DNA from: Trichormus sp. ATA11-4-KO1
Lineage (GTDB): Bacteria; Cyanobacteriota; Cyanobacteriia; Cyanobacteriales; Nostocaceae
NCBI GenBank assembly: GCA_019358915.1
Contig: JAHHIM010000073.1
Span: forward strand, 256,001 to 320,000
DNA: 64,000 bases
Reading direction: 5' to 3'
The position numbers were made by a program, and so were the translations under genes. Position 1 is the first letter of the stretch. Each line of letters opens with the position of its first letter. Positions 1-64,000 of the stretch are shown here, one piece after another. The notes beneath the pieces are model-generated. The model was not told the DNA's origin and made no database searches. It saw nothing but the letters and a program-made list of their open reading frames with translations.

Positions 1-14
1 ACCAAAAAACAAAT

Positions 15-1217
15 ATGTCAGATAAAACTTCAACTCAAAAATCACCCAGATTAAAACTAGATAAAATTGCCATCATCGGTGCCGGCCCTGGTGGTTTAGC
101 TGCTGCCATAGCATTGCAAAACATAGGGTTTAACGTGCAAGTATACGAAAAAGCCAAAGAATTTCGCCCGGCTGGTACAGGTTTAGGATTAGCTCCCAAC
201 GGCTTAAACTGCCTAGAGGCGATCGCACCGGGAATAGTTGCAGCACTTAAAAGTTCAGGATGCCAAGTTAACCAAACAGTTTTAAAAAATATTCATGGCG
301 AAACTATTCGAGCTAATACAAGCCAGTTTTTAGAGAAATATGGACAACCATTACTAACTGTTTGGTGGTGGCGCTTGCAGCAAACTCTAGCATCCCGATT
401 ACCATCTGACATCATCCACCTCAATCATCATTGCATCGGCTTTAAACAAAATGACAATGGTGTAGAAATCTATTTTGATGGTGGTAAAACAGTATATGCA
501 GATTTGCTCATCGGTGCTGATGGCGTTAACTCAGTAATCAGAGAAACTTTAACTGGAGAAGGTAAACCAAAATATATAGGTAGTATGTGTTGGCGTGCCG
601 TCATCGAATATCATCATGAATTATTTAATTCCCACGATTTAATTTTTATCCAAGGCAATCAACAATTCATGTATCTGCTGAATGTGGGTAAGGGATATAC
701 CAGTTGGATTACTCGCAAGTTATCGCCTAATTACTCTCTTTCTCAGACTGCTGATGAAGTCAAGTCTCGCATCCTTGATGAATTAACTGGCTGGGCAGAA
801 ACTTTTCGGACAGTTGTAGCCGCGACACCAGCCGAGCAAATTTGGGAAGGGCCGATTTGCGATCGCCCACCATTAAATTCTTGGAGCCAAAGCAGAGTCA
901 CCCTTTTAGGCGATGCTGCTCATCCCATGGCACCGGCGATGGGACAGGGAGCCAATACCACTTTTGAAGATGCATATGAATTACAAGCATCTTTTTCTCG
1001 CGCATCTAGTTTGACAGCAGCGCTAACTAGCTATGAAAAGAGCCGCATAGAGCGTACACAAATCATCCAAACCCGTAGTGCTGTAAGTGAAATGCGCTAC
1101 TACGAACCCAACAGGCAAACAACGAATAACGATGATTTTCAGAATTGGCTTTATGGGTACAAGCCATCGGTAGATAGAAAGGGAACAGGTGACAGTATGG
1201 GAATACAAGGTATTTAA
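15..1217 (+). CDS. FAD-dependent monooxygenase (salicylate hydroxylase/zeaxanthin epoxidase-like)
   Basis: GAGPGG Rossmann motif, ADLLIGADG and LLGDAAH FAD motifs, GQGAN. Confidence 0.9.
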   Translation: MSDKTSTQKSPRLKLDKIAIIGAGPGGLAAAIALQNIGFNVQVYEKAKEFRPAGTGLGLAPNGLNCLEAIAPGIVAALKSSGCQVNQTVLKNIHGETIRANTSQFLEKYGQPLLTVWWWRLQQTLASRLPSDIIHLNHHCIGFKQNDNGVEIYFDGGKTVYADLLIGADGVNSVIRETLTGEGKPKYIGSMCWRAVIEYHHELFNSHDLIFIQGNQQFMYLLNVGKGYTSWITRKLSPNYSLSQTADEVKSRILDELTGWAETFRTVVAATPAEQIWEGPICDRPPLNSWSQSRVTLLGDAAHPMAPAMGQGANTTFEDAYELQASFSRASSLTAALTSYEKSRIERTQIIQTRSAVSEMRYYEPNRQTTNNDDFQNWLYGYKPSVDRKGTGDSMGIQGI

Positions 1218-1226
1218 TGGCATGAC

Positions 1227-1357
1227 TAAGTAGGTAGGCACAAATAAAATCAACTATGTAAAGAAAAATGAATCAGCTTAAAACCCTCTTCCCTTCTGCC
1301 TCCTGCCTTCTGCCTTCTGCCTTATCCTAGCGATAAATTTTCTCACCCACCTACTTA
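1227..1357. mobile_element. 131-bp MITE family A, copy 1 (TA-flanked)
   Basis: Ends TAAGTAGGTAGG...CCCACCTACTTA form imperfect TIRs; internal (CTGCCTT)n; differs from copies 2 and 3 by one base. Confidence 0.9.
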
Positions 1358-1437
1358 AGGGGCAAGTTTTGACCTTTAAGCTGCTACATCTAGCCTACCT
1401 TTTTTTAGCAACGCAACTATCAGATAAGGGTTCATGA

Positions 1438-2064
1438 ATGAATAAATTAATTAATGAAACACGAGTGATTTTAATTGGCGGCTCCTCTCATGCAGGCAAA
1501 TCGACCCTTGGCCGAGCTTTAGCGGCAAAGCTTGGTTGGAGTTATCGTTCTACGGACAAACTCGCTCGGCATCCCGGACGTCCTTGGGTAGGTGCAAATG
1601 GAAAGGCTATTCCAGCACACGTAATGGAATATTATAGGAAGCTGTCTGTTGAAGCTCTTTTTTTAGACGTATTGTCGCATTATGAGAAAAATGTGGTGCC
1701 ACAGGTCGAGGTTATTGTTCATTCTCATGCCTCTGATTTATCAACGGAATGCCTCACATTTGAAGGATCTGCGTTATGGCCAGGATTTGTAGCGAATTTA
1801 GTTGGCGAAAATGGTGTTAAAGCAATTTGGCTAACGGCTAGGGAGCAACTCTTCCGAAACCGAATTTTTAGTGAAAGTAATTTTTGTCATGTATGTAAGG
1901 ATGAAAAACACTTAATTCAAAAGTTTCTAGACCGTACCCTACTCTACAATAAACATATGAGGGAAGAGGTTGAGCGTCTAGGATTTATGTGTATTGATGT
2001 AGAATCTATTGCAACAGCAGACGAACTTTCAAAGAAATGTATGGAATTGATGGAGGCTTCGTAA
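1438..2064 (+). CDS. P-loop kinase (2-phosphoglycerate kinase-like)
   Basis: N-terminal ILIGGSSHAGKST Walker A. Confidence 0.75.
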   Translation: MNKLINETRVILIGGSSHAGKSTLGRALAAKLGWSYRSTDKLARHPGRPWVGANGKAIPAHVMEYYRKLSVEALFLDVLSHYEKNVVPQVEVIVHSHASDLSTECLTFEGSALWPGFVANLVGENGVKAIWLTAREQLFRNRIFSESNFCHVCKDEKHLIQKFLDRTLLYNKHMREEVERLGFMCIDVESIATADELSKKCMELMEAS

Positions 2065-2122
2065 ATGGGTAGTGTTGACGATGTTTGTGCCTATCTACGT
2101 TTCTTCATAAGGAAAGCCATAT

Positions 2123-2530
2123 ATGAAATTATCCTTAATCACAGCAACACATAAAAGACCAAATCAATTACAACAAATTTTACTTCCTAGTATTCTGGCA
2201 CAAACAAGCCATGACTTTGAATGGATTGTGATCAATGATGGTAGCGAGCAAGAAACTAAAGAAATTATTACCTCAATCAACTCGAATATAGAAATTAAAT
2301 ATTGGGAAACACCACACATAGGATTATGTGCATCTAGAAATTTAGGGTTAGAAAAGGCAATAGGTAAACTTGTAGGATTCATTGATAACGAATTAGAATA
2401 TATTTGGAAAAATAGATTTGAATATAAAATATTCGCAATTGTTGAACCAACTACATGGCTACCTGAAAAAATAGAAAAGTTAAAGATAAAAATTAAAAAT
2501 AATGAAAAATTAGCGGGCTTTTTAATTTAA
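2123..2530 (+). pseudogene. Truncated glycosyltransferase family 2 (N-terminal part only)
   Basis: SLITATHKRP, FEWIVINDGS, SRNLGL motifs; similarity ends at VGFID where the DxD motif is expected; very AT-rich. Confidence 0.6.
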
Positions 2531-2550
2531 ACAATTAAGCTTAAAGTCTA

Positions 2551-2578
2551 CATTCCCAGACAGTAGCCTGGGAACGAG
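2551..2578. repeat. Short palindromic dispersed repeat / possible terminator
   Basis: CATTCCCAGACAGTAGCCTGGGAACGAG stem (TTCCCAG/CTGGGAA) between convergent genes. Confidence 0.5.
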
Positions 2579-2594
2579 AGAGTTCAGGGCTTAG

Positions 2595-4247
2595 TTACCC
2601 TTTACCTTTAAAAGAATCAAGCCAACCTTGAACTTGTTCACGGGCGATATCACGACTACCGAGGCCAAAAGATAGGGCAATAGCCACAGCGATCGCACCT
2701 AGCAAAAGTCCAAAGGCTAAATTCACAATGTCACTAGCAACGCCAATTTGTTGCAACGCCATTGCTGAAACTAGGGCAATGATTGAGATCCGCGCTACCT
2801 GGCCCAAAATGCGGGCTTGGCGCTCGCCGGAACTGGTAATGAGGTGAAACGCCAAATTTGCTAAGAATAAACCAATGGCAAATACAATCATTCCTGCCAA
2901 AATTCGCCCCAAGACTACGAGGATGCCTGTTACCAATGCTGTCAAAGCAGGAATATTGAGAATATTCACTGCTGCAACTGTGGCAAACAGCATAATCCCA
3001 ACTAAGGCGATAATACCTGCAAATTCTGATGGCGTGCGGACTGGTGGTCTTGGTGCTGTTTCGTCTTGGGGAACCGCAGTTACCCTGGTCAGTGATGGTA
3101 GACCCAGTACTGTGAAAATGTTGTTAAAGCCTAAACTAGTGAGAATACTAGTGACTAGATCCGCGACAAACCTACCTAAGAAGAAGGCCACAATTAAAAT
3201 TGCAACAGCTGTAAAGATGGCAGGTAATGTATTGAGTATCTGTTGCAACATGGCGATCGCAGGCACAGATATTGCATCAATTCTCAAGGCATTGAGTGCG
3301 GCGATCGCTACAGGAATCAAAATCAAAATATAGACGATGGTGCCTATAATAATCGATAAAGATTGCACTCCTGAAGATGAGGAAAGTCCCAAACGACTTC
3401 CTAAATGATCCATGCCAGTGCTGGCTAGTAAGTTGGTCACAATCCGCCGCACTACATTAGCTATAAACCAACCAACTGTAGCAATTAACGTCGCCGCTAG
3501 AATGTTGGGCAGAATTGACAGAATATCTGTAATCAGACCTTGTACTGGTAGTAGTGCCTGTCTGAGCGCCAGAGTATCCAAAACAGGTACGAGAAATAGT
3601 AAGAAGATAAACCAATACAGAGCATTACCAATTGTCTCACTCAAAGATAATCGGTTGAGATTGAGTGTATCGTCTTGCGCTTCTTGATTCAAACGCTCAT
3701 CTAATCTCAGCGCTTGTAATCCGCGTACTGTCACCAGTTTGACAATGGTTGCTAATAACCAAGCGACTCCTAAAAGGATTCCTGCACCAACCAACTTAGG
3801 CAAAAAGCCAATGAGTTGGTCAAGAAAATTATTCAGGGGTCGAGAAGCTACCTCCAGTTCCAGGGTCTGTAAAACAGCTACTACTGTGATTAAAATAATG
3901 CTCCAGAAAACTAACCCAGAGATTAATTTCTCTACCTGAGGAACGTCCCCAGAACCCGTTACCCCTGCGGCAATCCGGTTATCTATCTTGGTGCGATTCA
4001 GGATTCCTTTAGTGACCGCGGCCGCGATCGCCGCAATCAGCCAACCAACTAATAACAGTGCCGCCGCCCCCAATAAACGCGGGGTAAAGGCAATCACCTG
4101 TTGGACAATTCCTTGTACTTCAGCGATGCCTTCATTCACTCTTTGTTGATCTAGTGGTAGACTTGGCGATTGTGCCAAAAAATGCTGTACCCTCATCGAC
4201 AAACCACTGTCTATCAACTGGGTTATTCCTTGCCAAGTTGTGTGCAT
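2595..4247 (-). CDS. Mechanosensitive-channel-like protein with repeated conserved TM-helix modules
   Basis: Four repeats of (L/F)P(R/K/N)LxxAxxILxVGW; C-terminal AFGLLLGAIAVAIALSFGLGSRD. Confidence 0.8.
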   Translation of the reverse strand: MHTTWQGITQLIDSGLSMRVQHFLAQSPSLPLDQQRVNEGIAEVQGIVQQVIAFTPRLLGAAALLLVGWLIAAIAAAVTKGILNRTKIDNRIAAGVTGSGDVPQVEKLISGLVFWSIILITVVAVLQTLELEVASRPLNNFLDQLIGFLPKLVGAGILLGVAWLLATIVKLVTVRGLQALRLDERLNQEAQDDTLNLNRLSLSETIGNALYWFIFLLFLVPVLDTLALRQALLPVQGLITDILSILPNILAATLIATVGWFIANVVRRIVTNLLASTGMDHLGSRLGLSSSSGVQSLSIIIGTIVYILILIPVAIAALNALRIDAISVPAIAMLQQILNTLPAIFTAVAILIVAFFLGRFVADLVTSILTSLGFNNIFTVLGLPSLTRVTAVPQDETAPRPPVRTPSEFAGIIALVGIMLFATVAAVNILNIPALTALVTGILVVLGRILAGMIVFAIGLFLANLAFHLITSSGERQARILGQVARISIIALVSAMALQQIGVASDIVNLAFGLLLGAIAVAIALSFGLGSRDIAREQVQGWLDSFKGKG

Positions 4248-4540
4248 GGTTTTCCGGTATTAAGGTGAGATGTTTGCTAAAAACACTTGTGATACTTATG
4301 GTTTGGCTGGATATGAAACAATCCTGTATCCCAGTAAGTTCACTAGTATTTTGCCTATCAATTTACCAGTAAATTGGCAGCAAACTCATATATGCAGTTA
4401 ATATCAATGATATTTTTTTTACTTTGTTATTTATTTTCTCGTTTTGTCAACGAATAACGCCAAACATATATATTTGTTGCAGCAATCCAGTGATTGATTT
4501 TGCGTTACTCTAGGTGCAGCAACAGCATAAAAAATGTGGA

Positions 4541-4990
4541 ATGTCCCAAGTTTTTACCCAATCGATTCAAATTAATGCCACAGCCACAGTGGTAGAGCGC
4601 TGCATTACCGACTTAACACTCATGCACCGTTGGCTGAATCCTGCCCTATGTTGCGAACCTGTGGGCGAAACTTGGAGTACTGATGTTGGTAGTCAAAGTC
4701 GGTTTGTCATTCAAATTCCTTTACTTAAACCCAGCCTAAATAGCGTTGTTGTAGAACGGCGACCGGGTTTAGTTGTTTGGGAATTTCAAGGATTTTTCCG
4801 AGGACGCGATCGCTGGGAATGTCAACCGTTAGCACAGGGAACCCTCCTACTCAACCGCTTTGAATTCGATATTCCCAACCCCATAGTCAGTTGGGGGTTC
4901 AAAAATTTCGCCGCCTCTTGGACTCAAGAAGATATGCAAGCTCAACTGCGTCGCCTCAAGCAAGTTGCAGAACAAGTACAAATTAATTAA
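4541..4990 (+). CDS. SRPBCC (polyketide cyclase/START-like) family protein
   Basis: QSIQINATATVVERCITD...HRWLNP; C-terminal DMQAQLRRLK helix; ATG 4541 preferred over GTG 4514. Confidence 0.8.
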   Translation: MSQVFTQSIQINATATVVERCITDLTLMHRWLNPALCCEPVGETWSTDVGSQSRFVIQIPLLKPSLNSVVVERRPGLVVWEFQGFFRGRDRWECQPLAQGTLLLNRFEFDIPNPIVSWGFKNFAASWTQEDMQAQLRRLKQVAEQVQIN

Positions 4991-5014
4991 GGTAATTCTT
5001 AATTCTGATCTCCT

Positions 5015-5833
5015 TCATTTCCCTAACTCAGCCAATAACCGCCGAATCACTACGGCATCTTCAGCATCCGGAACCTTTGCTAGATAATTTTCCAAGTCAT
5101 CAGCCGCTTGGGAATATTGACCAAGTTGATAGTAAAGTAAACCGCGATCGCGAACTTCTAAAATTACCTCAGGAAACAGCAGTACAAGTCTTTCAACCGC
5201 AGCTAAAGTTTTTTCTAACTTTTGTTGTTTGAGATAAATATATTTCAAATTCGTCAAGATTCTTGCTAAAAATTGTCGATTAGTTACCGGAGCTAAAAAG
5301 TCTGGTTGTAAACTCACAGGTTGCTGAAACATTTGAGATAATTGGTCTTCACAATCTTGGGCAAACATCACTTCACCGCGATTAAAAGCATCCACAAAAA
5401 TTTCCATATCTGGAATATCTGGGCGAATCAGGAAATGCCCTGGCATCCCCACCCCCACCATAGGAAAGTCAATTCTGCGAGCAATTTCCAGGTAAACCAG
5501 TGCCAAAGTAATAGGAATCCCCATGCGACGGTCAATCACATCATTTAAAAAGCTATTACAGGGGTCGTAGTAGTCTGTTTGATTACCAGCAAATCCTAAA
5601 TCAACGTAGAGATACTGGTTGAGAGTTTGAATCAGCCGCAAAGGATATCGTGAAGCAGGCAAGCATTCTTGAACTTCATCTGCCATTGTGTCCAGAGCGT
5701 TGAGATATTCCGCAGTATCAAGGTCAGGATATTCTTCCTGAGCAATATACAAAGCTGCCTTTGCTAGGTCAATCTGCTCGTCAGGTTGTTGAATTTCCTG
5801 GTAAAAATATAATCGTGCTGACGAGAAATTCAT
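5015..5833 (-). CDS. SirB1 / transglutaminase-like protein with C-terminal TPR
   Basis: YYDPCNSFLNDVIDRRMGIPITL, GVGMPGHFL, RDRGLLYYQLG. Confidence 0.9.
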   Translation of the reverse strand: MNFSSARLYFYQEIQQPDEQIDLAKAALYIAQEEYPDLDTAEYLNALDTMADEVQECLPASRYPLRLIQTLNQYLYVDLGFAGNQTDYYDPCNSFLNDVIDRRMGIPITLALVYLEIARRIDFPMVGVGMPGHFLIRPDIPDMEIFVDAFNRGEVMFAQDCEDQLSQMFQQPVSLQPDFLAPVTNRQFLARILTNLKYIYLKQQKLEKTLAAVERLVLLFPEVILEVRDRGLLYYQLGQYSQAADDLENYLAKVPDAEDAVVIRRLLAELGK

Positions 5834-6008
5834 AAGTAAATCCTGGGTGGAGGTATATGGAATGAACAGAAGCGATTAAAGCTAAATTTATAATGTATTT
5901 TTTTATAAGTACATATATAAACTTTAGCTAACAAATAAATTAATCATTAACCTACATAGATAGATATACAAATAAAAAAAATACGGTAAACCTAACTCAT
6001 AACTGAAA

Positions 6009-6112
6009 GGGCATTGGGCATACACAAGAGGCAGAAGGGCAGAAGAGTTAGGGAAATTATACTTAGTAATTTCCCTAACTCCCCACTCCCCACCTTCCCC
6101 ACTTCCCATTCC
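6009..6112. repeat. STRR-type heptamer tandem cluster
   Basis: GGGCATTGGGCAT, GGCAGAAGGGCAGAAG, CCCCACT/CCCCACC/CCCATTC runs. Confidence 0.7.
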
Positions 6113-6185
6113 CGGAATTTGCTAGAGTTAACTCACCAGGATTTTTCGGTCAAATCTCTGATAACGCCAGCAGACGAGGCTATCC

Positions 6186-7658
6186 ATGCTTACAAGTACG
6201 CTACTTCTCTCGAACCAAATCCCCACCCTACAATACTCCTCTACACCAGAGCGATTCGATGAAACCTGGGAAGCCCCCCTGGCTACCCTCTTAGGATTAG
6301 GACGCGCCGCCGGCGCTGACTTCATCGAATTATTCTTAGAACGTCGCAATTACATCAGTTGTCTTGCAGAAGACGACGCTATTACCAGTATTTCACCCAG
6401 TCTAGCCACAGGTGCGGGAGTCAGAGTATTTCGCGGCAAAGCCGACTGCTACGTCAGCACCAACGACCTTTCGTTTTCTGGTTTGAAAGCAGCCTTAGAA
6501 AAAGGTCTATCTATTCTCGGATTACATCTACCTATACCTAACGCTTTTATCCCAGAAATCAACCTAGAATTACTCAGAGACTACGCCACAAAAAGAGGTA
6601 AAGATGCGTGGTTACCTGTGTGTAGTTCCATCCGGGAAATGGGAGAAGTCCTCCTTGATGGTACAGCCCAACTCCAGCGCAAGGCTAGCCATGTGCAATC
6701 CCGCCGGGCTTCTTATTTCCGGGATTGGCAAGAAGTATTAGTTGCTGCCAGTGATGGCACATTTGCTCGTGATATTCGCCTCACTCAATCGGTAGGCTTT
6801 AACCTCTTGTGTGCTGATGGTGCTAATCGCGCCTCCATCGGTGAACGCGCTGGTAACACTAGTGATGCTAACTTCCTGAGAACTTGGGATTATCAACAAG
6901 CATCTGAGCAAATTGCCGAATCTGCCGGGAAAATGCTCTATGCAGATTATGTCGAATCAGGCACTTACCCCATCATCATGGCAAATCACTTCGGTGGAGT
7001 CATTTTCCATGAAGCTTGCGGACACCTACTAGAAACAACTCAAATTGAACGCAAAACTACTCCCTTTGCAGACAAAAAAGGCGAAAAAATTGCCCATGAA
7101 AGTCTGACAGCCTGGGATGAAGGACGAGCAGAAAATGCCTTCGGTACAATTGATATGGACGACGAAGGTATGCCTGCTCAAAGAACACTATTAATAGAAA
7201 AAGGTGTTCTGAAAAACTTCTTAGCAGACAGAACAGGTTCTTCTCGCACCGGACATCCTAGAACTGGGAGTGGCCGCCGCCAGAATTATACTTTTGCCGC
7301 AGCTAGCCGGATGCGGAACACTTATATTGCTCCTGGCGAATACAGCATTGATGATTTATTTAACTCTGTTGATAAAGGCATTTACTGTAAGAAAATGGGT
7401 GGCGGTAGCGTTGGCGCTACAGGTCAATTTAACTTTGGTGTAGATGAAGCTTATTTGATTGAAAACGGCAAAATTACTAAACCGCTCAAGGGTGCCATCC
7501 TCATCGGCGAAGCTAAGGAAATTATGAACAAAATTTCCATGTGTTCCCAAGATTTGGAACTTGCGCCTGGGTTCTGTGGTTCCGTCAGTGGCAGTATCTA
7601 CACTACAGTAGGACAGCCCCACATCAAAGTTGATTCTATTACCGTAGGCGGACGATAA
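6186..7658 (+). CDS. tldD: TldD metalloprotease subunit
   Basis: HEACGHLLE metal motif, [12 protein letters not shown], terminal [15 protein letters not shown]. Confidence 0.93.
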
Positions 7659-7664
7659 AGAGTT

Positions 7665-7745
7665 CTTCGTGTCTTGGTGTCTTTGTGGTTTATCACTACG
7701 AAGACACAAAGTCACCAAGGAAATCCAAAATCCAAAATCCAAAAT
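7665..7745. repeat. Inverted pair of AACCNCNAAG-type repeats followed by (AATCCAA)n STRR
   Basis: CTTCGTGTCTTGGTGTCTTTGTGGTTT / ACTACGAAGACACAAAGTCACCAAG then AAATCCAAAATCCAAAATCCAAAAT. Confidence 0.7.
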
Positions 7746-7750
7746 TGACT

Positions 7751-9091
7751 ATGCCGAATATCACAGAAATTGCGAATAATGCCAAGGAAAATGCTAGTAA
7801 ACTTGGGATTAAGAAATTTGACATTTATGGCTCAACAATAGATGAAACTAGTGTCCAAGTAGATCAAGGTGAGCCGAAACAAGTTAAGGCTTCTAATCGC
7901 TCTGGGGTGACTGTTCGTGTCTGGAATGAAGACAATACAATGGGTGTTACCAGCACAACAGATGTAGATCCCCAGGGACTAGAATTAGCTTTAAAAACTG
8001 CCTACGAAGCTAGTTTTTTTGGTGTTAAGGAAAATGTTCCTGATTTTAGTCCAGAAGCAACTATGCCTATCCCCAATACACCTCAAGAAAAAGCACCCCA
8101 AGCACCTGTTTCTGAACTCATAAATAGTCTCCTTGGCGCTGAAAAAGAACTTTTAGCGGCGCATCAGGCCATCAAAGGAGTACCATATAATGGTTTAGCT
8201 CAAAGAGATATTGATAGATTCTATCTCAATAGCGATGGTGCAACCAGAATTGAATCTCATTCTTTAGCGTCGATTTATCTTTACAGCAAAACCGAAGAAG
8301 ACGGAAAAAAACCGCGTAGTGGTAGCGCTTTTAGAATTAACCGGAGTTTAAATAATTTAGATATTAATGGTTGTATTCAGGAAACAGCAGAAAAAACTAT
8401 CAGTCACTTGAATTATGAAAAAATCAAGTCTGGTAAATATCGAGTTGTTTTCTCTCCTGATGCTTTTTTAAGTTTGTTGGGTGCTTTTTCTAACTTATTT
8501 AATGCTCAAAGTATTTTGGATCATCAAAGTTTATCTAATCCTGAGGATTTAGGAAAGCAAATTGCTTCACCTCTGCTTTCAGTTTATGATGATGCACTGC
8601 ACCCTGCTAACGTGGCGGCGGAAACTTTTGATGGTGAAGGAACTCCTACTCGTCAGGTTTCACTGATTGAAAATGGCATTTTAAAAGGATTTCTACACAG
8701 TGCAGGAACTGCTAAAAGAATGAATGCTCAGCCAACAGGTAATGCCAGTATTGGTGCAAAAGTTAGTGTTAGTCCCAACTTCTATCATGTTTTTGCAGCA
8801 AGCTCACCTGAGGAAGAGTTAAGCTTAGACACTGCTGAAAATGTGATTTTTATCGATGATTTACAAGCTCTCCATGCAGGAGTTAAATCTTTACAAGGCT
8901 CGTTTTCTTTACCTTTTGATGGTTGGCTAGTTAACAAAGGTGTCAGGACGAGCGTTGAGTCAGCAACTGTTGCTGGTGATTTCTTAGAACTCCTGAAGTC
9001 GATTATTTATGTGGAAAAAGAAGTAGAGCTAACTCCTGGTGGAGTATGTCCTAAAGTTTGGGTTGACCAACTCTCGATTACTGGTGAGTAA
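7751..9091 (+). CDS. pmbA: PmbA/TldE partner subunit
   Basis: FDGEGTPT, TGNA, GSFSLP; directly follows tldD; ATG 7751 (upstream ORF extension is repeat DNA). Confidence 0.9.
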   Translation: MPNITEIANNAKENASKLGIKKFDIYGSTIDETSVQVDQGEPKQVKASNRSGVTVRVWNEDNTMGVTSTTDVDPQGLELALKTAYEASFFGVKENVPDFSPEATMPIPNTPQEKAPQAPVSELINSLLGAEKELLAAHQAIKGVPYNGLAQRDIDRFYLNSDGATRIESHSLASIYLYSKTEEDGKKPRSGSAFRINRSLNNLDINGCIQETAEKTISHLNYEKIKSGKYRVVFSPDAFLSLLGAFSNLFNAQSILDHQSLSNPEDLGKQIASPLLSVYDDALHPANVAAETFDGEGTPTRQVSLIENGILKGFLHSAGTAKRMNAQPTGNASIGAKVSVSPNFYHVFAASSPEEELSLDTAENVIFIDDLQALHAGVKSLQGSFSLPFDGWLVNKGVRTSVESATVAGDFLELLKSIIYVEKEVELTPGGVCPKVWVDQLSITGE

Positions 9092-9129
9092 AATTTAAGA
9101 GTTAGGAGTGATTGATTAACTCTTAACTC

Positions 9130-9570
9130 TTATTCTTCACCGCCAACACCAAGATTGATATTAAATCCATCAGCACCATTTAAATTAGTACCAATCATCA
9201 CTGCACCATCTACTTGAGCATTATATAAGTGAGTATCGCTCAAGTCGGCATTCGTCAGATTAGCCTGGTTGAAGGTAGTACCACCAGCGAAAGCTTCTGA
9301 GAGATTAGCAGACATCAAATTAGCACCAGTTAAATCTGCGCCTTCTAAGTTAGCATGTTCTAAATTTGCACCTTTTAAATTTGCATTCCGTAAATCAACA
9401 CCAATTAGGTGAGCGCCTTTGAGGTTAGCATTTGTTAAATCACAGCCGTAACATTCTCTAGTCTCTAGTAACTGCTGTACCAGAGCAGATTTCTCGGTTG
9501 TAGCAGAAACAGGAGCAGCTAAAGATAGCGCACTGAATAACGCTGCTGCCGTTAAAAATATTGGTTTCAT
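9130..9570 (-). CDS. Secreted pentapeptide repeat protein
   Basis: Signal peptide, QLLETRECYGCDL, ANLxx repeats. Confidence 0.92.
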   Translation of the reverse strand: MKPIFLTAAALFSALSLAAPVSATTEKSALVQQLLETRECYGCDLTNANLKGAHLIGVDLRNANLKGANLEHANLEGADLTGANLMSANLSEAFAGGTTFNQANLTNADLSDTHLYNAQVDGAVMIGTNLNGADGFNINLGVGGEE

Positions 9571-10016
9571 ATTTATTCACCTGCGATACTTCTAAAAGTT
9601 AATTCAATAACTTCTATAGTTCCATTGTCCCAAATTATTGAATTTTGTCCTCTGGCGATCGGAGGAATTTACTGATTAAACTGGGTCAAAAACTAGATTC
9701 AGTATATTACCTGAGTTAGAGAAGCGATACCCAAAGTTGTATCTTATACCACCATCAAAAACTACTTGATATTTCTCACGTCAGGCTAATTGCAATGGTC
9801 ACCTAAAAGATCAATACTGTTTGATAAGGCTAAAACTCAATATTCCCGTAGTGGCGTGGCAAGCCTAAAATAGCAGAAATTGTCATGAGGTCATGCGGTA
9901 ACAAATAAACCTAATCGTAAAGTAATATTACAAAGCTTGCAAAAATATTGAGAAATTGTCGGTCAGCCACACATGGCTCTAACGTAGAACCTAATAGGAG
10001 AGACTTGAGGCAAATC

Positions 10017-10147
10017 TAAGTAGGTAGGCACAAATAAAATCAACTATGTAAAGAAAAATGAATCAGCTTAAAACCCTCTTCCCTTCTGCCTCCTGCCTTC
10101 TGCCTTCTGCCTTATCCTAGCGATAAATTTTCCCACCCACCTACTTA
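10017..10147. mobile_element. 131-bp MITE family A, copy 2
   Basis: Identical to copy 3; its terminal A is the A of the downstream ATG. Confidence 0.9.
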
Positions 10148-10467
10148 TGATGAACAAGAATAATATTCAAAAATATCGGTTTGTCTGTACCCTGACTTTT
10201 GGTGATATCTACGGTCAAATTATTGTTTGGTTGATTACAATTACTATCAGTTTGGCATCAGCCTTGGCTTTAATGGGTGCTAGACGACCAGTGTATGCTT
10301 TAGCAACGGTAGGTCTCGTCGTTCTCCTTTCGCTGCCTTTCTTGCTGTTTGCATTTGTCACTACATTGTTAAATCATATTGAAGTAATGCCTGTGGAATC
10401 AGGAACCAAGACCGAACCCATACCCGGTAATGTTTCCCAGCAACAACCAGTACAAGCAACTAGCTAG
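10147..10467 (+). CDS. Small cyanobacterial membrane protein (2 TM), function unknown
   Basis: YRFVCTLTFGDIYGQII followed by two hydrophobic helices; alternative ATG at 10150. Confidence 0.75.
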   Translation: MMNKNNIQKYRFVCTLTFGDIYGQIIVWLITITISLASALALMGARRPVYALATVGLVVLLSLPFLLFAFVTTLLNHIEVMPVESGTKTEPIPGNVSQQQPVQATS

Positions 10468-10682
10468 AAAATAGGGGACAGGGTAAGAGATTTTTCCAAT
10501 CGTGGCTAAATTTAAATTTTGAGATGAAGGCAACTTCATCAATATCCAAAATTAATATTTGAAGTGACATCCCTGTCGATGGCAGGGAATTTTTTTGTAC
10601 GCACTCAACGGCAGTCCAAGGTGCTGTCTGAGGAATTGCATTTCTACAATAGAACAGCAGCTTATTGCAGTTGGGGCTAATT

Positions 10683-12410
10683 ATGCTGGAACATGATGTG
10701 ATTATTGTCGGTGGTGGATTGGCGGGATGTCGCGCTGCTGTGGAAATTGCGCGAACTGATCCTAGTTTAAATATTGCTGTGGTTGCTAAAACCCACCCAA
10801 TACGTTCTCATTCGGTCGCAGCCCAAGGTGGTATGGCAGCGTCATTAAAAAATGTTGATTCAGCAGATAGTTGGGAATCACATGCTTTTGATACTGTCAA
10901 GGGTTCTGACTACTTGGCAGACCAAGATGCCGTGGCAATTCTCGCCCAGGAAGCCCCGGATGTGGTGATAGATCTGGAACACATGGGTGTTTTGTTCTCT
11001 CGTTTGCCTGATGGTCGTATTGCCCAACGGGCTTTTGGGGGACATTCTCACAACCGCACCTGTTACGCTGCTGATAAGACTGGTCACGCGATTTTACACG
11101 AATTGGTGAATAACTTGCGGCGTTACGGTGTGCAAATTTATCAGGAGTGGTACGTAATGCGCCTGATTTTAGAATCAGGTCAGGCGAAGGGTGTAGTGAT
11201 GTTCCATCTTTTGGATGGGCATATTGAGGTGCTACGGGCGAAGGCAGTCATGTTTGCGACTGGCGGCTATGGTCGCGTTTATAATACTACCTCTAATGAT
11301 TATGCTTCTACTGGTGATGGTCTAGCAATGACTGCGATCGCGGGTTTGCCTTTAGAAGATATGGAATTTGTCCAATTTCATCCCACTGGCTTGTATCCAG
11401 TAGGGGTGCTGATTTCCGAAGCAGTACGAGGAGAAGGGGCGTATCTAATTAATAGTGCAGGCGATCGCTTTATGGCCAATTACGCACCTAGTCGCATGGA
11501 ACTAGCTCCTCGTGATATTACCTCACGGGCGATCGCTTACGAAATTCGTGCTGGTCGGGGGATTCATCCCGATGGAAGTGCAGGCGGCCCCTTTGTTTAT
11601 CTTGACCTGCGCCACATGGGCAAAGAAAAAATTATGAGCCGTGTCCCTTTCTGTTGGGAAGAAGCCCATCGCCTCGTCGGTGTAGATGCAGTAACTCAAC
11701 CAATGCCAGTCCGCCCCACAAATCACTATTGTATGGGTGGTATCCCTGTGAACACTAATGGTCAAGTCCGCAGCAGTGGCGATAGTTTAGTTGATGGCTT
11801 CTTTGCGGCTGGGGAAACTGCTTGCGTGTCTGTACACGGTGCCAATCGCCTCGGTAGTAACTCGCTACTCGAATGTGTAGTTTATGGTAAGCGCACTGGG
11901 GCAGCGATCGCTCAATATGTGCAAAAACGGAAGTTACCTGCTGTAGACGCGCAACGTTACATTAACGAAGCACAGCAACAAATCCGACTCTTACTAGAAC
12001 AGCCAGGAAAATATCGTATTAACCAAGTTCGTCAAGCCTTTCAAGATTGCATGACAGAGTATTGTGGTGTTTTTCGCACCGAAGAATTAATGCGTGAAGG
12101 CTGGCAAAAAATAGCCCAATTGCAACAGCAATATTCTGATATTTTTTTAGATGATAAAGGTAGTTGTTGGAATACAGAACTTGTGGAAGCCTTAGAACTG
12201 CGGAGTTTGATCGTAGTAGGACAAACAATTATGGCATCAGCCCTAAATCGCCAAGAAAGTCGGGGCGCACATTTCCGCGAAGATTATCCCCAGCGAGATG
12301 ATGCTAATTTCCTGCAACACACAATGGCTTACTATTCACCAGCAGGAATTGATATTCAATATCGCCCAGTAGCAATTACTATGTTTGAGCCAAAAGAGCG
12401 CAAGTATTAA
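10683..12410 (+). CDS. sdhA: Succinate dehydrogenase/fumarate reductase flavoprotein subunit
   Basis: RSHSVAAQGG covalent FAD His, QFHPT, SEAVRGEG, HGANRLGSNSL, ESRGAH. Confidence 0.95.
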   Translation: MLEHDVIIVGGGLAGCRAAVEIARTDPSLNIAVVAKTHPIRSHSVAAQGGMAASLKNVDSADSWESHAFDTVKGSDYLADQDAVAILAQEAPDVVIDLEHMGVLFSRLPDGRIAQRAFGGHSHNRTCYAADKTGHAILHELVNNLRRYGVQIYQEWYVMRLILESGQAKGVVMFHLLDGHIEVLRAKAVMFATGGYGRVYNTTSNDYASTGDGLAMTAIAGLPLEDMEFVQFHPTGLYPVGVLISEAVRGEGAYLINSAGDRFMANYAPSRMELAPRDITSRAIAYEIRAGRGIHPDGSAGGPFVYLDLRHMGKEKIMSRVPFCWEEAHRLVGVDAVTQPMPVRPTNHYCMGGIPVNTNGQVRSSGDSLVDGFFAAGETACVSVHGANRLGSNSLLECVVYGKRTGAAIAQYVQKRKLPAVDAQRYINEAQQQIRLLLEQPGKYRINQVRQAFQDCMTEYCGVFRTEELMREGWQKIAQLQQQYSDIFLDDKGSCWNTELVEALELRSLIVVGQTIMASALNRQESRGAHFREDYPQRDDANFLQHTMAYYSPAGIDIQYRPVAITMFEPKERKY

Positions 12411-12432
12411 ATTCAGAACATTATAGGGGATA

Positions 12433-12563
12433 TAAGTAGGTAGGCACAAATAAAATCAACTATGTAAAGAAAAATGAATCAGCTTAAAACCCTCTTCCCT
12501 TCTGCCTCCTGCCTTCTGCCTTCTGCCTTATCCTAGCGATAAATTTTCCCACCCACCTACTTA
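12433..12563. mobile_element. 131-bp MITE family A, copy 3
   Basis: Identical to copy 2; TA at both ends; lies between the ATAGGGGA and TTCCCTAT arms of a hairpin. Confidence 0.9.
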
Positions 12564-12918
12564 ATTATTCCCTATCTTATGACCAGACGTTAACTTTTAG
12601 ACCCAATTGCACTTGAACTAAGAAATAGCATAATTATATCAGTCAAATAGATAGGCAATCATCATGATTATTGATGATGTAGATTGATATTTTTTTATTT
12701 ACTAAAAGAATTTATGTGTGAAAATCTTGACATATAGCAATTCATCTTAGTTGTGATAGCTTGCGTGGCGTAGCTATAAATCATCTTTACAAACCTGCCA
12801 AGTACGCCAATAAAAGCCAGCTAAAAAATGAACTTTCATGAATCATTTGGGATTGCTATATGAATCAAAAGTTAGGTTCAGTTACTCAAAATTTACTGTC
12901 TGGGAAAGCTCAAAAGTT

Positions 12919-13422
12919 ATGAGAAGAATGCTCGCTCAATCTGTCCTATCATCAGTTTTTGGAACCACACTTGCTTTTTCAAATATCGTGCCAATTCCTG
13001 CCCAAGCCCAAACTAGCTGTCCTACAGTCACGAGGCCAGAAATTGCCGACCTTTTCAACCGATGGAACAACTCTTTAAAAACGGGTGATCCAAATGCAGT
13101 CGTCCGCAACTATGCCAGAAATGGAGTTTTGTTGCCGACAGTTTCCAACAAAGTGCGACGAAATCATGATGAAATTAAAGACTACTTTGTGCAATTCTTG
13201 GCACTTAAACCCGTAGGGAAAATTAATTACCGCAACATTCGCCTTTATTGTGGTGTCGCTATTGATTCAGGAACTTATACATTTACCCTGACAAACAACG
13301 GACGAACTGAGCAAGTTGCAGCACGATACACATTTGTGTATAACAAAGTCGGCGATAGATGGCTAATAGCAGAACACCACTCTTCAGCTATGCCAGAAAG
13401 CATTGCTGCCAGCCCTCAATAA
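12919..13422 (+). CDS. Secreted SgcJ/EcaC (CaMKII-association-domain fold) protein, iota-carbonic-anhydrase-like
   Basis: Signal peptide (AQA), LFNRWNNSL, VLLPTVS, DSGTYTF, ARYTFVY, terminal HHSSAMPE. Confidence 0.8.
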   Translation: MRRMLAQSVLSSVFGTTLAFSNIVPIPAQAQTSCPTVTRPEIADLFNRWNNSLKTGDPNAVVRNYARNGVLLPTVSNKVRRNHDEIKDYFVQFLALKPVGKINYRNIRLYCGVAIDSGTYTFTLTNNGRTEQVAARYTFVYNKVGDRWLIAEHHSSAMPESIAASPQ

Positions 13423-13462
13423 GTATTGTGCTACTTTTTTGCGAGAGTCAGATGGGATTAAA

Positions 13463-13584
13463 TATAGCCGTAGTCACATAGATTAGGTTATTATTGATTG
13501 CTCAAAGCACTGAAGCGATTGGGTTTATACTCAGCACTCCCCTTCGACTTCGCTCAGGGCCAGCGCACTCAGCACTTTGCTATA
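13463..13584. repeat. TATAGC...GCTATA-bounded MITE-like element with (ACTCAGC)n and a nested short palindrome
   Basis: TATAGCCGTAGTCACATAGATTAGG...CTTTGCTATA; CCCTTCGACTTCGCTCAGGG inserted into ACTCAGC units. Confidence 0.5.
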
Positions 13585-13598
13585 ACAGCGAATCGAGC

Positions 13599-13627
13599 TT
13601 GACTTCTGTCTGTCCGAGATGTATGAT
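13599..13627 (+). promoter_or_regulatory. Sigma70-type promoter for the riboswitch and UPF0016 gene
   Basis: TTGACT-N17-TATGAT, 12 nt before the aptamer. Confidence 0.75.
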
Positions 13628-13639
13628 TCCAATCACATA

Positions 13640-13757
13640 GAAGGGGAGTAGCTACTGGCAACAAATCAGAATTGAAATGCCAGTGCATCTGAATCAACAT
13701 ACTGGCAATAAGCCTGGTTCAGTTGACAAGTAATTAACATTTGGAAGCGAGACCTTC
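13640..13757 (+). ncRNA. yybP-ykoY manganese riboswitch aptamer
   Basis: GAAGGGGAGTAGC...TCAACATACTGGCAATAAGCCTGGTT...AGCGAGACCTTC; P1 GAAGG/CCTTC; sits upstream of a UPF0016 Mn exporter; downstream hairpin CACTGACTTCACAC/GTGTGAGTTTCAGTG. Confidence 0.85.
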
Positions 13758-13855
13758 ACTGACTTCACACCAAAAACGTGTGTGAGTTTCAGTGAGGTAT
13801 TGTTTGTCTCCTTGAAGCTCCACACAGGAAAAAATCTTTCAGGAGCTTTGAGACA

Positions 13856-14476
13856 GTGCTAACAGCATTTACCGCAGGTTTATTACTAATTACAGTTTCA
13901 GAATTAGGCGATAAAACATTTTTTATCGCTGTAATATTGGCAATGCGTCACTCGCGACGGCTAGTATTCACTGGTGTAACACTGGCTTTAGCGGCGATGA
14001 CAATCCTTTCGGTAATATTTGGGAAAGTAGTATCTTTATTGCCAAAAGTTTATATTCATTACGCTGCAATAGCTTTATTTATTATTTTTGGTTTTAAGCT
14101 GCTGTATGAAGCCAGTCAGATGCCTTCCTCTAGTTGTGATACAGAAGTTGTCGATGAGGCAAAAGAAGCAGTAGAAAAAGCTGATGCACAGCTACCAAAG
14201 CAAAAAACTTCCTTAGCAATTTTAATAGAAGCCTTCGTACTCACATTTTTAGCAGAGTGGGGCGATCGCACACAAATTGCCACCATCGCCCTAGCAGCAA
14301 GATATAACGCCATTGGCGTAGCTGTCGGTGCTGTGTTAGGACACGCAATTTGTACAGCGATCGCCGTGATTGGTGGCAGAATCATTGCTGGACGCATTTC
14401 TGAGCGTCAACTCACCCTCGCTGGTGGATGTCTGTTTCTGATTTTTGGTATCCTTGCTGCCGTAGAAGGAGCTTAA
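13856..14476 (+). CDS. UPF0016/TMEM165/GDT1 family Mn2+ exporter (Mnx-like)
   Basis: Two E-x-G-D-(K/R)-T motifs (ELGDKT, EWGDRT); GTG start after AGGAG. Confidence 0.92.
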   Translation: MLTAFTAGLLLITVSELGDKTFFIAVILAMRHSRRLVFTGVTLALAAMTILSVIFGKVVSLLPKVYIHYAAIALFIIFGFKLLYEASQMPSSSCDTEVVDEAKEAVEKADAQLPKQKTSLAILIEAFVLTFLAEWGDRTQIATIALAARYNAIGVAVGAVLGHAICTAIAVIGGRIIAGRISERQLTLAGGCLFLIFGILAAVEGA

Positions 14477-14539
14477 TGGAGTGGGGGATGGGGGGAGAAG
14501 AACTTAATATTAGTAATCTTCCCTTGTCCCCTTGTCCCC

Positions 14540-15394
14540 TCACTCCTTATCAGGTGAAGCCGCAGGACTAGGAGTCGGTGAGGTCGCCGCTTTGTTAATT
14601 TCGTCTTTGTACTGAGCAGGTGCTAAAGCCAAGGCGCTATCAAACAAAGGTTTTGCTTCTGTGACTTTACCCTGTTCCTTGAGCAGCATGGCTTTGGCTA
14701 AAACTGGGCGAAAGTCCTTCGGGTCTTTCTTGATGGCTTGGTCATATACAGAGGTCGCTTGCGGATAGCGTTTTTGAGAAGCGTGAACAGTACCTAATAG
14801 CACCTGTACAGCCACCGTATCCACACTTCCAGGCTGAATTGTATTGATCTGGGCTGCATTAGAGAGGGTTTCTTGCAGCAAACCAATAGCTGCTTCTGGA
14901 CGTTGTTGATTTAACAACAAAGCTACCATTCCCTGCAAAGCCTTCAAGTCACCAGGTTTCGTATCTAAAATCGAGCGATAAGCTTGAGCAGCTCCTTCAT
15001 TGTCACCAATTTGCTGCTTTGCTTGAGCTAGTAAAACTCCATATTCCGACTGTTCTGGATTGAGTTTAGCTAGCTTTTCTAAAGGTTCAATTACCCCATT
15101 AATATTGCCTTGTTTTAAACTTAGGAGTTGTAACCGCGCCTGCAATAAACCTTTGAGCGCAGTTTGATTTTCTGGTTCCCGTTGCAAAACCAGTTCATAA
15201 CCCCGTACTTCATCTTCTAGTTTTGATTTTTGCTCAGAGGAAGGTACGCCACTCCTAGTGCTAGCGGCCTCCTGATTTGAGGGTGACGTATTATTCAAGG
15301 CGCCAATAATAGGAATCACCGAAACGCCCACAAAAGCAAGAACTGCCAGCGCTAAAATGATCCTAACTATCCAACGATTGCGCGGTTGAGACAC
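14540..15394 (-). CDS. Membrane-anchored TPR protein
   Basis: N-terminal TM, GYELVLQREPEN, TPR helices, DFRPVLAKA. Confidence 0.85.
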   Translation of the reverse strand: MSQPRNRWIVRIILALAVLAFVGVSVIPIIGALNNTSPSNQEAASTRSGVPSSEQKSKLEDEVRGYELVLQREPENQTALKGLLQARLQLLSLKQGNINGVIEPLEKLAKLNPEQSEYGVLLAQAKQQIGDNEGAAQAYRSILDTKPGDLKALQGMVALLLNQQRPEAAIGLLQETLSNAAQINTIQPGSVDTVAVQVLLGTVHASQKRYPQATSVYDQAIKKDPKDFRPVLAKAMLLKEQGKVTEAKPLFDSALALAPAQYKDEINKAATSPTPSPAASPDKE

Positions 15395-15768
15395 AGTTTT
15401 GTCTTACTCCAGAATTCTAACGACATGATAATTTACATCTATCGGAAAGCTAAAAATTTCCAAAACTTTGCGGAATACCGCCAATTGCCTGTGAATTTTA
15501 TAACAAATAACTATTCACACTGCTAAAGTAAGTGATGACTTTAGGAGGAGCCGTCAGAATTGTACTTATGATATGCTTCCGAAACTAGTGTAAAGGCGCT
15601 AGATTACATTAGCGTATAAATGGAAATTTAGCGTCTTTACCATTGTATTGGGCGCTCTGGTGTAGGTTTGTGAAAAGCAAATATACTTTCATCAACCACA
15701 CAAACGCTCTTTCGAGCTACCTTCGTAAAATCCCACAATGGGATGTGTCTCCGCCGCAAGGAGTTTTT

Positions 15769-16782
15769 ATGAATTCCGACCTGATGCCTTCGCCTGAATC
15801 GTCCAACTCTCCTGCCGACCATCAGCCTCAAGCCAATAAAGAGGCATCTGCTAATGTTCATACAGTAGCAGCCCAGTCCTCTAAAATTGAAAATTCGTCC
15901 GTTAACCCTAGCGAGACTGGCTCAAACGGGAATTTAGCTAATCGGCAACAACCGATTCCGCCTCCCAGTGAACCAATGCAGTATCGAGCAATCGGCTTAG
16001 TCCGTGGTCGCTACTGTGCTAGCAGCGAACAATTTACTCAAGGTACGCTGCTCACCGCAGATGGTGTAGAACTCAACGCCGTCCTCCTCGGCCGGATTAT
16101 GAGCTTAGTCAAGAATCACCTAGATTTAGAAAAAGATCATTTGTGGGTAGTTTATCCACGCACACGCCAAGAAAACGACACCTTGCACATCCAAATTGTT
16201 GGGGTTTGGGAGCCAGAAAATCTGGCTAAACAGCCAACAGATGAGGATGAGCAAGATTCGGGATCACAACAGTTGCAGACAACCGATGATGACGTACCCG
16301 AAAACCAAGAAGAATCAACAAATGAACTGATATCTTCCTCCGAACTGCCTGATGGTAGTTTTTCCGTGCGTGGCGAGGTAGTTTATCAGTCTTTTGACGC
16401 TAAAAGTTTAGTTGTCAAGATTAAGCAGGCTCCGCGCAAACCAACTGATAAACCCAAATATTTTAAGTTGAAACTGCGCGGTGTCCTCACCACCAAAGCC
16501 GTCGGCAAGTTTTGGGACTTTAAAGCCAAACGAGAAGCTGACGTATTGGTAGTAGAAAATGCCGAAGCGATCGCTGATTTGCCTAAAAAACGCAGACCAC
16601 CGTTCAAAGGTGGCCCTCGTAGTGGCGGTGGCTCTGGGAGGAAACCCTTTCCCCCCAGACGCAGTGGGGAAACACCAAAACCAATCAAGAAAACAGCCGG
16701 CGATTCCTCGGTGGTATCAAAACCCATACCAAAAACGCCTGCGCCTAAGCCGATTAAACGGCCAAAGCCAACCCAGGAGTAG
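15769..16782 (+). CDS. Conserved cyanobacterial hypothetical protein with basic Pro/Lys tail
   Basis: QYRAIGLVRGRY, HLWVVYPRT, FSVRGEV; AAGGAG SD before ATG 15769. Confidence 0.75.
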   Translation: MNSDLMPSPESSNSPADHQPQANKEASANVHTVAAQSSKIENSSVNPSETGSNGNLANRQQPIPPPSEPMQYRAIGLVRGRYCASSEQFTQGTLLTADGVELNAVLLGRIMSLVKNHLDLEKDHLWVVYPRTRQENDTLHIQIVGVWEPENLAKQPTDEDEQDSGSQQLQTTDDDVPENQEESTNELISSSELPDGSFSVRGEVVYQSFDAKSLVVKIKQAPRKPTDKPKYFKLKLRGVLTTKAVGKFWDFKAKREADVLVVENAEAIADLPKKRRPPFKGGPRSGGGSGRKPFPPRRSGETPKPIKKTAGDSSVVSKPIPKTPAPKPIKRPKPTQE

Positions 16783-16818
16783 TGCTGAGTGCTGAGTGCT
16801 GAGTGCTGAGTGCTGAGT
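16781..16818. repeat. STRR heptamer tandem (AGTGCTG)x5
   Basis: Direct tandem between convergent genes. Confidence 0.9.
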
Positions 16819-16850
16819 AAAAGAAAAACTCAGGACTCTACACTCAGAGC

Positions 16851-18020
16851 TTAAAAATCCGTCCAGCGATCTTGGGGTAAAAACGATCGCTCCAGCGAAA
16901 TTGGCGCAACTGGTTCTGTCAGGGTAAAAGTACCTGCTTCAATCCATTGTTTTAACTCTATGGCGATTTGCCGAGAAAAAAACAAACTGGCTAGGGGAGC
17001 AGTTCTCACGGTTTTGCCCTCAATGGTGACACGCCCAGACTTGAGTTGGGCGTAACTCACCAAACCAAAGGTAGGTCGGACGCGTCGAGGAATAGAAAAG
17101 TCCACTATTGGCGCTACTAAATCTTTGTCTTGGACTCCACAGCATTTAACTACTTCTTCGTTTAATACCGGGAGTGGGACTCCTACGCCCAACATCAACG
17201 AAGGTCCATAACTTTTAAAGTAACAACCCCGCACCCAACGCGCATCCATTTGTTTAGCATCACCGATTAAGGCTAAAGTGGCAGCCGGCCCAATGGGTGT
17301 ACGATTGGGCAAACGCTTTTGTAAGGGGAAGTGCTGAGTGCCTTCCCAAGCGACATAGCCAATACCGCCACCTAAAAAAATCCGCGTGCCAATGCCAATA
17401 AGTTGTAGATCGGGGTCGTTAAGTAAAGGGGAAACCGCACCAGGGTTAGAGTAAACGGCATTTGCCAAACTAGGTTGTAAGGGGCCAAGATAAGTAAAAA
17501 GCGGGCGATCGCCTCCGTTCACACCTACGATAAAATTTTGATAAAGATTGCGCGGATTGAATAAATAAAACTGATTAATTGTGTCACGGGTGATAGTAGT
17601 TTCAAAAGTCGCCCGTGGGTAACAATCTGTTACTTGTCCTTGCGCTCTGACGTGTACAGGTTTACCTGCGATTAAATCTTCTATGACATGACCGCCGCCA
17701 CGTTCCCGAATCTCTTCCCCATCTATGACATCTACAGGACAACTAACACCCAAATATAAATCTACTGCCCCAAATCCAGAGTATGTTGGCACGCCATCAA
17801 TCCAGCAGCGCCGAATTTTGATTGGTGGGTCAGTGTGTCCCAGGTTAATGATGGCACCACTTGATTCCATCGGCTCAAATGTGCCAGTAGTAATTACATC
17901 AACTTCTTTGGCAACTTTGCTGACACCGAGTTCGGCAACTCGTGCTTTTAATTCTTCAATCGTCAACACCACCGCACGTTGACAACTGATTTTCTCATTA
18001 ATTTCGGCAATTGTTCGCAT
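16851..18020 (-). CDS. Homocysteine biosynthesis protein (aspartate-semialdehyde sulfurtransferase, DUF39)
   Basis: MRTIAEINEKI, VDVITTGTF, GGGHVIEDL, TDCYPR, NPRNLYQN, GTRIFLGG. Confidence 0.88.
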   Translation of the reverse strand: MRTIAEINEKISCQRAVVLTIEELKARVAELGVSKVAKEVDVITTGTFEPMESSGAIINLGHTDPPIKIRRCWIDGVPTYSGFGAVDLYLGVSCPVDVIDGEEIRERGGGHVIEDLIAGKPVHVRAQGQVTDCYPRATFETTITRDTINQFYLFNPRNLYQNFIVGVNGGDRPLFTYLGPLQPSLANAVYSNPGAVSPLLNDPDLQLIGIGTRIFLGGGIGYVAWEGTQHFPLQKRLPNRTPIGPAATLALIGDAKQMDARWVRGCYFKSYGPSLMLGVGVPLPVLNEEVVKCCGVQDKDLVAPIVDFSIPRRVRPTFGLVSYAQLKSGRVTIEGKTVRTAPLASLFFSRQIAIELKQWIEAGTFTLTEPVAPISLERSFLPQDRWTDF

Positions 18021-18040
18021 TTAATAATTTTTTCATAAAA

Positions 18041-18066
18041 AACCGCCAAGATGCCAAGACGCCAAG
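18041..18066 (+). repeat. AACCGCCAAG-type dispersed repeat
   Basis: AACCGCCAAGATGCCAAGACGCCAAG, related to the copies at 28576, 31553, 54684 and 58655. Confidence 0.7.
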
Positions 18067-18217
18067 AAAAGAAAAGCTAGTAAGAAAGATTGTTCTACAA
18101 TTTCAACGTAGTAGGATTATTCAAGATGCATAAAGAGGCTAGGGGCTAAAGGCTAGATACTAGATACTAGTATTCTCACTCAGCACTCAGCACTATTTCA
18201 ACAAGTAAACACACTCC

Positions 18218-20656
18218 ATGCGTATTTCTCTAAATTGGCTGCGGGAACTGGTAGAAATTAAACTTAGTCCGGAAGAATTAGCCGAAACTCTGACAATGGC
18301 TGGTTTTGAAGTAGAAGATATTGAAGACCGGCGCACTTGGGCAAATGGTGTTGTTGTGGGGAAAGTGCTGGAGCGTCAACCCCACCCCAACGCTGATAAA
18401 TTAAGTGTTTGCCAAGTGGATGTTGGTGTATCTGAGACTTTGAATATTGTCTGTGGTGCTACCAATGTCCGGGCGGATATTTATGTACCGGTGGCAACTA
18501 CGGGCACTTATTTACCAAATATTGATTTAAAAATTAAGCCTGCAAAGCTACGTGGTGTACCATCTCAAGGCATGATTTGTTCTTTAAAGGAACTGGGTTT
18601 GCCTACTGATGTAGACGGAATTCATATTTTTTCTCAGGAAAATTTGCCATTGGGTAGTGATGTCCGTCCATTGTTGGGTTTAGATGACGTAATTTTAGAT
18701 GTTACCGCAACTGCTAACCGTGCTGATGCTCTGAGTATGGTGGGGATAGCGCGGGAAGTCGCAGCTTTGACGGGTGGTAAGTTGAGTATTCCTGAATTAG
18801 GTGAAATCCCAATTCCCCAAGGTGGCGGAAATTTAGCTTTAAGCATTGCCAATCAGCAAGCTTGCCCAGCTTACATTGGTACGGTAATTTCACAGGTGAA
18901 AATTGCCCCGTCTCCTGATTGGTTGCAACAGCGTTTACGGGCGGCTGGGGTAAGACCTATCAATAATGTGGTGGATATTACTAACTATGTGTTATTGGAA
19001 TGGGGACAACCACTACACGCCTTTGACAAAGAACGTCTACAATCTGTTGCTGGTAGTGATGAAGATTTAACTATCGGTGTTCGCTTCGCTGTTTCTGGGG
19101 AATCTTTTAAAACCCTGGATGGACAAACTCGTACTCTGACAACCCAAAATTTGTTAATCACTGCGAATGAAAAACCTGTGGCCCTAGCAGGAGTTATGGG
19201 GGGAGAAGAAACGGAAGTTCATGCAGGGACTCAAAGCATAGTTTTAGAAGCAGCGTTATTTGATTCTGTAGCAATTCGTCGTTCTTCCCGGAGTGTGGGT
19301 TTAAGAAGCGAGTCTTCTGGGAGATACGAACGGGGAGTGAACCGGGCTGAGTTGGAAGTCGCCTGTAATCGCGCTTTATCACTCCTGAGCGAACTGGCTG
19401 ATGGGGTAATTGTCCAGCAGGAAATAGCTGATACTCGCCCAGATCCAGCTACTTGGAGTCGTTCTATCGCCCTGCGTTTAGATAGAGTGAATCAGGTGTT
19501 AGGGCCAGTGGATTTGGGAGAGGAAACAGGAGAAATCACACAAGCAGATGTTGAGCGCATTTTAACTGCACTGGGATGTCGGGTGACTCCGTCAGGAGAG
19601 AGGACTTGGACGGTGACTGCGCCGCCTTATCGTTACCGCGATTTAGAACGGGAAATTGACTTGATTGAAGAACTAGCCCGTCTCTATGGCTATGACAATT
19701 TTTGTGATACTCTCCCAGAAAAGTCGGAAGCTGGTTATTTACCTTTAGATCAAGAACTAATCCGCAAGTTACGCGCCTTTCTGCGGGCAGAAGGATTAAC
19801 AGAAGTCATCCATTATTCTTTGGTCAAACCAGGGGATGACAGACAAATCGTATTGAGCAACCCCTTATTTGTAGAATATTCGGCACTGCGAACCGATTTG
19901 ATATCTGGGTTAATTGATGCTTTTCAATATAACTTAGAGCAAGGAAACGGTTCGCTCAATGGTTTCGACCTGGGGCGAATTTTCTGGCAAGAGGAAGACG
20001 GTTTGCAAGAAACAGATGCGATCGCGGGGATTATGGGAGGCGATCGCACCGTTGGTAAATGGTCAAAAGGCAGTCGTGAACAGCCGATGACCTGGTTTGA
20101 AGCCAAAGGTATTTTAGAAAGTGTCTTTCTGCAACTAGGGTTACAAGTAGAATATCAACCCGATCGCCGCGATGAGCGCTTACATCCAGGACGCAGCGCC
20201 TCCTTGTGGGTGGGGGGTAACAGACTGGGTATTTTTGGTCAACTTCATCCCCAACTGCGACAGGATAAGGGTTTACCAGATTACGTCTACGTGTTCCAGT
20301 TAGACGTAAATGTACTTTTGGATGCTCTTGATCAAGATGAAATTCTCGTTCGCACATTTCATCCTTATTCCACCTACCCAGCAAGCGATCGCGATATTGC
20401 CTTTTTTGCACCTGTGAATGTCTTAGTTGCCGACATCGAAAAAGCCATCAATAAAGCTGGCAAAGGTCTGCTGGAATCTGTGGAATTGTTTGATGAATAT
20501 CGCGGTGAAAATGTGCCCCAAGGACAACGCAGTTTAGCATTTCGCTTAATCTATCGAGCAAGCGATCGCACTCTCACTGATGCGGAAGTCGAACCAGTCC
20601 ACAATAAAGTCCGTGAAGCCTTAGTGGAAAAATTTGGCGTTAACTTGAGAAGTTAA
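18218..20656 (+). CDS. pheT: Phenylalanine--tRNA ligase beta subunit
   Basis: [31 protein letters not shown]-terminal FDX-ACB domain ([17 protein letters not shown]). Confidence 0.97.
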
Positions 20657-20736
20657 TTATCAAGATTTTGGGGTTTGGGATTTAATCTAAAATCCCAAAT
20701 TTCAAACTCAGAGTACAAAGTTTTGTGGTTAATTTA

Positions 20737-20891
20737 AACGTGAATTCGATGAACCTCACCCCAACCCCTCTCCGTGTCGGAGAGGGGCAAAAATCTCCCT
20801 GGTTTTAAACTAAAAATCAAGGTTTCAAAGCCTCTCCCCTTCCAGGGGAGAGGTTTGGAGAGGGGTTTTTTCCACTTGTCGAACTCACGTT
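20737..20891. mobile_element. About 155-bp MITE family B
   Basis: TIRs AACGTGAATTCGA / TCGAACTCACGTT, flanked by AATTTA direct repeats; internal CCCCTCTCC hairpins; second copy at 63618. Confidence 0.8.
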
Positions 20892-20980
20892 AATTTAAAC
20901 TCAACTACTGCTACGGGATAAATAGCCAACCCACCCCTAAATAAATCTCAATTATCAAGCTCATTTATTTTAAAAGCATT

Positions 20981-21283
20981 TTATGAAATAAGCTTCTTCC
21001 TAAAGAAACTATTTTTTTTAATCAGAATATCTTTATTTAAAGTTATTTCTACTCCATCAGAAGCAAAAATCAATAAAGGCAGAATTGAAACAATAAACAA
21101 TACGCTTGATATTTTTAAAGAAATGCTATTTTTTGTTTTAATTTTTTCACTTATAAACCCTCCTTCCAATAGTTCATCTATTGGTAAAACGTCTGAATAG
21201 TCTATTTCTTCATCAGACATCTCAAGCAATTTTTTATGTCTTTCTTGTATTGGCATTTCAACTGAAAACCTATTGTTTTTCAT
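20981..21283 (-). CDS. BrnA-like antitoxin with atypical C-terminus
   Basis: SDEEIDYSD motif; ATG overlaps the brnT 3' end; AT-rich. Confidence 0.55.
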   Translation of the reverse strand: MKNNRFSVEMPIQERHKKLLEMSDEEIDYSDVLPIDELLEGGFISEKIKTKNSISLKISSVLFIVSILPLLIFASDGVEITLNKDILIKKNSFFRKKLIS

Positions 21284-21560
21284 AAAGAAAACGCTCATTT
21301 TTGTTAGCTTTTCTTGCAGAAATAATTCTGATAAAGCCATCCCTTTCTGTATGAACAACTACTACAATAATAATTGAGTTAATTGAACTTAAATTAATTT
21401 GACTAATAGAAATTTCTCTTATTTCTCCATAATCCTTTCTATTGTCTAGGAAATTCCGCCTACTTTCATCATCGAAAACCTGTGATGCTTCATTAAAATC
21501 AATCCCATGTTTTTCTATATTAATTTTATTTTTATTTTCATCCCACTGAAAACGAGCCAT
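21270..21560 (-). CDS. BrnT family toxin
   Basis: FQWDENKNKINIEKHGIDF...IRIISARKANKNER. Confidence 0.9.
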   Translation of the reverse strand: MARFQWDENKNKINIEKHGIDFNEASQVFDDESRRNFLDNRKDYGEIREISISQINLSSINSIIIVVVVHTERDGFIRIISARKANKNERFLYEKQ

Positions 21561-21633
21561 TACGATAAATTAATTTATATTTTTTCATATAAAGCAAAAT
21601 GTATCACATTTAACATACTCAATTTTCCTGAGA

Positions 21634-21723
21634 TTCTTTCAAGAAGGTGATTACATTGTGTCCCCCACTTTTCCCGAATTAAATCTCACTGCAAACCAGA
21701 TTTTTCAAGCTGGTGTGGTATAG
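21634..21723 (+). pseudogene. C-terminal remnant of a Uma2-family gene
   Basis: Translates FFQEGDYIVSPTFPELNLTANQIFQAGVV*, a typical Uma2 C-terminus; no N-terminus. Confidence 0.65.
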
Positions 21724-21812
21724 TTTTCAATTAAAAATATGATTTGAGAAGGGGTAAACTGAAAATTATGGCAGATCAGGTTCTTTTGAATCAATAGGAG
21801 TAACAAGTAATC

Positions 21813-22082
21813 GTGCCTAAATACATTATGTGGGGAACTTACTGTGAAAACGTTCTGGAAAAACGCGACCCCTACCGTCAAGCACATTTAGACGGATTAG
21901 CAAAACAGAAAGAATCCGGTGTACTAATTACTATTGGCCCCACCAAGGATGTCACGAAAGTTTTTGGCATTTATGAAGCTGAAAATGAAGCGACTGTGCA
22001 TCAGTTGATTGAAAATGACCCATACTGGAAAAATGGCATCTGGACTGAATATTTTGTCAAAGAGTGGATACAAGCTTTTTAA
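21813..22082 (+). CDS. YciI family protein
   Basis: KRDPYRQAHL, GPT, DPYWKNGIW; AGGAG SD. Confidence 0.9.
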   Translation: MPKYIMWGTYCENVLEKRDPYRQAHLDGLAKQKESGVLITIGPTKDVTKVFGIYEAENEATVHQLIENDPYWKNGIWTEYFVKEWIQAF

Positions 22083-22313
22083 ATACCTAGAGATTTTAAT
22101 GCATATTTAACATTTTTTGTCAATATGCCAATTTAATTACTGTCCACTAAATCAGCTAAATCATCTCAAAAATCACATCTTCAATTCCTGCTTTTAGTAG
22201 ATGCGATGAGAATTTTGTTAGTGTAAATAATAAAATGTCTCCGTTATTGCATAAACTAAAACAGCAATTCATTTGCGACTGCAAAAAATTTAATTGCTCA
22301 ACAAGGTACTACC

Positions 22314-22709
22314 ATGAATCGAATCTTAAAACGTACACTTTTACCTGGCCTCATGGCTGCAAGTTTAACTAGTGTCACTTTAATTCCTGCTCAACCAGCT
22401 GCTGCGGACACATTACTTAGGGATGCGGGGGCTGGAGCTGCTACTAGTGCGGCATCGGGAGCTATTAGAGGATGTGGTTCTTTGCTCAACAATGCGGTTA
22501 AAGGTGCTGCTGCTGGGGCTGCTGTCAATGCGGCTAATAGTAGTAGACGCAACCGCAGAAACCCTAGCTTAGTTCGCAACGTTGCAGTTGGGGGAACTGC
22601 GGGTGCAGTAGCTGGTGCAATTACTCGTGGTTGCAGAGATCCCCTGGGAAATGCTGTTGATGGTGCAGCTGCGGGTGCAGTTATCCATCTTTTGAACAAC
22701 AGAAAATAA
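22314..22709 (+). CDS. Secreted glycine-zipper-like protein
   Basis: Signal peptide (AAA) and GAAAGA repeats. Confidence 0.75.
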   Translation: MNRILKRTLLPGLMAASLTSVTLIPAQPAAADTLLRDAGAGAATSAASGAIRGCGSLLNNAVKGAAAGAAVNAANSSRRNRRNPSLVRNVAVGGTAGAVAGAITRGCRDPLGNAVDGAAAGAVIHLLNNRK

Positions 22710-22898
22710 GTGGCAATTTGTGTTTTTTAATCGAGTTTTAGATTTGAAATTTTGGATTTTGAATTATTCATCGAAATCCAAAATTGTGTAATTTCTGTCT
22801 TAATATCTGGCAGATTCATCTGAAGTTATTAGTAGGTGATATATCAACCTACTAATTCTCCGACATTAAGATGGGTATTTCAATGTTTTCAAGGAATT

Positions 22899-23119
22899 CA
22901 TCTTTTGCCTTTAAATTATTTGATGAGCCTTTAGCTACAGAACACGGTGGACTGATGCGGCTCGTAGTACCTCACCTCTACGCCTGGAAAAGTGCCAAGT
23001 GGATCAATGGTTTAGAATTTCTCAGTCGGGAAGAACTTGGTTTTTGGGAACGTAACGGCTACCTCCGCCGTAGTGAACCTTGGGCGGAGGAACGTTACAG
23101 CAGTGCTTTTGGGTTTTAA
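22899..23119 (+). pseudogene. 3' remnant of a sulfite-oxidase-like molybdopterin oxidoreductase
   Basis: EHGGLMRLVVPHLYAWKSAKWINGLEF...GFWERNGY; N-terminal half missing. Confidence 0.8.
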
Positions 23120-23134
23120 AAATTTTTACTTAAA

Positions 23135-24517
23135 TTATCTAATCATCCGCTTAAGTGCGGCCAACTTGTCTTTGTAAGGAGCATATCGCCAGTTTAAATC
23201 TAGCCAGAAAGAATTTTTTAACACACTTTTGTAATGAGAAAAGGTGTCAAAACTGGCTTTGCCGTGATAGCTACCAATACCACTGTCACCTATTCCACCA
23301 AATGGTAAAGATGGGACACCAATGTGCATCAGTGTGTCATTGAGACAAACTCCACCAGATGAGGTTTCCTGTAAAACTCGCTTTTGCAGGTTTTTATTTC
23401 GAGTGAATAAATATAAAGCCAAGGGTTTTGGTCGGGAGTTAATTAAGGCGATCGCCTCTGTGATATCACTGTATTCAACTATGGGTAAGATGGGGCCAAA
23501 AATTTCTTCCTGCATTACAGGGTCTGCCAAAGATACATGATCAATTACGGTAGGAGCAATATAACGTTCCGCAGGGTTGGTTTCTCCACCAATAATAATT
23601 TCGCCATCTTTGATTAATTTAGCCAACCTATCAAAATGTTTTTGACTGATAATTCTAGCATAATCTGGACTATTGGCTGGATGATCTCCATAAAATTCGG
23701 TGAGGCATTTTTTCATGCCATCTAAGAAGTTTTTCTTGATTTTTCGATCTATTAAAAGATAATCAGGCGCAATACAAGTTTGTCCAGCATTAATAAATTT
23801 GCCCCAAGTAATGCGTCTAACAGTGTGCTCAAGATTGATATCAGTATCGACAATACAAGGACTTTTGCCGCCTAATTCTAAGGTGACTGGTGTGAGATGT
23901 TTAGCGGCTGCTTCCATAATGATTTTGCCAACGGCTGTACCACCAGTAAAAAAGATATGGTCAAACTTTTCTGCCAGGAGTTTTTGACTTATTCCTACCC
24001 CCCCTTCTACTACTGCAAGATACTTTGGTTCAAAATATTTGCCAATGATTTGAGCTAATAAATTGGAAGTATGAGGCGCCAGCTCTGAAGGTTTGGTGAT
24101 TGTACAATTTCCCGCCGCGATCGCACCTACTAAAGGTGAAGTAATTAAACTAAAAGGATAGTTCCAAGGGCCAATAATTAAAACAACTCCTAGCGGTTCT
24201 GGATAAATTCGGGCTGAGTAGGAAAAAAAGTCCCATGAAACGGCTGCTTTTTTGGGCTTACTCCAAGTGTTGAGATGTTTAATAGCGTAATCAATTTCCT
24301 TGGTGACACTGATTTCGGAAATATAAGTTTCAAATTCTGGTTTCTGTAAATCGGTTTGTAGTGCTTGAATTATTGCTTGTTCATTTTCCAGTATTGCTTG
24401 CTTAAGAATTTTGAGTTGTTCGATGCGAAAAACCACATCTTTAGTTTTACCAGTTTGAAAAAATTCACGCTGCTTATGGATAATTTCAGCAATATTTGCT
24501 AGTTCATTCGCAATCAT
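23135..24517 (-). CDS. Aldehyde dehydrogenase (ALDH3-like)
   Basis: PWNYP, FTGGT, LELGGKSP, GQTCIAPDY, EEIFGP. Confidence 0.95.
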   Translation of the reverse strand: MIANELANIAEIIHKQREFFQTGKTKDVVFRIEQLKILKQAILENEQAIIQALQTDLQKPEFETYISEISVTKEIDYAIKHLNTWSKPKKAAVSWDFFSYSARIYPEPLGVVLIIGPWNYPFSLITSPLVGAIAAGNCTITKPSELAPHTSNLLAQIIGKYFEPKYLAVVEGGVGISQKLLAEKFDHIFFTGGTAVGKIIMEAAAKHLTPVTLELGGKSPCIVDTDINLEHTVRRITWGKFINAGQTCIAPDYLLIDRKIKKNFLDGMKKCLTEFYGDHPANSPDYARIISQKHFDRLAKLIKDGEIIIGGETNPAERYIAPTVIDHVSLADPVMQEEIFGPILPIVEYSDITEAIALINSRPKPLALYLFTRNKNLQKRVLQETSSGGVCLNDTLMHIGVPSLPFGGIGDSGIGSYHGKASFDTFSHYKSVLKNSFWLDLNWRYAPYKDKLAALKRMIR

Positions 24518-24630
24518 ATTTTTCTCCTGATATAATAAATTATGAAAATGGTAGTAGGGTTATATTAAGTTTTAAAATTTTACTAATTAACTAAACAGAA
24601 AAATCATAAATTTATATTTAATTGAGAAAT

Positions 24631-24681
24631 GATAAATTATGACTTATCTAGCTGATAAATTGACATAAGTCATAATTTATC
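24631..24681. terminator. 17-bp perfect inverted repeat downstream of the kinase gene
   Basis: GATAAATTATGACTTAT...ATAAGTCATAATTTATC. Confidence 0.55.
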
Positions 24682-24694
24682 CTTAATAATCATC

Positions 24695-25810
24695 TCATTG
24701 TTTGATAGGTAGGCTGACAATGAAAACACTACCTTTACCTAGTTGAGAATTTGCTAGGATGTTACCGTGATGTGCTTCGACAATTCGGCGAGAAAGATAC
24801 AATCCTAAACCACTACCAGAACTTTTGTGGTTTCCCTGACGAAATCTTTCAAATAAGGTGGCTTGTTCTTCAGGTGGAATACCTATACCTGTATCCGCTA
24901 CTTTTATATTAATGTAGTTATCGTAAATTTTACTACTTTCAAGCCCAGTGTTAACACAGATATTGACTGAGCCAGATTCAGTAAATTTGATCGCATTACC
25001 TATGAGATTGGTAAATAGACGATGCAGTTCCAAGCGATCGCCCATCACTATAGTGGTGGTTGACTCATCAGACACATTCAAATTGATAGATAGTGCTTTA
25101 TGCTGTGCTAAGGGTGTCAGCTCTCCAACCACCTCTTCTAGCAACTGAATGAGATCAACTTGCTGAAATGCCAGGGTTTTACGACCTGCTTCAAAGCGAT
25201 AAACTTCCAATAAGGTATTCACCATAGATAGCAAGTTGAGATTACTGCGAGCCATAATGGTGATGACTTCTTGCATTTGCGGTGATAAACTACCAAGTGC
25301 CCCCTGTTGAAACAGCATCAACATGCGATCGGCAGCCACCAAAGGAGTGCGTAAATCATGGGTAAGACGGGAGACAAAATCTTCTCGCTGGCGGGCAATT
25401 TCATCACGTTCATCTATACTGCGCTTCAAACGCAATAGCGATCGCACCCTTGCCAGCAATTCATCTACTGTTACAGGTTTGCGGATAAAATCATCAGCAC
25501 CCAAGTCTAATCCTTGAGCCACATTGGGCGCGTCGTGGGCAGTAATCAGCAGAATAGGGATGTATGGCTGCAACTTCATATTTCCACGAATACGCTTAGT
25601 TACTTCGTATCCATCCATTCCTGGCATCATTAGATCCAGCAACACCAAGTCGCAGGGCGATGCTTCCAGTTGTGCTAATGCCGAAATGCCATTTTCTGCG
25701 GTGCTAATTGTGTAGCCTTCTTCCTCCAAAATAGTTTTGATCAAAAACACATTATCAGGAGAGTCATCGACAACAAGAATTTTGTCAGAGCGAGAAGATA
25801 GGGAACTCAT
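24695..25810 (-). CDS. Hybrid receiver-histidine kinase
   Basis: REC domain (VVDD, LLDLMMP), H-box THDLRTPL, N-box NLIGNAIKF, DTGIGI, GSGLGL. Confidence 0.93.
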   Translation of the reverse strand: MSSLSSRSDKILVVDDSPDNVFLIKTILEEEGYTISTAENGISALAQLEASPCDLVLLDLMMPGMDGYEVTKRIRGNMKLQPYIPILLITAHDAPNVAQGLDLGADDFIRKPVTVDELLARVRSLLRLKRSIDERDEIARQREDFVSRLTHDLRTPLVAADRMLMLFQQGALGSLSPQMQEVITIMARSNLNLLSMVNTLLEVYRFEAGRKTLAFQQVDLIQLLEEVVGELTPLAQHKALSINLNVSDESTTTIVMGDRLELHRLFTNLIGNAIKFTESGSVNICVNTGLESSKIYDNYINIKVADTGIGIPPEEQATLFERFRQGNHKSSGSGLGLYLSRRIVEAHHGNILANSQLGKGSVFIVSLPIKQ

Positions 25811-26063
25811 GTGGTATTGAGGTGTAGGGTAAAAGTAAATGTTGGTAATATTGACTATATTTGGAGCAATTTTTTACGCCATATTTGCTTGACCTTTGAA
25901 TCAGTTTACTCAAAGTCAGTGATCCTAGGGCAATGATATTATGCCTTTGTATAACTTTTATCGTCAAAATTTTGGCGATCGCCAGCAGTTCACTGCTGAA
26001 CGCAGCACTAAAGCCAGCTTACGCATCCCAAGTTAGGGATAGTTTACTTCTTAATTCCCTCAT

Positions 26064-26318
26064 TTATATACAGGGTTGAAATCAGGTGAGTTCTGTTATC
26101 TGCTGAACTCCCGAAAGATGGGCAAGTCTAGCCCTTTTAATATGGGTCAAGCGATCGCACTCACGGGCTTTTGATTAGATGAAGCGGAACCATTAGCCCA
26201 AAGTTTGGTAGGGCGAGTCAGCCATCACCAGGCTGTTATACCAGAGATTTTGTCTGAGACTGGTGGACAACAGTTTCTAACTTTGAAACTATGTCAACTT
26301 GCCGTTACAACAAAGTGA
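26064..26318 (+). pseudogene. Internally deleted AAA-like (AAA_35) domain remnant
   Basis: One frame reads LYTGLKSGEFCYLLNSRKMGKSS|PFNMGQAIALTGF*LDEAEPL...ETGGQQFLTLKLCQL; in-frame stop. Confidence 0.7.
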
Positions 26319-26349
26319 TGTTTGAAAACAATGTCCTACAAGTCTACAT

Positions 26350-26826
26350 TTATTCCCCAGAAGGGATACTATCCAAAACCTGCTGAAATTCTGTTGTAGA
26401 AGAAAGAGCGATCGCTCTTTTCAGTAAAGTTTTCAGTACAGATGCATCTGTTTGTTCATAGTCCAAAAGCTTGGCCACAGGAAACTCTAAACTCACCCGA
26501 CATCCCCCCAATTGATACCTGTAGCTGGAAGGTCGCCAATTTGCCTGTTCATCTGCTAACACGGCTAAACTAATGACTCGCTTTTTATGGCGGTCAAACA
26601 AGCGGTAATTGTAGGTATACATCCGTTCGGCAAATTGGCTGTCATATTGTCCTTGGACTTCTACATGCACCAATACCCAAGCTTCTTCGCCATCCAGTAA
26701 CCAAACTTTTGCGACTTTATCAACCAAACGCCGACCAATTTCGGCATCAGGTTCTAGTTGTTGTAATTCTGTGTCCAGAAATTCATAAGGGCGTGTCCAG
26801 TCGATTGCAGCAGATTGCTCAGTCAT
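26350..26826 (-). pseudogene. Rpn/YhgA-like PD-(D/E)XK protein, apparently internally deleted
   Basis: IDWTRPYEFLDTEL, VDKVAKVW, VHVEVQ, RMYTYNYRLFD, SLAVLAD; short for the family; starts 3 bp after the ureC stop. Confidence 0.6.
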
Positions 26827-26829
26827 GAA

Positions 26830-28536
26830 CTAAAACAAAAAGTATCTTTGCGCCATTGGTAACACTGTCGCCGGTTCACAAATCAGTAATTCACCATTTG
26901 CCCTGACTTCATAAGTTTCTGGATCAACTTCAATGTGAGGTAAGGCATCATTTAGCTTCATATCCCGTTTACTCACTTGGCGTGTCCCGGAAACGGCAAC
27001 GGCTGTCTTTTGTAAATTCAATTGACTGGGAATTTCTCTTTCTAATGCTGCTTGGGAAACAAACGTTAAAGATGTGGCGTGACGCGCCCCGGCAAAACTA
27101 CCAAACATCGGTCGTGTATGCACTGGTTGGGGTGTGGGGATACTGGCGTTAGCGTCACCCATTTGTGACCAAGCAATCATGCCGCCTTTAATCACGATCT
27201 CTGGTTTCACGCCAAAAAATGCAGGTCGCCATAAGCATAAGTCTGCAAGTTTCCCTGCTTCCACTGAACCCACATACTGGGCAATACCGTGAGTAATCGC
27301 TGAATTTATGGTATATTTAGCAACATATCTTTTAGCTCGAAAATTATCTGCTTGACCATCTTCAGCAAGACTTCCGCGCTGCACCTTCATTTTGTGGGAT
27401 GTCTGCCATGTGCGAATTATTACCTCACCAACTCGCCCCATTGCCTGGGAATCAGAAGCAATCATACTAAACGCGCCTAAGTCATGCAAAATATCTTCCG
27501 CCGCAATAGTTTCCCGGCGAATCCGAGACTCGGCAAAGGCGACATCTTCGGGAATTCCAGAATCGAGGTGATGACATACCATCAACATATCCAGGTGTTC
27601 TTCTAGGGTGTTAACGGTGTAAGGACGGGTGGGGTTGGTGGAAGATGGTAAAACGTTGGCTTGGCTGCAAACTTTGATAATATCTGGTGCATGTCCACCA
27701 CCTGCGCCTTCTGTATGGTAGGTGTGAATGGCACGATGTTTGAAAGCAGCAATGGTGTCTTCGACAAATCCGGCTTCATTTAAAGTATCAGTATGAATTG
27801 CTACTTGTACATCATATTCATCTGCAACACTGAGACAAGTATCTATAGTCGCGGGTGTGGTTCCCCAGTCTTCATGTAGCTTTAATCCCATTGCACCCGC
27901 TAAGACTTGTTCAACAATTCCTTGGGGTTGACTGGTGTTACCTTTACCCAAAAATCCTAAGTTCACAGGGAAAGCATCAGCAGCTTGTAACATGCGGTGA
28001 ATATTCCACGGGCCGGGGGTGCAGGTAGTGGCGTTTGTCCCTGTGGCGGGGCCAGTACCACCGCCAATCATCGTAGTAATTCCAGAGGCGATCGCCACTT
28101 CAATTTGTTGGGGGCAAATAAAATGAATATGACTATCAATACCGCCAGCCGTGAGAATCATCCCTTCTCCAGCTAAGGCTTCGGTTCCAGGGCCAATAAT
28201 AATATCTATATTGTCTTGAATATAAGGATTGCCGGCTTTACCAATTTTGCATATTTTGCCGTCTTTAATACCAATATCGGCTTTGACAATTCCCCACCAA
28301 TCGAGAATTAAGGCGTTGGTAATGACTAAATCTACTGCACCATCAGCGTTAGAAATGGGGGATTGTCCCATTCCGTCACGGATGACTTTACCGCCACCAA
28401 ACTTCACTTCATCACCGTAGGTTGTGAAATCTTGTTCTACTTCGATGAATAATTCTGTGTCTGCAAGACGGATGCGATCGCCTACTGTGGGACCATAGGT
28501 TTCTGCGTAGGCTTGGCGTGAGATTTTGTAAGGCAT
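26830..28536 (-). CDS. ureC: Urease subunit alpha
   Basis: [37 protein letters not shown]. Confidence 0.98.
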
Positions 28537-28575
28537 TATACAGTCCTGGATTTTGAGGTTAGAATTGTTTTGAAA

Positions 28576-28592
28576 CGCAAAGGGACGCGAAG
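28576..28592 (+). repeat. Left 17-bp inverted repeat of the GxxExxY cassette
   Basis: CGCAAAGGGACGCGAAG is the exact reverse complement of 28979-28995. Confidence 0.9.
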
Positions 28593-28593
28593 T

Positions 28594-28971
28594 ATGGATG
28601 AGAATGATTTAAGTTGGGCGATTATTGGTTGTGGAATGAGGGTGCATACGGTGTTGGGGCCTGGTTTGTTGGAGTCTGTGTATGAGGAGTGTTTGGATTA
28701 TGAATTAAGGCAGCAGGGATTTAAGGTTGGTAGGCAAATTCCCTTACATCTTGTGTATAAAGATGTGGAATTAGATTGTGTTTATCGATTGGATTTGATT
28801 GTAGAAAATAAAGTAGTGATTGAAGTTAAATCTGTAGAATCTCTTAAACCCATCCACGCAGTACAACTCTCAACCTACCTAAAACTCACTCACTGTAAAC
28901 TCGGCCTCCTCCTCAACTTCAACGTCCTCCACCTCAAACAAGGAATCAAACGCGTCGCCAACAACCTCTAA
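28594..28971 (+). CDS. GxxExxY protein (PD-(D/E)XK nuclease superfamily)
   Basis: [43 protein letters not shown]; antisense to the urease operon. Confidence 0.92.
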
Positions 28972-28978
28972 ATCCTCT

Positions 28979-29020
28979 CTTCGCGTCCCTTTGCGCTCAC
29001 CTCCGCGTACCTTTGCGTTT
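28979..29020 (-). repeat. Right inverted repeats (two tandem units) of the GxxExxY cassette
   Basis: CTTCGCGTCCCTTTGCG followed by CTCCGCGTACCTTTGCGTTT, which runs into the ureB stop. Confidence 0.9.
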
Positions 29021-29324
29021 AAATCTTCCCATTAACCTTGCCATTAAAACCATAAACCTCACGACTTCCAACCAGAGGAACAAGAGTCACCGCCTTTTCA
29101 TCCCCTGGCTCAAACCGCACCGCCGTACCCGCAGGAATATCAAGCCTCATCCCCCGCGCTTGTTCCCGATCAAAATTCAAAGCCTGATTGACCTCATAAA
29201 AATGAAAATGGGAACCCACCTGAATCGGGCGATCGCCTGTATTAGCCACCTGTAACTTAATAGTAGAACGACCAGCATTTAACTCAATTTCACCATCTGG
29301 TGTAATAATTTCCCCTGGAATCAT
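29019..29324 (-). CDS. ureB: Urease subunit beta
   Basis: [35 protein letters not shown]. Confidence 0.98.
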
Positions 29325-29341
29325 AACAGAATTTTCCTAAT

Positions 29342-29998
29342 TTATAGATTTTCCAAAAATTGTACAAATGGCTTGAAAGCTTGAGGACATAATTCGGCAA
29401 TATCCTGATATCTAGCACTTCCTAATATAATTGGTGCATCTGTTTTGCCATCATATTTTTTGCCAAATTGCTTAAAAAGTTGCTCTACAATTTTTTTCGG
29501 TGGTTGATTATGATTTTGGTCTTCAACTGGTTTTGTCCATGTTATTGGTAAAGCATTAACACCAAGTATGCTGGTTAATTTTGATTCAGCAGCTAAAATT
29601 AAGGCTTCTAAATCATGTTTAAAGCAAAAAACCTTAAACCGACCTCTTAATCGACTATCATTAATTCCTTTAGAATTTAATACTTGATTAAAATTATTTA
29701 AAATACCATTTTCCAATTCTTGAATTGTTTCATGAGCAAAACCTTTGTTTTTGGGATATAAATCTGGCACTACTACCACAATCGAATCTGGCTGATTGCA
29801 GATAATATTGACTGCTTTAATTGGTGTCTTTGTCAGTAAATCTTTTTTAGCATCTCCTCCTTTATCATTATCCTTTCCCTTAACAGGAAAAAAATTGATG
29901 CTAATGCCCTGCTGTAATTTAGTTTCAATTAAACTTCCTAATAATGCTTCCATTGCGAATTTATCAGATGTGCCTTCAACATAAATATCAACTTTCAT
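29342..29998 (-). CDS. DUF4276-like protein (TOPRIM-like)
   Basis: IYVEGTSD, VVPDLYP, HDLEALIL, CPQAF; ATGA overlap with the upstream ATPase. Confidence 0.75.
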   Translation of the reverse strand: MKVDIYVEGTSDKFAMEALLGSLIETKLQQGISINFFPVKGKDNDKGGDAKKDLLTKTPIKAVNIICNQPDSIVVVVPDLYPKNKGFAHETIQELENGILNNFNQVLNSKGINDSRLRGRFKVFCFKHDLEALILAAESKLTSILGVNALPITWTKPVEDQNHNQPPKKIVEQLFKQFGKKYDGKTDAPIILGSARYQDIAELCPQAFKPFVQFLENL

Positions 29999-31188
29999 GG
30001 AAGCCTCTCTAATTCATCGCTACGGTGTAACTGTTCTATTTCATCTGAGCCAAAATCGTCAAGCATATCAATTAAAACTTGAGAATTCCCAGGTTTAATA
30101 AACTTTGCTTCTCCATTCTCTTTTCTGAGTACAGCAATTTGAGCAATATCGAACTGTGTGAGAAAGTAGGAAGCATGAGTAGCTAAGAGAATTTGAGTTC
30201 GTTCAGAAGCTTTTTCAAATAAAGCAGCAAGAACAGGTAGTGTGCGAGGGTGTACACCTTGATCTGGTTCATCAATACAAATTAAAGAAGGCGGATTTGG
30301 CTGTACACAAAGACAAATCCAACAAATTAAACGCAAAATTCCATCTGATAAATCAGCAAGACTTAAATCTTCATCAATACCTGATTCCTGCCAAAAAGCT
30401 ATGACTTCTCCTGGTCCACCACGAGCTTTCACTGTTAAGCCTTTAAAACCAGGAATTACCGAACGTAAGTGTTGTTGTAGTTCGTCAAAAGCTGATTTAT
30501 GTTCAGTCATTAAGGAATATATAATTGAACTTAAATTACCTGCATCTTCCCGTAATACTGGTTCTTGTTCCAGGACAACTGATTTACGAATTTTATCATT
30601 TGCTATATTAAAAGAGCTATAAAATCTCCAATTACGAATATATTCACGTAAGTTATATAATGCTTCTAGTGATGGATTTATCATTGCACTCAGCGTTAGT
30701 TGATTATGACGCTTTAAAGCAATATCTTGTGCTATTTCTACTGGTGTAAATCGTGTTTCTCCAGGTTCTTTAATAACACCTTGATTACCTTGAATATCCA
30801 TATATATATATGGATTACTGTATCTATCACTAAAAGGTCTAGAAGACTCTACACGCTCATAGGATACTTGAGTTCGACCAACTGGACCCATCAGTTCTCC
30901 TAAATATCTCATACCAATAGGACGACCCGTATCAATTTCTATATCCCATTGAAATTTTTCCGGGCCAGGAATATGAAAAATTTTTTGACCAATAGAACCA
31001 GGAACAATTTCAGGAGGTATATCTTGATAAAGACTATCTCGTAAAAACTTCAGAAATTCAAACAAACTTGATTTACCAGCACCATTAGCACCAACAATAA
31101 TTTCTAGTGGTTGCAATGACGCTGCAAAATTCCTGAAGGGTCGATAACCTTGAATATTGACATTAGTCAATCTATATGGAGATAGCAT
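29995..31188 (-). CDS. ABC/SMC-type AAA ATPase (AAA_21-like)
   Basis: GANGAGKS Walker A, LSDG signature, ICIDEPD Walker B, ATH. Confidence 0.9.
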   Translation of the reverse strand: MLSPYRLTNVNIQGYRPFRNFAASLQPLEIIVGANGAGKSSLFEFLKFLRDSLYQDIPPEIVPGSIGQKIFHIPGPEKFQWDIEIDTGRPIGMRYLGELMGPVGRTQVSYERVESSRPFSDRYSNPYIYMDIQGNQGVIKEPGETRFTPVEIAQDIALKRHNQLTLSAMINPSLEALYNLREYIRNWRFYSSFNIANDKIRKSVVLEQEPVLREDAGNLSSIIYSLMTEHKSAFDELQQHLRSVIPGFKGLTVKARGGPGEVIAFWQESGIDEDLSLADLSDGILRLICWICLCVQPNPPSLICIDEPDQGVHPRTLPVLAALFEKASERTQILLATHASYFLTQFDIAQIAVLRKENGEAKFIKPGNSQVLIDMLDDFGSDEIEQLHRSDELERLP

Positions 31189-31240
31189 CTTTTTCCTCTA
31201 TTTCGCTGACCTTCTATTTCTCATATTAAGTATTTTTTTC

Positions 31241-31543
31241 CTAACGAATCGGATGATGCACAGTTACCAACTTCGTACCATCAGGAAAAGTTGCCTCCAC
31301 CTGTACCTCATGAACCATTTCCGAGACACCCTCCATCACATCATCCCGCGTTAACAGCGTCGTCCCATAACTCATCAATTCCGCCACCGTTTGTCCATCC
31401 CTCGCACCCTCCAAAATAGCAGCCGAAATATAAGCCACCGCCTCTGGATAATTCAACTTCAAACCCCTATGCTTACGTCTCTCAGCCACTAAAGCAGCCG
31501 TAAAAATCAATAACTTATCCTTCTCTTGCGGCGTAAGTTGCAT
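31241..31543 (-). CDS. ureA: Urease subunit gamma
   Basis: [29 protein letters not shown]. Confidence 0.98.
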
Positions 31544-31552
31544 TCTTCCCTC

Positions 31553-31580
31553 CTCCGTGTTCTCTGCGCCTCTGTGGTTC
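31553..31580 (-). repeat. AACCNCAGAG-type dispersed repeat in the ureD-ureA spacer
   Basis: CTCCGTGTTCTCTGCGCCTCTGTGGTTC aligns without gaps to 58655-58682. Confidence 0.8.
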
Positions 31581-31582
31581 GT

Positions 31583-32437
31583 TCAAACCTGCCATACTCT
31601 AGGTACACAGCCACCACGTTGTAAAAAAGACACCCGTAGCAACTGCCAAACAACCGTAAACAAGTTTCTCACCTCAGACGTAGAAGCACCACGGTATCGA
31701 CACAAAAATCCATTTTGTAACTGCGTCACCCCAACTTCCCCTACCCCGTCCCATAAACTCCGCGCTTTTGCCAAGATTTCCCCAGAAACCGCACCTCCCA
31801 CCCAAACCAGACTACCCACTATTGGTTGTCCAGCCAAACCATGAGGACTGTGAAACACTTCTTCATTACCGGGTAACCACTGACGATCCATCCATAAAGG
31901 CACACCTTCCTGCCAAATTTCGGTATGCGATCGCCATTCTCCCTGTAAAAACTTTTCTCCTCTAGCACTGCGACCAAATCGAGTAATTTCCCAACCTAGG
32001 AAACTACCTCCAGGGGCTAATTCTATCCGTAAATCTTGCCGATAAACTGCCCCATTAAACAAAATTGTTTCTTGCGGTAACCACTCCAAACAAGCACCTG
32101 CATCAACTTGTATGTGAATATTTTGCCTAGCTTGCAGTCCATTACTACGGTATATCTTACTGGCTGCGGCTGTAGTAATTAAAGCTTGTGCATCGGGTTG
32201 GAGGTGGAAATTACAGGATAGGCGATCGCCCCCCACCACACCCCCAGCCGTGTGTAACATGACACTATGACAAACTTTTTTACCCTCTGGATAAAAAGGC
32301 TTTTGTACCTTTAGCGGTGCTTGATGGTGATTGTAAATTAACTGGGTAGTGTTTAGGCGATTGGCATAAACTAAATTAAGCTCGCCATGCCAACCTTCTT
32401 TATTTACTGTTGTTGAATTGGAATGCTGTAAAGTCAC
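31583..32437 (-). CDS. ureD: Urease accessory protein UreD
   Basis: APLKVQKPFYPEG, HTAGGVVGGD, TTAAASKIYRS, EWLPQETI, PRVW. Confidence 0.95.
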   Translation of the reverse strand: MTLQHSNSTTVNKEGWHGELNLVYANRLNTTQLIYNHHQAPLKVQKPFYPEGKKVCHSVMLHTAGGVVGGDRLSCNFHLQPDAQALITTAAASKIYRSNGLQARQNIHIQVDAGACLEWLPQETILFNGAVYRQDLRIELAPGGSFLGWEITRFGRSARGEKFLQGEWRSHTEIWQEGVPLWMDRQWLPGNEEVFHSPHGLAGQPIVGSLVWVGGAVSGEILAKARSLWDGVGEVGVTQLQNGFLCRYRGASTSEVRNLFTVVWQLLRVSFLQRGGCVPRVWQV

Positions 32438-32447
32438 AAATTAATAA

Positions 32448-33227
32448 TTAAATTGCTTCGCCAATATGTACGCTAGTACGATACACCATATGAACGAAGC
32501 CTTGCTCATTGTGAAACTGCTGATATAAATTTTCTAACTCCGAGATAAATTGATTGTGTGCTGCACCTTCTCTCGGCACATAAGAAGAACTCATTGCCCT
32601 ACCAATTAGACCAACCAAATTTAACTCTTGCCGATAAGTAAAGGTATATTCACTAATATTAATAAAATGAGGATTGGTCAATAAAGGTGCTACTGATTGC
32701 ATCCGTGACTCTGCTGGATGATTGTTAGATGCTGCACGTACTATGCGGCTATACTCAGCAGTTAAAACATCATCTTTGTCACGATTATTCCACACCACAG
32801 CTAACCGTCCCGATGGTTTTAAGATACGATGAAATTCAAATAAACTACGTTCTGGGTTAAACCAGTGGAAAGCTTGAAAACAGGTAACTAAATCAACAGA
32901 TTTATCAGGTAATTTTGTTGCTTCTGCTGTTCCATCTCGGAATTCTATTAAAGGATGAGTTTCAGCAGCTTTTCTCATAGCTGTATTTGGTTCGATAGCA
33001 ATCACATTCACTCCACGTTCAGCTAATAATCGTGAAGCAATTCCTGTACCTGCACCAATATCTGCGGCTACGAGTTGCGAAGTAGAAGACAATCCTTGCA
33101 GAACAAGATCAATAGCTGCATCAGGATAGCTTGGACGATATTTTACATAATCCTCAGATCTATCAGAAAATCGATGCAGTGGATTTAAGGTATATAGAGG
33201 TATTTGATCGGAGTTAATTTCGCTCAT
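32448..33227 (-). CDS. Class I SAM-dependent methyltransferase
   Basis: YRPSYP, DIGAGTG, QAFHWF. Confidence 0.92.
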   Translation of the reverse strand: MSEINSDQIPLYTLNPLHRFSDRSEDYVKYRPSYPDAAIDLVLQGLSSTSQLVAADIGAGTGIASRLLAERGVNVIAIEPNTAMRKAAETHPLIEFRDGTAEATKLPDKSVDLVTCFQAFHWFNPERSLFEFHRILKPSGRLAVVWNNRDKDDVLTAEYSRIVRAASNNHPAESRMQSVAPLLTNPHFINISEYTFTYRQELNLVGLIGRAMSSSYVPREGAAHNQFISELENLYQQFHNEQGFVHMVYRTSVHIGEAI

Positions 33228-33316
33228 ATTTCACAGTTTAATTAATTCTCATTCTGCTGTTTTTAGCATATAACTAAATCAGCATTTTCAGAATTAATCT
33301 GTAGAGACGTTGTATA

Positions 33317-33457
33317 TATAGCGTTTCCTAATCTGCTGAAGTACTGAGTACAGCGCTAATAAAATTTGGCAATCTTTGCGTAACTCTGCGCTACCTTAGC
33401 TTCCCTCTACGTTAAATAACATTAGTTCTGTACCTCACTTAATTAGGAATCGCTATA
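33317..33457. mobile_element. 141-bp MITE family C inserted in a GTAGAGACG palindrome
   Basis: TIRs TATAGCGTTTCCTAAT / ATTAGGAATCGCTATA (15/16 match). Confidence 0.75.
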
Positions 33458-33551
33458 ACGCCTTTTATATCACAACGATATTATACACAAACTTACTACA
33501 ATAAAATTAAAAGCACTGTACTTGGCTTATATGCATGAAATAAAACAACAT

Positions 33552-33592
33552 AAAAAAATAGCCACCTCCACAGGAGAAGCAGCTATTTTTTT
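33552..33592 (-). terminator. Rho-independent terminator of groESL
   Basis: AAAAAAATAGC...GCTATTTTTTT stem with a T-tract on both strands. Confidence 0.7.
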
Positions 33593-33618
33593 CAACTTAT
33601 TTGACTGACTACAGAATA

Positions 33619-35292
<1,674 letters not shown>

Positions 35293-35298
35293 TTAATT

Positions 35299-35417
35299 AG
35301 GCATTGGGCATTGGGGAGGCAGTGCAGTCTTGGGGTCTCCTCAAGTGGAGCAACTGCCGTCATTGGGTATTGGGCATTGGGCTTCCCCATTCCCAACTCC
35401 CTGTTCCCCATTCCCCA
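35299..35417. repeat. STRR (CATTGGG)n with a nested palindromic SDR-like insert in the groES-groEL spacer
   Basis: GGCATTGGGCATTGG[GGAGGCAGT...ACTGCCGT]CATTGGGTATTGGGCATTGGG then CCCCATT-type units. Confidence 0.75.
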
Positions 35418-35729
35418 TTAACTGACGACTGCTAAGATATCTTTTTCAGAAAGCAGTACATACTCTTCGGTGCCGAGCTTGACGTCAGTGCCAGCGTACT
35501 TGGAGTACAGCACTTTATCTCCGACTTTAATGTCTAATTCCTGACGGCTACCGTCATCGTTACGCTTGCCAGGGCCAAGGGCGACTACTTCCCCTACTTG
35601 GGGTTTTTCCTGGGCATTGTCGGGCAAATACAGACCACCTGCGGTCTTCTCTTCCGGGGCGCTCACTTTGACAAAAACGCGATCGCCTAGGGGTTTAACT
35701 GTAGAAACGCTTAAAGTTACAGCTGCCAT
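35418..35729 (-). CDS. groES: Co-chaperonin GroES
   Basis: [25 protein letters not shown]. Confidence 0.99.
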
Positions 35730-35749
35730 AAATATTTATTTCTCCAGAG

Positions 35750-35776
35750 TTAGCACTCTCAACTCCTGAGTGCTAA
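35750..35776. promoter_or_regulatory. CIRCE element (HrcA operator)
   Basis: Perfect TTAGCACTC-N9-GAGTGCTAA; overlaps minus-strand -10 TAAATT; -35 TTGCCA at 35799-35804. Confidence 0.97.
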
Positions 35777-35815
35777 TTTACCGAACAGCAGCATCCCATG
35801 GCAACAATTACCTGA

Positions 35816-35831
35816 GTACGGGTTCCCGCAC
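35816..35831 (-). promoter_or_regulatory. K-box upstream of groESL
   Basis: Minus strand GTGCGG-GAAC-CCGTAC versus consensus GTTCGG-NNAN-CCNNAC (1 mismatch), just upstream of the -35. Confidence 0.75.
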
Positions 35832-35979
35832 TAGGAAAGTGCAGGATTACTTACAGTATAAATACTTGATTATTTCTATCTTTCAGGTTCTGTTTGGTAA
35901 GTTACGAATATTTTTATGTGGACAAATTTATTTGCAAAGTTGGGAAATTGTTATAGAACTGTAATCAGGGTGCCGCTCG

Positions 35980-36448
35980 ATGAGTAACATTACAGTGATC
36001 CAGTGCAGCAGTCAAATCCCTAAAACCACTCAATCTTAGACAACAAAGCCTTAAGTAATTGTGTGGAAGCTTTAGGAATTGCCAAATTCAGCGCCGCATT
36101 TTGATTTGTGCTGAGCAAACAATTGCTGACTGCTGTTCAAAACAATTTAGTCTGGAATCCTGAGAATACTTGAAAAAGCGACAACTTCAAGAGCTAAAAC
36201 TTGATCGGCTGCATGACAGTCATTCCATGTGCATAATTAAAACTAAAGCCAATTGCTTGCGAGTTTGTTGTTCTAGACCGATAATAGTTTTCTACCCAGA
36301 TGGTGCCCGGTATCGCCAAGCAAACCCGGAAGTTATTGAGCGGATCATCCCAGAACACTGTAATCGGCAATTAAGGTGGTGGAAGAATATGCATTTTTAA
36401 CCCATCTTTTGCCGGATACTCCCCTACTTGCTTGTGAACATTTGATAA
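35980..36448 (+). pseudogene. Thioredoxin-like (2Fe-2S) ferredoxin pseudogene
   Basis: LSNCVEALGI / QRRILICAEQTIADCCSK...LES*EYLKKR...TKANCLRVC...YPDGARY...PEVIERII; frameshifts and an internal stop. Confidence 0.8.
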
Positions 36449-36782
36449 AGGCTTAACATCCGCAGGATATAGTAAAGCAGTAAGCCTATGAAAGTGCGGG
36501 TTGTTTTGAAGTTAGGGTCATCTTGAGCCAATACGTAACTTGTGAATCGGAAAGATTATTATTTAATCAGTGTTTTTTCACCCGCCACTTTCAAAGCAAT
36601 ATATAATAACGCATTATAAATACTACTGCTCTACGTATCCTTACCGGACATTTGCCAATGAGCTAGTAGTCTCACAGAAAGTGACCACCACTTTTGAGAC
36701 TTATAGAAAACAAAGGCAAGTTAAGTGGGAACAGGACAACATCTCAACAATCCACCATAGAGGATAACCATTCAAGACCTTG

Positions 36783-37460
36783 ATGGACCGAAGCGCGACA
36801 AGTGCCACTGCTATGAAAGAGCCCAGCATGAAAGATCACAAACGACTTCTACTGATTGATGATGACCCTAACCTCATCTTGCTGGTGAAGGATTACCTGG
36901 AATTCAGAGGCTATGAAGTCAACACTGCCGAAAATGGACGAGAAGCTCTGGAAATTCTCGAACAAGATGTTCCAGACATGATTATCTGTGACGTAATGAT
37001 GCCGGAAATGGACGGATATACTTTTGTAGAACAAGTCCGGCAAAACGAGCGTACTGGCTGGATTCCCGTCCTCTTCCTTTCAGCCAAAGGACAAAGTGCA
37101 GACCGAGTTAAAGGTCTGAATAAAGGGGCTGATGTATATATGGTCAAGCCCTTTGAGCCGGAAGAACTCGTAGCGCAAGTAGAATCTTCACTGAAGCAAA
37201 CTATCCGTTGGAAAGAACACCAAGCCAAAGGAGGAGAAAACGGTTCCCGTATTCAGGTTCCCTTTGATGTGCAGTTAACCCCAACTGAACTGAAAGTAGT
37301 CCAGTTTGTTGCTAGAGGGTTAGCTAACCGGGAAATCGCTGAAGAATTAAACGTTAGTCAGCGCACAGTTGAAAGCCATGTGTCCAATATGTTGGGCAAA
37401 ACCAATCTCCACAACCGCACTGAACTAGCACGTTGGGCGATTGAAAATCAAATGGCTTAA
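36783..37460 (+). CDS. NarL/LuxR response regulator (Rre1/Ycf29-like)
   Basis: REC domain (LIDDD, CDVMMP) plus LuxR HTH (LTPTE...ANREIAEEL...TVESHVSN). Confidence 0.9.
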   Translation: MDRSATSATAMKEPSMKDHKRLLLIDDDPNLILLVKDYLEFRGYEVNTAENGREALEILEQDVPDMIICDVMMPEMDGYTFVEQVRQNERTGWIPVLFLSAKGQSADRVKGLNKGADVYMVKPFEPEELVAQVESSLKQTIRWKEHQAKGGENGSRIQVPFDVQLTPTELKVVQFVARGLANREIAEELNVSQRTVESHVSNMLGKTNLHNRTELARWAIENQMA

Positions 37461-37695
37461 ATTTCTATCAGCATTCAGCCGTCAGCTTTTAAATGTTTAA
37501 CCAACTGCTGACAGCTGATAGCCACATCACAAGTCTTCTACTTTGGGGGGTGGATTGGTGAAAATTTTCTCTCTACAATTCATCCAAGTAAGTTAGAGCG
37601 CTTTGAATTGGGAACGTTTTCCACACAGTTCCAGCGTAAAGCATTACTACACCCCATTGAGCATTAGGCAACAATAAGACAGGGTACATTACACA

Positions 37696-37752
37696 AAGAC
37701 GGCGGGAAAGCCTCTTCCTTCAATGGGTGAGAGAACCGTCACCCGCCGTCTT
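37696..37752. mobile_element. Possible IS200/IS605-type terminal hairpin remnant
   Basis: 11-bp IR AAGACGGCGGG...CCCGCCGTCTT enclosing AAAGCCTCTTCCTTCAATGGGTGAG; no transposase nearby. Confidence 0.45.
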
Positions 37753-37884
37753 AAGTAATTTCATTAGTATTAATAACACCCCAAACTTGAGCATAGCCAA
37801 AGTCTGGGGATGTTAGCTTTCATCCTGATTGCTTTTCTAGGTAAGATTAAAATAGTTATGGTTAACTGTTTGGAAAATACAAAA

Positions 37885-37956
37885 AGCCCGTGACGAGGAT
37901 TGAACTCGTGACCTCACCCTTACCAAGGGTGTGCTCTACCACTGAGCCACACGGGC
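37885..37956 (-). tRNA. tRNA-Thr(GGT)
   Basis: GCCCGTG acceptor, CCCTT-GGT-AAGGG anticodon arm, GTTCAATCC T-loop; CCA not encoded. Confidence 0.96.
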
Positions 37957-38043
37957 AAAGATTAACTTTAATTTTAAATTTATGAGCTATAAATTTGTAA
38001 GCTTTACCAGTTACTCAGAAATTATAGCTCATAAACTTAGAAG

Positions 38044-38129
38044 TGGTGGGCCGGGCTGGATTTGAACCAGCGTAGGCGCTAGCCAACGGATTTACAGTCC
38101 GTCTCCATTAACCACTCGGACACCGACCC
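38044..38129 (-). tRNA. tRNA-Tyr(GTA)
   Basis: GGGTCGG acceptor, GACT-GTA-AATC anticodon loop, long variable arm, GGTTCAAATCC, encoded CCA. Confidence 0.96.
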
Positions 38130-38148
38130 ATTTGTCTCACGATTATCA

Positions 38149-38177
38149 ATCTTAGCACCAGGCTTGAGAAATTGCAA
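38149..38177 (-). promoter_or_regulatory. Promoter of the tRNA-Tyr/tRNA-Thr operon
   Basis: Minus strand TTGCAA-N17-TAAGAT with extended TG. Confidence 0.7.
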
Positions 38178-38194
38178 CAACTTAAAAAATTTAT

Positions 38195-38226
38195 AGAAAC
38201 TGGGTTTTTCCACAAACCCAGTTTCT
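38195..38226. terminator. Hairpin after the ABC transporter gene
   Basis: AGAAACTGGGTTT...AAACCCAGTTTCT. Confidence 0.65.
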
Positions 38227-38231
38227 GATTA

Positions 38232-40052
38232 CTAACTCAGAAATTCTCCGGTTTCTTGCAGGGAGTGCAAGCGGCGGTATATGCCCTCATGACGTAAAAG
38301 TTCATCGTGACTACCCACTTCTGCAATCCTTCCTTGATCGAGAACCACAATCTGGTCTGCTTCCCGTACTGTACTCAGACGGTGAGCAATGACAATTGTG
38401 GTGCAAGTTCCCTGAATTGATCGCATCGCCAATTGAATTGCTCGCTCAGACTCATAATCTAAGCTAGAGGTCGCTTCGTCAAAAATTAGCACATCTGGTT
38501 CTACTAACAACGCCCTGGCAATTCCCAAGCGCTGTCTTTGTCCCCCAGATAACCTGACACCACGTTCCCCGACAACGGTGTAATAACCTTGAGGTAAGTG
38601 TTCTAAAACTTCATCAACTCTGGCAATCCGACAGGCTTCTTTGACTTGTTCCAGACTGGCATTTGGTCTGCCATAAGTGAGGTTATCCAATACAGTACCA
38701 TTGAAAACATCTACTTCTTGGTGAACGATCGCTAACCTGCGCCTATAGTTACCTACATCCAAGGTGCGAATATCTTGACCATCAATCAAAATCTGACCTT
38801 CTTGAGGTTCAAAATACCGCAACAGCAGTTTTACTAAGGTAGACTTACCAGAACCGGAACGTCCGACTAATGCCACTGTTTGGTATGGTTCAATCAATAA
38901 GTTGATATCTTGTAAAACTTGACGGCTATCATCATAGCCAAAACTGACGTGCGACAACTCAATTTTTCCAGTAAATTTATAGGATGAACCTGCTTGAATT
39001 TCCTCTTCTAAAAGAGTAGCTGAATCGGCTGCAATTGGTTCTTGGAGAAATTCATGAAACCGCAACATTGAGGAATAACGGCGGGCAAAAACTTCTGCCA
39101 GATTACTAATAGGTTCTAACTCAGAATATGCCATGCTAGAAAGAGTTAAGGTCATAATAAAATGACCCAGAGAAATCCTCCCATCTACTGTTGCCGCTAA
39201 AGTTAAACTCAATATTGCAAACACGCAAAACTGAATTACAGCCTTTTGCCAAGTTATCAGTTTCACATAACCTTTGTGGATACGATGATCCACCACCGTG
39301 AACTCACGATTCAAACGTTGCTTTTGGCGTTTTAGTTCATTGGCTTCGGTGGCAAATGCTTTCACAGTTTTGATATTAGTGATTAATTCGGAAGTCCGAC
39401 TTTCGGTGCTTTCCATGTATTTATCCAGGCGACTTTCGTGCCAAATTATCCGTCGCAAGGTCTTTAAGGTAAAGCTGAGGATAACTACAAAGGAAATCAG
39501 ATATAAAATCGCAATCCGCCACTCAATTAACAAGATAAACACAAAAATTCCCACTACACGAACTAGTTTAGGGATTAACTGTCCGGCAATTTCGGGATAT
39601 GTCCAAGTGTGGTTAGCAAGACCTCTAGCTACTCTTCCGGAAATGCGTCCGGGGTTATTTTCATCATAAAATTCCAGTGGGAGAGTGAGAATTTTGGCTA
39701 TAGCTGTTTGAGTCTGATCTCGACGTGCCCTTAAGGGTATATCCCAGTGAAACCAACTGGTCATCCAAGGCTGAGTGGGCGCTTTGACTACGGTGACTAA
39801 AAAAATCAACCCCAGTAATACACCCAAAGATAGAGGCTTATTAACTGGGTAATTGGTAAATTCTGCAATATTGGCGATCGCACTTTGCAGTGGTCTATCC
39901 AAAGGTTGGTCAGACAAAACGTTTAAAATCTGCCCAATCGCGTAAGGAACAACCAAATCAATAATTTCGTAAATGCTGGATGCAGTAATACTGAAAACAC
40001 TCAGCCTCCAGTCGGGACGAAAGTAATTGAGAATATCTCGAAATTTTGCCAT
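38232..40052 (-). CDS. ABC exporter, fused permease/ATPase (MsbA/HetA-like)
   Basis: TM domain plus GRSGSGKS, LSGGQRQR, FDEATSSLD, IAHRLST. Confidence 0.93.
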   Translation of the reverse strand: MAKFRDILNYFRPDWRLSVFSITASSIYEIIDLVVPYAIGQILNVLSDQPLDRPLQSAIANIAEFTNYPVNKPLSLGVLLGLIFLVTVVKAPTQPWMTSWFHWDIPLRARRDQTQTAIAKILTLPLEFYDENNPGRISGRVARGLANHTWTYPEIAGQLIPKLVRVVGIFVFILLIEWRIAILYLISFVVILSFTLKTLRRIIWHESRLDKYMESTESRTSELITNIKTVKAFATEANELKRQKQRLNREFTVVDHRIHKGYVKLITWQKAVIQFCVFAILSLTLAATVDGRISLGHFIMTLTLSSMAYSELEPISNLAEVFARRYSSMLRFHEFLQEPIAADSATLLEEEIQAGSSYKFTGKIELSHVSFGYDDSRQVLQDINLLIEPYQTVALVGRSGSGKSTLVKLLLRYFEPQEGQILIDGQDIRTLDVGNYRRRLAIVHQEVDVFNGTVLDNLTYGRPNASLEQVKEACRIARVDEVLEHLPQGYYTVVGERGVRLSGGQRQRLGIARALLVEPDVLIFDEATSSLDYESERAIQLAMRSIQGTCTTIVIAHRLSTVREADQIVVLDQGRIAEVGSHDELLRHEGIYRRLHSLQETGEFLS

Positions 40053-40140
40053 GATGCACACCGTCCAAGAGCGCGGGCGTTAGCTTGGAATACTTATACT
40101 ACATATGTAATATAATGTAGTCAAGTGCTACTCCACTAAA

Positions 40141-40701
40141 TCATTCTTGAGGAGTAGTGGGTAGTGGTGGGAAAAATTCTAGGCGATAGCGATAAAGGGC
40201 AACTGGACGAGAATTCGCCGCAAAATAATCTGGGTCTTGGGGTGAAAGATAAACAGCAGTAACTTGATCCGCTTCGATGGTAGGTTGAGATGTAGAAAGT
40301 TGGTGGTAAGCAGTGGTAGATTCGACCGAATTAAAATAGGGACGTGAATCGCCTTTAAATAGTTGTTGAAATACTTCTGAGGTAATGAACTGACCATCTG
40401 AATTCGTTTCAGTAGCAGGTGCAGTGACGATGGAAACTAATTGGCGTTCACCGCGCAAAAGGGTAATTTGACGATTAGGTGAATTTGGATCTACTTTGAC
40501 TGATAACACAGCTGCATCCCCTAAATAGGCCCTAGCCAAATTCAAGCTATTAAATGCTCTATCTGCCACCAAAATTGATGATTTATTATCTATCTGAGGG
40601 ATGAGTTTTAACTCAGTAATCGGGTGTTTTGCTGGAATAAAACGTACTAAGAAACTCACAGGCTGATTGAGTTGTTGGCGATTAGCTTCAAAGCCAGGGG
40701 T
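40141..40701 (-). pseudogene. 5'-truncated conserved cyanobacterial protein (DUF6816-like)
   Basis: Frame extends upstream of the GTG as TPGFEANRQQLNQP and then meets a stop with no start; VADRAFN and YLSPQDPDYF motifs. Confidence 0.55.
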
Positions 40702-40805
40702 GTAGAAAAAGATACTAGTGCGGGACTAGCGATCACCTTGACAACGCTGGCAGAGATATTAGCTAACAGAATATCAATACACTCTATTAGCTAATATCAC
40801 TACAT

Positions 40806-41213
40806 TCATAAAGTTTCAATTGGTAAAGGTTGCCAAACTTCCCCATATTGTTCTCGTAGAGACTGCCAAGCTTCCACTTGACCTGGTTCGTATTCTCCCG
40901 GTTTACCCCATTGTAAAAACAAGCTTAAAGCAGGTTCTTTTGTCTCATCTAAAAAGCGGATAGCATAAGTAGTAAAGTTGCCTCTTTTTGCTTCACCAGT
41001 TTCAAATTTTATCTGAGTAATTTTGTCCATATTCAAGTGAAACTCAAAGTTTTCTGTGTGCAGATTCGCATACTTACCTTTGAGCAATTCGGCATAAAAT
41101 AGTTTTTCTATCTTGCCGCGAGCTTCTAATACAGCAGCGCTGCTAGTGACAATAATCCGTAAAGTTCCCAGATTTTCACAAGCTTCTAAAAAGTCTTTTA
41201 CATTTTTATTCAT
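40806..41213 (-). CDS. ChuX/HutX-family haem-binding-like protein
   Basis: LGTLRIIVTSSAAVLEARG, YANL, FEFHLN, YAIRFLD. Confidence 0.75.
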   Translation of the reverse strand: MNKNVKDFLEACENLGTLRIIVTSSAAVLEARGKIEKLFYAELLKGKYANLHTENFEFHLNMDKITQIKFETGEAKRGNFTTYAIRFLDETKEPALSLFLQWGKPGEYEPGQVEAWQSLREQYGEVWQPLPIETL

Positions 41214-41290
41214 AATCAGCAATTAGTTATCAGGTTTTGCAATTAGTCCAGGTTTGGAAAAGTTTCAGAAACCACAGATAATTTTCTATT

Positions 41291-42244
41291 TTATCTTTCG
41301 TATTTTTCATAAGCAGCAACAATGCGCTGAACTAGAGGATGACGCACGACATCTTGTTGGGTGAATTCGCAAAAGCTAATGCCTTCAACATTTTTGAGGA
41401 CTTGTAAAGCCACTGCTAATCCTGATTTTTGGTTCAGGGGTAAATCAGTTTGTGTCGTGTCTCCTGTAATTACCATCCGGGAACGAAAGCCTAAACGAGT
41501 TAACACCATTTTCATTTGAGCGGGTGTAGTATTTTGGGCTTCATCGACAATTACAAAGGCATGATTGAGCGTGCGTCCACGCATATAGGCGAGTGGTGCG
41601 ACTTCAATCACTCCACGTTCTATTAAATTAGGGACTTTTTCTTGATCGATGAATTCATAAATAGCATCGTAAAGTGGGCGGAGATAGGGGTTGACTTTTT
41701 GTTGTAAATCTCCGGGCAAAAATCCGAGTTTTTCCCCAGCTTCCACGGCAGGACGAGTTAAAATTAGCTTTTCTACTTGGTTATTTAAAAGTGCTTGCAC
41801 AGCAACGACAACCGCGAGGTATGTTTTACCTGTACCAGCAGGCCCGATGCAAAATGTCAAGTCACGCTTACGGATATCCTCAATGTACTGTCGTTGGCGA
41901 AAAGTTTTGGCCCGAATTTCTTCACCTCGACGAGTTTTGGCCAGGACATCTCGCTGTAATTCTTGAAGTTCCCCTTGCCGATGGTTATCTAAGGCTTGAC
42001 GGGCTGTTAAGATATCGGCACTGGAAATTGTATTGCCTTTAATCCAGATTTCTTCAAGCGATCGCACTAATTGCGCTGCCAAATGAATTTGCGCTTCTGT
42101 GCCAGCAATGTGTAGTTCTTGCCCGCGTAGGACTAAACTAGCTCCTGTTTGTCGGGATAAGATTTTCAGGTTTTCTTCCCGATCACCGGCTAGAGCGATC
42201 GCACTGGAAATATTAGGCAGCTGAATTGTTAAGGCATCTGCCAT
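41291..42244 (-). CDS. phoH: PhoH-like ATPase
   Basis: GPAGTGKT, LTRPAVEAGE, AYMRGRTL, DEAQN, VVRHPLV. Confidence 0.95.
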   Translation of the reverse strand: MADALTIQLPNISSAIALAGDREENLKILSRQTGASLVLRGQELHIAGTEAQIHLAAQLVRSLEEIWIKGNTISSADILTARQALDNHRQGELQELQRDVLAKTRRGEEIRAKTFRQRQYIEDIRKRDLTFCIGPAGTGKTYLAVVVAVQALLNNQVEKLILTRPAVEAGEKLGFLPGDLQQKVNPYLRPLYDAIYEFIDQEKVPNLIERGVIEVAPLAYMRGRTLNHAFVIVDEAQNTTPAQMKMVLTRLGFRSRMVITGDTTQTDLPLNQKSGLAVALQVLKNVEGISFCEFTQQDVVRHPLVQRIVAAYEKYER

Positions 42245-42343
42245 AAGTATTTATTTCTTAATTTCTGAAGTGCAGTTTTTGACAACAAAGGTCATACCAT
42301 TTTTAATCTTTAATTTTTAATCTTTAATTTTTAATTTGAAATA

Positions 42344-42373
42344 TCTGAGCGGAGTTAACTTCCACCGCTCAGA
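42344..42373. terminator. Hairpin downstream of the KH-domain gene
   Basis: TCTGAGCGG...CCGCTCAGA. Confidence 0.6.
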
Positions 42374-42387
42374 CTTTCGCTTGTTAA

Positions 42388-42819
42388 CTAGCGAATTCGA
42401 GGTTTCACAATTGGTCTAGGCCCATCCGCTAGTTTGTCTCGGGTTTTTGGTGCTGGCGATCGCTCTTCCCGATCTTCATCAAAAGACATCCCATCTCGTC
42501 CCGGAGCATTGCTGCCGTAGATATCCAGGTATACTGATTGCCCGGCAAGTTCCGCAGCAGCAGCAATTACTGTCCTAATTGCCTGGATATTGCGTCCCCC
42601 TCGACCAAACACTTTCCCCTTATCTGTGCTTTCAAAGGCGATGCGAATCCAAGCCCGTTTGAGGGTGGGAGAAATTTCACAATCAACACTTAAAGTCTTG
42701 GGAGATTCTAAAAATGGTTGCATCAAAAACTTAACTAGCCCAACGTAGTTGGGACTAGCTGTGGGGGATGGCATTTTGGCTTTAGGATGCGGCTGTGGCA
42801 CTGACCTGTTCAAAAACAT
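42388..42819 (-). CDS. khpA: KH-domain RNA-binding protein (KhpA-like)
   Basis: [17 protein letters not shown]; conserved position after rpsP; start could be 42774. Confidence 0.85.
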
Positions 42820-43042
42820 TGGCTTTTACTAAGATGCTACGGACGGTATCAGTAGGTTGAGCGCCTTGTTGTAGTCGCTTGACGATACCGGGAACATCTA
42901 GTCGCACTTCATCGGTTCTAGGGTTGTAGAATCCTAGTTCTTCTAGGGGACGGCCATCGCGGCGAGCAAGGCTGTTAATGGCGATAATGCGGTAACTTGC
43001 TTCCCGCTTTTTGCCGTATCGCTTCAAGCGCAATTTGATCAT
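42782..43042 (-). CDS. rpsP: 30S ribosomal protein S16
   Basis: [12 protein letters not shown]...RRDGR...GAQPTDTV. Confidence 0.97.
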
Positions 43043-43201
43043 GGTTGAGGAATTGTTCTCTTGTTTGTAGGTATGAGTTGGCAAAGAAGTAACCTGACTC
43101 GGGCTGCCGAGAAATTGCAGGTGATCCGCCTCTGCTCATAAATTCTAGTGTGGAAATGCTAATTTTAGCACTTGCCTAGCATTTGCTGCTATGAGTTAGT
43201 T

Positions 43202-44668
43202 TTAAAGATTGCCGAAGCCTTTCTTCTTCTTATCTTTGCTCTTTTTCTTTTTCGTGGTTGCGCCGCTATTGTAACCCCGCCATCCAGGGGCAGAGGGACG
43301 ATTGCCAGCACCTGCGAAGGCGTTTCCGCCACCGCCAAACATGCCTGGCATTCCCGGCATTCCTGGCATTTGGCCTTGACCCATTTGCTGCATGAGCGAT
43401 CGCATTTTCTGGAAATCACCCACCAATTTACTCACGTCTGCTTCTCTATAGCCAGATCCCTTGGCAATCCGTCGCCGCCGACTGGGTGAACTAGCTAATA
43501 AATCGGGGTCGTGGCGTTCTTGACGAGTCATGGAGTTAATCATGGCTTCGCAACGCTTTAGCTGGGTTTCTCCCTGCTTGAGCTGGTCATCTGAGAGCTT
43601 GTTCATCCCGGGAATCATCTTCATGATGCCTCCCAGTGACCCCATATTTTTCAGCAAGCGTAACTGTTTGAGAAAGTCGGTAAAGTCAAACTTCGCTGAC
43701 AGGATTTTCTCCTGCATTTTTTCAGCATCTGCTAAATCAAATTCTTCCTGGGCTTTTTCTACCAGGGTGAGAACATCACCCATTCCCAGAATCCGCGAAG
43801 CCATACGGTCAGGATAAAACGGTTGTAGTGCTTCGACTTTCTCGCCCACGCCGACAAATTTAATCGGCGCTCCCGAAATTTGCCGCACTGATAGCGCTGC
43901 ACCGCCACGGCTATCACCATCCAACTTGGTGAGAATTGCCCCAGTTATGCCAATTTGTTCGTGGAAGGTACGAGTCAGGTTTGCTGCCTCTTGACCAGTC
44001 ATAGAATCCACAACTAGCAGAGTTTCATGGGGTTGGACAGTTTCTTTGATGCGGGCTAATTCCGCCATCATATCTTCGTCGATTTGCAGACGACCAGCCG
44101 TATCAATAATGACTGTGTTTACACCTTCTGCCCTGCCACGTTCTACACCCTGACGGGCAATTTCTACTGGGTCTGCATCGCTACCCAGATCAAAAACTGG
44201 CACGTTAATTTGCTTACCTAACGTCACCAGCTGGTCAATCGCGGCTGGGCGATATACGTCTGTTGCTACCAATAAACAGCTACGCTCTAACTTACGTAAA
44301 TGTAAAGCTAACTTAGCAGTGGCTGTGGTTTTACCAGTACCTTGTAAACCAGCCATTAACACGATTGTGGGTTGTTCTTCGGCTGCTGCTAAGGGCACAT
44401 TTTCTTTCCCCATTACCTGTACCAACTCATCGTGAACAATTTTGATGAACTGTTGGTCAGGTCGCACGCCAGCCAGCACATCGGCTCCCTGTGCTTTGGC
44501 TTCGACTTCACTAATAAAATCTTTAACTACCTGGAGATTGACATCAGCCTCCAACAAGGCGCGGCGTACTTCCCGCAAAGCGTCTTGAATATTGGATTGA
44601 GATATTTTGTCCTGTCCCCGCAGTTTCTTCCAGGCACTTTCTAAACGGTCAGATAAAGCATCAAACAT
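43202..44668 (-). CDS. ffh: Signal recognition particle protein
   Basis: GLQGTGKTT, DTAGR, TKLDGD, M domain. Confidence 0.98.
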   Translation of the reverse strand: MFDALSDRLESAWKKLRGQDKISQSNIQDALREVRRALLEADVNLQVVKDFISEVEAKAQGADVLAGVRPDQQFIKIVHDELVQVMGKENVPLAAAEEQPTIVLMAGLQGTGKTTATAKLALHLRKLERSCLLVATDVYRPAAIDQLVTLGKQINVPVFDLGSDADPVEIARQGVERGRAEGVNTVIIDTAGRLQIDEDMMAELARIKETVQPHETLLVVDSMTGQEAANLTRTFHEQIGITGAILTKLDGDSRGGAALSVRQISGAPIKFVGVGEKVEALQPFYPDRMASRILGMGDVLTLVEKAQEEFDLADAEKMQEKILSAKFDFTDFLKQLRLLKNMGSLGGIMKMIPGMNKLSDDQLKQGETQLKRCEAMINSMTRQERHDPDLLASSPSRRRRIAKGSGYREADVSKLVGDFQKMRSLMQQMGQGQMPGMPGMPGMFGGGGNAFAGAGNRPSAPGWRGYNSGATTKKKKSKDKKKKGFGNL

Positions 44669-44874
44669 AATGTAATTACAGGTAGTTCGCCAGTAGGTAA
44701 AATTGCACCGCCCATGAATGCGATTCAGATTTTCCGCTCAAGTTTTAACGTGCTATTTACCAGCTTAGTAGTTTTCACCCCGACTTGAACAACCGGATAC
44801 GTACCTTTCTTGAGGTGGCAAACCGTCTTTTGGGTGTAAGTTCTGATTTTTATCTCAAACCCATAGCTTTTTGC

Positions 44875-44903
44875 TGACAAATCTCAAAATATGTTAGTTG
44901 TTA
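44875..44903. promoter_or_regulatory. Putative TetR operator, copy 1
   Basis: TGACAAATCTCAAAATATGTTAGTTGTTA; similar copies at 45528 and 45596. Confidence 0.65.
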
Positions 44904-44927
44904 ACTTTATGAAGTTACAGATAAACG

Positions 44928-45530
44928 ATGGAGTCAGCCGAGCATCCAGCCCAAAAAACTCGTGAATTAATATTAGCAACCGCAGAAGCTCATTTGCGAC
45001 GTTACGGTTATGCACGAACCACCGTTAGCGAAATTGCTCGTGCTTGCAAAATGTCTCACGCCAATGTGTATCGGTTTTTCAAAACCAAAGCCGAGATAAT
45101 TGACGCAGTAATTGAGCGATGGCTGACTGGAATTGAACAAGCTTTAAGCGCGATCGCTAATCAACAAAACTCTGCCTATGAACGACTCTACGCTTATGTT
45201 CTAGAGTTACATCGGATTAAACGGGCAAAACTTTCGAATGATGTGGAACTCTTTGAAGCTCTCATTGCCATTGTGGAGGCAGACCGGCAAGTAGTAGAAC
45301 AGCATTTACGTAGATTAAATTCTATTCTTCAAGAAATTCTTGTCAGTGGAGTGCAGCGCGGCGAATTCCGAATTAAGAATATCGAGCAAGCCACCACAGC
45401 CGTTAGTGCTGCAACTATAAAGTTCCATCATCCCCTGATGATCAAAGAATCCTGGGATGAGGCAACAGAACAACAAATATACACAGTGGTTAAACTTTTA
45501 ACAACATCTCTAGCTGCTGGCTGTATATAA
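44928..45530 (+). CDS. TetR family regulator
   Basis: GYARTTVSEIARACKMSHANVYRFFKTK HTH. Confidence 0.92.
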   Translation: MESAEHPAQKTRELILATAEAHLRRYGYARTTVSEIARACKMSHANVYRFFKTKAEIIDAVIERWLTGIEQALSAIANQQNSAYERLYAYVLELHRIKRAKLSNDVELFEALIAIVEADRQVVEQHLRRLNSILQEILVSGVQRGEFRIKNIEQATTAVSAATIKFHHPLMIKESWDEATEQQIYTVVKLLTTSLAAGCI

Positions 45531-45624
45531 CAGATTTTAAAATTTGTAAGTTGTCATTATTCTTTGTGTACGATAGGATGCATTTAGTCATTTAATGACA
45601 AATTTCAAAATTTGCAAGTTGTTA
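45528..45624. promoter_or_regulatory. Putative TetR operator, copies 2 and 3
   Basis: 45528-45556 TAACAGATTTTAAAATTTGTAAGTTGTCA; 45596-45624 TGACAAATTTCAAAATTTGCAAGTTGTTA. Confidence 0.65.
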
Positions 45625-45631
45625 TGAAGCC

Positions 45632-46594
45632 ATGATGCAAGCGTTTGTGACTGGTGGTTCTGGGTTTGTGGGTAGTCACCTAATCAGTTTGCTGCAAGAG
45701 CGAGGTTATACAGTGAAGGCATTGGCGCGATCGCCTCAAGCAGCACAGCGAGTAGCAGTATTAGGGGCAAAAGTTGTTCTGGGTGATTTACTAAACGAGC
45801 CAGCAATGATGCAGGGAATGCAAGGGTGTGAGGTGGTGTTTCACGTTGCAGGCTTTCTAGGTGGTTGGGGTAAATACAAGGCATTTTATGAAGCAAATGT
45901 CATAGGAACAGAGCGATCGCTACGTGCAGCTAAAACGGCTGGTGTTTCCCGCTTTGTGCAGGTGGGTGCGTCAGCCGTAGTCATGGATAAACAGGCAATT
46001 TTTAATGCTGATGAAAGTCTTCCCTTACAGCCATCATCCTTTTCAGCCTACATCGCTACCAAAAGTCTGGCGGAACAGCGAGTAATTGCCGCGAATGCAC
46101 CAGGATTTATCACATCAGTAGTTCGTCCTTCATGGATTTGGGGGAAAGGTGACCATGCAATTCCCAATATTGCTAATGCAGTCCGCCACAATCAATTTAT
46201 TTGGATTGATCAGGGTAATTATCCTTACGTCACAACGGTAACTAACGTTTGTCATGGAACTATCTTGGCAGCTGAGCGTAGTCTTGGAGGTCAGGCTTAC
46301 TTTCTGGGTGATGATGGAGTTGTGAACTTTCGTGATTGGGTAACAACACTACTGCAAATAGAAGGAGTCAATCCTGGAAACAGAAGCATTCCTTACGCTT
46401 TTGCCTGGAGGATTGCGGGTTTTCTAGAATTTTTGTGGAAAATCCAACAACGGGATGATATGCCACCCATAACTCAAACTATGGCGAGATTAATTGGTAG
46501 AGGATTTACCTTTAGCGATCGCAAAGCCCGTGATGAATTGGGTTATGTGCCAATCGTGACTCGTGAACAAGGATTAGCAGAACTTAGCCCATAA
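45632..46594 (+). CDS. NAD-dependent epimerase/dehydratase (3-beta-HSD-like extended SDR)
   Basis: TGGSGFVG, YIATK (YxxxK), RPSWIWG. Confidence 0.9.
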   Translation: MMQAFVTGGSGFVGSHLISLLQERGYTVKALARSPQAAQRVAVLGAKVVLGDLLNEPAMMQGMQGCEVVFHVAGFLGGWGKYKAFYEANVIGTERSLRAAKTAGVSRFVQVGASAVVMDKQAIFNADESLPLQPSSFSAYIATKSLAEQRVIAANAPGFITSVVRPSWIWGKGDHAIPNIANAVRHNQFIWIDQGNYPYVTTVTNVCHGTILAAERSLGGQAYFLGDDGVVNFRDWVTTLLQIEGVNPGNRSIPYAFAWRIAGFLEFLWKIQQRDDMPPITQTMARLIGRGFTFSDRKARDELGYVPIVTREQGLAELSP

Positions 46595-46677
46595 CACGTA
46601 GCAACTTGCCATAGACATTACCCTCATTAATCAATATACAGTGAGAGTAAAATTGAGATAATACATCAAATATAGCT

Positions 46678-47331
46678 ATGATTAGTAACACTTTAATTGA
46701 ACCAACAGAAATCGTCCATTTATCAGGTATTAGTTGGCAAACCTATGAAAACTTGCTCACTGAACTTAGTGTTAATCGCCGCCTGCGACTTACCTATAAT
46801 CGCGGTACTTTAGAAATCATGGTTCCTTCTCCTGAACACGAACGTTATAAAAGTCTAGTAGGTCGATTTGTCGAAACTCTCGCTGAAGAACTAGAAGTTA
46901 GAATTGAACCGCTTGGTTCTACCACTTTCAAACGCCCAGAATTAAGTGGTGCTGAACCAGATGAATGCTTTTATTTGAAAAATGTTAATTTTATTAAAGG
47001 CAAAAAAAGAATTGATTTGCAACAAGACCCGCCACCAGATTTAGTAGTGGAAGTTGATATTACCAGCAGTGCTAAAAATCGCTTTCAAGTTTACGCTGAT
47101 ATGGGTGTGCCAGAAATTTGGCGATATGATGGCAATGATTTTAGTATAAATATTTTGCAAGATAAACAATATATAGCTGTTGAGCAAAGCTTATCTTTTC
47201 CCAATCTGCCACTAACAGAAATTGCTGATTTTTTACAACAGGTGGGAGAAAAAGATTATTTAGAATTAGTCAAAGAATTTCGTAACTGGGTGAAAAGCCA
47301 AATTCAACAAAAAAATTCAACCACAGATTAA
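46678..47331 (+). CDS. Uma2 family putative endonuclease
   Basis: ISWQTY, LEIMVPSPEHE, EPDECFY, PPDLVVEVD, GVPEIWRY. Confidence 0.92.
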   Translation: MISNTLIEPTEIVHLSGISWQTYENLLTELSVNRRLRLTYNRGTLEIMVPSPEHERYKSLVGRFVETLAEELEVRIEPLGSTTFKRPELSGAEPDECFYLKNVNFIKGKKRIDLQQDPPPDLVVEVDITSSAKNRFQVYADMGVPEIWRYDGNDFSINILQDKQYIAVEQSLSFPNLPLTEIADFLQQVGEKDYLELVKEFRNWVKSQIQQKNSTTD

Positions 47332-47348
47332 GACATGGTATTCCCTAA

Positions 47349-48725
47349 TTACGAATTAGACAAATCTTCTACGTCACTGGCTGCATTTGGTAACGCGGCT
47401 GTGAGAACTTCACTACCCGTTTCTGTAACTAAAACATCATCTTCTATGCGAATTCCTCGCACATCGGCAAATTGAGATAATCGTTGCCAATTCACCACAT
47501 TTTCATATTTTGCCCGCATTTCTCTATTATTTAAAATGGCTGGGACTTGATAAAATCCCGGTTCAATTGTCACCAACATCCCTGGACAAAGGGGACGATT
47601 TAAACGCAGGTAGCCCCAGCCAAAGCGATCGCTCCTTGTTCTTCCCTCTTCATAGCCTGCTAAATCGCCTAAGTCTTCCATATCATGCACATCTAAGCCG
47701 AGTAGATGACCGATACCGTGGGGAAAAAACAGGGCGTGAGCATCCATTTCGACTAAATCTTGGGGATTTCCTGGTAAAATGCCTAAATCTACCAAACCTT
47801 CAGCGATGACTGTAGCGGCTAGTAGATGAATATCCTTATACTCTACATCAGGGCGTATTTTGGCAATGCACGCATCATGAGCTGCCAGTACCACATCATA
47901 AATATCTCTTTGGGTAGATGAAAATTTGCCAGAAACTGGCCAAGTTCGCGTGACATCAGCAGCCCATCCCATCTCGGTTTCTGCACCCACATCAGCAAGC
48001 AATAAGTCACCTGGTTTTAGCGGATGGTAATATTGCTCGTTATGTAAAACTTCGCCGTGGACGGTAACAATACTGTTGTAGGAAGTAGTCATGTTGTGAG
48101 ATATGATGACTCCTTCTATAGCCGCTCGGACTTCTGCTTCTAGTTTCGCTTTTGATGTGGCTGCCATACCAGCTTTGTGTGCTGCAACGGTAACAGCAGC
48201 TGCTTTGCGTAATTCAGTTAATGCGCTTTCATCATGGGAGAGGCGGAGGGAGATGATGGCTTTGGCTAACTCTAAGTCAATTTCTTGGGGAGGTTGTTGT
48301 GGTAACACCCATCTTTTTAATAGCTGGGACTGCTGCGTCCAAGTAGCGGCATCTTGCACAGCGATTGTGGCTGCACCTTCTAGCCGAGATTCTAATTCTG
48401 CCATTGGTCGAGCAGCATCAGCGCCTATTTTCTGGGCTATTTCGTCACGGGTGGGCATTTCTCCATGCCAAAGGGCGCTGCTAGGTTGAGGATCATCTAT
48501 GAATAGTTCTAGCTTGCCTGCTTCTAGGCGAATAGCAGCGTTTGGCAATGGCAATCCAGCAAAATAAAGGAAGTGGCTGCTGGCGCGAAATGGGTAGACG
48601 TTGGCAGGGAAGTTGCGCGGATTGCTACTTCCTGACCACAAAATTGCGGGAAAATCGATGAGGTTAGTTAGTTGTTGACGTCGATGGCGTAGGGTATCAA
48701 CGAGGGAGTTCGAGGTTTTTTGCAT
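47349..48725 (-). CDS. pepP: Xaa-Pro aminopeptidase (M24B)
   Basis: ADVTRTWP, HGIGHLLGLDVHD, TIEPGFY, GIRIEDD. Confidence 0.92.
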   Translation of the reverse strand: MQKTSNSLVDTLRHRRQQLTNLIDFPAILWSGSSNPRNFPANVYPFRASSHFLYFAGLPLPNAAIRLEAGKLELFIDDPQPSSALWHGEMPTRDEIAQKIGADAARPMAELESRLEGAATIAVQDAATWTQQSQLLKRWVLPQQPPQEIDLELAKAIISLRLSHDESALTELRKAAAVTVAAHKAGMAATSKAKLEAEVRAAIEGVIISHNMTTSYNSIVTVHGEVLHNEQYYHPLKPGDLLLADVGAETEMGWAADVTRTWPVSGKFSSTQRDIYDVVLAAHDACIAKIRPDVEYKDIHLLAATVIAEGLVDLGILPGNPQDLVEMDAHALFFPHGIGHLLGLDVHDMEDLGDLAGYEEGRTRSDRFGWGYLRLNRPLCPGMLVTIEPGFYQVPAILNNREMRAKYENVVNWQRLSQFADVRGIRIEDDVLVTETGSEVLTAALPNAASDVEDLSNS

Positions 48726-48782
48726 AACATAAATGGTGTAAATATTCTGAACTTACTTCCAGGCTTCATGACTACCTCAAAC

Positions 48783-49301
48783 TTATCTCATAAGGTTGAG
48801 ATAAGTTTTTGCAGCGCTGGGACTTAATGCGCCGTTTTCAATACTGCGATCGCGATCGCCAGGGATAAAACTGTCCTGTACAGCGCTAATGCTCACGGCA
48901 ACCACAATTCCAGGCTCTTGAACCAACTCAAATCTCTGTAATCCAATAGTCCAAACAGTAGCATCATAAAGCTGAGCCACCGCTACGACAGAGGCATCCT
49001 CTAAACTTCCTTGCCAGTCTGGTATCTGACGAACCATGCTGTAAATATCCTGAAACATTTCCATGCTCAGTGGTACGGTTACTGTGCTCTCGCTAATGAC
49101 AGCTAATGCAGTCATTGCAGCATGGCTCGATTGTTCTCGCAGCACAAACTTGTAAACTTCAAACAACACTGGTATAGGAGTAAGAACTTCACCAAACAAC
49201 GCTGGTAACTGACTAAAACCTGCTTTGCATTCCTGATGGTAGTCATCTTGGACAGAAACCAGGGCAATCAAGGGGCCTGCATCCAAAACAAGACGCTTCA
49301 T
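48783..49301 (-). pseudogene. VapC/PIN toxin with a +1 frameshift near 48945 (ancestral stop at 48893-48895)
   Basis: VLDAGPLIA, E, SLEDAS; the shifted frame restores VWT-x-DYRDLSWFKSLELWLP*. Confidence 0.7.
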
Positions 49302-49513
49302 CCTTGTATCAAATAATTCTCATTAACTGATGCATCCGTAGGAGCATTTTCTACGATTCCTGCTAACGATAGTAGCCTTGAACTATTTTTGGGACGTAAC
49401 TTTTCTGCCAGTGCTGCCTGTACAACACTTGATGGATTTTGTTCTGGGTGGTCTTTTAAGTATTCGTTAAGTTGTGTCCACAACTCATCAGGAATATAAA
49501 GTGTTCGTTTCAT
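49298..49513 (-). CDS. RHH-type antitoxin
   Basis: MKRTLYIPDELW, LLSLAGIV...DAS; ATGA overlap with the PIN gene. Confidence 0.8.
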   Translation of the reverse strand: MKRTLYIPDELWTQLNEYLKDHPEQNPSSVVQAALAEKLRPKNSSRLLSLAGIVENAPTDASVNENYLIQG

Positions 49514-49530
49514 CTTGTTAGCCTCTGCAA

Positions 49531-49548
49531 GTACAACCTTAGTTGTAC
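49531..49548. promoter_or_regulatory. Probable TA autoregulatory operator
   Basis: Perfect GTACAAC-N4-GTTGTAC just downstream of minus-strand -10 TAAAAT (49553-49558). Confidence 0.65.
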
Positions 49549-49700
49549 CTCCATTTTACTTGCTGGAGCGCGAACGCTAATCGTAGCGGAATTTATCGGG
49601 CTATATTTCTATGGGAAAATACTTAAAAAAGTTGCTTTACTGTTTTAGTCACGGCCACTGATTGAACCACAAAAAACTATAGGCAAGAAGTGAGGATTAG

Positions 49701-50498
49701 ATGGGACAGGTTATTACTCAAGTTGATGCTTTTACTGATAAAGCTTTTGCGGGGAATCCGGCGGCTGTTTGTGTTTTGTCTGAGTCTCAAGATGATGGCT
49801 GGATGCAGAATGTGGCGCAGGAGATGAATTTATCTGAGACGGCTTTTCTGGTGAGGCAGGATGATGGTTTTAGTTTGCGCTGGTTTACACCCACTATGGA
49901 AGTACCACTTTGTGGTCACGCAACTTTGGCTAGCGCTCATGTACTTTGGTCTGAGGGGCATTTGTTACCTGATGCAGTTGCCCGGTTTTATACTAAAAGC
50001 GGTGTTTTGATGGCCAAGCGGTTGGGTGAGTGGATTGAGTTAGATTTTCCTGTGAACCGCTCACAAGCAACTGTCGCCCCTCCAGCACTGAGTGAGGCTT
50101 TGGGTGTACCTTGTAAATCTGTTTTACAGAATTCTTTGGGGTATTTAGTAGAAGTAGAGTCTGAAGATGTGGTAAGGCAAATGCAGCCTAATTTTCAGCA
50201 ACTGAAAACTTTGCCTGTGGCGAAGGTAATTGTGACTAGCCTGACTCATCCTGATTCAAAGTATGATTTCGTCTCTCGCTTCTTTGCACCGGGAGTAGGA
50301 ATTGATGAAGATCCGGTGACTGGATCTGCCCATTGTTGCTTGGCAGCTTTCTGGTGCGATCGCCTGGGTAAGGATGAGTTTTTGGCTGATCAAGCATCCC
50401 GTCGCGGTGGTGTAGTTAAGGTGCGGTATCCAGGAGGCGATCGCGTGTTTCTCTCTGGACAAGCAGTAACTGTAATGCGAGGCGAATTGTTGACTTAA
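49701..50498 (+). CDS. PhzF family isomerase
   Basis: QVDAFT, GNPAAV, NLSETAF, CGHATLA, EDPVTGSAH. Confidence 0.95.
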   Translation: MGQVITQVDAFTDKAFAGNPAAVCVLSESQDDGWMQNVAQEMNLSETAFLVRQDDGFSLRWFTPTMEVPLCGHATLASAHVLWSEGHLLPDAVARFYTKSGVLMAKRLGEWIELDFPVNRSQATVAPPALSEALGVPCKSVLQNSLGYLVEVESEDVVRQMQPNFQQLKTLPVAKVIVTSLTHPDSKYDFVSRFFAPGVGIDEDPVTGSAHCCLAAFWCDRLGKDEFLADQASRRGGVVKVRYPGGDRVFLSGQAVTVMRGELLT

Positions 50499-50953
50499 GA
50501 TGCATCCGGCAAAAACTCAGTATCCATAATTTGGGCAATACTGTAAGGACACTCCACGGGAAATTTATCCTGTGGTAGTTCAGTTTCATTCATAGCCGCC
50601 TTCAATCCGCGATGGTAGCACTCAGCTAAAACCTCTTCTGGATATGATTTGAGACTAGGACTATCTTGCAATAAATCTGCTATGCGGTTGCGTTGCTCAT
50701 CAATGGTATTTCGCCAGGAGCCACTCCGTAAAATAGACTGATATTGCCACTTGAGCAAATGCTGAATTAACACCTCCAAACGACTTTTCAACTCCCGCCG
50801 ATCTGACCGCCCCAAGCTTTCAATTTCCTCAATCACAGCATCCCAATCTACTTGTGCAAATTTTCCAGCCCGAATGAGTTGCACAGTCTGTTCTGTCCAT
50901 GCTACAAAGTCTGTTTCATACAAATGAGGTATAGTTTTTGAGATCGGGGTCAT
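50495..50953 (-). CDS. DUF29 family protein
   Basis: LYETDFVAW, IEEIESLGRS, HLLKWQYQ, SW, SPSLK, CPY. Confidence 0.92.
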   Translation of the reverse strand: MTPISKTIPHLYETDFVAWTEQTVQLIRAGKFAQVDWDAVIEEIESLGRSDRRELKSRLEVLIQHLLKWQYQSILRSGSWRNTIDEQRNRIADLLQDSPSLKSYPEEVLAECYHRGLKAAMNETELPQDKFPVECPYSIAQIMDTEFLPDAS

Positions 50954-51059
50954 ATGCTCTGGTAATCCACGGTGGAAGAGCTAGATTTAGAATATTTTAC
51001 TCTTATGTTAACTTCAGGTGGGATATATATTGTAATTTGTCTAACCTGAAATAGCTCAT

Positions 51060-51598
51060 ATGACATTTTATGCATCAGACAATTCTAATAGCATTGAAGT
51101 AAATGAAATTTGCTTTGAAACTTTGGTTGCTGAAGAAACAATTTGTCTGCCCAAGTATGGGGAACAAACATCTGTTCAATTTGGTGTTCGCATTGTTAAT
51201 AAAACATCAACTCTCTATCGCTTTGATTTGCCCTATTTCTTACCAGAAATATTAAATAATTACGGACAATTTATGCAAATTTCTTTAAATAAAAATGCAA
51301 CAAGGGAGGTAGAGGAATCAGATATCCCGTTAATCATTCCTGGAGAAAGTTGGGAATTTTAATAGATGCTCAATTTAGTTGGTACGGCGAAAATTGTCTA
51401 CAGCTTTTAGGGAATGCAATTTATGGCGGTATTTGGATTTTCTGGTACATTCAGTCTGGCAAATATCAAGTTAGGTTCACCTATGAAAATCAATTATTTA
51501 AGAAAAAAATGATTACCTTGAAAGAAGGAAGAATTGAATTGGATAGATTTTGGACAGGGAAAATCATAACATCTTTTAAAAGCTTGTATCTCAGCTAA
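51060..51598 (+). pseudogene. Hypothetical protein split by a 1-nt frameshift in a T-run at about 51357-51360
   Basis: Adding one T joins ...PGESWEF to LIDAQFSW...; the two ORFs overlap. Confidence 0.6.
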
Positions 51599-51642
51599 AG
51601 CTTCAATATATATTGAAATAGGTTTATCTTTTGGTTACACAA

Positions 51643-52080
51643 ATGCCTGCTCAACAAAAAAACAACCGAAGTCCTCTCACATCTTGTGACTGGCCAATTG
51701 AGGAACTACCGGGATTAAGTCAGGAAGAAAAATCCCGATTCCAAAATTGTGGAATTAAAACCACAAAAGAACTCATCAAACACGGAAAAACTGCTGAAAC
51801 TAGGGTGAACTTAGCCAATAAATTGCAAGTAAATCTTCAGTATGTAAATAAATGGATTGCCCTAGCCGATTTGTCCCGAATTCCTAGCGTGGGAATGCAA
51901 TATTGCGGTCTATTACTTCATGCAGGTATTGGTTCTGTAGCACAATTATCTCAAACTCCCACCCACAGATTGCATCAACAAATTATGCGCTTGCAAGTAG
52001 CAACAATGCAACGCCGAGATTTGTGTCCCGCCATTGAGTTAGTGCAGCAATGGAGTCAACAAGCAAAACAAATTACCTAA
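51643..52080 (+). CDS. DUF4332 (HhH-containing) protein
   Basis: WPIEELPGL, KWIALADLSRIPSVG, YCGLLLHAGI. Confidence 0.85.
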   Translation: MPAQQKNNRSPLTSCDWPIEELPGLSQEEKSRFQNCGIKTTKELIKHGKTAETRVNLANKLQVNLQYVNKWIALADLSRIPSVGMQYCGLLLHAGIGSVAQLSQTPTHRLHQQIMRLQVATMQRRDLCPAIELVQQWSQQAKQIT

Positions 52081-52084
52081 AACT

Positions 52085-52120
52085 CGTTCATCAGCGTTCA
52101 TCGGCGTTCATCGGCGTTCA
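52085..52120. repeat. (CGTTCATCGG)n decamer tandem
   Basis: CGTTCATCAGCGTTCATCGGCGTTCATCGGCGTTCA between convergent genes. Confidence 0.8.
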
Positions 52121-52121
52121 A

Positions 52122-52736
52122 TTATTCCTTAGCTAAGACTCCATTGAGAAAAATATCAGCCAATCCTTCAGCCATCTGCTGCATTTCTTGGGGCGAAGCG
52201 TCGGGTTCCATCAGGGTGTTGTCAGAAAAACCCGCGATCGCAAACATTCCTAAGAAAACTTTGGCAACTAGTTTGGCATCAGTTTGACGATAAATGCCTT
52301 TATCCATAGCTGTTTGAAAGAAAGCTTCGGCCACATCCGTCATTTTGTTAATCACTTCGATTTGAATGCGATCGCGCAAGTCTGGATGAAACTGCACTTC
52401 CATGAAACAAACGCGCATCAAATCGACATTTTTGTGTAAATTCCACATTCGACGGCGCATCACCTGGGCAACAGCCTTATAACTGCCCATTTCGCTCAAT
52501 TCTGTGAGCAAATCTGTTAAAATGTCCACCCAGCCACTAGTAGCTACCTCAACTAAAATTGACTTTTTATTGGGAAAATGGCGAAACAGGGTGCCCTCAG
52601 CAACTCCTGCTGCTTGGGCTAAATCGCGGGTGGTAGTGCCATCAAATCCCTTAGAGGCAAACAAACGCTGTGCCGCCTGTAAAATGCGGGTGCGTGTTTG
52701 TGCTTCTGAGGGTGGGGGAGAATTAAAAACTCGCAT
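52122..52736 (-). CDS. TetR/AcrR family regulator
   Basis: GFDGTTTRDLAQAAGVAEGTLFRHFPNK. Confidence 0.93.
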   Translation of the reverse strand: MRVFNSPPPSEAQTRTRILQAAQRLFASKGFDGTTTRDLAQAAGVAEGTLFRHFPNKKSILVEVATSGWVDILTDLLTELSEMGSYKAVAQVMRRRMWNLHKNVDLMRVCFMEVQFHPDLRDRIQIEVINKMTDVAEAFFQTAMDKGIYRQTDAKLVAKVFLGMFAIAGFSDNTLMEPDASPQEMQQMAEGLADIFLNGVLAKE

Positions 52737-52887
52737 AAAAATTATTGTGTGATCTTCGGAACACGACTTGTAGCATTATTGTCTAACGTCAGGTACAAAA
52801 AGCACAGAAAGCTTAATACAAGATTAACGCCCTGTTTGGTAGGTAGCATGTTTCTCAGGTAGTGGAACTTTAGTTTAATTGTCGCTT

Positions 52888-54675
52888 ATGAATCAGCCCA
52901 CCCGTTCAAGTTTGGATTTTGCGAAAAGTTTTGTGGAGAAGCCAGCACTACACAGAGAAGTCGTAAAGAGGGTTTCCCTCCAGGCGAACTTCTCTGAGAT
53001 TTTTCCAACCCAGGCGACTGGCTGTAATCTTCTTGGGGAGCAAACTTTTCTAGGCGGATTTCGGATTTGGGATTGCGCCAATCAAGTATCCGTTATGTTG
53101 CGTCGGCTATTGCCAATTTTGATGGCAACAATAATTTTATGGTGGGGATTAACGCCAGAAGTGGCTCTAGCTCAGACTCAGACTGCACCTCCCCAAAGAA
53201 CCCTGCGACCTGGCAAAATTCCCACCCCAGCCGAGCAAAGTTCGATTCAACCTTATTTGGATCGGGTGATTGAGCAGTTGACGGAGTTTCGCCTTGACAA
53301 TGGGATGAAGTTCATTGTCTTGGAACGACATCAAGCACCTGTAGTTTCTTTTGTTACTTATGCCGATGTTGGTGGTGTGGATGAGCCAGATGGAAAAACT
53401 GGTGTGGCACACTTTCTAGAACATTTAGCGTTTAAAGGGACAACGCGCATTGGTACAAAAGATTACAAAGCAGAGAAATCTTTACTAGACCGCTTAGAAC
53501 AGTTGGATGCCCAAATTAGAACAGCGAAAGCCAATAACAAACAAGATGATGTGGCTCAATTGCAAACTGAGTTTAAGCAAGTAGAAGCGCAAGCAGACAA
53601 GCTAGTTAAACAAAACGAATTGGGGCAAATTGTTAACCAAGCCGGAGGTGTGGATTTAAATGCTACCACTTCGGCGGAAGCTACCCGTTACTTTTACAGC
53701 TTTCCAGCGAATAAGCTCAAACTCTGGATGTCCCTGGAATCGGAGCGCTTTCTTGACCCTGTAATTCGTCGTGAGTTTTATAAAGAAAAAGATGTCATTT
53801 TAGAAGAGCGACGGATGCGGGTGGAGAATTCGCCCATCGGCATGATGGTAGAGAAATTTATTGATACGGCTTTCAAAGTCCATCCCTACAGGCGGCCAGT
53901 GATTGGTTATGACGAAGATATCCGCAATCTGACACCGGGAGATGTGCAGCAGTTCTTTGACACTCACTATCCACCCAGTAATTTAACGATCGCAGTTGTC
54001 GGAGATGTTGATCCAGCTGAGGTGAAAAGACTGGCACAAATTTATTTTGGCCGCTATCAGTCCAGACCCAAAGCACAAGCAAATATTCCAGCTGAACCAC
54101 CACAAACACAAACACGGGAATTTACTTTAGAACTACCTTCTCAACCTTGGTATTTAGAAGGCTATCACCGCCCAGCAGTTACCCATGCTGATCATGCCGT
54201 ATATGAAATCATTGGTAGTTTATTGAGTGACGGGCGCACGTCGCGATTGTATAAATCTTTGGTAGAACAGCAACGCTTGGCATTAAATGCCCAAGGTTTT
54301 GGTGGTTTTCCTGGGGATAAATATCCAAATCTCATGTTATTCTATGCTCTCACTGCTCCCGGTCACACGGTTGATGAGGTGGCAATAGCTTTGCGTCAAG
54401 AAATCGACAAATTGAAAACCGAACCTGTAACGGCGGCTGAGTTACAACGAGTGAAAACTCAAGCACGGGCGAGTTTGTTACGTAGTCTCAATTCCAACAT
54501 GGGTATGGCACAGCAGTTATTGGAATATGAGGTGAAAACTGGCTCTTGGCGAAATTTATTCAAGCAGTTAGATGAAATTGCGGCGGTAACAACTGCCGAT
54601 ATTCAGCGTGTGGCCAAAGCGTCGTTTACGCCAGAGAATCGCACCATTGGCAAGCTGTTGTCGAAACAGGGGTAA
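52888..54675 (+). CDS. M16 family zinc peptidase (catalytic subunit)
   Basis: HFLEH inverted zincin motif, NATTS, EERR, HPYRRPVIG; alternative start ATG 53095. Confidence 0.9.
   Translation: MNQPTRSSLDFAKSFVEKPALHREVVKRVSLQANFSEIFPTQATGCNLLGEQTFLGGFRIWDCANQVSVMLRRLLPILMATIILWWGLTPEVALAQTQTAPPQRTLRPGKIPTPAEQSSIQPYLDRVIEQLTEFRLDNGMKFIVLERHQAPVVSFVTYADVGGVDEPDGKTGVAHFLEHLAFKGTTRIGTKDYKAEKSLLDRLEQLDAQIRTAKANNKQDDVAQLQTEFKQVEAQADKLVKQNELGQIVNQAGGVDLNATTSAEATRYFYSFPANKLKLWMSLESERFLDPVIRREFYKEKDVILEERRMRVENSPIGMMVEKFIDTAFKVHPYRRPVIGYDEDIRNLTPGDVQQFFDTHYPPSNLTIAVVGDVDPAEVKRLAQIYFGRYQSRPKAQANIPAEPPQTQTREFTLELPSQPWYLEGYHRPAVTHADHAVYEIIGSLLSDGRTSRLYKSLVEQQRLALNAQGFGGFPGDKYPNLMLFYALTAPGHTVDEVAIALRQEIDKLKTEPVTAAELQRVKTQARASLLRSLNSNMGMAQQLLEYEVKTGSWRNLFKQLDEIAAVTTADIQRVAKASFTPENRTIGKLLSKQG
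52911..53075. repeat. Nested short-repeat stack inside the peptidase 5' region
   Basis: GGATTT units > AAAAGTTT/AAACTTTT > GCCAG/CTGGC > CAGAGAAGT/ACTTCTCTG with a GAGGGTTTCCCTC core. Confidence 0.7.
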
Positions 54676-54712
54676 GGAAAAATGAACCGCAAAGCAGGCA
54701 AAGGAAGAGAGT

Positions 54713-56251
54713 ATGCAGAGAGACAAGGTGAAGGGGAACAGGCAGATGGCATTGAAAATTCCCAGTTTTAAATTTAAACTTCGCAAGAGCAAGCGGCTTT
54801 TTTACGCTTTGATGCTGTCTGTTGCTTGTTTACTTTTAACTTTTAACTTTTCTTTGGCGGCGACGGCAGCAGCCAAGCATTACACTGAGTTAGAGTTGCC
54901 ACCACTGCCTGAGATTAAGTTACCCAAGTATGAGCGGTTTGTGCTGCAAAACGGCTTGGTTGTGTATTTAATGGAAGACCACGATCTGCCATTAGTGAAT
55001 GGTACGGCGTTGGTGCGGACAGGAAGTCGCTGGGAACCTGGTGATCAAGTGGGCTTGGCTGGTTTGACAGGTGAGGTGATGCGGACTGGAGGAACTAAGA
55101 AGCATTCCCCTGATCAACTCAATGAGATGTTAGAACAAAGAGCTGCTGCCGTAGAAACTAGTATCAGCGAAGCTACAGGTAATGCGAGCTTTCAGTCACT
55201 GAGTGAAGATTTAGAAACAGTATTTGGACTGTTTGCTGAAGTACTGAGAGAGCCAGTATTTGCTCAATCAAAGCTAGATTTAGCCAAAACACAAGCTAGG
55301 GGTAGTATTGCCCGACGCAATGACGATCCAGAGAGTATTGCTAGTCGGGAATTTCAGAAATTGATCTATGGCAAAGATAGCCCTTACGCTCGCACAATAG
55401 AGTATGGCACGGTGGATAATATTTCCCGTGAGGATTTGTTGCAGTTCTACCAGCAATATTTTCACCCCAATAATATGATTTTGGGGATTGTGGGGGATTT
55501 TGAACCTAAAAAAATGCGATCGCTTATTCAAGCTAAGTTTGGGAATTGGCGGCGCCATCCCCAAATCACTAAACCTGATTTATCAGAGGTGACACCAGCT
55601 CATACTGGTGGTGTCTTTTTTGTGAATCAGCCACAACTAACTCAGAGTAGCGTTCTGATTGGGCATTTAGGCGGTAAGTTCGACAATCCAGATTATGCAG
55701 CCCTGGATGTGATGAATGGGGTATTAAATGGATTTGGTGGCAGATTGTTAAATGAGGTGCGATCGCGCCAAGGTTTAGCTTATTCTGTTTATGGTTACTG
55801 GAGTCCCCGTTTTGATTATCCGGGGATGTTCATTGCTGGTGGACAAACGCGATCGGATGCTACTGTACAGTTTGTCAAAGCTTTACAAGCTGAAATCAAA
55901 CGCATCCAAGCGCAACCTGTAACCGCTAACGAACTGGCTTTTGCTAAAGAATCTACCCTCAACTCTTTTGTATTCAACTTTCAAAACCCCAGCCAAACCT
56001 TATCACGGCTCATGCGATATGAATATTACGGCTATCCGGCTGATTTTCTCTTCCGCTATCAAAAAGCCGTAGCCGCCACAACAGAGGCTGATGTGCAACG
56101 GGTCGCGAGAGAATACCTCAAGCCAGAAAATATGGTGACTTTAGTCGTAGGAAATCAAACCACTATTAAACCGCCGTTGACGCAGCTAGCCGCACAGGTA
56201 ACGCCAATAGATGTGACAATTCCTGATTCTCAATCACAGGCGAAGAGTTAA
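54713..56251 (+). CDS. M16 family peptidase-like partner (no HxxEH)
   Basis: LQNGLVVYLMED, RTGGT, GGRLLNEVRSRQGLAYSV; signal peptide. Confidence 0.9.
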   Translation: MQRDKVKGNRQMALKIPSFKFKLRKSKRLFYALMLSVACLLLTFNFSLAATAAAKHYTELELPPLPEIKLPKYERFVLQNGLVVYLMEDHDLPLVNGTALVRTGSRWEPGDQVGLAGLTGEVMRTGGTKKHSPDQLNEMLEQRAAAVETSISEATGNASFQSLSEDLETVFGLFAEVLREPVFAQSKLDLAKTQARGSIARRNDDPESIASREFQKLIYGKDSPYARTIEYGTVDNISREDLLQFYQQYFHPNNMILGIVGDFEPKKMRSLIQAKFGNWRRHPQITKPDLSEVTPAHTGGVFFVNQPQLTQSSVLIGHLGGKFDNPDYAALDVMNGVLNGFGGRLLNEVRSRQGLAYSVYGYWSPRFDYPGMFIAGGQTRSDATVQFVKALQAEIKRIQAQPVTANELAFAKESTLNSFVFNFQNPSQTLSRLMRYEYYGYPADFLFRYQKAVAATTEADVQRVAREYLKPENMVTLVVGNQTTIKPPLTQLAAQVTPIDVTIPDSQSQAKS

Positions 56252-56263
56252 ACCAACAGTATC

Positions 56264-56289
56264 TAGAGACGCAATACATTGCGTCTCTA
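56264..56289. repeat. REP-like perfect palindrome / terminator
   Basis: TAGAGACGCAAT-AC-ATTGCGTCTCTA. Confidence 0.75.
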
Positions 56290-56292
56290 TTT

Positions 56293-56495
56293 AACGTGAG
56301 TTTCCAACGGAGGCGCACCTGCAAGAAGAGCGAAAGAAACATAATCCTCCATACTTTTTACTCCTCACTCAGTACTCAGCACGGGCTATAAGCGCAGCCA
56401 TGCCCGCAGGGCTTTACAGCACTCAGCACTATTTCTTAGGAGTTCGACGAACCTCTCCCTCCCAGCCTTCCTCTCCTGCAAGGACAGGGAGGAGT
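56293..56495. mobile_element. Degenerate MITE family B left end interrupted by a nested insert
   Basis: AACGTGAGTT[about 137 bp]GAGTTCGACGAACCTC; GAGTT is duplicated. Confidence 0.55.
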
Positions 56496-56565
56496 AAAAG
56501 CAAGCAGCAATTAATTGGGCGGGTACAATTAAAGTCAAAAGATGTGCTACGGAAAATTAGACATC

Positions 56566-57324
56566 ATGTATCAAACCGACCCACCGCGTTCTCCCCAAGA
56601 ATTTCTACCCACAATGTATGACCTCCCTAGCGAAGACCCAGAGGAAACAGGTTTGCCAGACGAATATCATCTGATACAACCCCAATTATTACGTGAAACT
56701 TTTACACCTAGCAATTATCCAGTAGATCAAGTATTCAATGCCACAGATTTCAATCTTTACTATGATGTGCGTCATCCCCTGTGGTATAAACGCCCTGATT
56801 GGTTTGCTGTAGTTAATGTACCAAGGTTGTATCAGCAAAAAGAATTACGTCTGAGTTATGTAACTTGGCAAGAAGGTGTTAATCCCTTTATTGTGGTAGA
56901 GCTACTTTCACCAGGGACAGAAAAAGAAGACTTAGGGCAAATTTTGCGTGATGCTAATCAACCGCCAACTAAGTGGGAAGTTTATGAGCGAATTTTAAGA
57001 GTACCTTATTATGTAGTTTTTGACCGCTACACAGACCATTTACGCGCTTTTCAATTAGTGGGAAGTAGCTACGCAGAGTTAGACTTACGCCAGCCTCGCT
57101 TATGGCTGAATGACATTGAACTAGGTTTAGGACTTTGGCAAGGTGTGTATCAGGGAAGCGATCGCTTATGGTTACGTTGGTATGATGCTCAAGGTAATTG
57201 GATTTTAACCGCCCAAGAGCAAGAAAGAAAACAAGTAGAAAAAGAAAGACGACGAGTAGAAAGATTAGCAGAACAATTACGAGCTTTAGGAATTGAACCT
57301 GATTTGGGTGATGAGGAAGAATAA
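56566..57324 (+). CDS. Uma2 family putative endonuclease
   Basis: LPTMYDLPSE, KRPDWF, VVELLSPGT, KWEVYERILRVPYY, WLRWYD. Confidence 0.9.
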   Translation: MYQTDPPRSPQEFLPTMYDLPSEDPEETGLPDEYHLIQPQLLRETFTPSNYPVDQVFNATDFNLYYDVRHPLWYKRPDWFAVVNVPRLYQQKELRLSYVTWQEGVNPFIVVELLSPGTEKEDLGQILRDANQPPTKWEVYERILRVPYYVVFDRYTDHLRAFQLVGSSYAELDLRQPRLWLNDIELGLGLWQGVYQGSDRLWLRWYDAQGNWILTAQEQERKQVEKERRRVERLAEQLRALGIEPDLGDEEE

Positions 57325-57389
57325 ATTTTCCTCACACCCTACTATGCAATTCTACGTACTTATGTAGCTTTGACTTCCACTAGCATGGT

Positions 57390-57914
57390 TTATTTCATAA
57401 TTGAAAGTTGGTAAATCGCATTTAATTGATTTGAAACGGAATTGGGAATGTCTACTGTATAGGCACGTAGTAAATCCCGTTGCATTTGGATACGCGCACG
57501 CAGCAGTGCATCACTTGTAGATTCATTTTGAGCTTGACATACAAAATTGTATGTTGCATGTCCTAAAGTTCCTTGCTCTACTCTTCTTACTGGCGCATTA
57601 TCATAACGTTGATTTAGAATCACATTTCTTTGTCTATTAAAAGCTATTATTTCTTGAACTTGAAATACACCTGAATTGCAATCTGTAATTTGTTGGTAAC
57701 CAACAAGTTTAGCCCCATCTTGTGTTGGTCGTGAATATACCACTCTGAGACGATAACTAACAAGTGAACCAGAACTTTGAATTGAATTCAAATCAACATC
57801 TACACTGTCACCATTACGAGAATTGGCAATATTGAGCCAATCCATAGATTGAGCTTGAACAGGAAACATAGAGGAAAATGCCAGTATCAATGCTAAACTA
57901 AATTTTTTCAACAT
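57390..57914 (-). CDS. Secreted protein (surface-adhesin-E-like)
   Basis: Signal peptide (VQA), W...VDLNSI, DC...FVC cysteine pair. Confidence 0.6.
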   Translation of the reverse strand: MLKKFSLALILAFSSMFPVQAQSMDWLNIANSRNGDSVDVDLNSIQSSGSLVSYRLRVVYSRPTQDGAKLVGYQQITDCNSGVFQVQEIIAFNRQRNVILNQRYDNAPVRRVEQGTLGHATYNFVCQAQNESTSDALLRARIQMQRDLLRAYTVDIPNSVSNQLNAIYQLSIMK

Positions 57915-58156
57915 ATACTTTCACTTCTACATATATCCAATTTGACTGTGAAGTGAAATAAAAAAAACCGTTTTTTCTCGTATTTTTGATTAAAGTTATT
58001 TTAAAGCTAATTTCTTTTCTTCAGTGGGTTAATTTTTAATTTTACAAACTAACGATTATGAAACTTCATAATGCAGAATTTGAGTTGAAACACTCTATCA
58101 ATTTCACAAATATATGAGGGCGATCGCACATAACGCCCACCCTCAAAATTAATAGA

Positions 58157-61100
58157 TTAAGCGCTAAAGTACTTAGCCACCGGATGATAAGCAATAATCG
58201 CCGTCGTAGACTGTTCTGGATAAAGCTGCTCACTTTCATCCATATACAGATTAATCCTGTCAGTCTCTAACAACTCCAATTGCTTATATTGATCCTGAAT
58301 ATTCGGACAAGCCGGATAGCCAAAACTATACCGTGAACCAGAATAACGCTGTGCCAAAACATCCCGAATATTATCCGGTTCCTCAGCTACAAAACCCAAC
58401 TCCCGCCTAATTCTCGCGTGAGTCCATTCCGCCAACGCCTCAGCTACCTGCACAGCCAAACCGTGAAAATACAGATAATCAGTGTATTGGTCAGCAGCAA
58501 ATAACTTTTGAGCAAACTCCGTCGCAATATCCCCCACAGTCACCGCCTGCATCGGAAACACATCTATCACCCCCGACTCCTTTGGCGCAAAGAAATCAGC
58601 AATACACAACCGCCGCAAAGACCTCTGTCTCGGAAACTCAAAACTCGCTCTTACCTCCGCGTCCTTGGCGCCTTGGCGGTTCGCATTATAAACATACAAC
58701 GTATTCCCCTCAGCCTGACAAGGAAAATACCCATAAATCACCTGAGGATGCAACAAATTCTCCCCAATCACCCTTTCCTTCCAACCTGCCAAAATCGGAT
58801 AAACCTTCTCATCCAAGAAAGCCTGATACTCCTCCTTAGACTGTTCCTTCGGCTTACGGAATTGCCATTGTCCAGCAACCAACGCCTGTAAATCCAAATA
58901 TGAAAAAACCTCCTCCAAAGGAATATCACCAGGCTGTAATAACTGAGTTCCCCAGAAAGGCGGCGTAGGACGGGGAATATCTATAGCGACAGCTTCAGAA
59001 CGACGGGTATCGATGGGGACTGGGGATTGGGGACTGGGGACTGGGGAGGATTCACTTGTGGATGGGGAGGTGGTAATTTCTGGTTCTGCTTCTACCTCAT
59101 CCAAAAATCCTTGCAAATCATCCCAATTACTAGCAGCCTTGGCTGGCATTAATTTATCCATAAAATGCAAATCAGCAAAGGCATCTTTACCATACACCAC
59201 CTTACCCTTGTAGGTGTTTTGGCAATCTTGATGCACAAATTTGGGGGTTAGTGCTGCACCACCTAAAATTACAGGAACTGTAATTCCCTTTTCATTAAAA
59301 GCCTGTAAATTCTCTTTCATAAAGGCGGTAGATTTCACCAGCAAACCACTCATGGCAATACAATCAGCTTTGTGCTGTTCGTAAGCCTGGATAATATTTT
59401 CCACCGGCTGCTTAATTCCCAGGTTAATCACCTTGTAACCATTGTTGGACAAGATAATATCTACCAAGTTTTTCCCAATATCATGCACATCACCTTTGAC
59501 GGTGGCAATGATAAAGGTTCCCTTGGCATTATTGCCAGATTCTGATTTTTCCATGAACGGTTCTAAATATGCAACCGCCGTTTTCATGGTTTCCGCAGAT
59601 TGTAAGACAAAAGGTAGTTGCATTTGTCCTGAACCAAATAACTCACCGACAACCTTCATCCCATCCAGCAGAAAGGTGTTGATAATTTCCAAAGGGGGAT
59701 ATTTGTCTAAAGCTTGTTTGAGTTGGTCTTCTAAACCAATGCGTTCGCCGTCGATGATATGGCGTTTCAAGCGTTCTTCGATGGGGAGACTTTCATCCAC
59801 ACCGCGATCGCGTTTAGTCGTGACCCCTGCAAACAGTGTGGTCAGCTCTCCTAAAGGATCATAAACGCAGATATCACCCTCAAATTTGCGCTGATCATAA
59901 ATTAAGTCACGACAAACTTCTTGATGCTTGGCCTCAATTTTAGATAGCGGTAAAATTTTGTTAGGGCTGACAATGGCTGCATCCATGCCGGCTGTCATTG
60001 CCTCATGCAAAAACATCGAATTCAGCACAACTCGCGCTGCTGGGTTCAAACCAAAGGAAATATTAGATACTCCCAAAATTACATGGCATCCTGGTAATTC
60101 TTGGCGAATCCGCCGGATCGCTTCTATAGTAGCCTTGCCATTAGCTCGGTCTTCTTCAATCCCTGTAGAAATTGGTAGTGCTAAAGTATCAAAAAAGATT
60201 TCTGTGGACGGAATCCCATATTCTACAACTTGCCGATAAGCACGCTGGGCAATTTCAAACTTCTTCTCTGCTGTCCGCGCCATGCCATCTTCATCGATAG
60301 TCCCAATGACTACACCAGCACCGTACTTTTTCGCTAATTCCAGTACCTTAAGAAAACGCGGTTCCCCGTCTTCGTAGTTGGTGGAGTTGAGCAGACACTT
60401 ACCCCCGGCAACCTTTAATCCTGCCTCCATTTTTTCCCATTCTGTAGAGTCCAGCATCAAAGGCAGCGTAACATTATTAACAATGCGGGAAACTAACTCG
60501 CGCATGTCCCGCACACCGTCACGTCCCACGTAATCGACGTTGACATCCAGGATGTGTGCGCCTTCTTTAACTTGCGCCCTAGCCATTGACACCAGTCCAT
60601 CCCAATCTTCCGCGTTTAATAAATCACGGCACTTCTTGGAACCACTGGCGTTGAGACGTTCACCGACAATTAAGAAGGAATTATCTTGGTCGTAGGGCTG
60701 AGTAGTATAAATTGATGCGGCGGCTGGTTCTAAGCTTGGTTGTCTGGTTTTAGGTTTCAGTTCTTGGGCAATTTCTGCCAATTGTTGAATATGTTCTGGA
60801 CGTGTCCCACAGCAACCCCCAATCACTTGGACACCCAAATCTTCAACAAAGTGCATTAAAGCCATACGTAATTCTATTGGTGTCAAGCGGTAATGTGCTT
60901 GACCGCCAACGTTCTCTGGTAAACCGGCATTGGGTATACAAGAGACAATGAAAGGTGAATGTTCTGATAGATACTTGATATGTGGTTTCATCAAGTCTGG
61001 GCCTGTGGCACAATTTAAACCCAGGATATCTATCGGATATGGTTCGAGAATTGTCAGGACGGCGCTGATTTCGGAACCTACCAGCATTGTCCCCATGCTT

Positions 61101-61693
61101 TCCATTGTCACAGATACCATTAATGGGCGGCGTTCTTTCTTCTTGGCAAAGACTTCTTCGATACCATTCAATGCTGCTTTGATTTGCAGCACATCTTGGC
61201 AAGTTTCTACCAAAAATAAATCAACACCACCATCAAATAGCGCTTCGGCTTGTTCGGCGAAAGACGCTTTCAGGGTATCAAAGTCAATATGTCCTAAAGT
61301 TGGGAGTTTGGTTGTGGGGCCTATGGAACCGGCGACAAATCGCGGTTTTTCTGGTGTGGAAAATTCGGCGGCGACGCGCTTGGCTAGTTCTACTGCTGTT
61401 TTGTTTAAGTAATAGGTTTTGTCTGCTAAGTCATATTCTGCTAAGACAATTGATGTTGCACCAAAGGTGTCGGTTTCAATGACATCAGCGCCGGCGGCGA
61501 GAAAGTCGCGGTGAACTTTGGCGACAGCTTCGGGTTTGGTATGGACTAGGTATTCGTTACAACCTTCATATTGTGGACCCCCGAAATCTTCGGCCGTGAG
61601 GTTTTGGGTTTGCAGGTTGGTTCCCATTGCACCGTCAAAGACGATAACTGGACGGTTGGGACTACGCAGGCGTTCTAGGAAAGGATGAGTCAT
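58157..61693 (-). CDS. metH: B12-dependent methionine synthase
   Basis: [37 protein letters not shown]. Confidence 0.98.
58655..58682 (-). repeat. AACCGCCAAG-type repeat translated inside metH
   Basis: GAACCGCCAAGGCGCCAAGGACGCGGAG encodes NRQGAKDAE. Confidence 0.75.
59013..59047. repeat. STRR (GGGGACT)n translated inside the metH linker
   Basis: Encodes [11 protein letters not shown]. Confidence 0.85.
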
Positions 61694-61867
61694 GTTTTCC
61701 TAAGGGAAGTTTGTTCAGTCTTGTAATATTCGACTTAATTTATTATTTTCCCAAATTTGAGGGTTTCGGTAGTATTTAATCAAGTTCAATCTCATGCAAC
61801 TCACTCTTCACTCATCTTGATCTGAGTTTTCCCAGTTGGCGACGACAGAATGAGGGTTTGAGGGTGC

Positions 61868-62221
61868 TTATAATTCCAAAGCTGCTATGAGACAAAAATT
61901 CACCTGATTAATCGCCTCAAATGAAAGAGAACCCAGCTGTCTGAGAAGCATGGATTTATTTAAAGTAAAAATTGACTCACAGCGAACTACAGACTCAACT
62001 CTAATACCTGCACTGGCAATTTCGTCTCCAGTTATTAAGTATTGCGTTACGGTTAAAGGGCGATTTGCGTTGGAAGTACAAGGCACAACCATCAAATCAT
62101 CAAGAATTTGGTTCCATTGATTTGCGGAAACGACTACACCAGGACGAACTTTAAATTGTGTCAACCCGGTTGAAGGCATGGGTACTCGACACAGTACAAC
62201 ATCACCGCGCTGTAAATTCAT
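61868..62221 (-). CDS. PemK/MazF family toxin
   Basis: QRGDVV, KVRPGVVVS, VVPCTS, GIRVESVVRC, LGSL. Confidence 0.88.
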   Translation of the reverse strand: MNLQRGDVVLCRVPMPSTGLTQFKVRPGVVVSANQWNQILDDLMVVPCTSNANRPLTVTQYLITGDEIASAGIRVESVVRCESIFTLNKSMLLRQLGSLSFEAINQVNFCLIAALEL

Positions 62222-62405
62222 CAGCAAATACTTCGTCGTAAATGTCATTATCAGGACTTACCCAATCCTGATAAGCCTGAGATTCTACTATCGGATTAAT
62301 AGATGTTTTCCTACTCTTGAGGAAAAGAGCAAAGTTCAGCAGTGCCAATAGTTGCTCATCGTTTAATTGCTCAATCACATTTAAAAGTTCTTGGCGAATG
62401 CTCAT
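62202..62405 (-). CDS. Putative antitoxin (DUF2281-like)
   Basis: IEQLNDEQL..LLNFALFLK, DWVSPDNDIYD; overlaps the toxin start. Confidence 0.7.
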   Translation of the reverse strand: MSIRQELLNVIEQLNDEQLLALLNFALFLKSRKTSINPIVESQAYQDWVSPDNDIYDEVFADEFTAR

Positions 62406-62473
62406 GGGATTATCGATAGCTTACTATCTTTAGGTTACTATGAGTTTCAATCCTTGCAAAGAACTCTCTGAAT

Positions 62474-63592
62474 TTACTTTAAAAATAACGTAGCAAGAAT
62501 TTTTGAGTTATTTTGACCAAATTTAGTTTTATTGATGATTTTATTTATACTGAGCTTTTGCATGTAAGTTGCTGTAATTGAAAGGAGGGTAATTACTAAA
62601 AAAGACAGGATATCATTGCTAAAAAAATATAGATTTATTTGCAAGAAAAATTTTGGTAAATGCAGGGAAAATATATGCCACAAGTATATCCACAAGGTAG
62701 AACTACTTATAAAAACTATAATTTTCGTTACTCTTTTATCTTGATCGTTTAAATTATAAATAACCAATAATCTATCAACTAGTAAAAAAGCCAGCATGGA
62801 CATAAAAATGCCGTAAGATAAATAATAAAGCTTAGGAGGATATTTGAAACTTTGAGGATAAAGAATAGTTCCTTGTTGATTATAAAAATTGACAGCCAAT
62901 GCTAGAAATACTGTCAGAGAAATTCCCAAAATAACTAGTATGGATTTTCGTTTCATTCTGGGCAAAGTAAGACCTAAGCCAAATAAGCATCCATAGGGGA
63001 TAATGTACAAAAAATAATTTTGAATTATGCCGGACATTAAAGTATTTTCTATGTTAATGCTATCAATTAATTTTAATATAAATTCATGGCATACATGGCT
63101 GGCTAATAATACTAATAAAAAGTACTTTTTACTTTGGCATTTTTTGTATAAGTTGAGAACTAGGGTTGAGATAATAGCTATAATAACAAAGACACGAATT
63201 ATCCATACATAGCCAATACCTTCTAATAACAAAAAGCTTTCAATAATTTGTTGTCTAGAAAAAGGGTATTCCCTTTGCCTCATTAAAAATAAAATATAAT
63301 AAGAAATAAAGAAAAAACTCAGAAATAACCACACAGGAGCAATCAGCCGAGGAATTCTTTTTTGCAAATAATTCTTCAAAGAATATTTATTATGGTAACT
63401 AGAAGCATAAAAAAGCGCTCCAGATACAATTACCATGAGTTGAACATCAAAACTTCTAACATGGAATAAAATATTTCTGGGAATAACATGGGAAAGAATA
63501 ATCAGCAGTATACCTATAGTTTTTAAAAGATCAAATCTTATGTCTCTCTCTACGTTTTTTTGAGGTTCGACGAGAAGTACTGGATTGTGCAT
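62474..63592 (-). CDS. Acyltransferase family 3 membrane protein
   Basis: RFDLLK...SH, VSG, KRIPRL, TLWIYLWH; AT-rich. Confidence 0.85.
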   Translation of the reverse strand: MHNPVLLVEPQKNVERDIRFDLLKTIGILLIILSHVIPRNILFHVRSFDVQLMVIVSGALFYASSYHNKYSLKNYLQKRIPRLIAPVWLFLSFFFISYYILFLMRQREYPFSRQQIIESFLLLEGIGYVWIIRVFVIIAIISTLVLNLYKKCQSKKYFLLVLLASHVCHEFILKLIDSINIENTLMSGIIQNYFLYIIPYGCLFGLGLTLPRMKRKSILVILGISLTVFLALAVNFYNQQGTILYPQSFKYPPKLYYLSYGIFMSMLAFLLVDRLLVIYNLNDQDKRVTKIIVFISSSTLWIYLWHIFSLHLPKFFLQINLYFFSNDILSFLVITLLSITATYMQKLSINKIINKTKFGQNNSKILATLFLK

Positions 63593-63617
63593 TTTTTCAA
63601 TTTTTTAACATTTTAAA

Positions 63618-63792
63618 TTGAATTCGATGAACCTCACCCCAACCCCTCTCCGACACGGAGAGGGGCAAAAATATCCCTGGTTTTGAACTAAAAATTAAGG
63701 TTTTAAAGCCTCTATGCCACTTGCTACAACGCAGTGGCTCCTCCATACGAGAGGTTTGGAGAGGGGTTTTTGATATTTGTCGAACTCACGTT
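63618..63792. mobile_element. MITE family B, copy 2 (left TIR eroded, internal replacement)
   Basis: Colinear with 20737-20891; ends TCGAACTCACGTT then AATTTA. Confidence 0.8.
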
Positions 63793-64000
63793 AATTTAGA
63801 GGCAAAGCTTTATTAGCTGCTTTTGAGAAACAGCTTTGGCTACTTAATTTGATGATTATATTTTGAATTAAACCACGAACAGCCTACATATATATAGGGC
63901 TGTTGTATGAAGATTTAGACATGAAACAGTGCTGGATTATGTAGATTTCCAGAATGTTAAAGTTATTATTTTTTCTTATAGAGGATGGCAGTAGTAGGTA

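Follow-up and report, generated by a model that had tools for sequence, protein, structure and literature searches.

Oriented heptamer arrays are flanked by a G/T excess at synonymous sites, apparently a local bias in which DNA changes are kept, in Trichormus sp. ATA11-4-KO1 and relatives

The window, a stretch of 64,000 nucleotides from Trichormus sp. ATA11-4-KO1, harbors on its minus strand the host urease genes ureC (alpha subunit, 26830..28536), ureB (beta subunit, 29019..29324) and ureA (gamma subunit, 31241..31543), followed at 31583..32437 by a gene without NCBIfam match that we take to be ureD from its position and sequence likeness. An AAA ATPase and DUF4276 gene pair (29342..31188, minus strand) lies between ureA and ureB, is absent from the corresponding site in the sister genome G001 and is nearly skew-free, serving as an internal control. 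A GxxExxY gene (28594..28971, plus strand) forms a cassette with two repeat arrays: the left arm, two CGC[AG]AAG units just upstream of its start codon (28576..28592, plus strand), and the right arm, four units inverted with respect to the left (28979..29017, minus strand). A solo array of three units, with no opposite partner nearby, is found between ureD and ureA (31553..31576, minus strand).

Around these arrays, the strand that reads the repeat is enriched in G and T at synonymous sites, in three stretches hereafter called halos. The first, on the plus strand, covers the ureC 5′ end and the GxxExxY 5′ half (28250..28845; 30-site windows +0.11 to +0.35), the second, on the minus strand, the GxxExxY 3′ half and ureB (28848..29370; −0.45 to −0.14 in plus-strand terms), and the third, also on the minus strand, surrounds the solo array through ureA and the ureD 3′ end, being faint in the ATPase 5′ end (30844..31900; −0.07 to −0.39). 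The array-strand excess was +0.20 to the left and +0.16 to the right of the left-arm array (within 300 nt), +0.31 on the ureB side of the right-arm array, and +0.37 (ureA side) and +0.16 (ureD side) at the solo array, which G001 shares. Compared with an amino-acid-matched genome expectation three stretches of this locus gave z = −7.1, −6.3 and +5.6, and all are within the genome's 100 most extreme regions; the skew of the urease locus is not chance. Hand counts in an earlier note on this DNA, made from the sequence alone, were exact for GxxExxY, whose 5′ third has G/T-ending and 3′ third A/C-ending codons (20 G, 16 T, 4 A and 0 C at codons 2-41; 38 A/C among the last 40), as well as for the first 40 codons of ureA (34 G/T, 0 C) and ureC (32 A/C). 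The likeness it saw in ureB stood (29/40, 35/40 and 19/22 G/T-ending codons along the gene), whereas the ureD 3′ end is milder, with 26-28/40 vs. 20-23/40 at the ureD 5′ end. Comparing ureA orthologs, as that note had suggested, third-position G+T was 0.85 here and 0.80 in the sister genome, where the array is intact; among the 29 of 30 loci that were parsed, the remaining 27 had values of 0.31-0.68.

The Trichormus genome holds 280 arrays of C[AG]C[AG][AG]AG units, direct and non-palindromic heptamers, with an array-strand G/T excess at synonymous sites, and the halo was seen in many relatives too. The array may belong to one of the families reportedly listed by Elhai in 2008 among the Nostoc small dispersed repeats (SDR) and STRR, which are very short dispersed repeats of heterocystous cyanobacteria. 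The proposed rule, by which the repeat-reading strand is G/T-rich on both sides whatever the gene direction, held in all four classes of side and orientation: in the nearest 100 nt the oriented excess reached +0.16 (z 18) on one side of arrays and +0.09 (z 10.5) on the other, faded over about 300-700 nt and was about 0.00-0.01 beyond 1 kb. The ORFs in these genome-wide bins came from a simple filter, with bins less than 50 nt from young elements including false ORFs, while the ortholog analyses are independent of it; the HIP1 pattern compared in the same metaplot had one additional base with an orientation and does not serve as a clean control. With random spacers in random orientation as null, the observed mean was +0.093, as compared to a null sd of 0.006 and a maximum of 0.025 of 20,000. 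A reversed-pattern control was discarded in favor of these spacers, as the reversed pattern matches inside real arrays.

Other tandem repeats of the same genome gave at most +0.01 (TCAGCAC, 249 copies) or +0.04 (TGAC[ACT]AA, 67); CAGGAT-type arrays had no halo in the Trichormus genome (17 loose matches), although the sign fitted by eye in three such cassettes. Neither the distance of HIP1 sites (rho −0.16, p 0.12, n = 97) nor their count predicted how strong a halo was. Among the 100 most skewed genome regions, 30 lie no more than 250 nt from a strict array of matching orientation and several more have looser arrays, many remaining without an array explanation. Transcription-associated asymmetry, a one-strand G+T excess from unequal strand repair, follows gene direction, unlike the halo, whose polarity follows the array; spacers between antisense genes were indeed as strong as sense-gene spacers (antisense +0.25/+0.26, n = 7). 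Replication errors are also strand-biased: in one study (10.1101/346874), transitions arose twice as often where A and C lay in the lagging-strand template, which gives A>G and C>T on one strand, and the array strand resembles a permanent leading strand. Unlike this replichore-scale asymmetry, the halo spans 300-700 nt, takes its polarity from the repeat and has an up/down rate ratio of about 4; moreover, the excess is about 0 past 1.5 kb, and array strand agreed with the skew of the 2-30 kb flanks in 136 of 276 cases only, i.e., the two are unrelated.

Halos build up after insertion. The G/T excess was positive in 76 of 100 array copies with unique flanks, only 21 of them reaching +0.2, and in 45 of 89 arrays within young near-identical elements, which amounts to no halo. 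Arrays lying in frame in metH, bchH, putA and ileS showed a halo across 120 orthologs, scaling with array integrity and weaker where the array had decayed. The three-unit array in metH (58655..58678, minus strand; metH 58157-61693, minus strand) has the cleanest two-sided halo, +0.37/+0.33, with −0.06 in distal parts of the gene. Orthologs without a recognisable unit were still haloed (mean +0.12, n = 46); we read these halos as relics, although they could also be expected if arrays inserted or survived in already skewed DNA. This reverse order of events is highly improbable, as arrays confined to one genome (G000; 0.47-0.51 keto) and young copies lack skew, the skew peaks on the in-frame array and leaves distal parts of the same gene flat, its sign changes within the GxxExxY gene at 79 of 80 loci, and array strand bears no relation to long-range skew. 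Neither a joint nor an empty site was seen in contigs from three DNA runs.

The excess is greatest in coding DNA. Near arrays it was +0.12 to +0.16 at third, up to +0.10 at first and about 0 at second codon positions, and about +0.02 in non-coding DNA beyond 60 nt; non-coding G+T was only 0.523 beside old arrays in long spacers (38 sides) and 0.577 at strong shared loci (738 nt). The largest halos belong to in-frame and tightly wedged copies. Variants in 42 MITE copies with an intact array were unbiased (10/21 to G/T, p 0.002 vs. the halo share), as they were across five MITE families (51/107). The strong coding effect, the large in-frame and wedged halos and the unbiased MITE variants are in line with selection acting on silent sites of transcribed DNA close to arrays, for instance through RNA or single-strand folding or the avoidance of near-cognate nuclease targets. 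Such selection would, however, have to favor, equally strongly and on both sides, mRNA rich in G/U where the array is sense and rich in A/C where it is antisense; no motif-specific avoidance was seen, A before C being the least converted; Rho, the obvious C-rich RNA reader, had no match over the cut-off in the genome (best 21 bits vs. 509); and divergence in halos is raised, not lowered. We consider selection an unlikely explanation, albeit one carrying appreciable weight.

The substitution pattern was analyzed by pooled tree fits on the four genes that carry an array in frame, using 221 strict fourfold halo sites and 59 gene copies selected for the state of their array. A two-parameter destination model, in which every change to G/T is multiplied by 1.84 and every change to A/C by 0.47, gave a log-likelihood of −2980.9, vs. 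−2990.7 for a four-parameter fixation-bias model, −3048 and −3050 for deamination-only models and −2974.0 for a free 12-rate model. On the array strand, G>A fell to ×0.5 and T>C to ×0.5-0.6, C>T rose only ×1.3-1.4 and A>G at least as much, and A>T, C>G, T>G and G>T also rose, the last two both about ×1.8. The odds shifts of A>G (×2.74) and C>T (×2.67) were nearly equal and free of strong context, with no dipyrimidine or CpG context seen for array-strand changes; unlike the 5′-NAC hotspot of repair-defective E. coli, A before C shifted least (×1.8 vs. ×3.8 before G), although the neighbours are themselves converted. The signature had been attributed to deamination of an array strand exposed as single-stranded DNA, adding C>T and A>G and changing nothing else. 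Both transitions do shift as expected, and the array strand shows 1.9-2.4 times the background A<->G divergence; nonetheless the halving of G>A and T>C, the modest C>T rise and the additional transversions to G/T contradict it, the fit is worse by 67 log-likelihood units, and pairwise differences from the sister genome reject a source-only model (p 9e-13). Since all changes to G/T rise and all changes to A/C fall, added deamination alone fails, and as the whole cause it is very unlikely.

A different possibility is strand-polar biased gene conversion, where the array strand is the one that invades when chromosome copies recombine with each other or with incoming DNA, and heteroduplexes with G.T wobble outlast A.C ones, so that G/T alleles are transmitted more often. 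Cyanobacteria can be polyploid and competent, the A>G and C>T shifts are equal and lack strong context, reverse changes are suppressed, the decay is tract-like on both sides, and the predicted GxxExxY nuclease resembles Cas4/RecB-type nucleases. Conversion nevertheless does not allow for a joint rise of G>T and T>G, such as is seen here, and leaves the unbiased MITE variants unexplained. In the sister-genome comparison (22 loci picked on independent twofold sites) the destination model fitted well (chi2 3.4, p 0.65) and fixation bias less so (p 0.064), the latter requiring a rate scale of 1.49 against a local baseline of 1.16; G/T differences numbered 49 vs. 25.2 expected before scaling, and a mutation input 1.26-1.3-fold higher than local baselines would be needed. 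Within GxxExxY, the 5′ end had the higher G<->T rates and the 3′ end the higher A<->C rates, each in both directions of change (15 and 20 sites), and the four-parameter fixation model was better by 7 units at the 5′ end. In simulations with rate heterogeneity (14 replicates each) the discriminating parameter was biased, at 0.34±0.14 under fixation bias and −0.21±0.13 under the destination model, and the observed 0.09±0.08 lies between both; the tree test therefore cannot cleanly separate repair from fixation bias, which leaves room for conversion. On balance, we regard conversion as rather improbable. Biased resynthesis, which the earlier note named, or strand-directed repair fits best, short of proof for the same reason.

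The GxxExxY gene matches TIGR04256 and PF13366, a family listed as of unknown function (PMC3424549) that counts 19,414 clusters at E<=0.001. Sequence search retrieved no solved relative. The predicted structure (pLDDT 95.8) has a minimal PD-(D/E)XK nuclease fold, with middling and tied similarity to BpuSI (Z 8.2, rmsd 2.5, 91 aligned) and SSO0001 (Z 8.1, rmsd 3.1, 99 aligned), Cas4 being the best Foldseek match (E 1.7e-3). Among 101 homologs E26, D66 and K78 are invariant, and E76, Q90 and Y94 nearly so. The fold and the acidic/lysine catalytic residues E26, D66, E76 and K78 identify a predicted PD-(D/E)XK nuclease (PDDEXK_3). All three GxxExxY genes of the Trichormus genome are bracketed by inverted arrays, and in relatives an array lies upstream in 76/80 and downstream in 73/80 loci. 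In what is available of REP/REPIN and RAYT accounts (PMC3116915, PMC3733652), a small nuclease gene similarly sits between inverted copies of a dispersed repeat; the present arrays resemble this arrangement also in having many gene-less copies, in spacers and in frame in genes. They differ in being direct heptamers with neither palindrome nor GTAG/CGTC tag, their enzyme is not a HUH tyrosine transposase, and flanking skew goes unmentioned in those portions of the two accounts.

A full GxxExxY gene occurs in 18/23 array-rich genomes (5/23 have no full match) vs. 9/98 others, a co-occurrence confounded by kinship. Cassettes from cyanobacterial-phylum genomes had the gradient in 22/23 cases, vs. 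none of 36 clean metagenomic cassettes with inverted arrays, so a host factor is needed, and nuclease and arms are not sufficient. That the same arrays and nuclease lack the gradient in most other hosts had not been foreseen by the earlier reader. A further 3 loci on viral contigs and 8 plasmid records lie outside the analyzed set. The genome G103, with 2,737 HIP1 sites, showed no gradient. MutS and MutL are present in the Trichormus genome (99.9% complete), in which MutH has no match.

The best reading, to which we grant somewhat less than an even chance, is a repair anchored at the array and directed by strand, through which the errors of one strand are retained. A long-resident array would act as an oriented mark, with cyanobacterial DNA maintenance treating the strands unequally for some hundred bases to either side; the strand opposite the array strand (reading CTTTGCG/CTCTGCG) would be preferentially excised and resynthesized with the array strand as template; array-strand mispairs or lesions, mostly reading as G or T, would be kept and other-strand events (A or C) erased. 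This may involve nicking or loading at the array, with GxxExxY a candidate nicking or binding protein, host mismatch repair the putative excision machinery and a transcribed context probably needed. In favor of such repair, the two-parameter destination fit beats the fixation-bias and deamination-only ones and comes close to the free 12-rate model, and G>T and T>G both rise, which pure fixation bias does not predict; the unbiased MITE variants, the weak non-coding signal and the GxxExxY 5′ end favoring a fixation model speak against it.

The GmeC-directed mismatch repair that Elhai proposed to build HIP1 (PMC4390886) is hypothetical, methylation-dependent and makes a palindrome. It is similar in that the strand facing a sequence mark is nicked and removed and marked-strand mutations are kept, with MutS/MutL and no MutH; here, in contrast, a non-palindromic array serves as the mark, and a wide compositional halo results. 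Yeast repeat-induced mutagenesis (PMC3681665) starts from double-strand breaks at hairpins or triplexes and raises rates through Pol zeta over up to 8 kb. Repeats alter mutation at a distance and on both sides there as well, though solo direct arrays, strand polarity and the suppression of half of the changes set the halo apart. A literature search that covered few subscription journals returned no description of the halo, which is apparently new as a local bias in which DNA changes are kept.

Tentatively, and with a probability we place below that of strand-directed repair in itself, the GxxExxY-associated heptamer arrays could be permanent, oriented strand-discrimination marks, at which the element nuclease or a host protein nicks one strand and host repair overwrites that strand both ways. 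The array would then be a cis-acting mutational compass on silent sites of essential genes over a large part of cyanobacterial history, with a halo size from which the insertion could be dated. In any case, an oriented, sequence-anchored distortion of substitution rates operates in essential genes (metH, ileS, mutS, urease), and codon-bias, dN/dS and phylogenetic models assume no such distortion. Comparing cyanobacterial with other hosts gives a natural control, and the arrays are the first testable candidate substrate for the very large GxxExxY nuclease family. If based on selection or conversion, the halo would still reveal an unknown strong force acting on silent sites over hundreds of bases; if based on repair, it would give a direct handle on how MutH-less bacteria choose the strand to correct.

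The halo, a synonymous excess of G/T-ending (keto) codons on the strand carrying tandem C[AG]C[AG][AG]AG units (the array), is real, strong and repeatable across cyanobacterial families. With synonymous sites scored as the deviation from the genome mean of their own codon family and no repeat named beforehand, array words were the intergenic 10-mers most orientation-enriched near 281 extreme regions of the genome under study (G000), and again ranked top among 5,128 frequent intergenic 10-mers. The earlier note had expected a genome-wide, orientation-dependent skew decaying with distance, and this was borne out at 280 strict arrays, where the oriented excess was +0.16 on the 5′ side (z 18) and +0.09 on the 3′ side (z 10.5), and had faded by about 1 kb. 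Its rule that the strand of the repeat sets the skew on both sides, whatever the gene direction, held as well: the effect appeared upstream and downstream, in sense and antisense genes, and solo arrays showed skew on one and the same strand at both flanks, which makes a mirror-image pattern the sum of two opposed arrays. Convergent gene pairs displayed it upstream only (n = 10), and at least one such pair conceals an opposite relic array. The shift was small at codon position 1, hardly present at position 2 and weak in non-coding DNA.

The 239 copies with no opposite array within 800 nt comprised 107 with unique flanks, 99 with shared, near-identical flanks and 33 intermediates. A positive halo surrounded 76 of the 100 scored unique-flank copies vs. 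45 of 89 young copies (Mann-Whitney p 2e-7), and its strength was uneven, reaching at least +0.2 in 21 of the 100 unique copies vs. 0.8% of 2,886 random spacers. Four strongly skewed G000 regions (C45:15760-16531, C51:2739-3411, C29:15288-15684 and C65:287876-288068) had no recognisable array in the same orientation; they may have lost their array, be imported genes or carry another mark. The 210 intergenic copies of GCGATCGCCT in G000, which are oriented HIP1 contexts, were flanked by a weak skew of mirror-image form: +0.033 on the upstream side and −0.021 on the downstream side.

At the urease locus, the codon counts of the earlier note for the GxxExxY and urease genes were exact on recount. 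The operon ureD-ureA-ureB-ureC lies on the − strand of the window; an ATPase/DUF4276 pair separates ureA from ureB, and a GxxExxY gene, antisense to the operon, separates ureB from ureC. Arrays occupy 28576-28592 (+), 28979-29017 (−) and 31553-31576 (−). The + strand synonymous G/T excess swings from +0.35 to −0.45 inside the 125-codon GxxExxY gene and is about zero along the greater part of the inserted pair (29342-31188, −). The latter, an AAA ATPase (AAA_21, with weak MADS3 likeness) and a DUF4276 gene, is not at the corresponding site in the sister genome (G001) and resembles cassettes of the defence or toxin-antitoxin type. Antisense to ureC, positions 28095-28381 (+) match Rfam RF02514 (5′ ureB small RNA, 114 bits), which may be mere urease coding homology, and a 158-aa ORF directly 3′ of ureC (26350-26826, −), with no match in Pfam or NCBIfam, presumably resembles Rpn-type transposase N-termini. 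A head-to-head array pair at 7665-7719 has no net halo, and a young-type array at 33374-33390 a weak one.

Regarding cause and effect, the genus has one further genome, G001 (about 6.5 Mb), from which 1.83 Mb were fetched and 1.36 Mb of these aligned. Arrays common to both genomes had a halo (0.69-0.71 keto at 50-100 nt) and G000-only arrays had none (0.47-0.51); those detected in G001 alone had one in both genomes, as expected if the array was lost from G000. Among 26 looser intragenic matches, 10 had a halo at z > 3.9, the distal parts of such genes being flat where long enough for scoring. An ortholog comparison of the kind proposed earlier, carried out on the 30 best orthologs each of metH, bchH, putA and ileS (61, 41, 41 and 41 genomes searched), gave halos of 0.12, 0.19, 0.24 and 0.27 with zero to three intact loop units (rho 0.56, n = 120, kin being non-independent). 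That arrays came to lie in already skewed DNA is, beside these results, most improbable. Around in-frame arrays the halo had a decay length of about 320 nt in the 5′ direction and 670 nt in the 3′ direction; within G000 it reached only slightly further 3′ than 5′ (17 of 23 sense and 4 of 7 antisense copies).

Other features of in-frame arrays were also recorded. The mutS gene of G000 (C65:217485-219998, −), whose region ranks among the 100 most skewed, has a relic array in frame at the break of its profile match. In seven putA/ileS orthologs (L302, L304-L306, L309, L345, L346) the loop holds a hairpin-type CCCCCTC...GAGGGGG repeat instead, with skew upstream only in ileS L345 and L346. Second short elements (TTCGCGAAGCGTG..., GGGTTCCCCGACTTG...) are nested in frame inside the arrays of L222, L260, L276, L290, L291, L307, L326 and L335, and several G000 arrays are likewise interrupted.

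Substitution rates in the halo relative to distal sites were estimated for the array strand on trees of the 59 gene copies in which two or more units were intact. Transitions (A>G ×1.9-2.2, C>T ×1.4) and transversions (A>T ×2.1, C>G ×2.3, G>T ×1.8, T>G ×1.8) were raised, while G>A (×0.5), T>C (×0.5-0.6), T>A (×0.3), G>C (×0.4) and A>C (×0.5) were lowered, C>A being poorly determined. Every raised change is the complement of a lowered one, the pattern that a re-partition of events between the strands would produce. One up factor to G/T and one down factor to A/C (×1.84, ×0.47) gave a better fit than either a fixation bias or extra deamination; with G>A and T>C falling, the deamination signature invoked by the earlier note fails as the whole cause, and deamination of the array strand alone is very improbable. 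The sister-genome comparison, where multiple hits matter little, favoured re-partition modestly (3.8 log-likelihood units). In simulations with heterogeneity, the parameter observed fell between those of the two leading models, and per-gene support was uneven (strong for putA, none for metH). At the GxxExxY 5′ end fixation bias was preferred. Strand-polar biased gene conversion is a rather unlikely explanation in our judgement.

A simple local mutator fits poorly with a MITE of about 170 bp (36-42 copies in G000, e.g., C36:420562; ends CAGGGCTG...CAGCCCTG) whose cargo is a three-unit array: copies with a perfect array have no halo and their variants are unbiased (10 of 21), and long spacers adjoining old arrays are barely skewed. 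Either activity is confined to arrays lying in transcribed or coding DNA, or the force operates on coding DNA at the fixation stage. Selection on synonymous sites near arrays is by itself unlikely; the MITE variants and spacers nonetheless keep a share for selection and conversion, which taken jointly are a serious possibility of somewhat under even chances.

Our tentative preference, at a little below an even chance, is for array-anchored, strand-directed excision and resynthesis. The strand opposite the array strand would be removed by host MutS/MutL-type repair and resynthesised, with GxxExxY or a host enzyme supplying the nick. The logic of this proposal is that of the model in PMC4390886, and the halo signature is similar to the strand bias in 10.1101/346874.

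The position and co-occurrence of GxxExxY suggest a role for it in the halo. Inverted arrays bracket all three GxxExxY genes of G000, one of these cassettes having a CGCAGAT unit with a halo of its own (9 strict copies, z 4.5 and 4.0). Among the best 80 of 481 confirmed loci in cyanobacterial genomes, which represent few genomic contexts and are hence not independent, G/T-ending codons averaged 33.3 in the first 40 and 11.0 in the last 40, the former exceeding the latter in 79 of 80 (two of them broken genes); upstream host genes were positive in 67 of 73 cases, and downstream ones fitted in only 7 of 13 scored. At three loci of a GNGFQ-type subfamily (L442, L470, L471) the arrays consist of CAGGAT units arranged the opposite way, and the gradient is reversed (−0.15 to −0.22). 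The modelled protein has a minimal PD-(D/E)XK fold whose nearest matches, at middling scores, are Cas4 and nucleases of the restriction type, and we take its QxxxY (Q90, Y94) to be a RecB/Cas4 motif. Proteins of 263-295 aa with two tandem GxxExxY domains (P0121-P0131, P0139, P0146) suggest that the single-domain form may act as a dimer. PMC3424549 lists the family as of unknown function.

A survey of the phylum covered 40 of the 65 family matches in 121 genomes. Arrays stood at both ends of 23 cassettes, and 22 of these, in six families, had a gradient of +0.18 to +0.77, G103 being the exception with none. A distant alignment retrieved 598 metagenomic cassettes; of the best 80, 52 had arrays on both sides and only 37 had 5′ above 3′. 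A gradient of at least 0.3 occurred in only two, both of Nostocales type, and with these two set aside the 36 clean ones averaged +0.009 ± 0.021. HIP1 density was 0.26 per 10 kb at metagenomic loci vs. 9.1, so their hosts are probably not typical cyanobacteria. Since the gene travels with its own arms and gradient-less cassettes nevertheless exist, nuclease and arms are insufficient and a further host property is required. A description of the halo was not found in the literature searched. The present work adds the same-strand skew on both sides of solo arrays, the substitution rate pattern and the host restriction.
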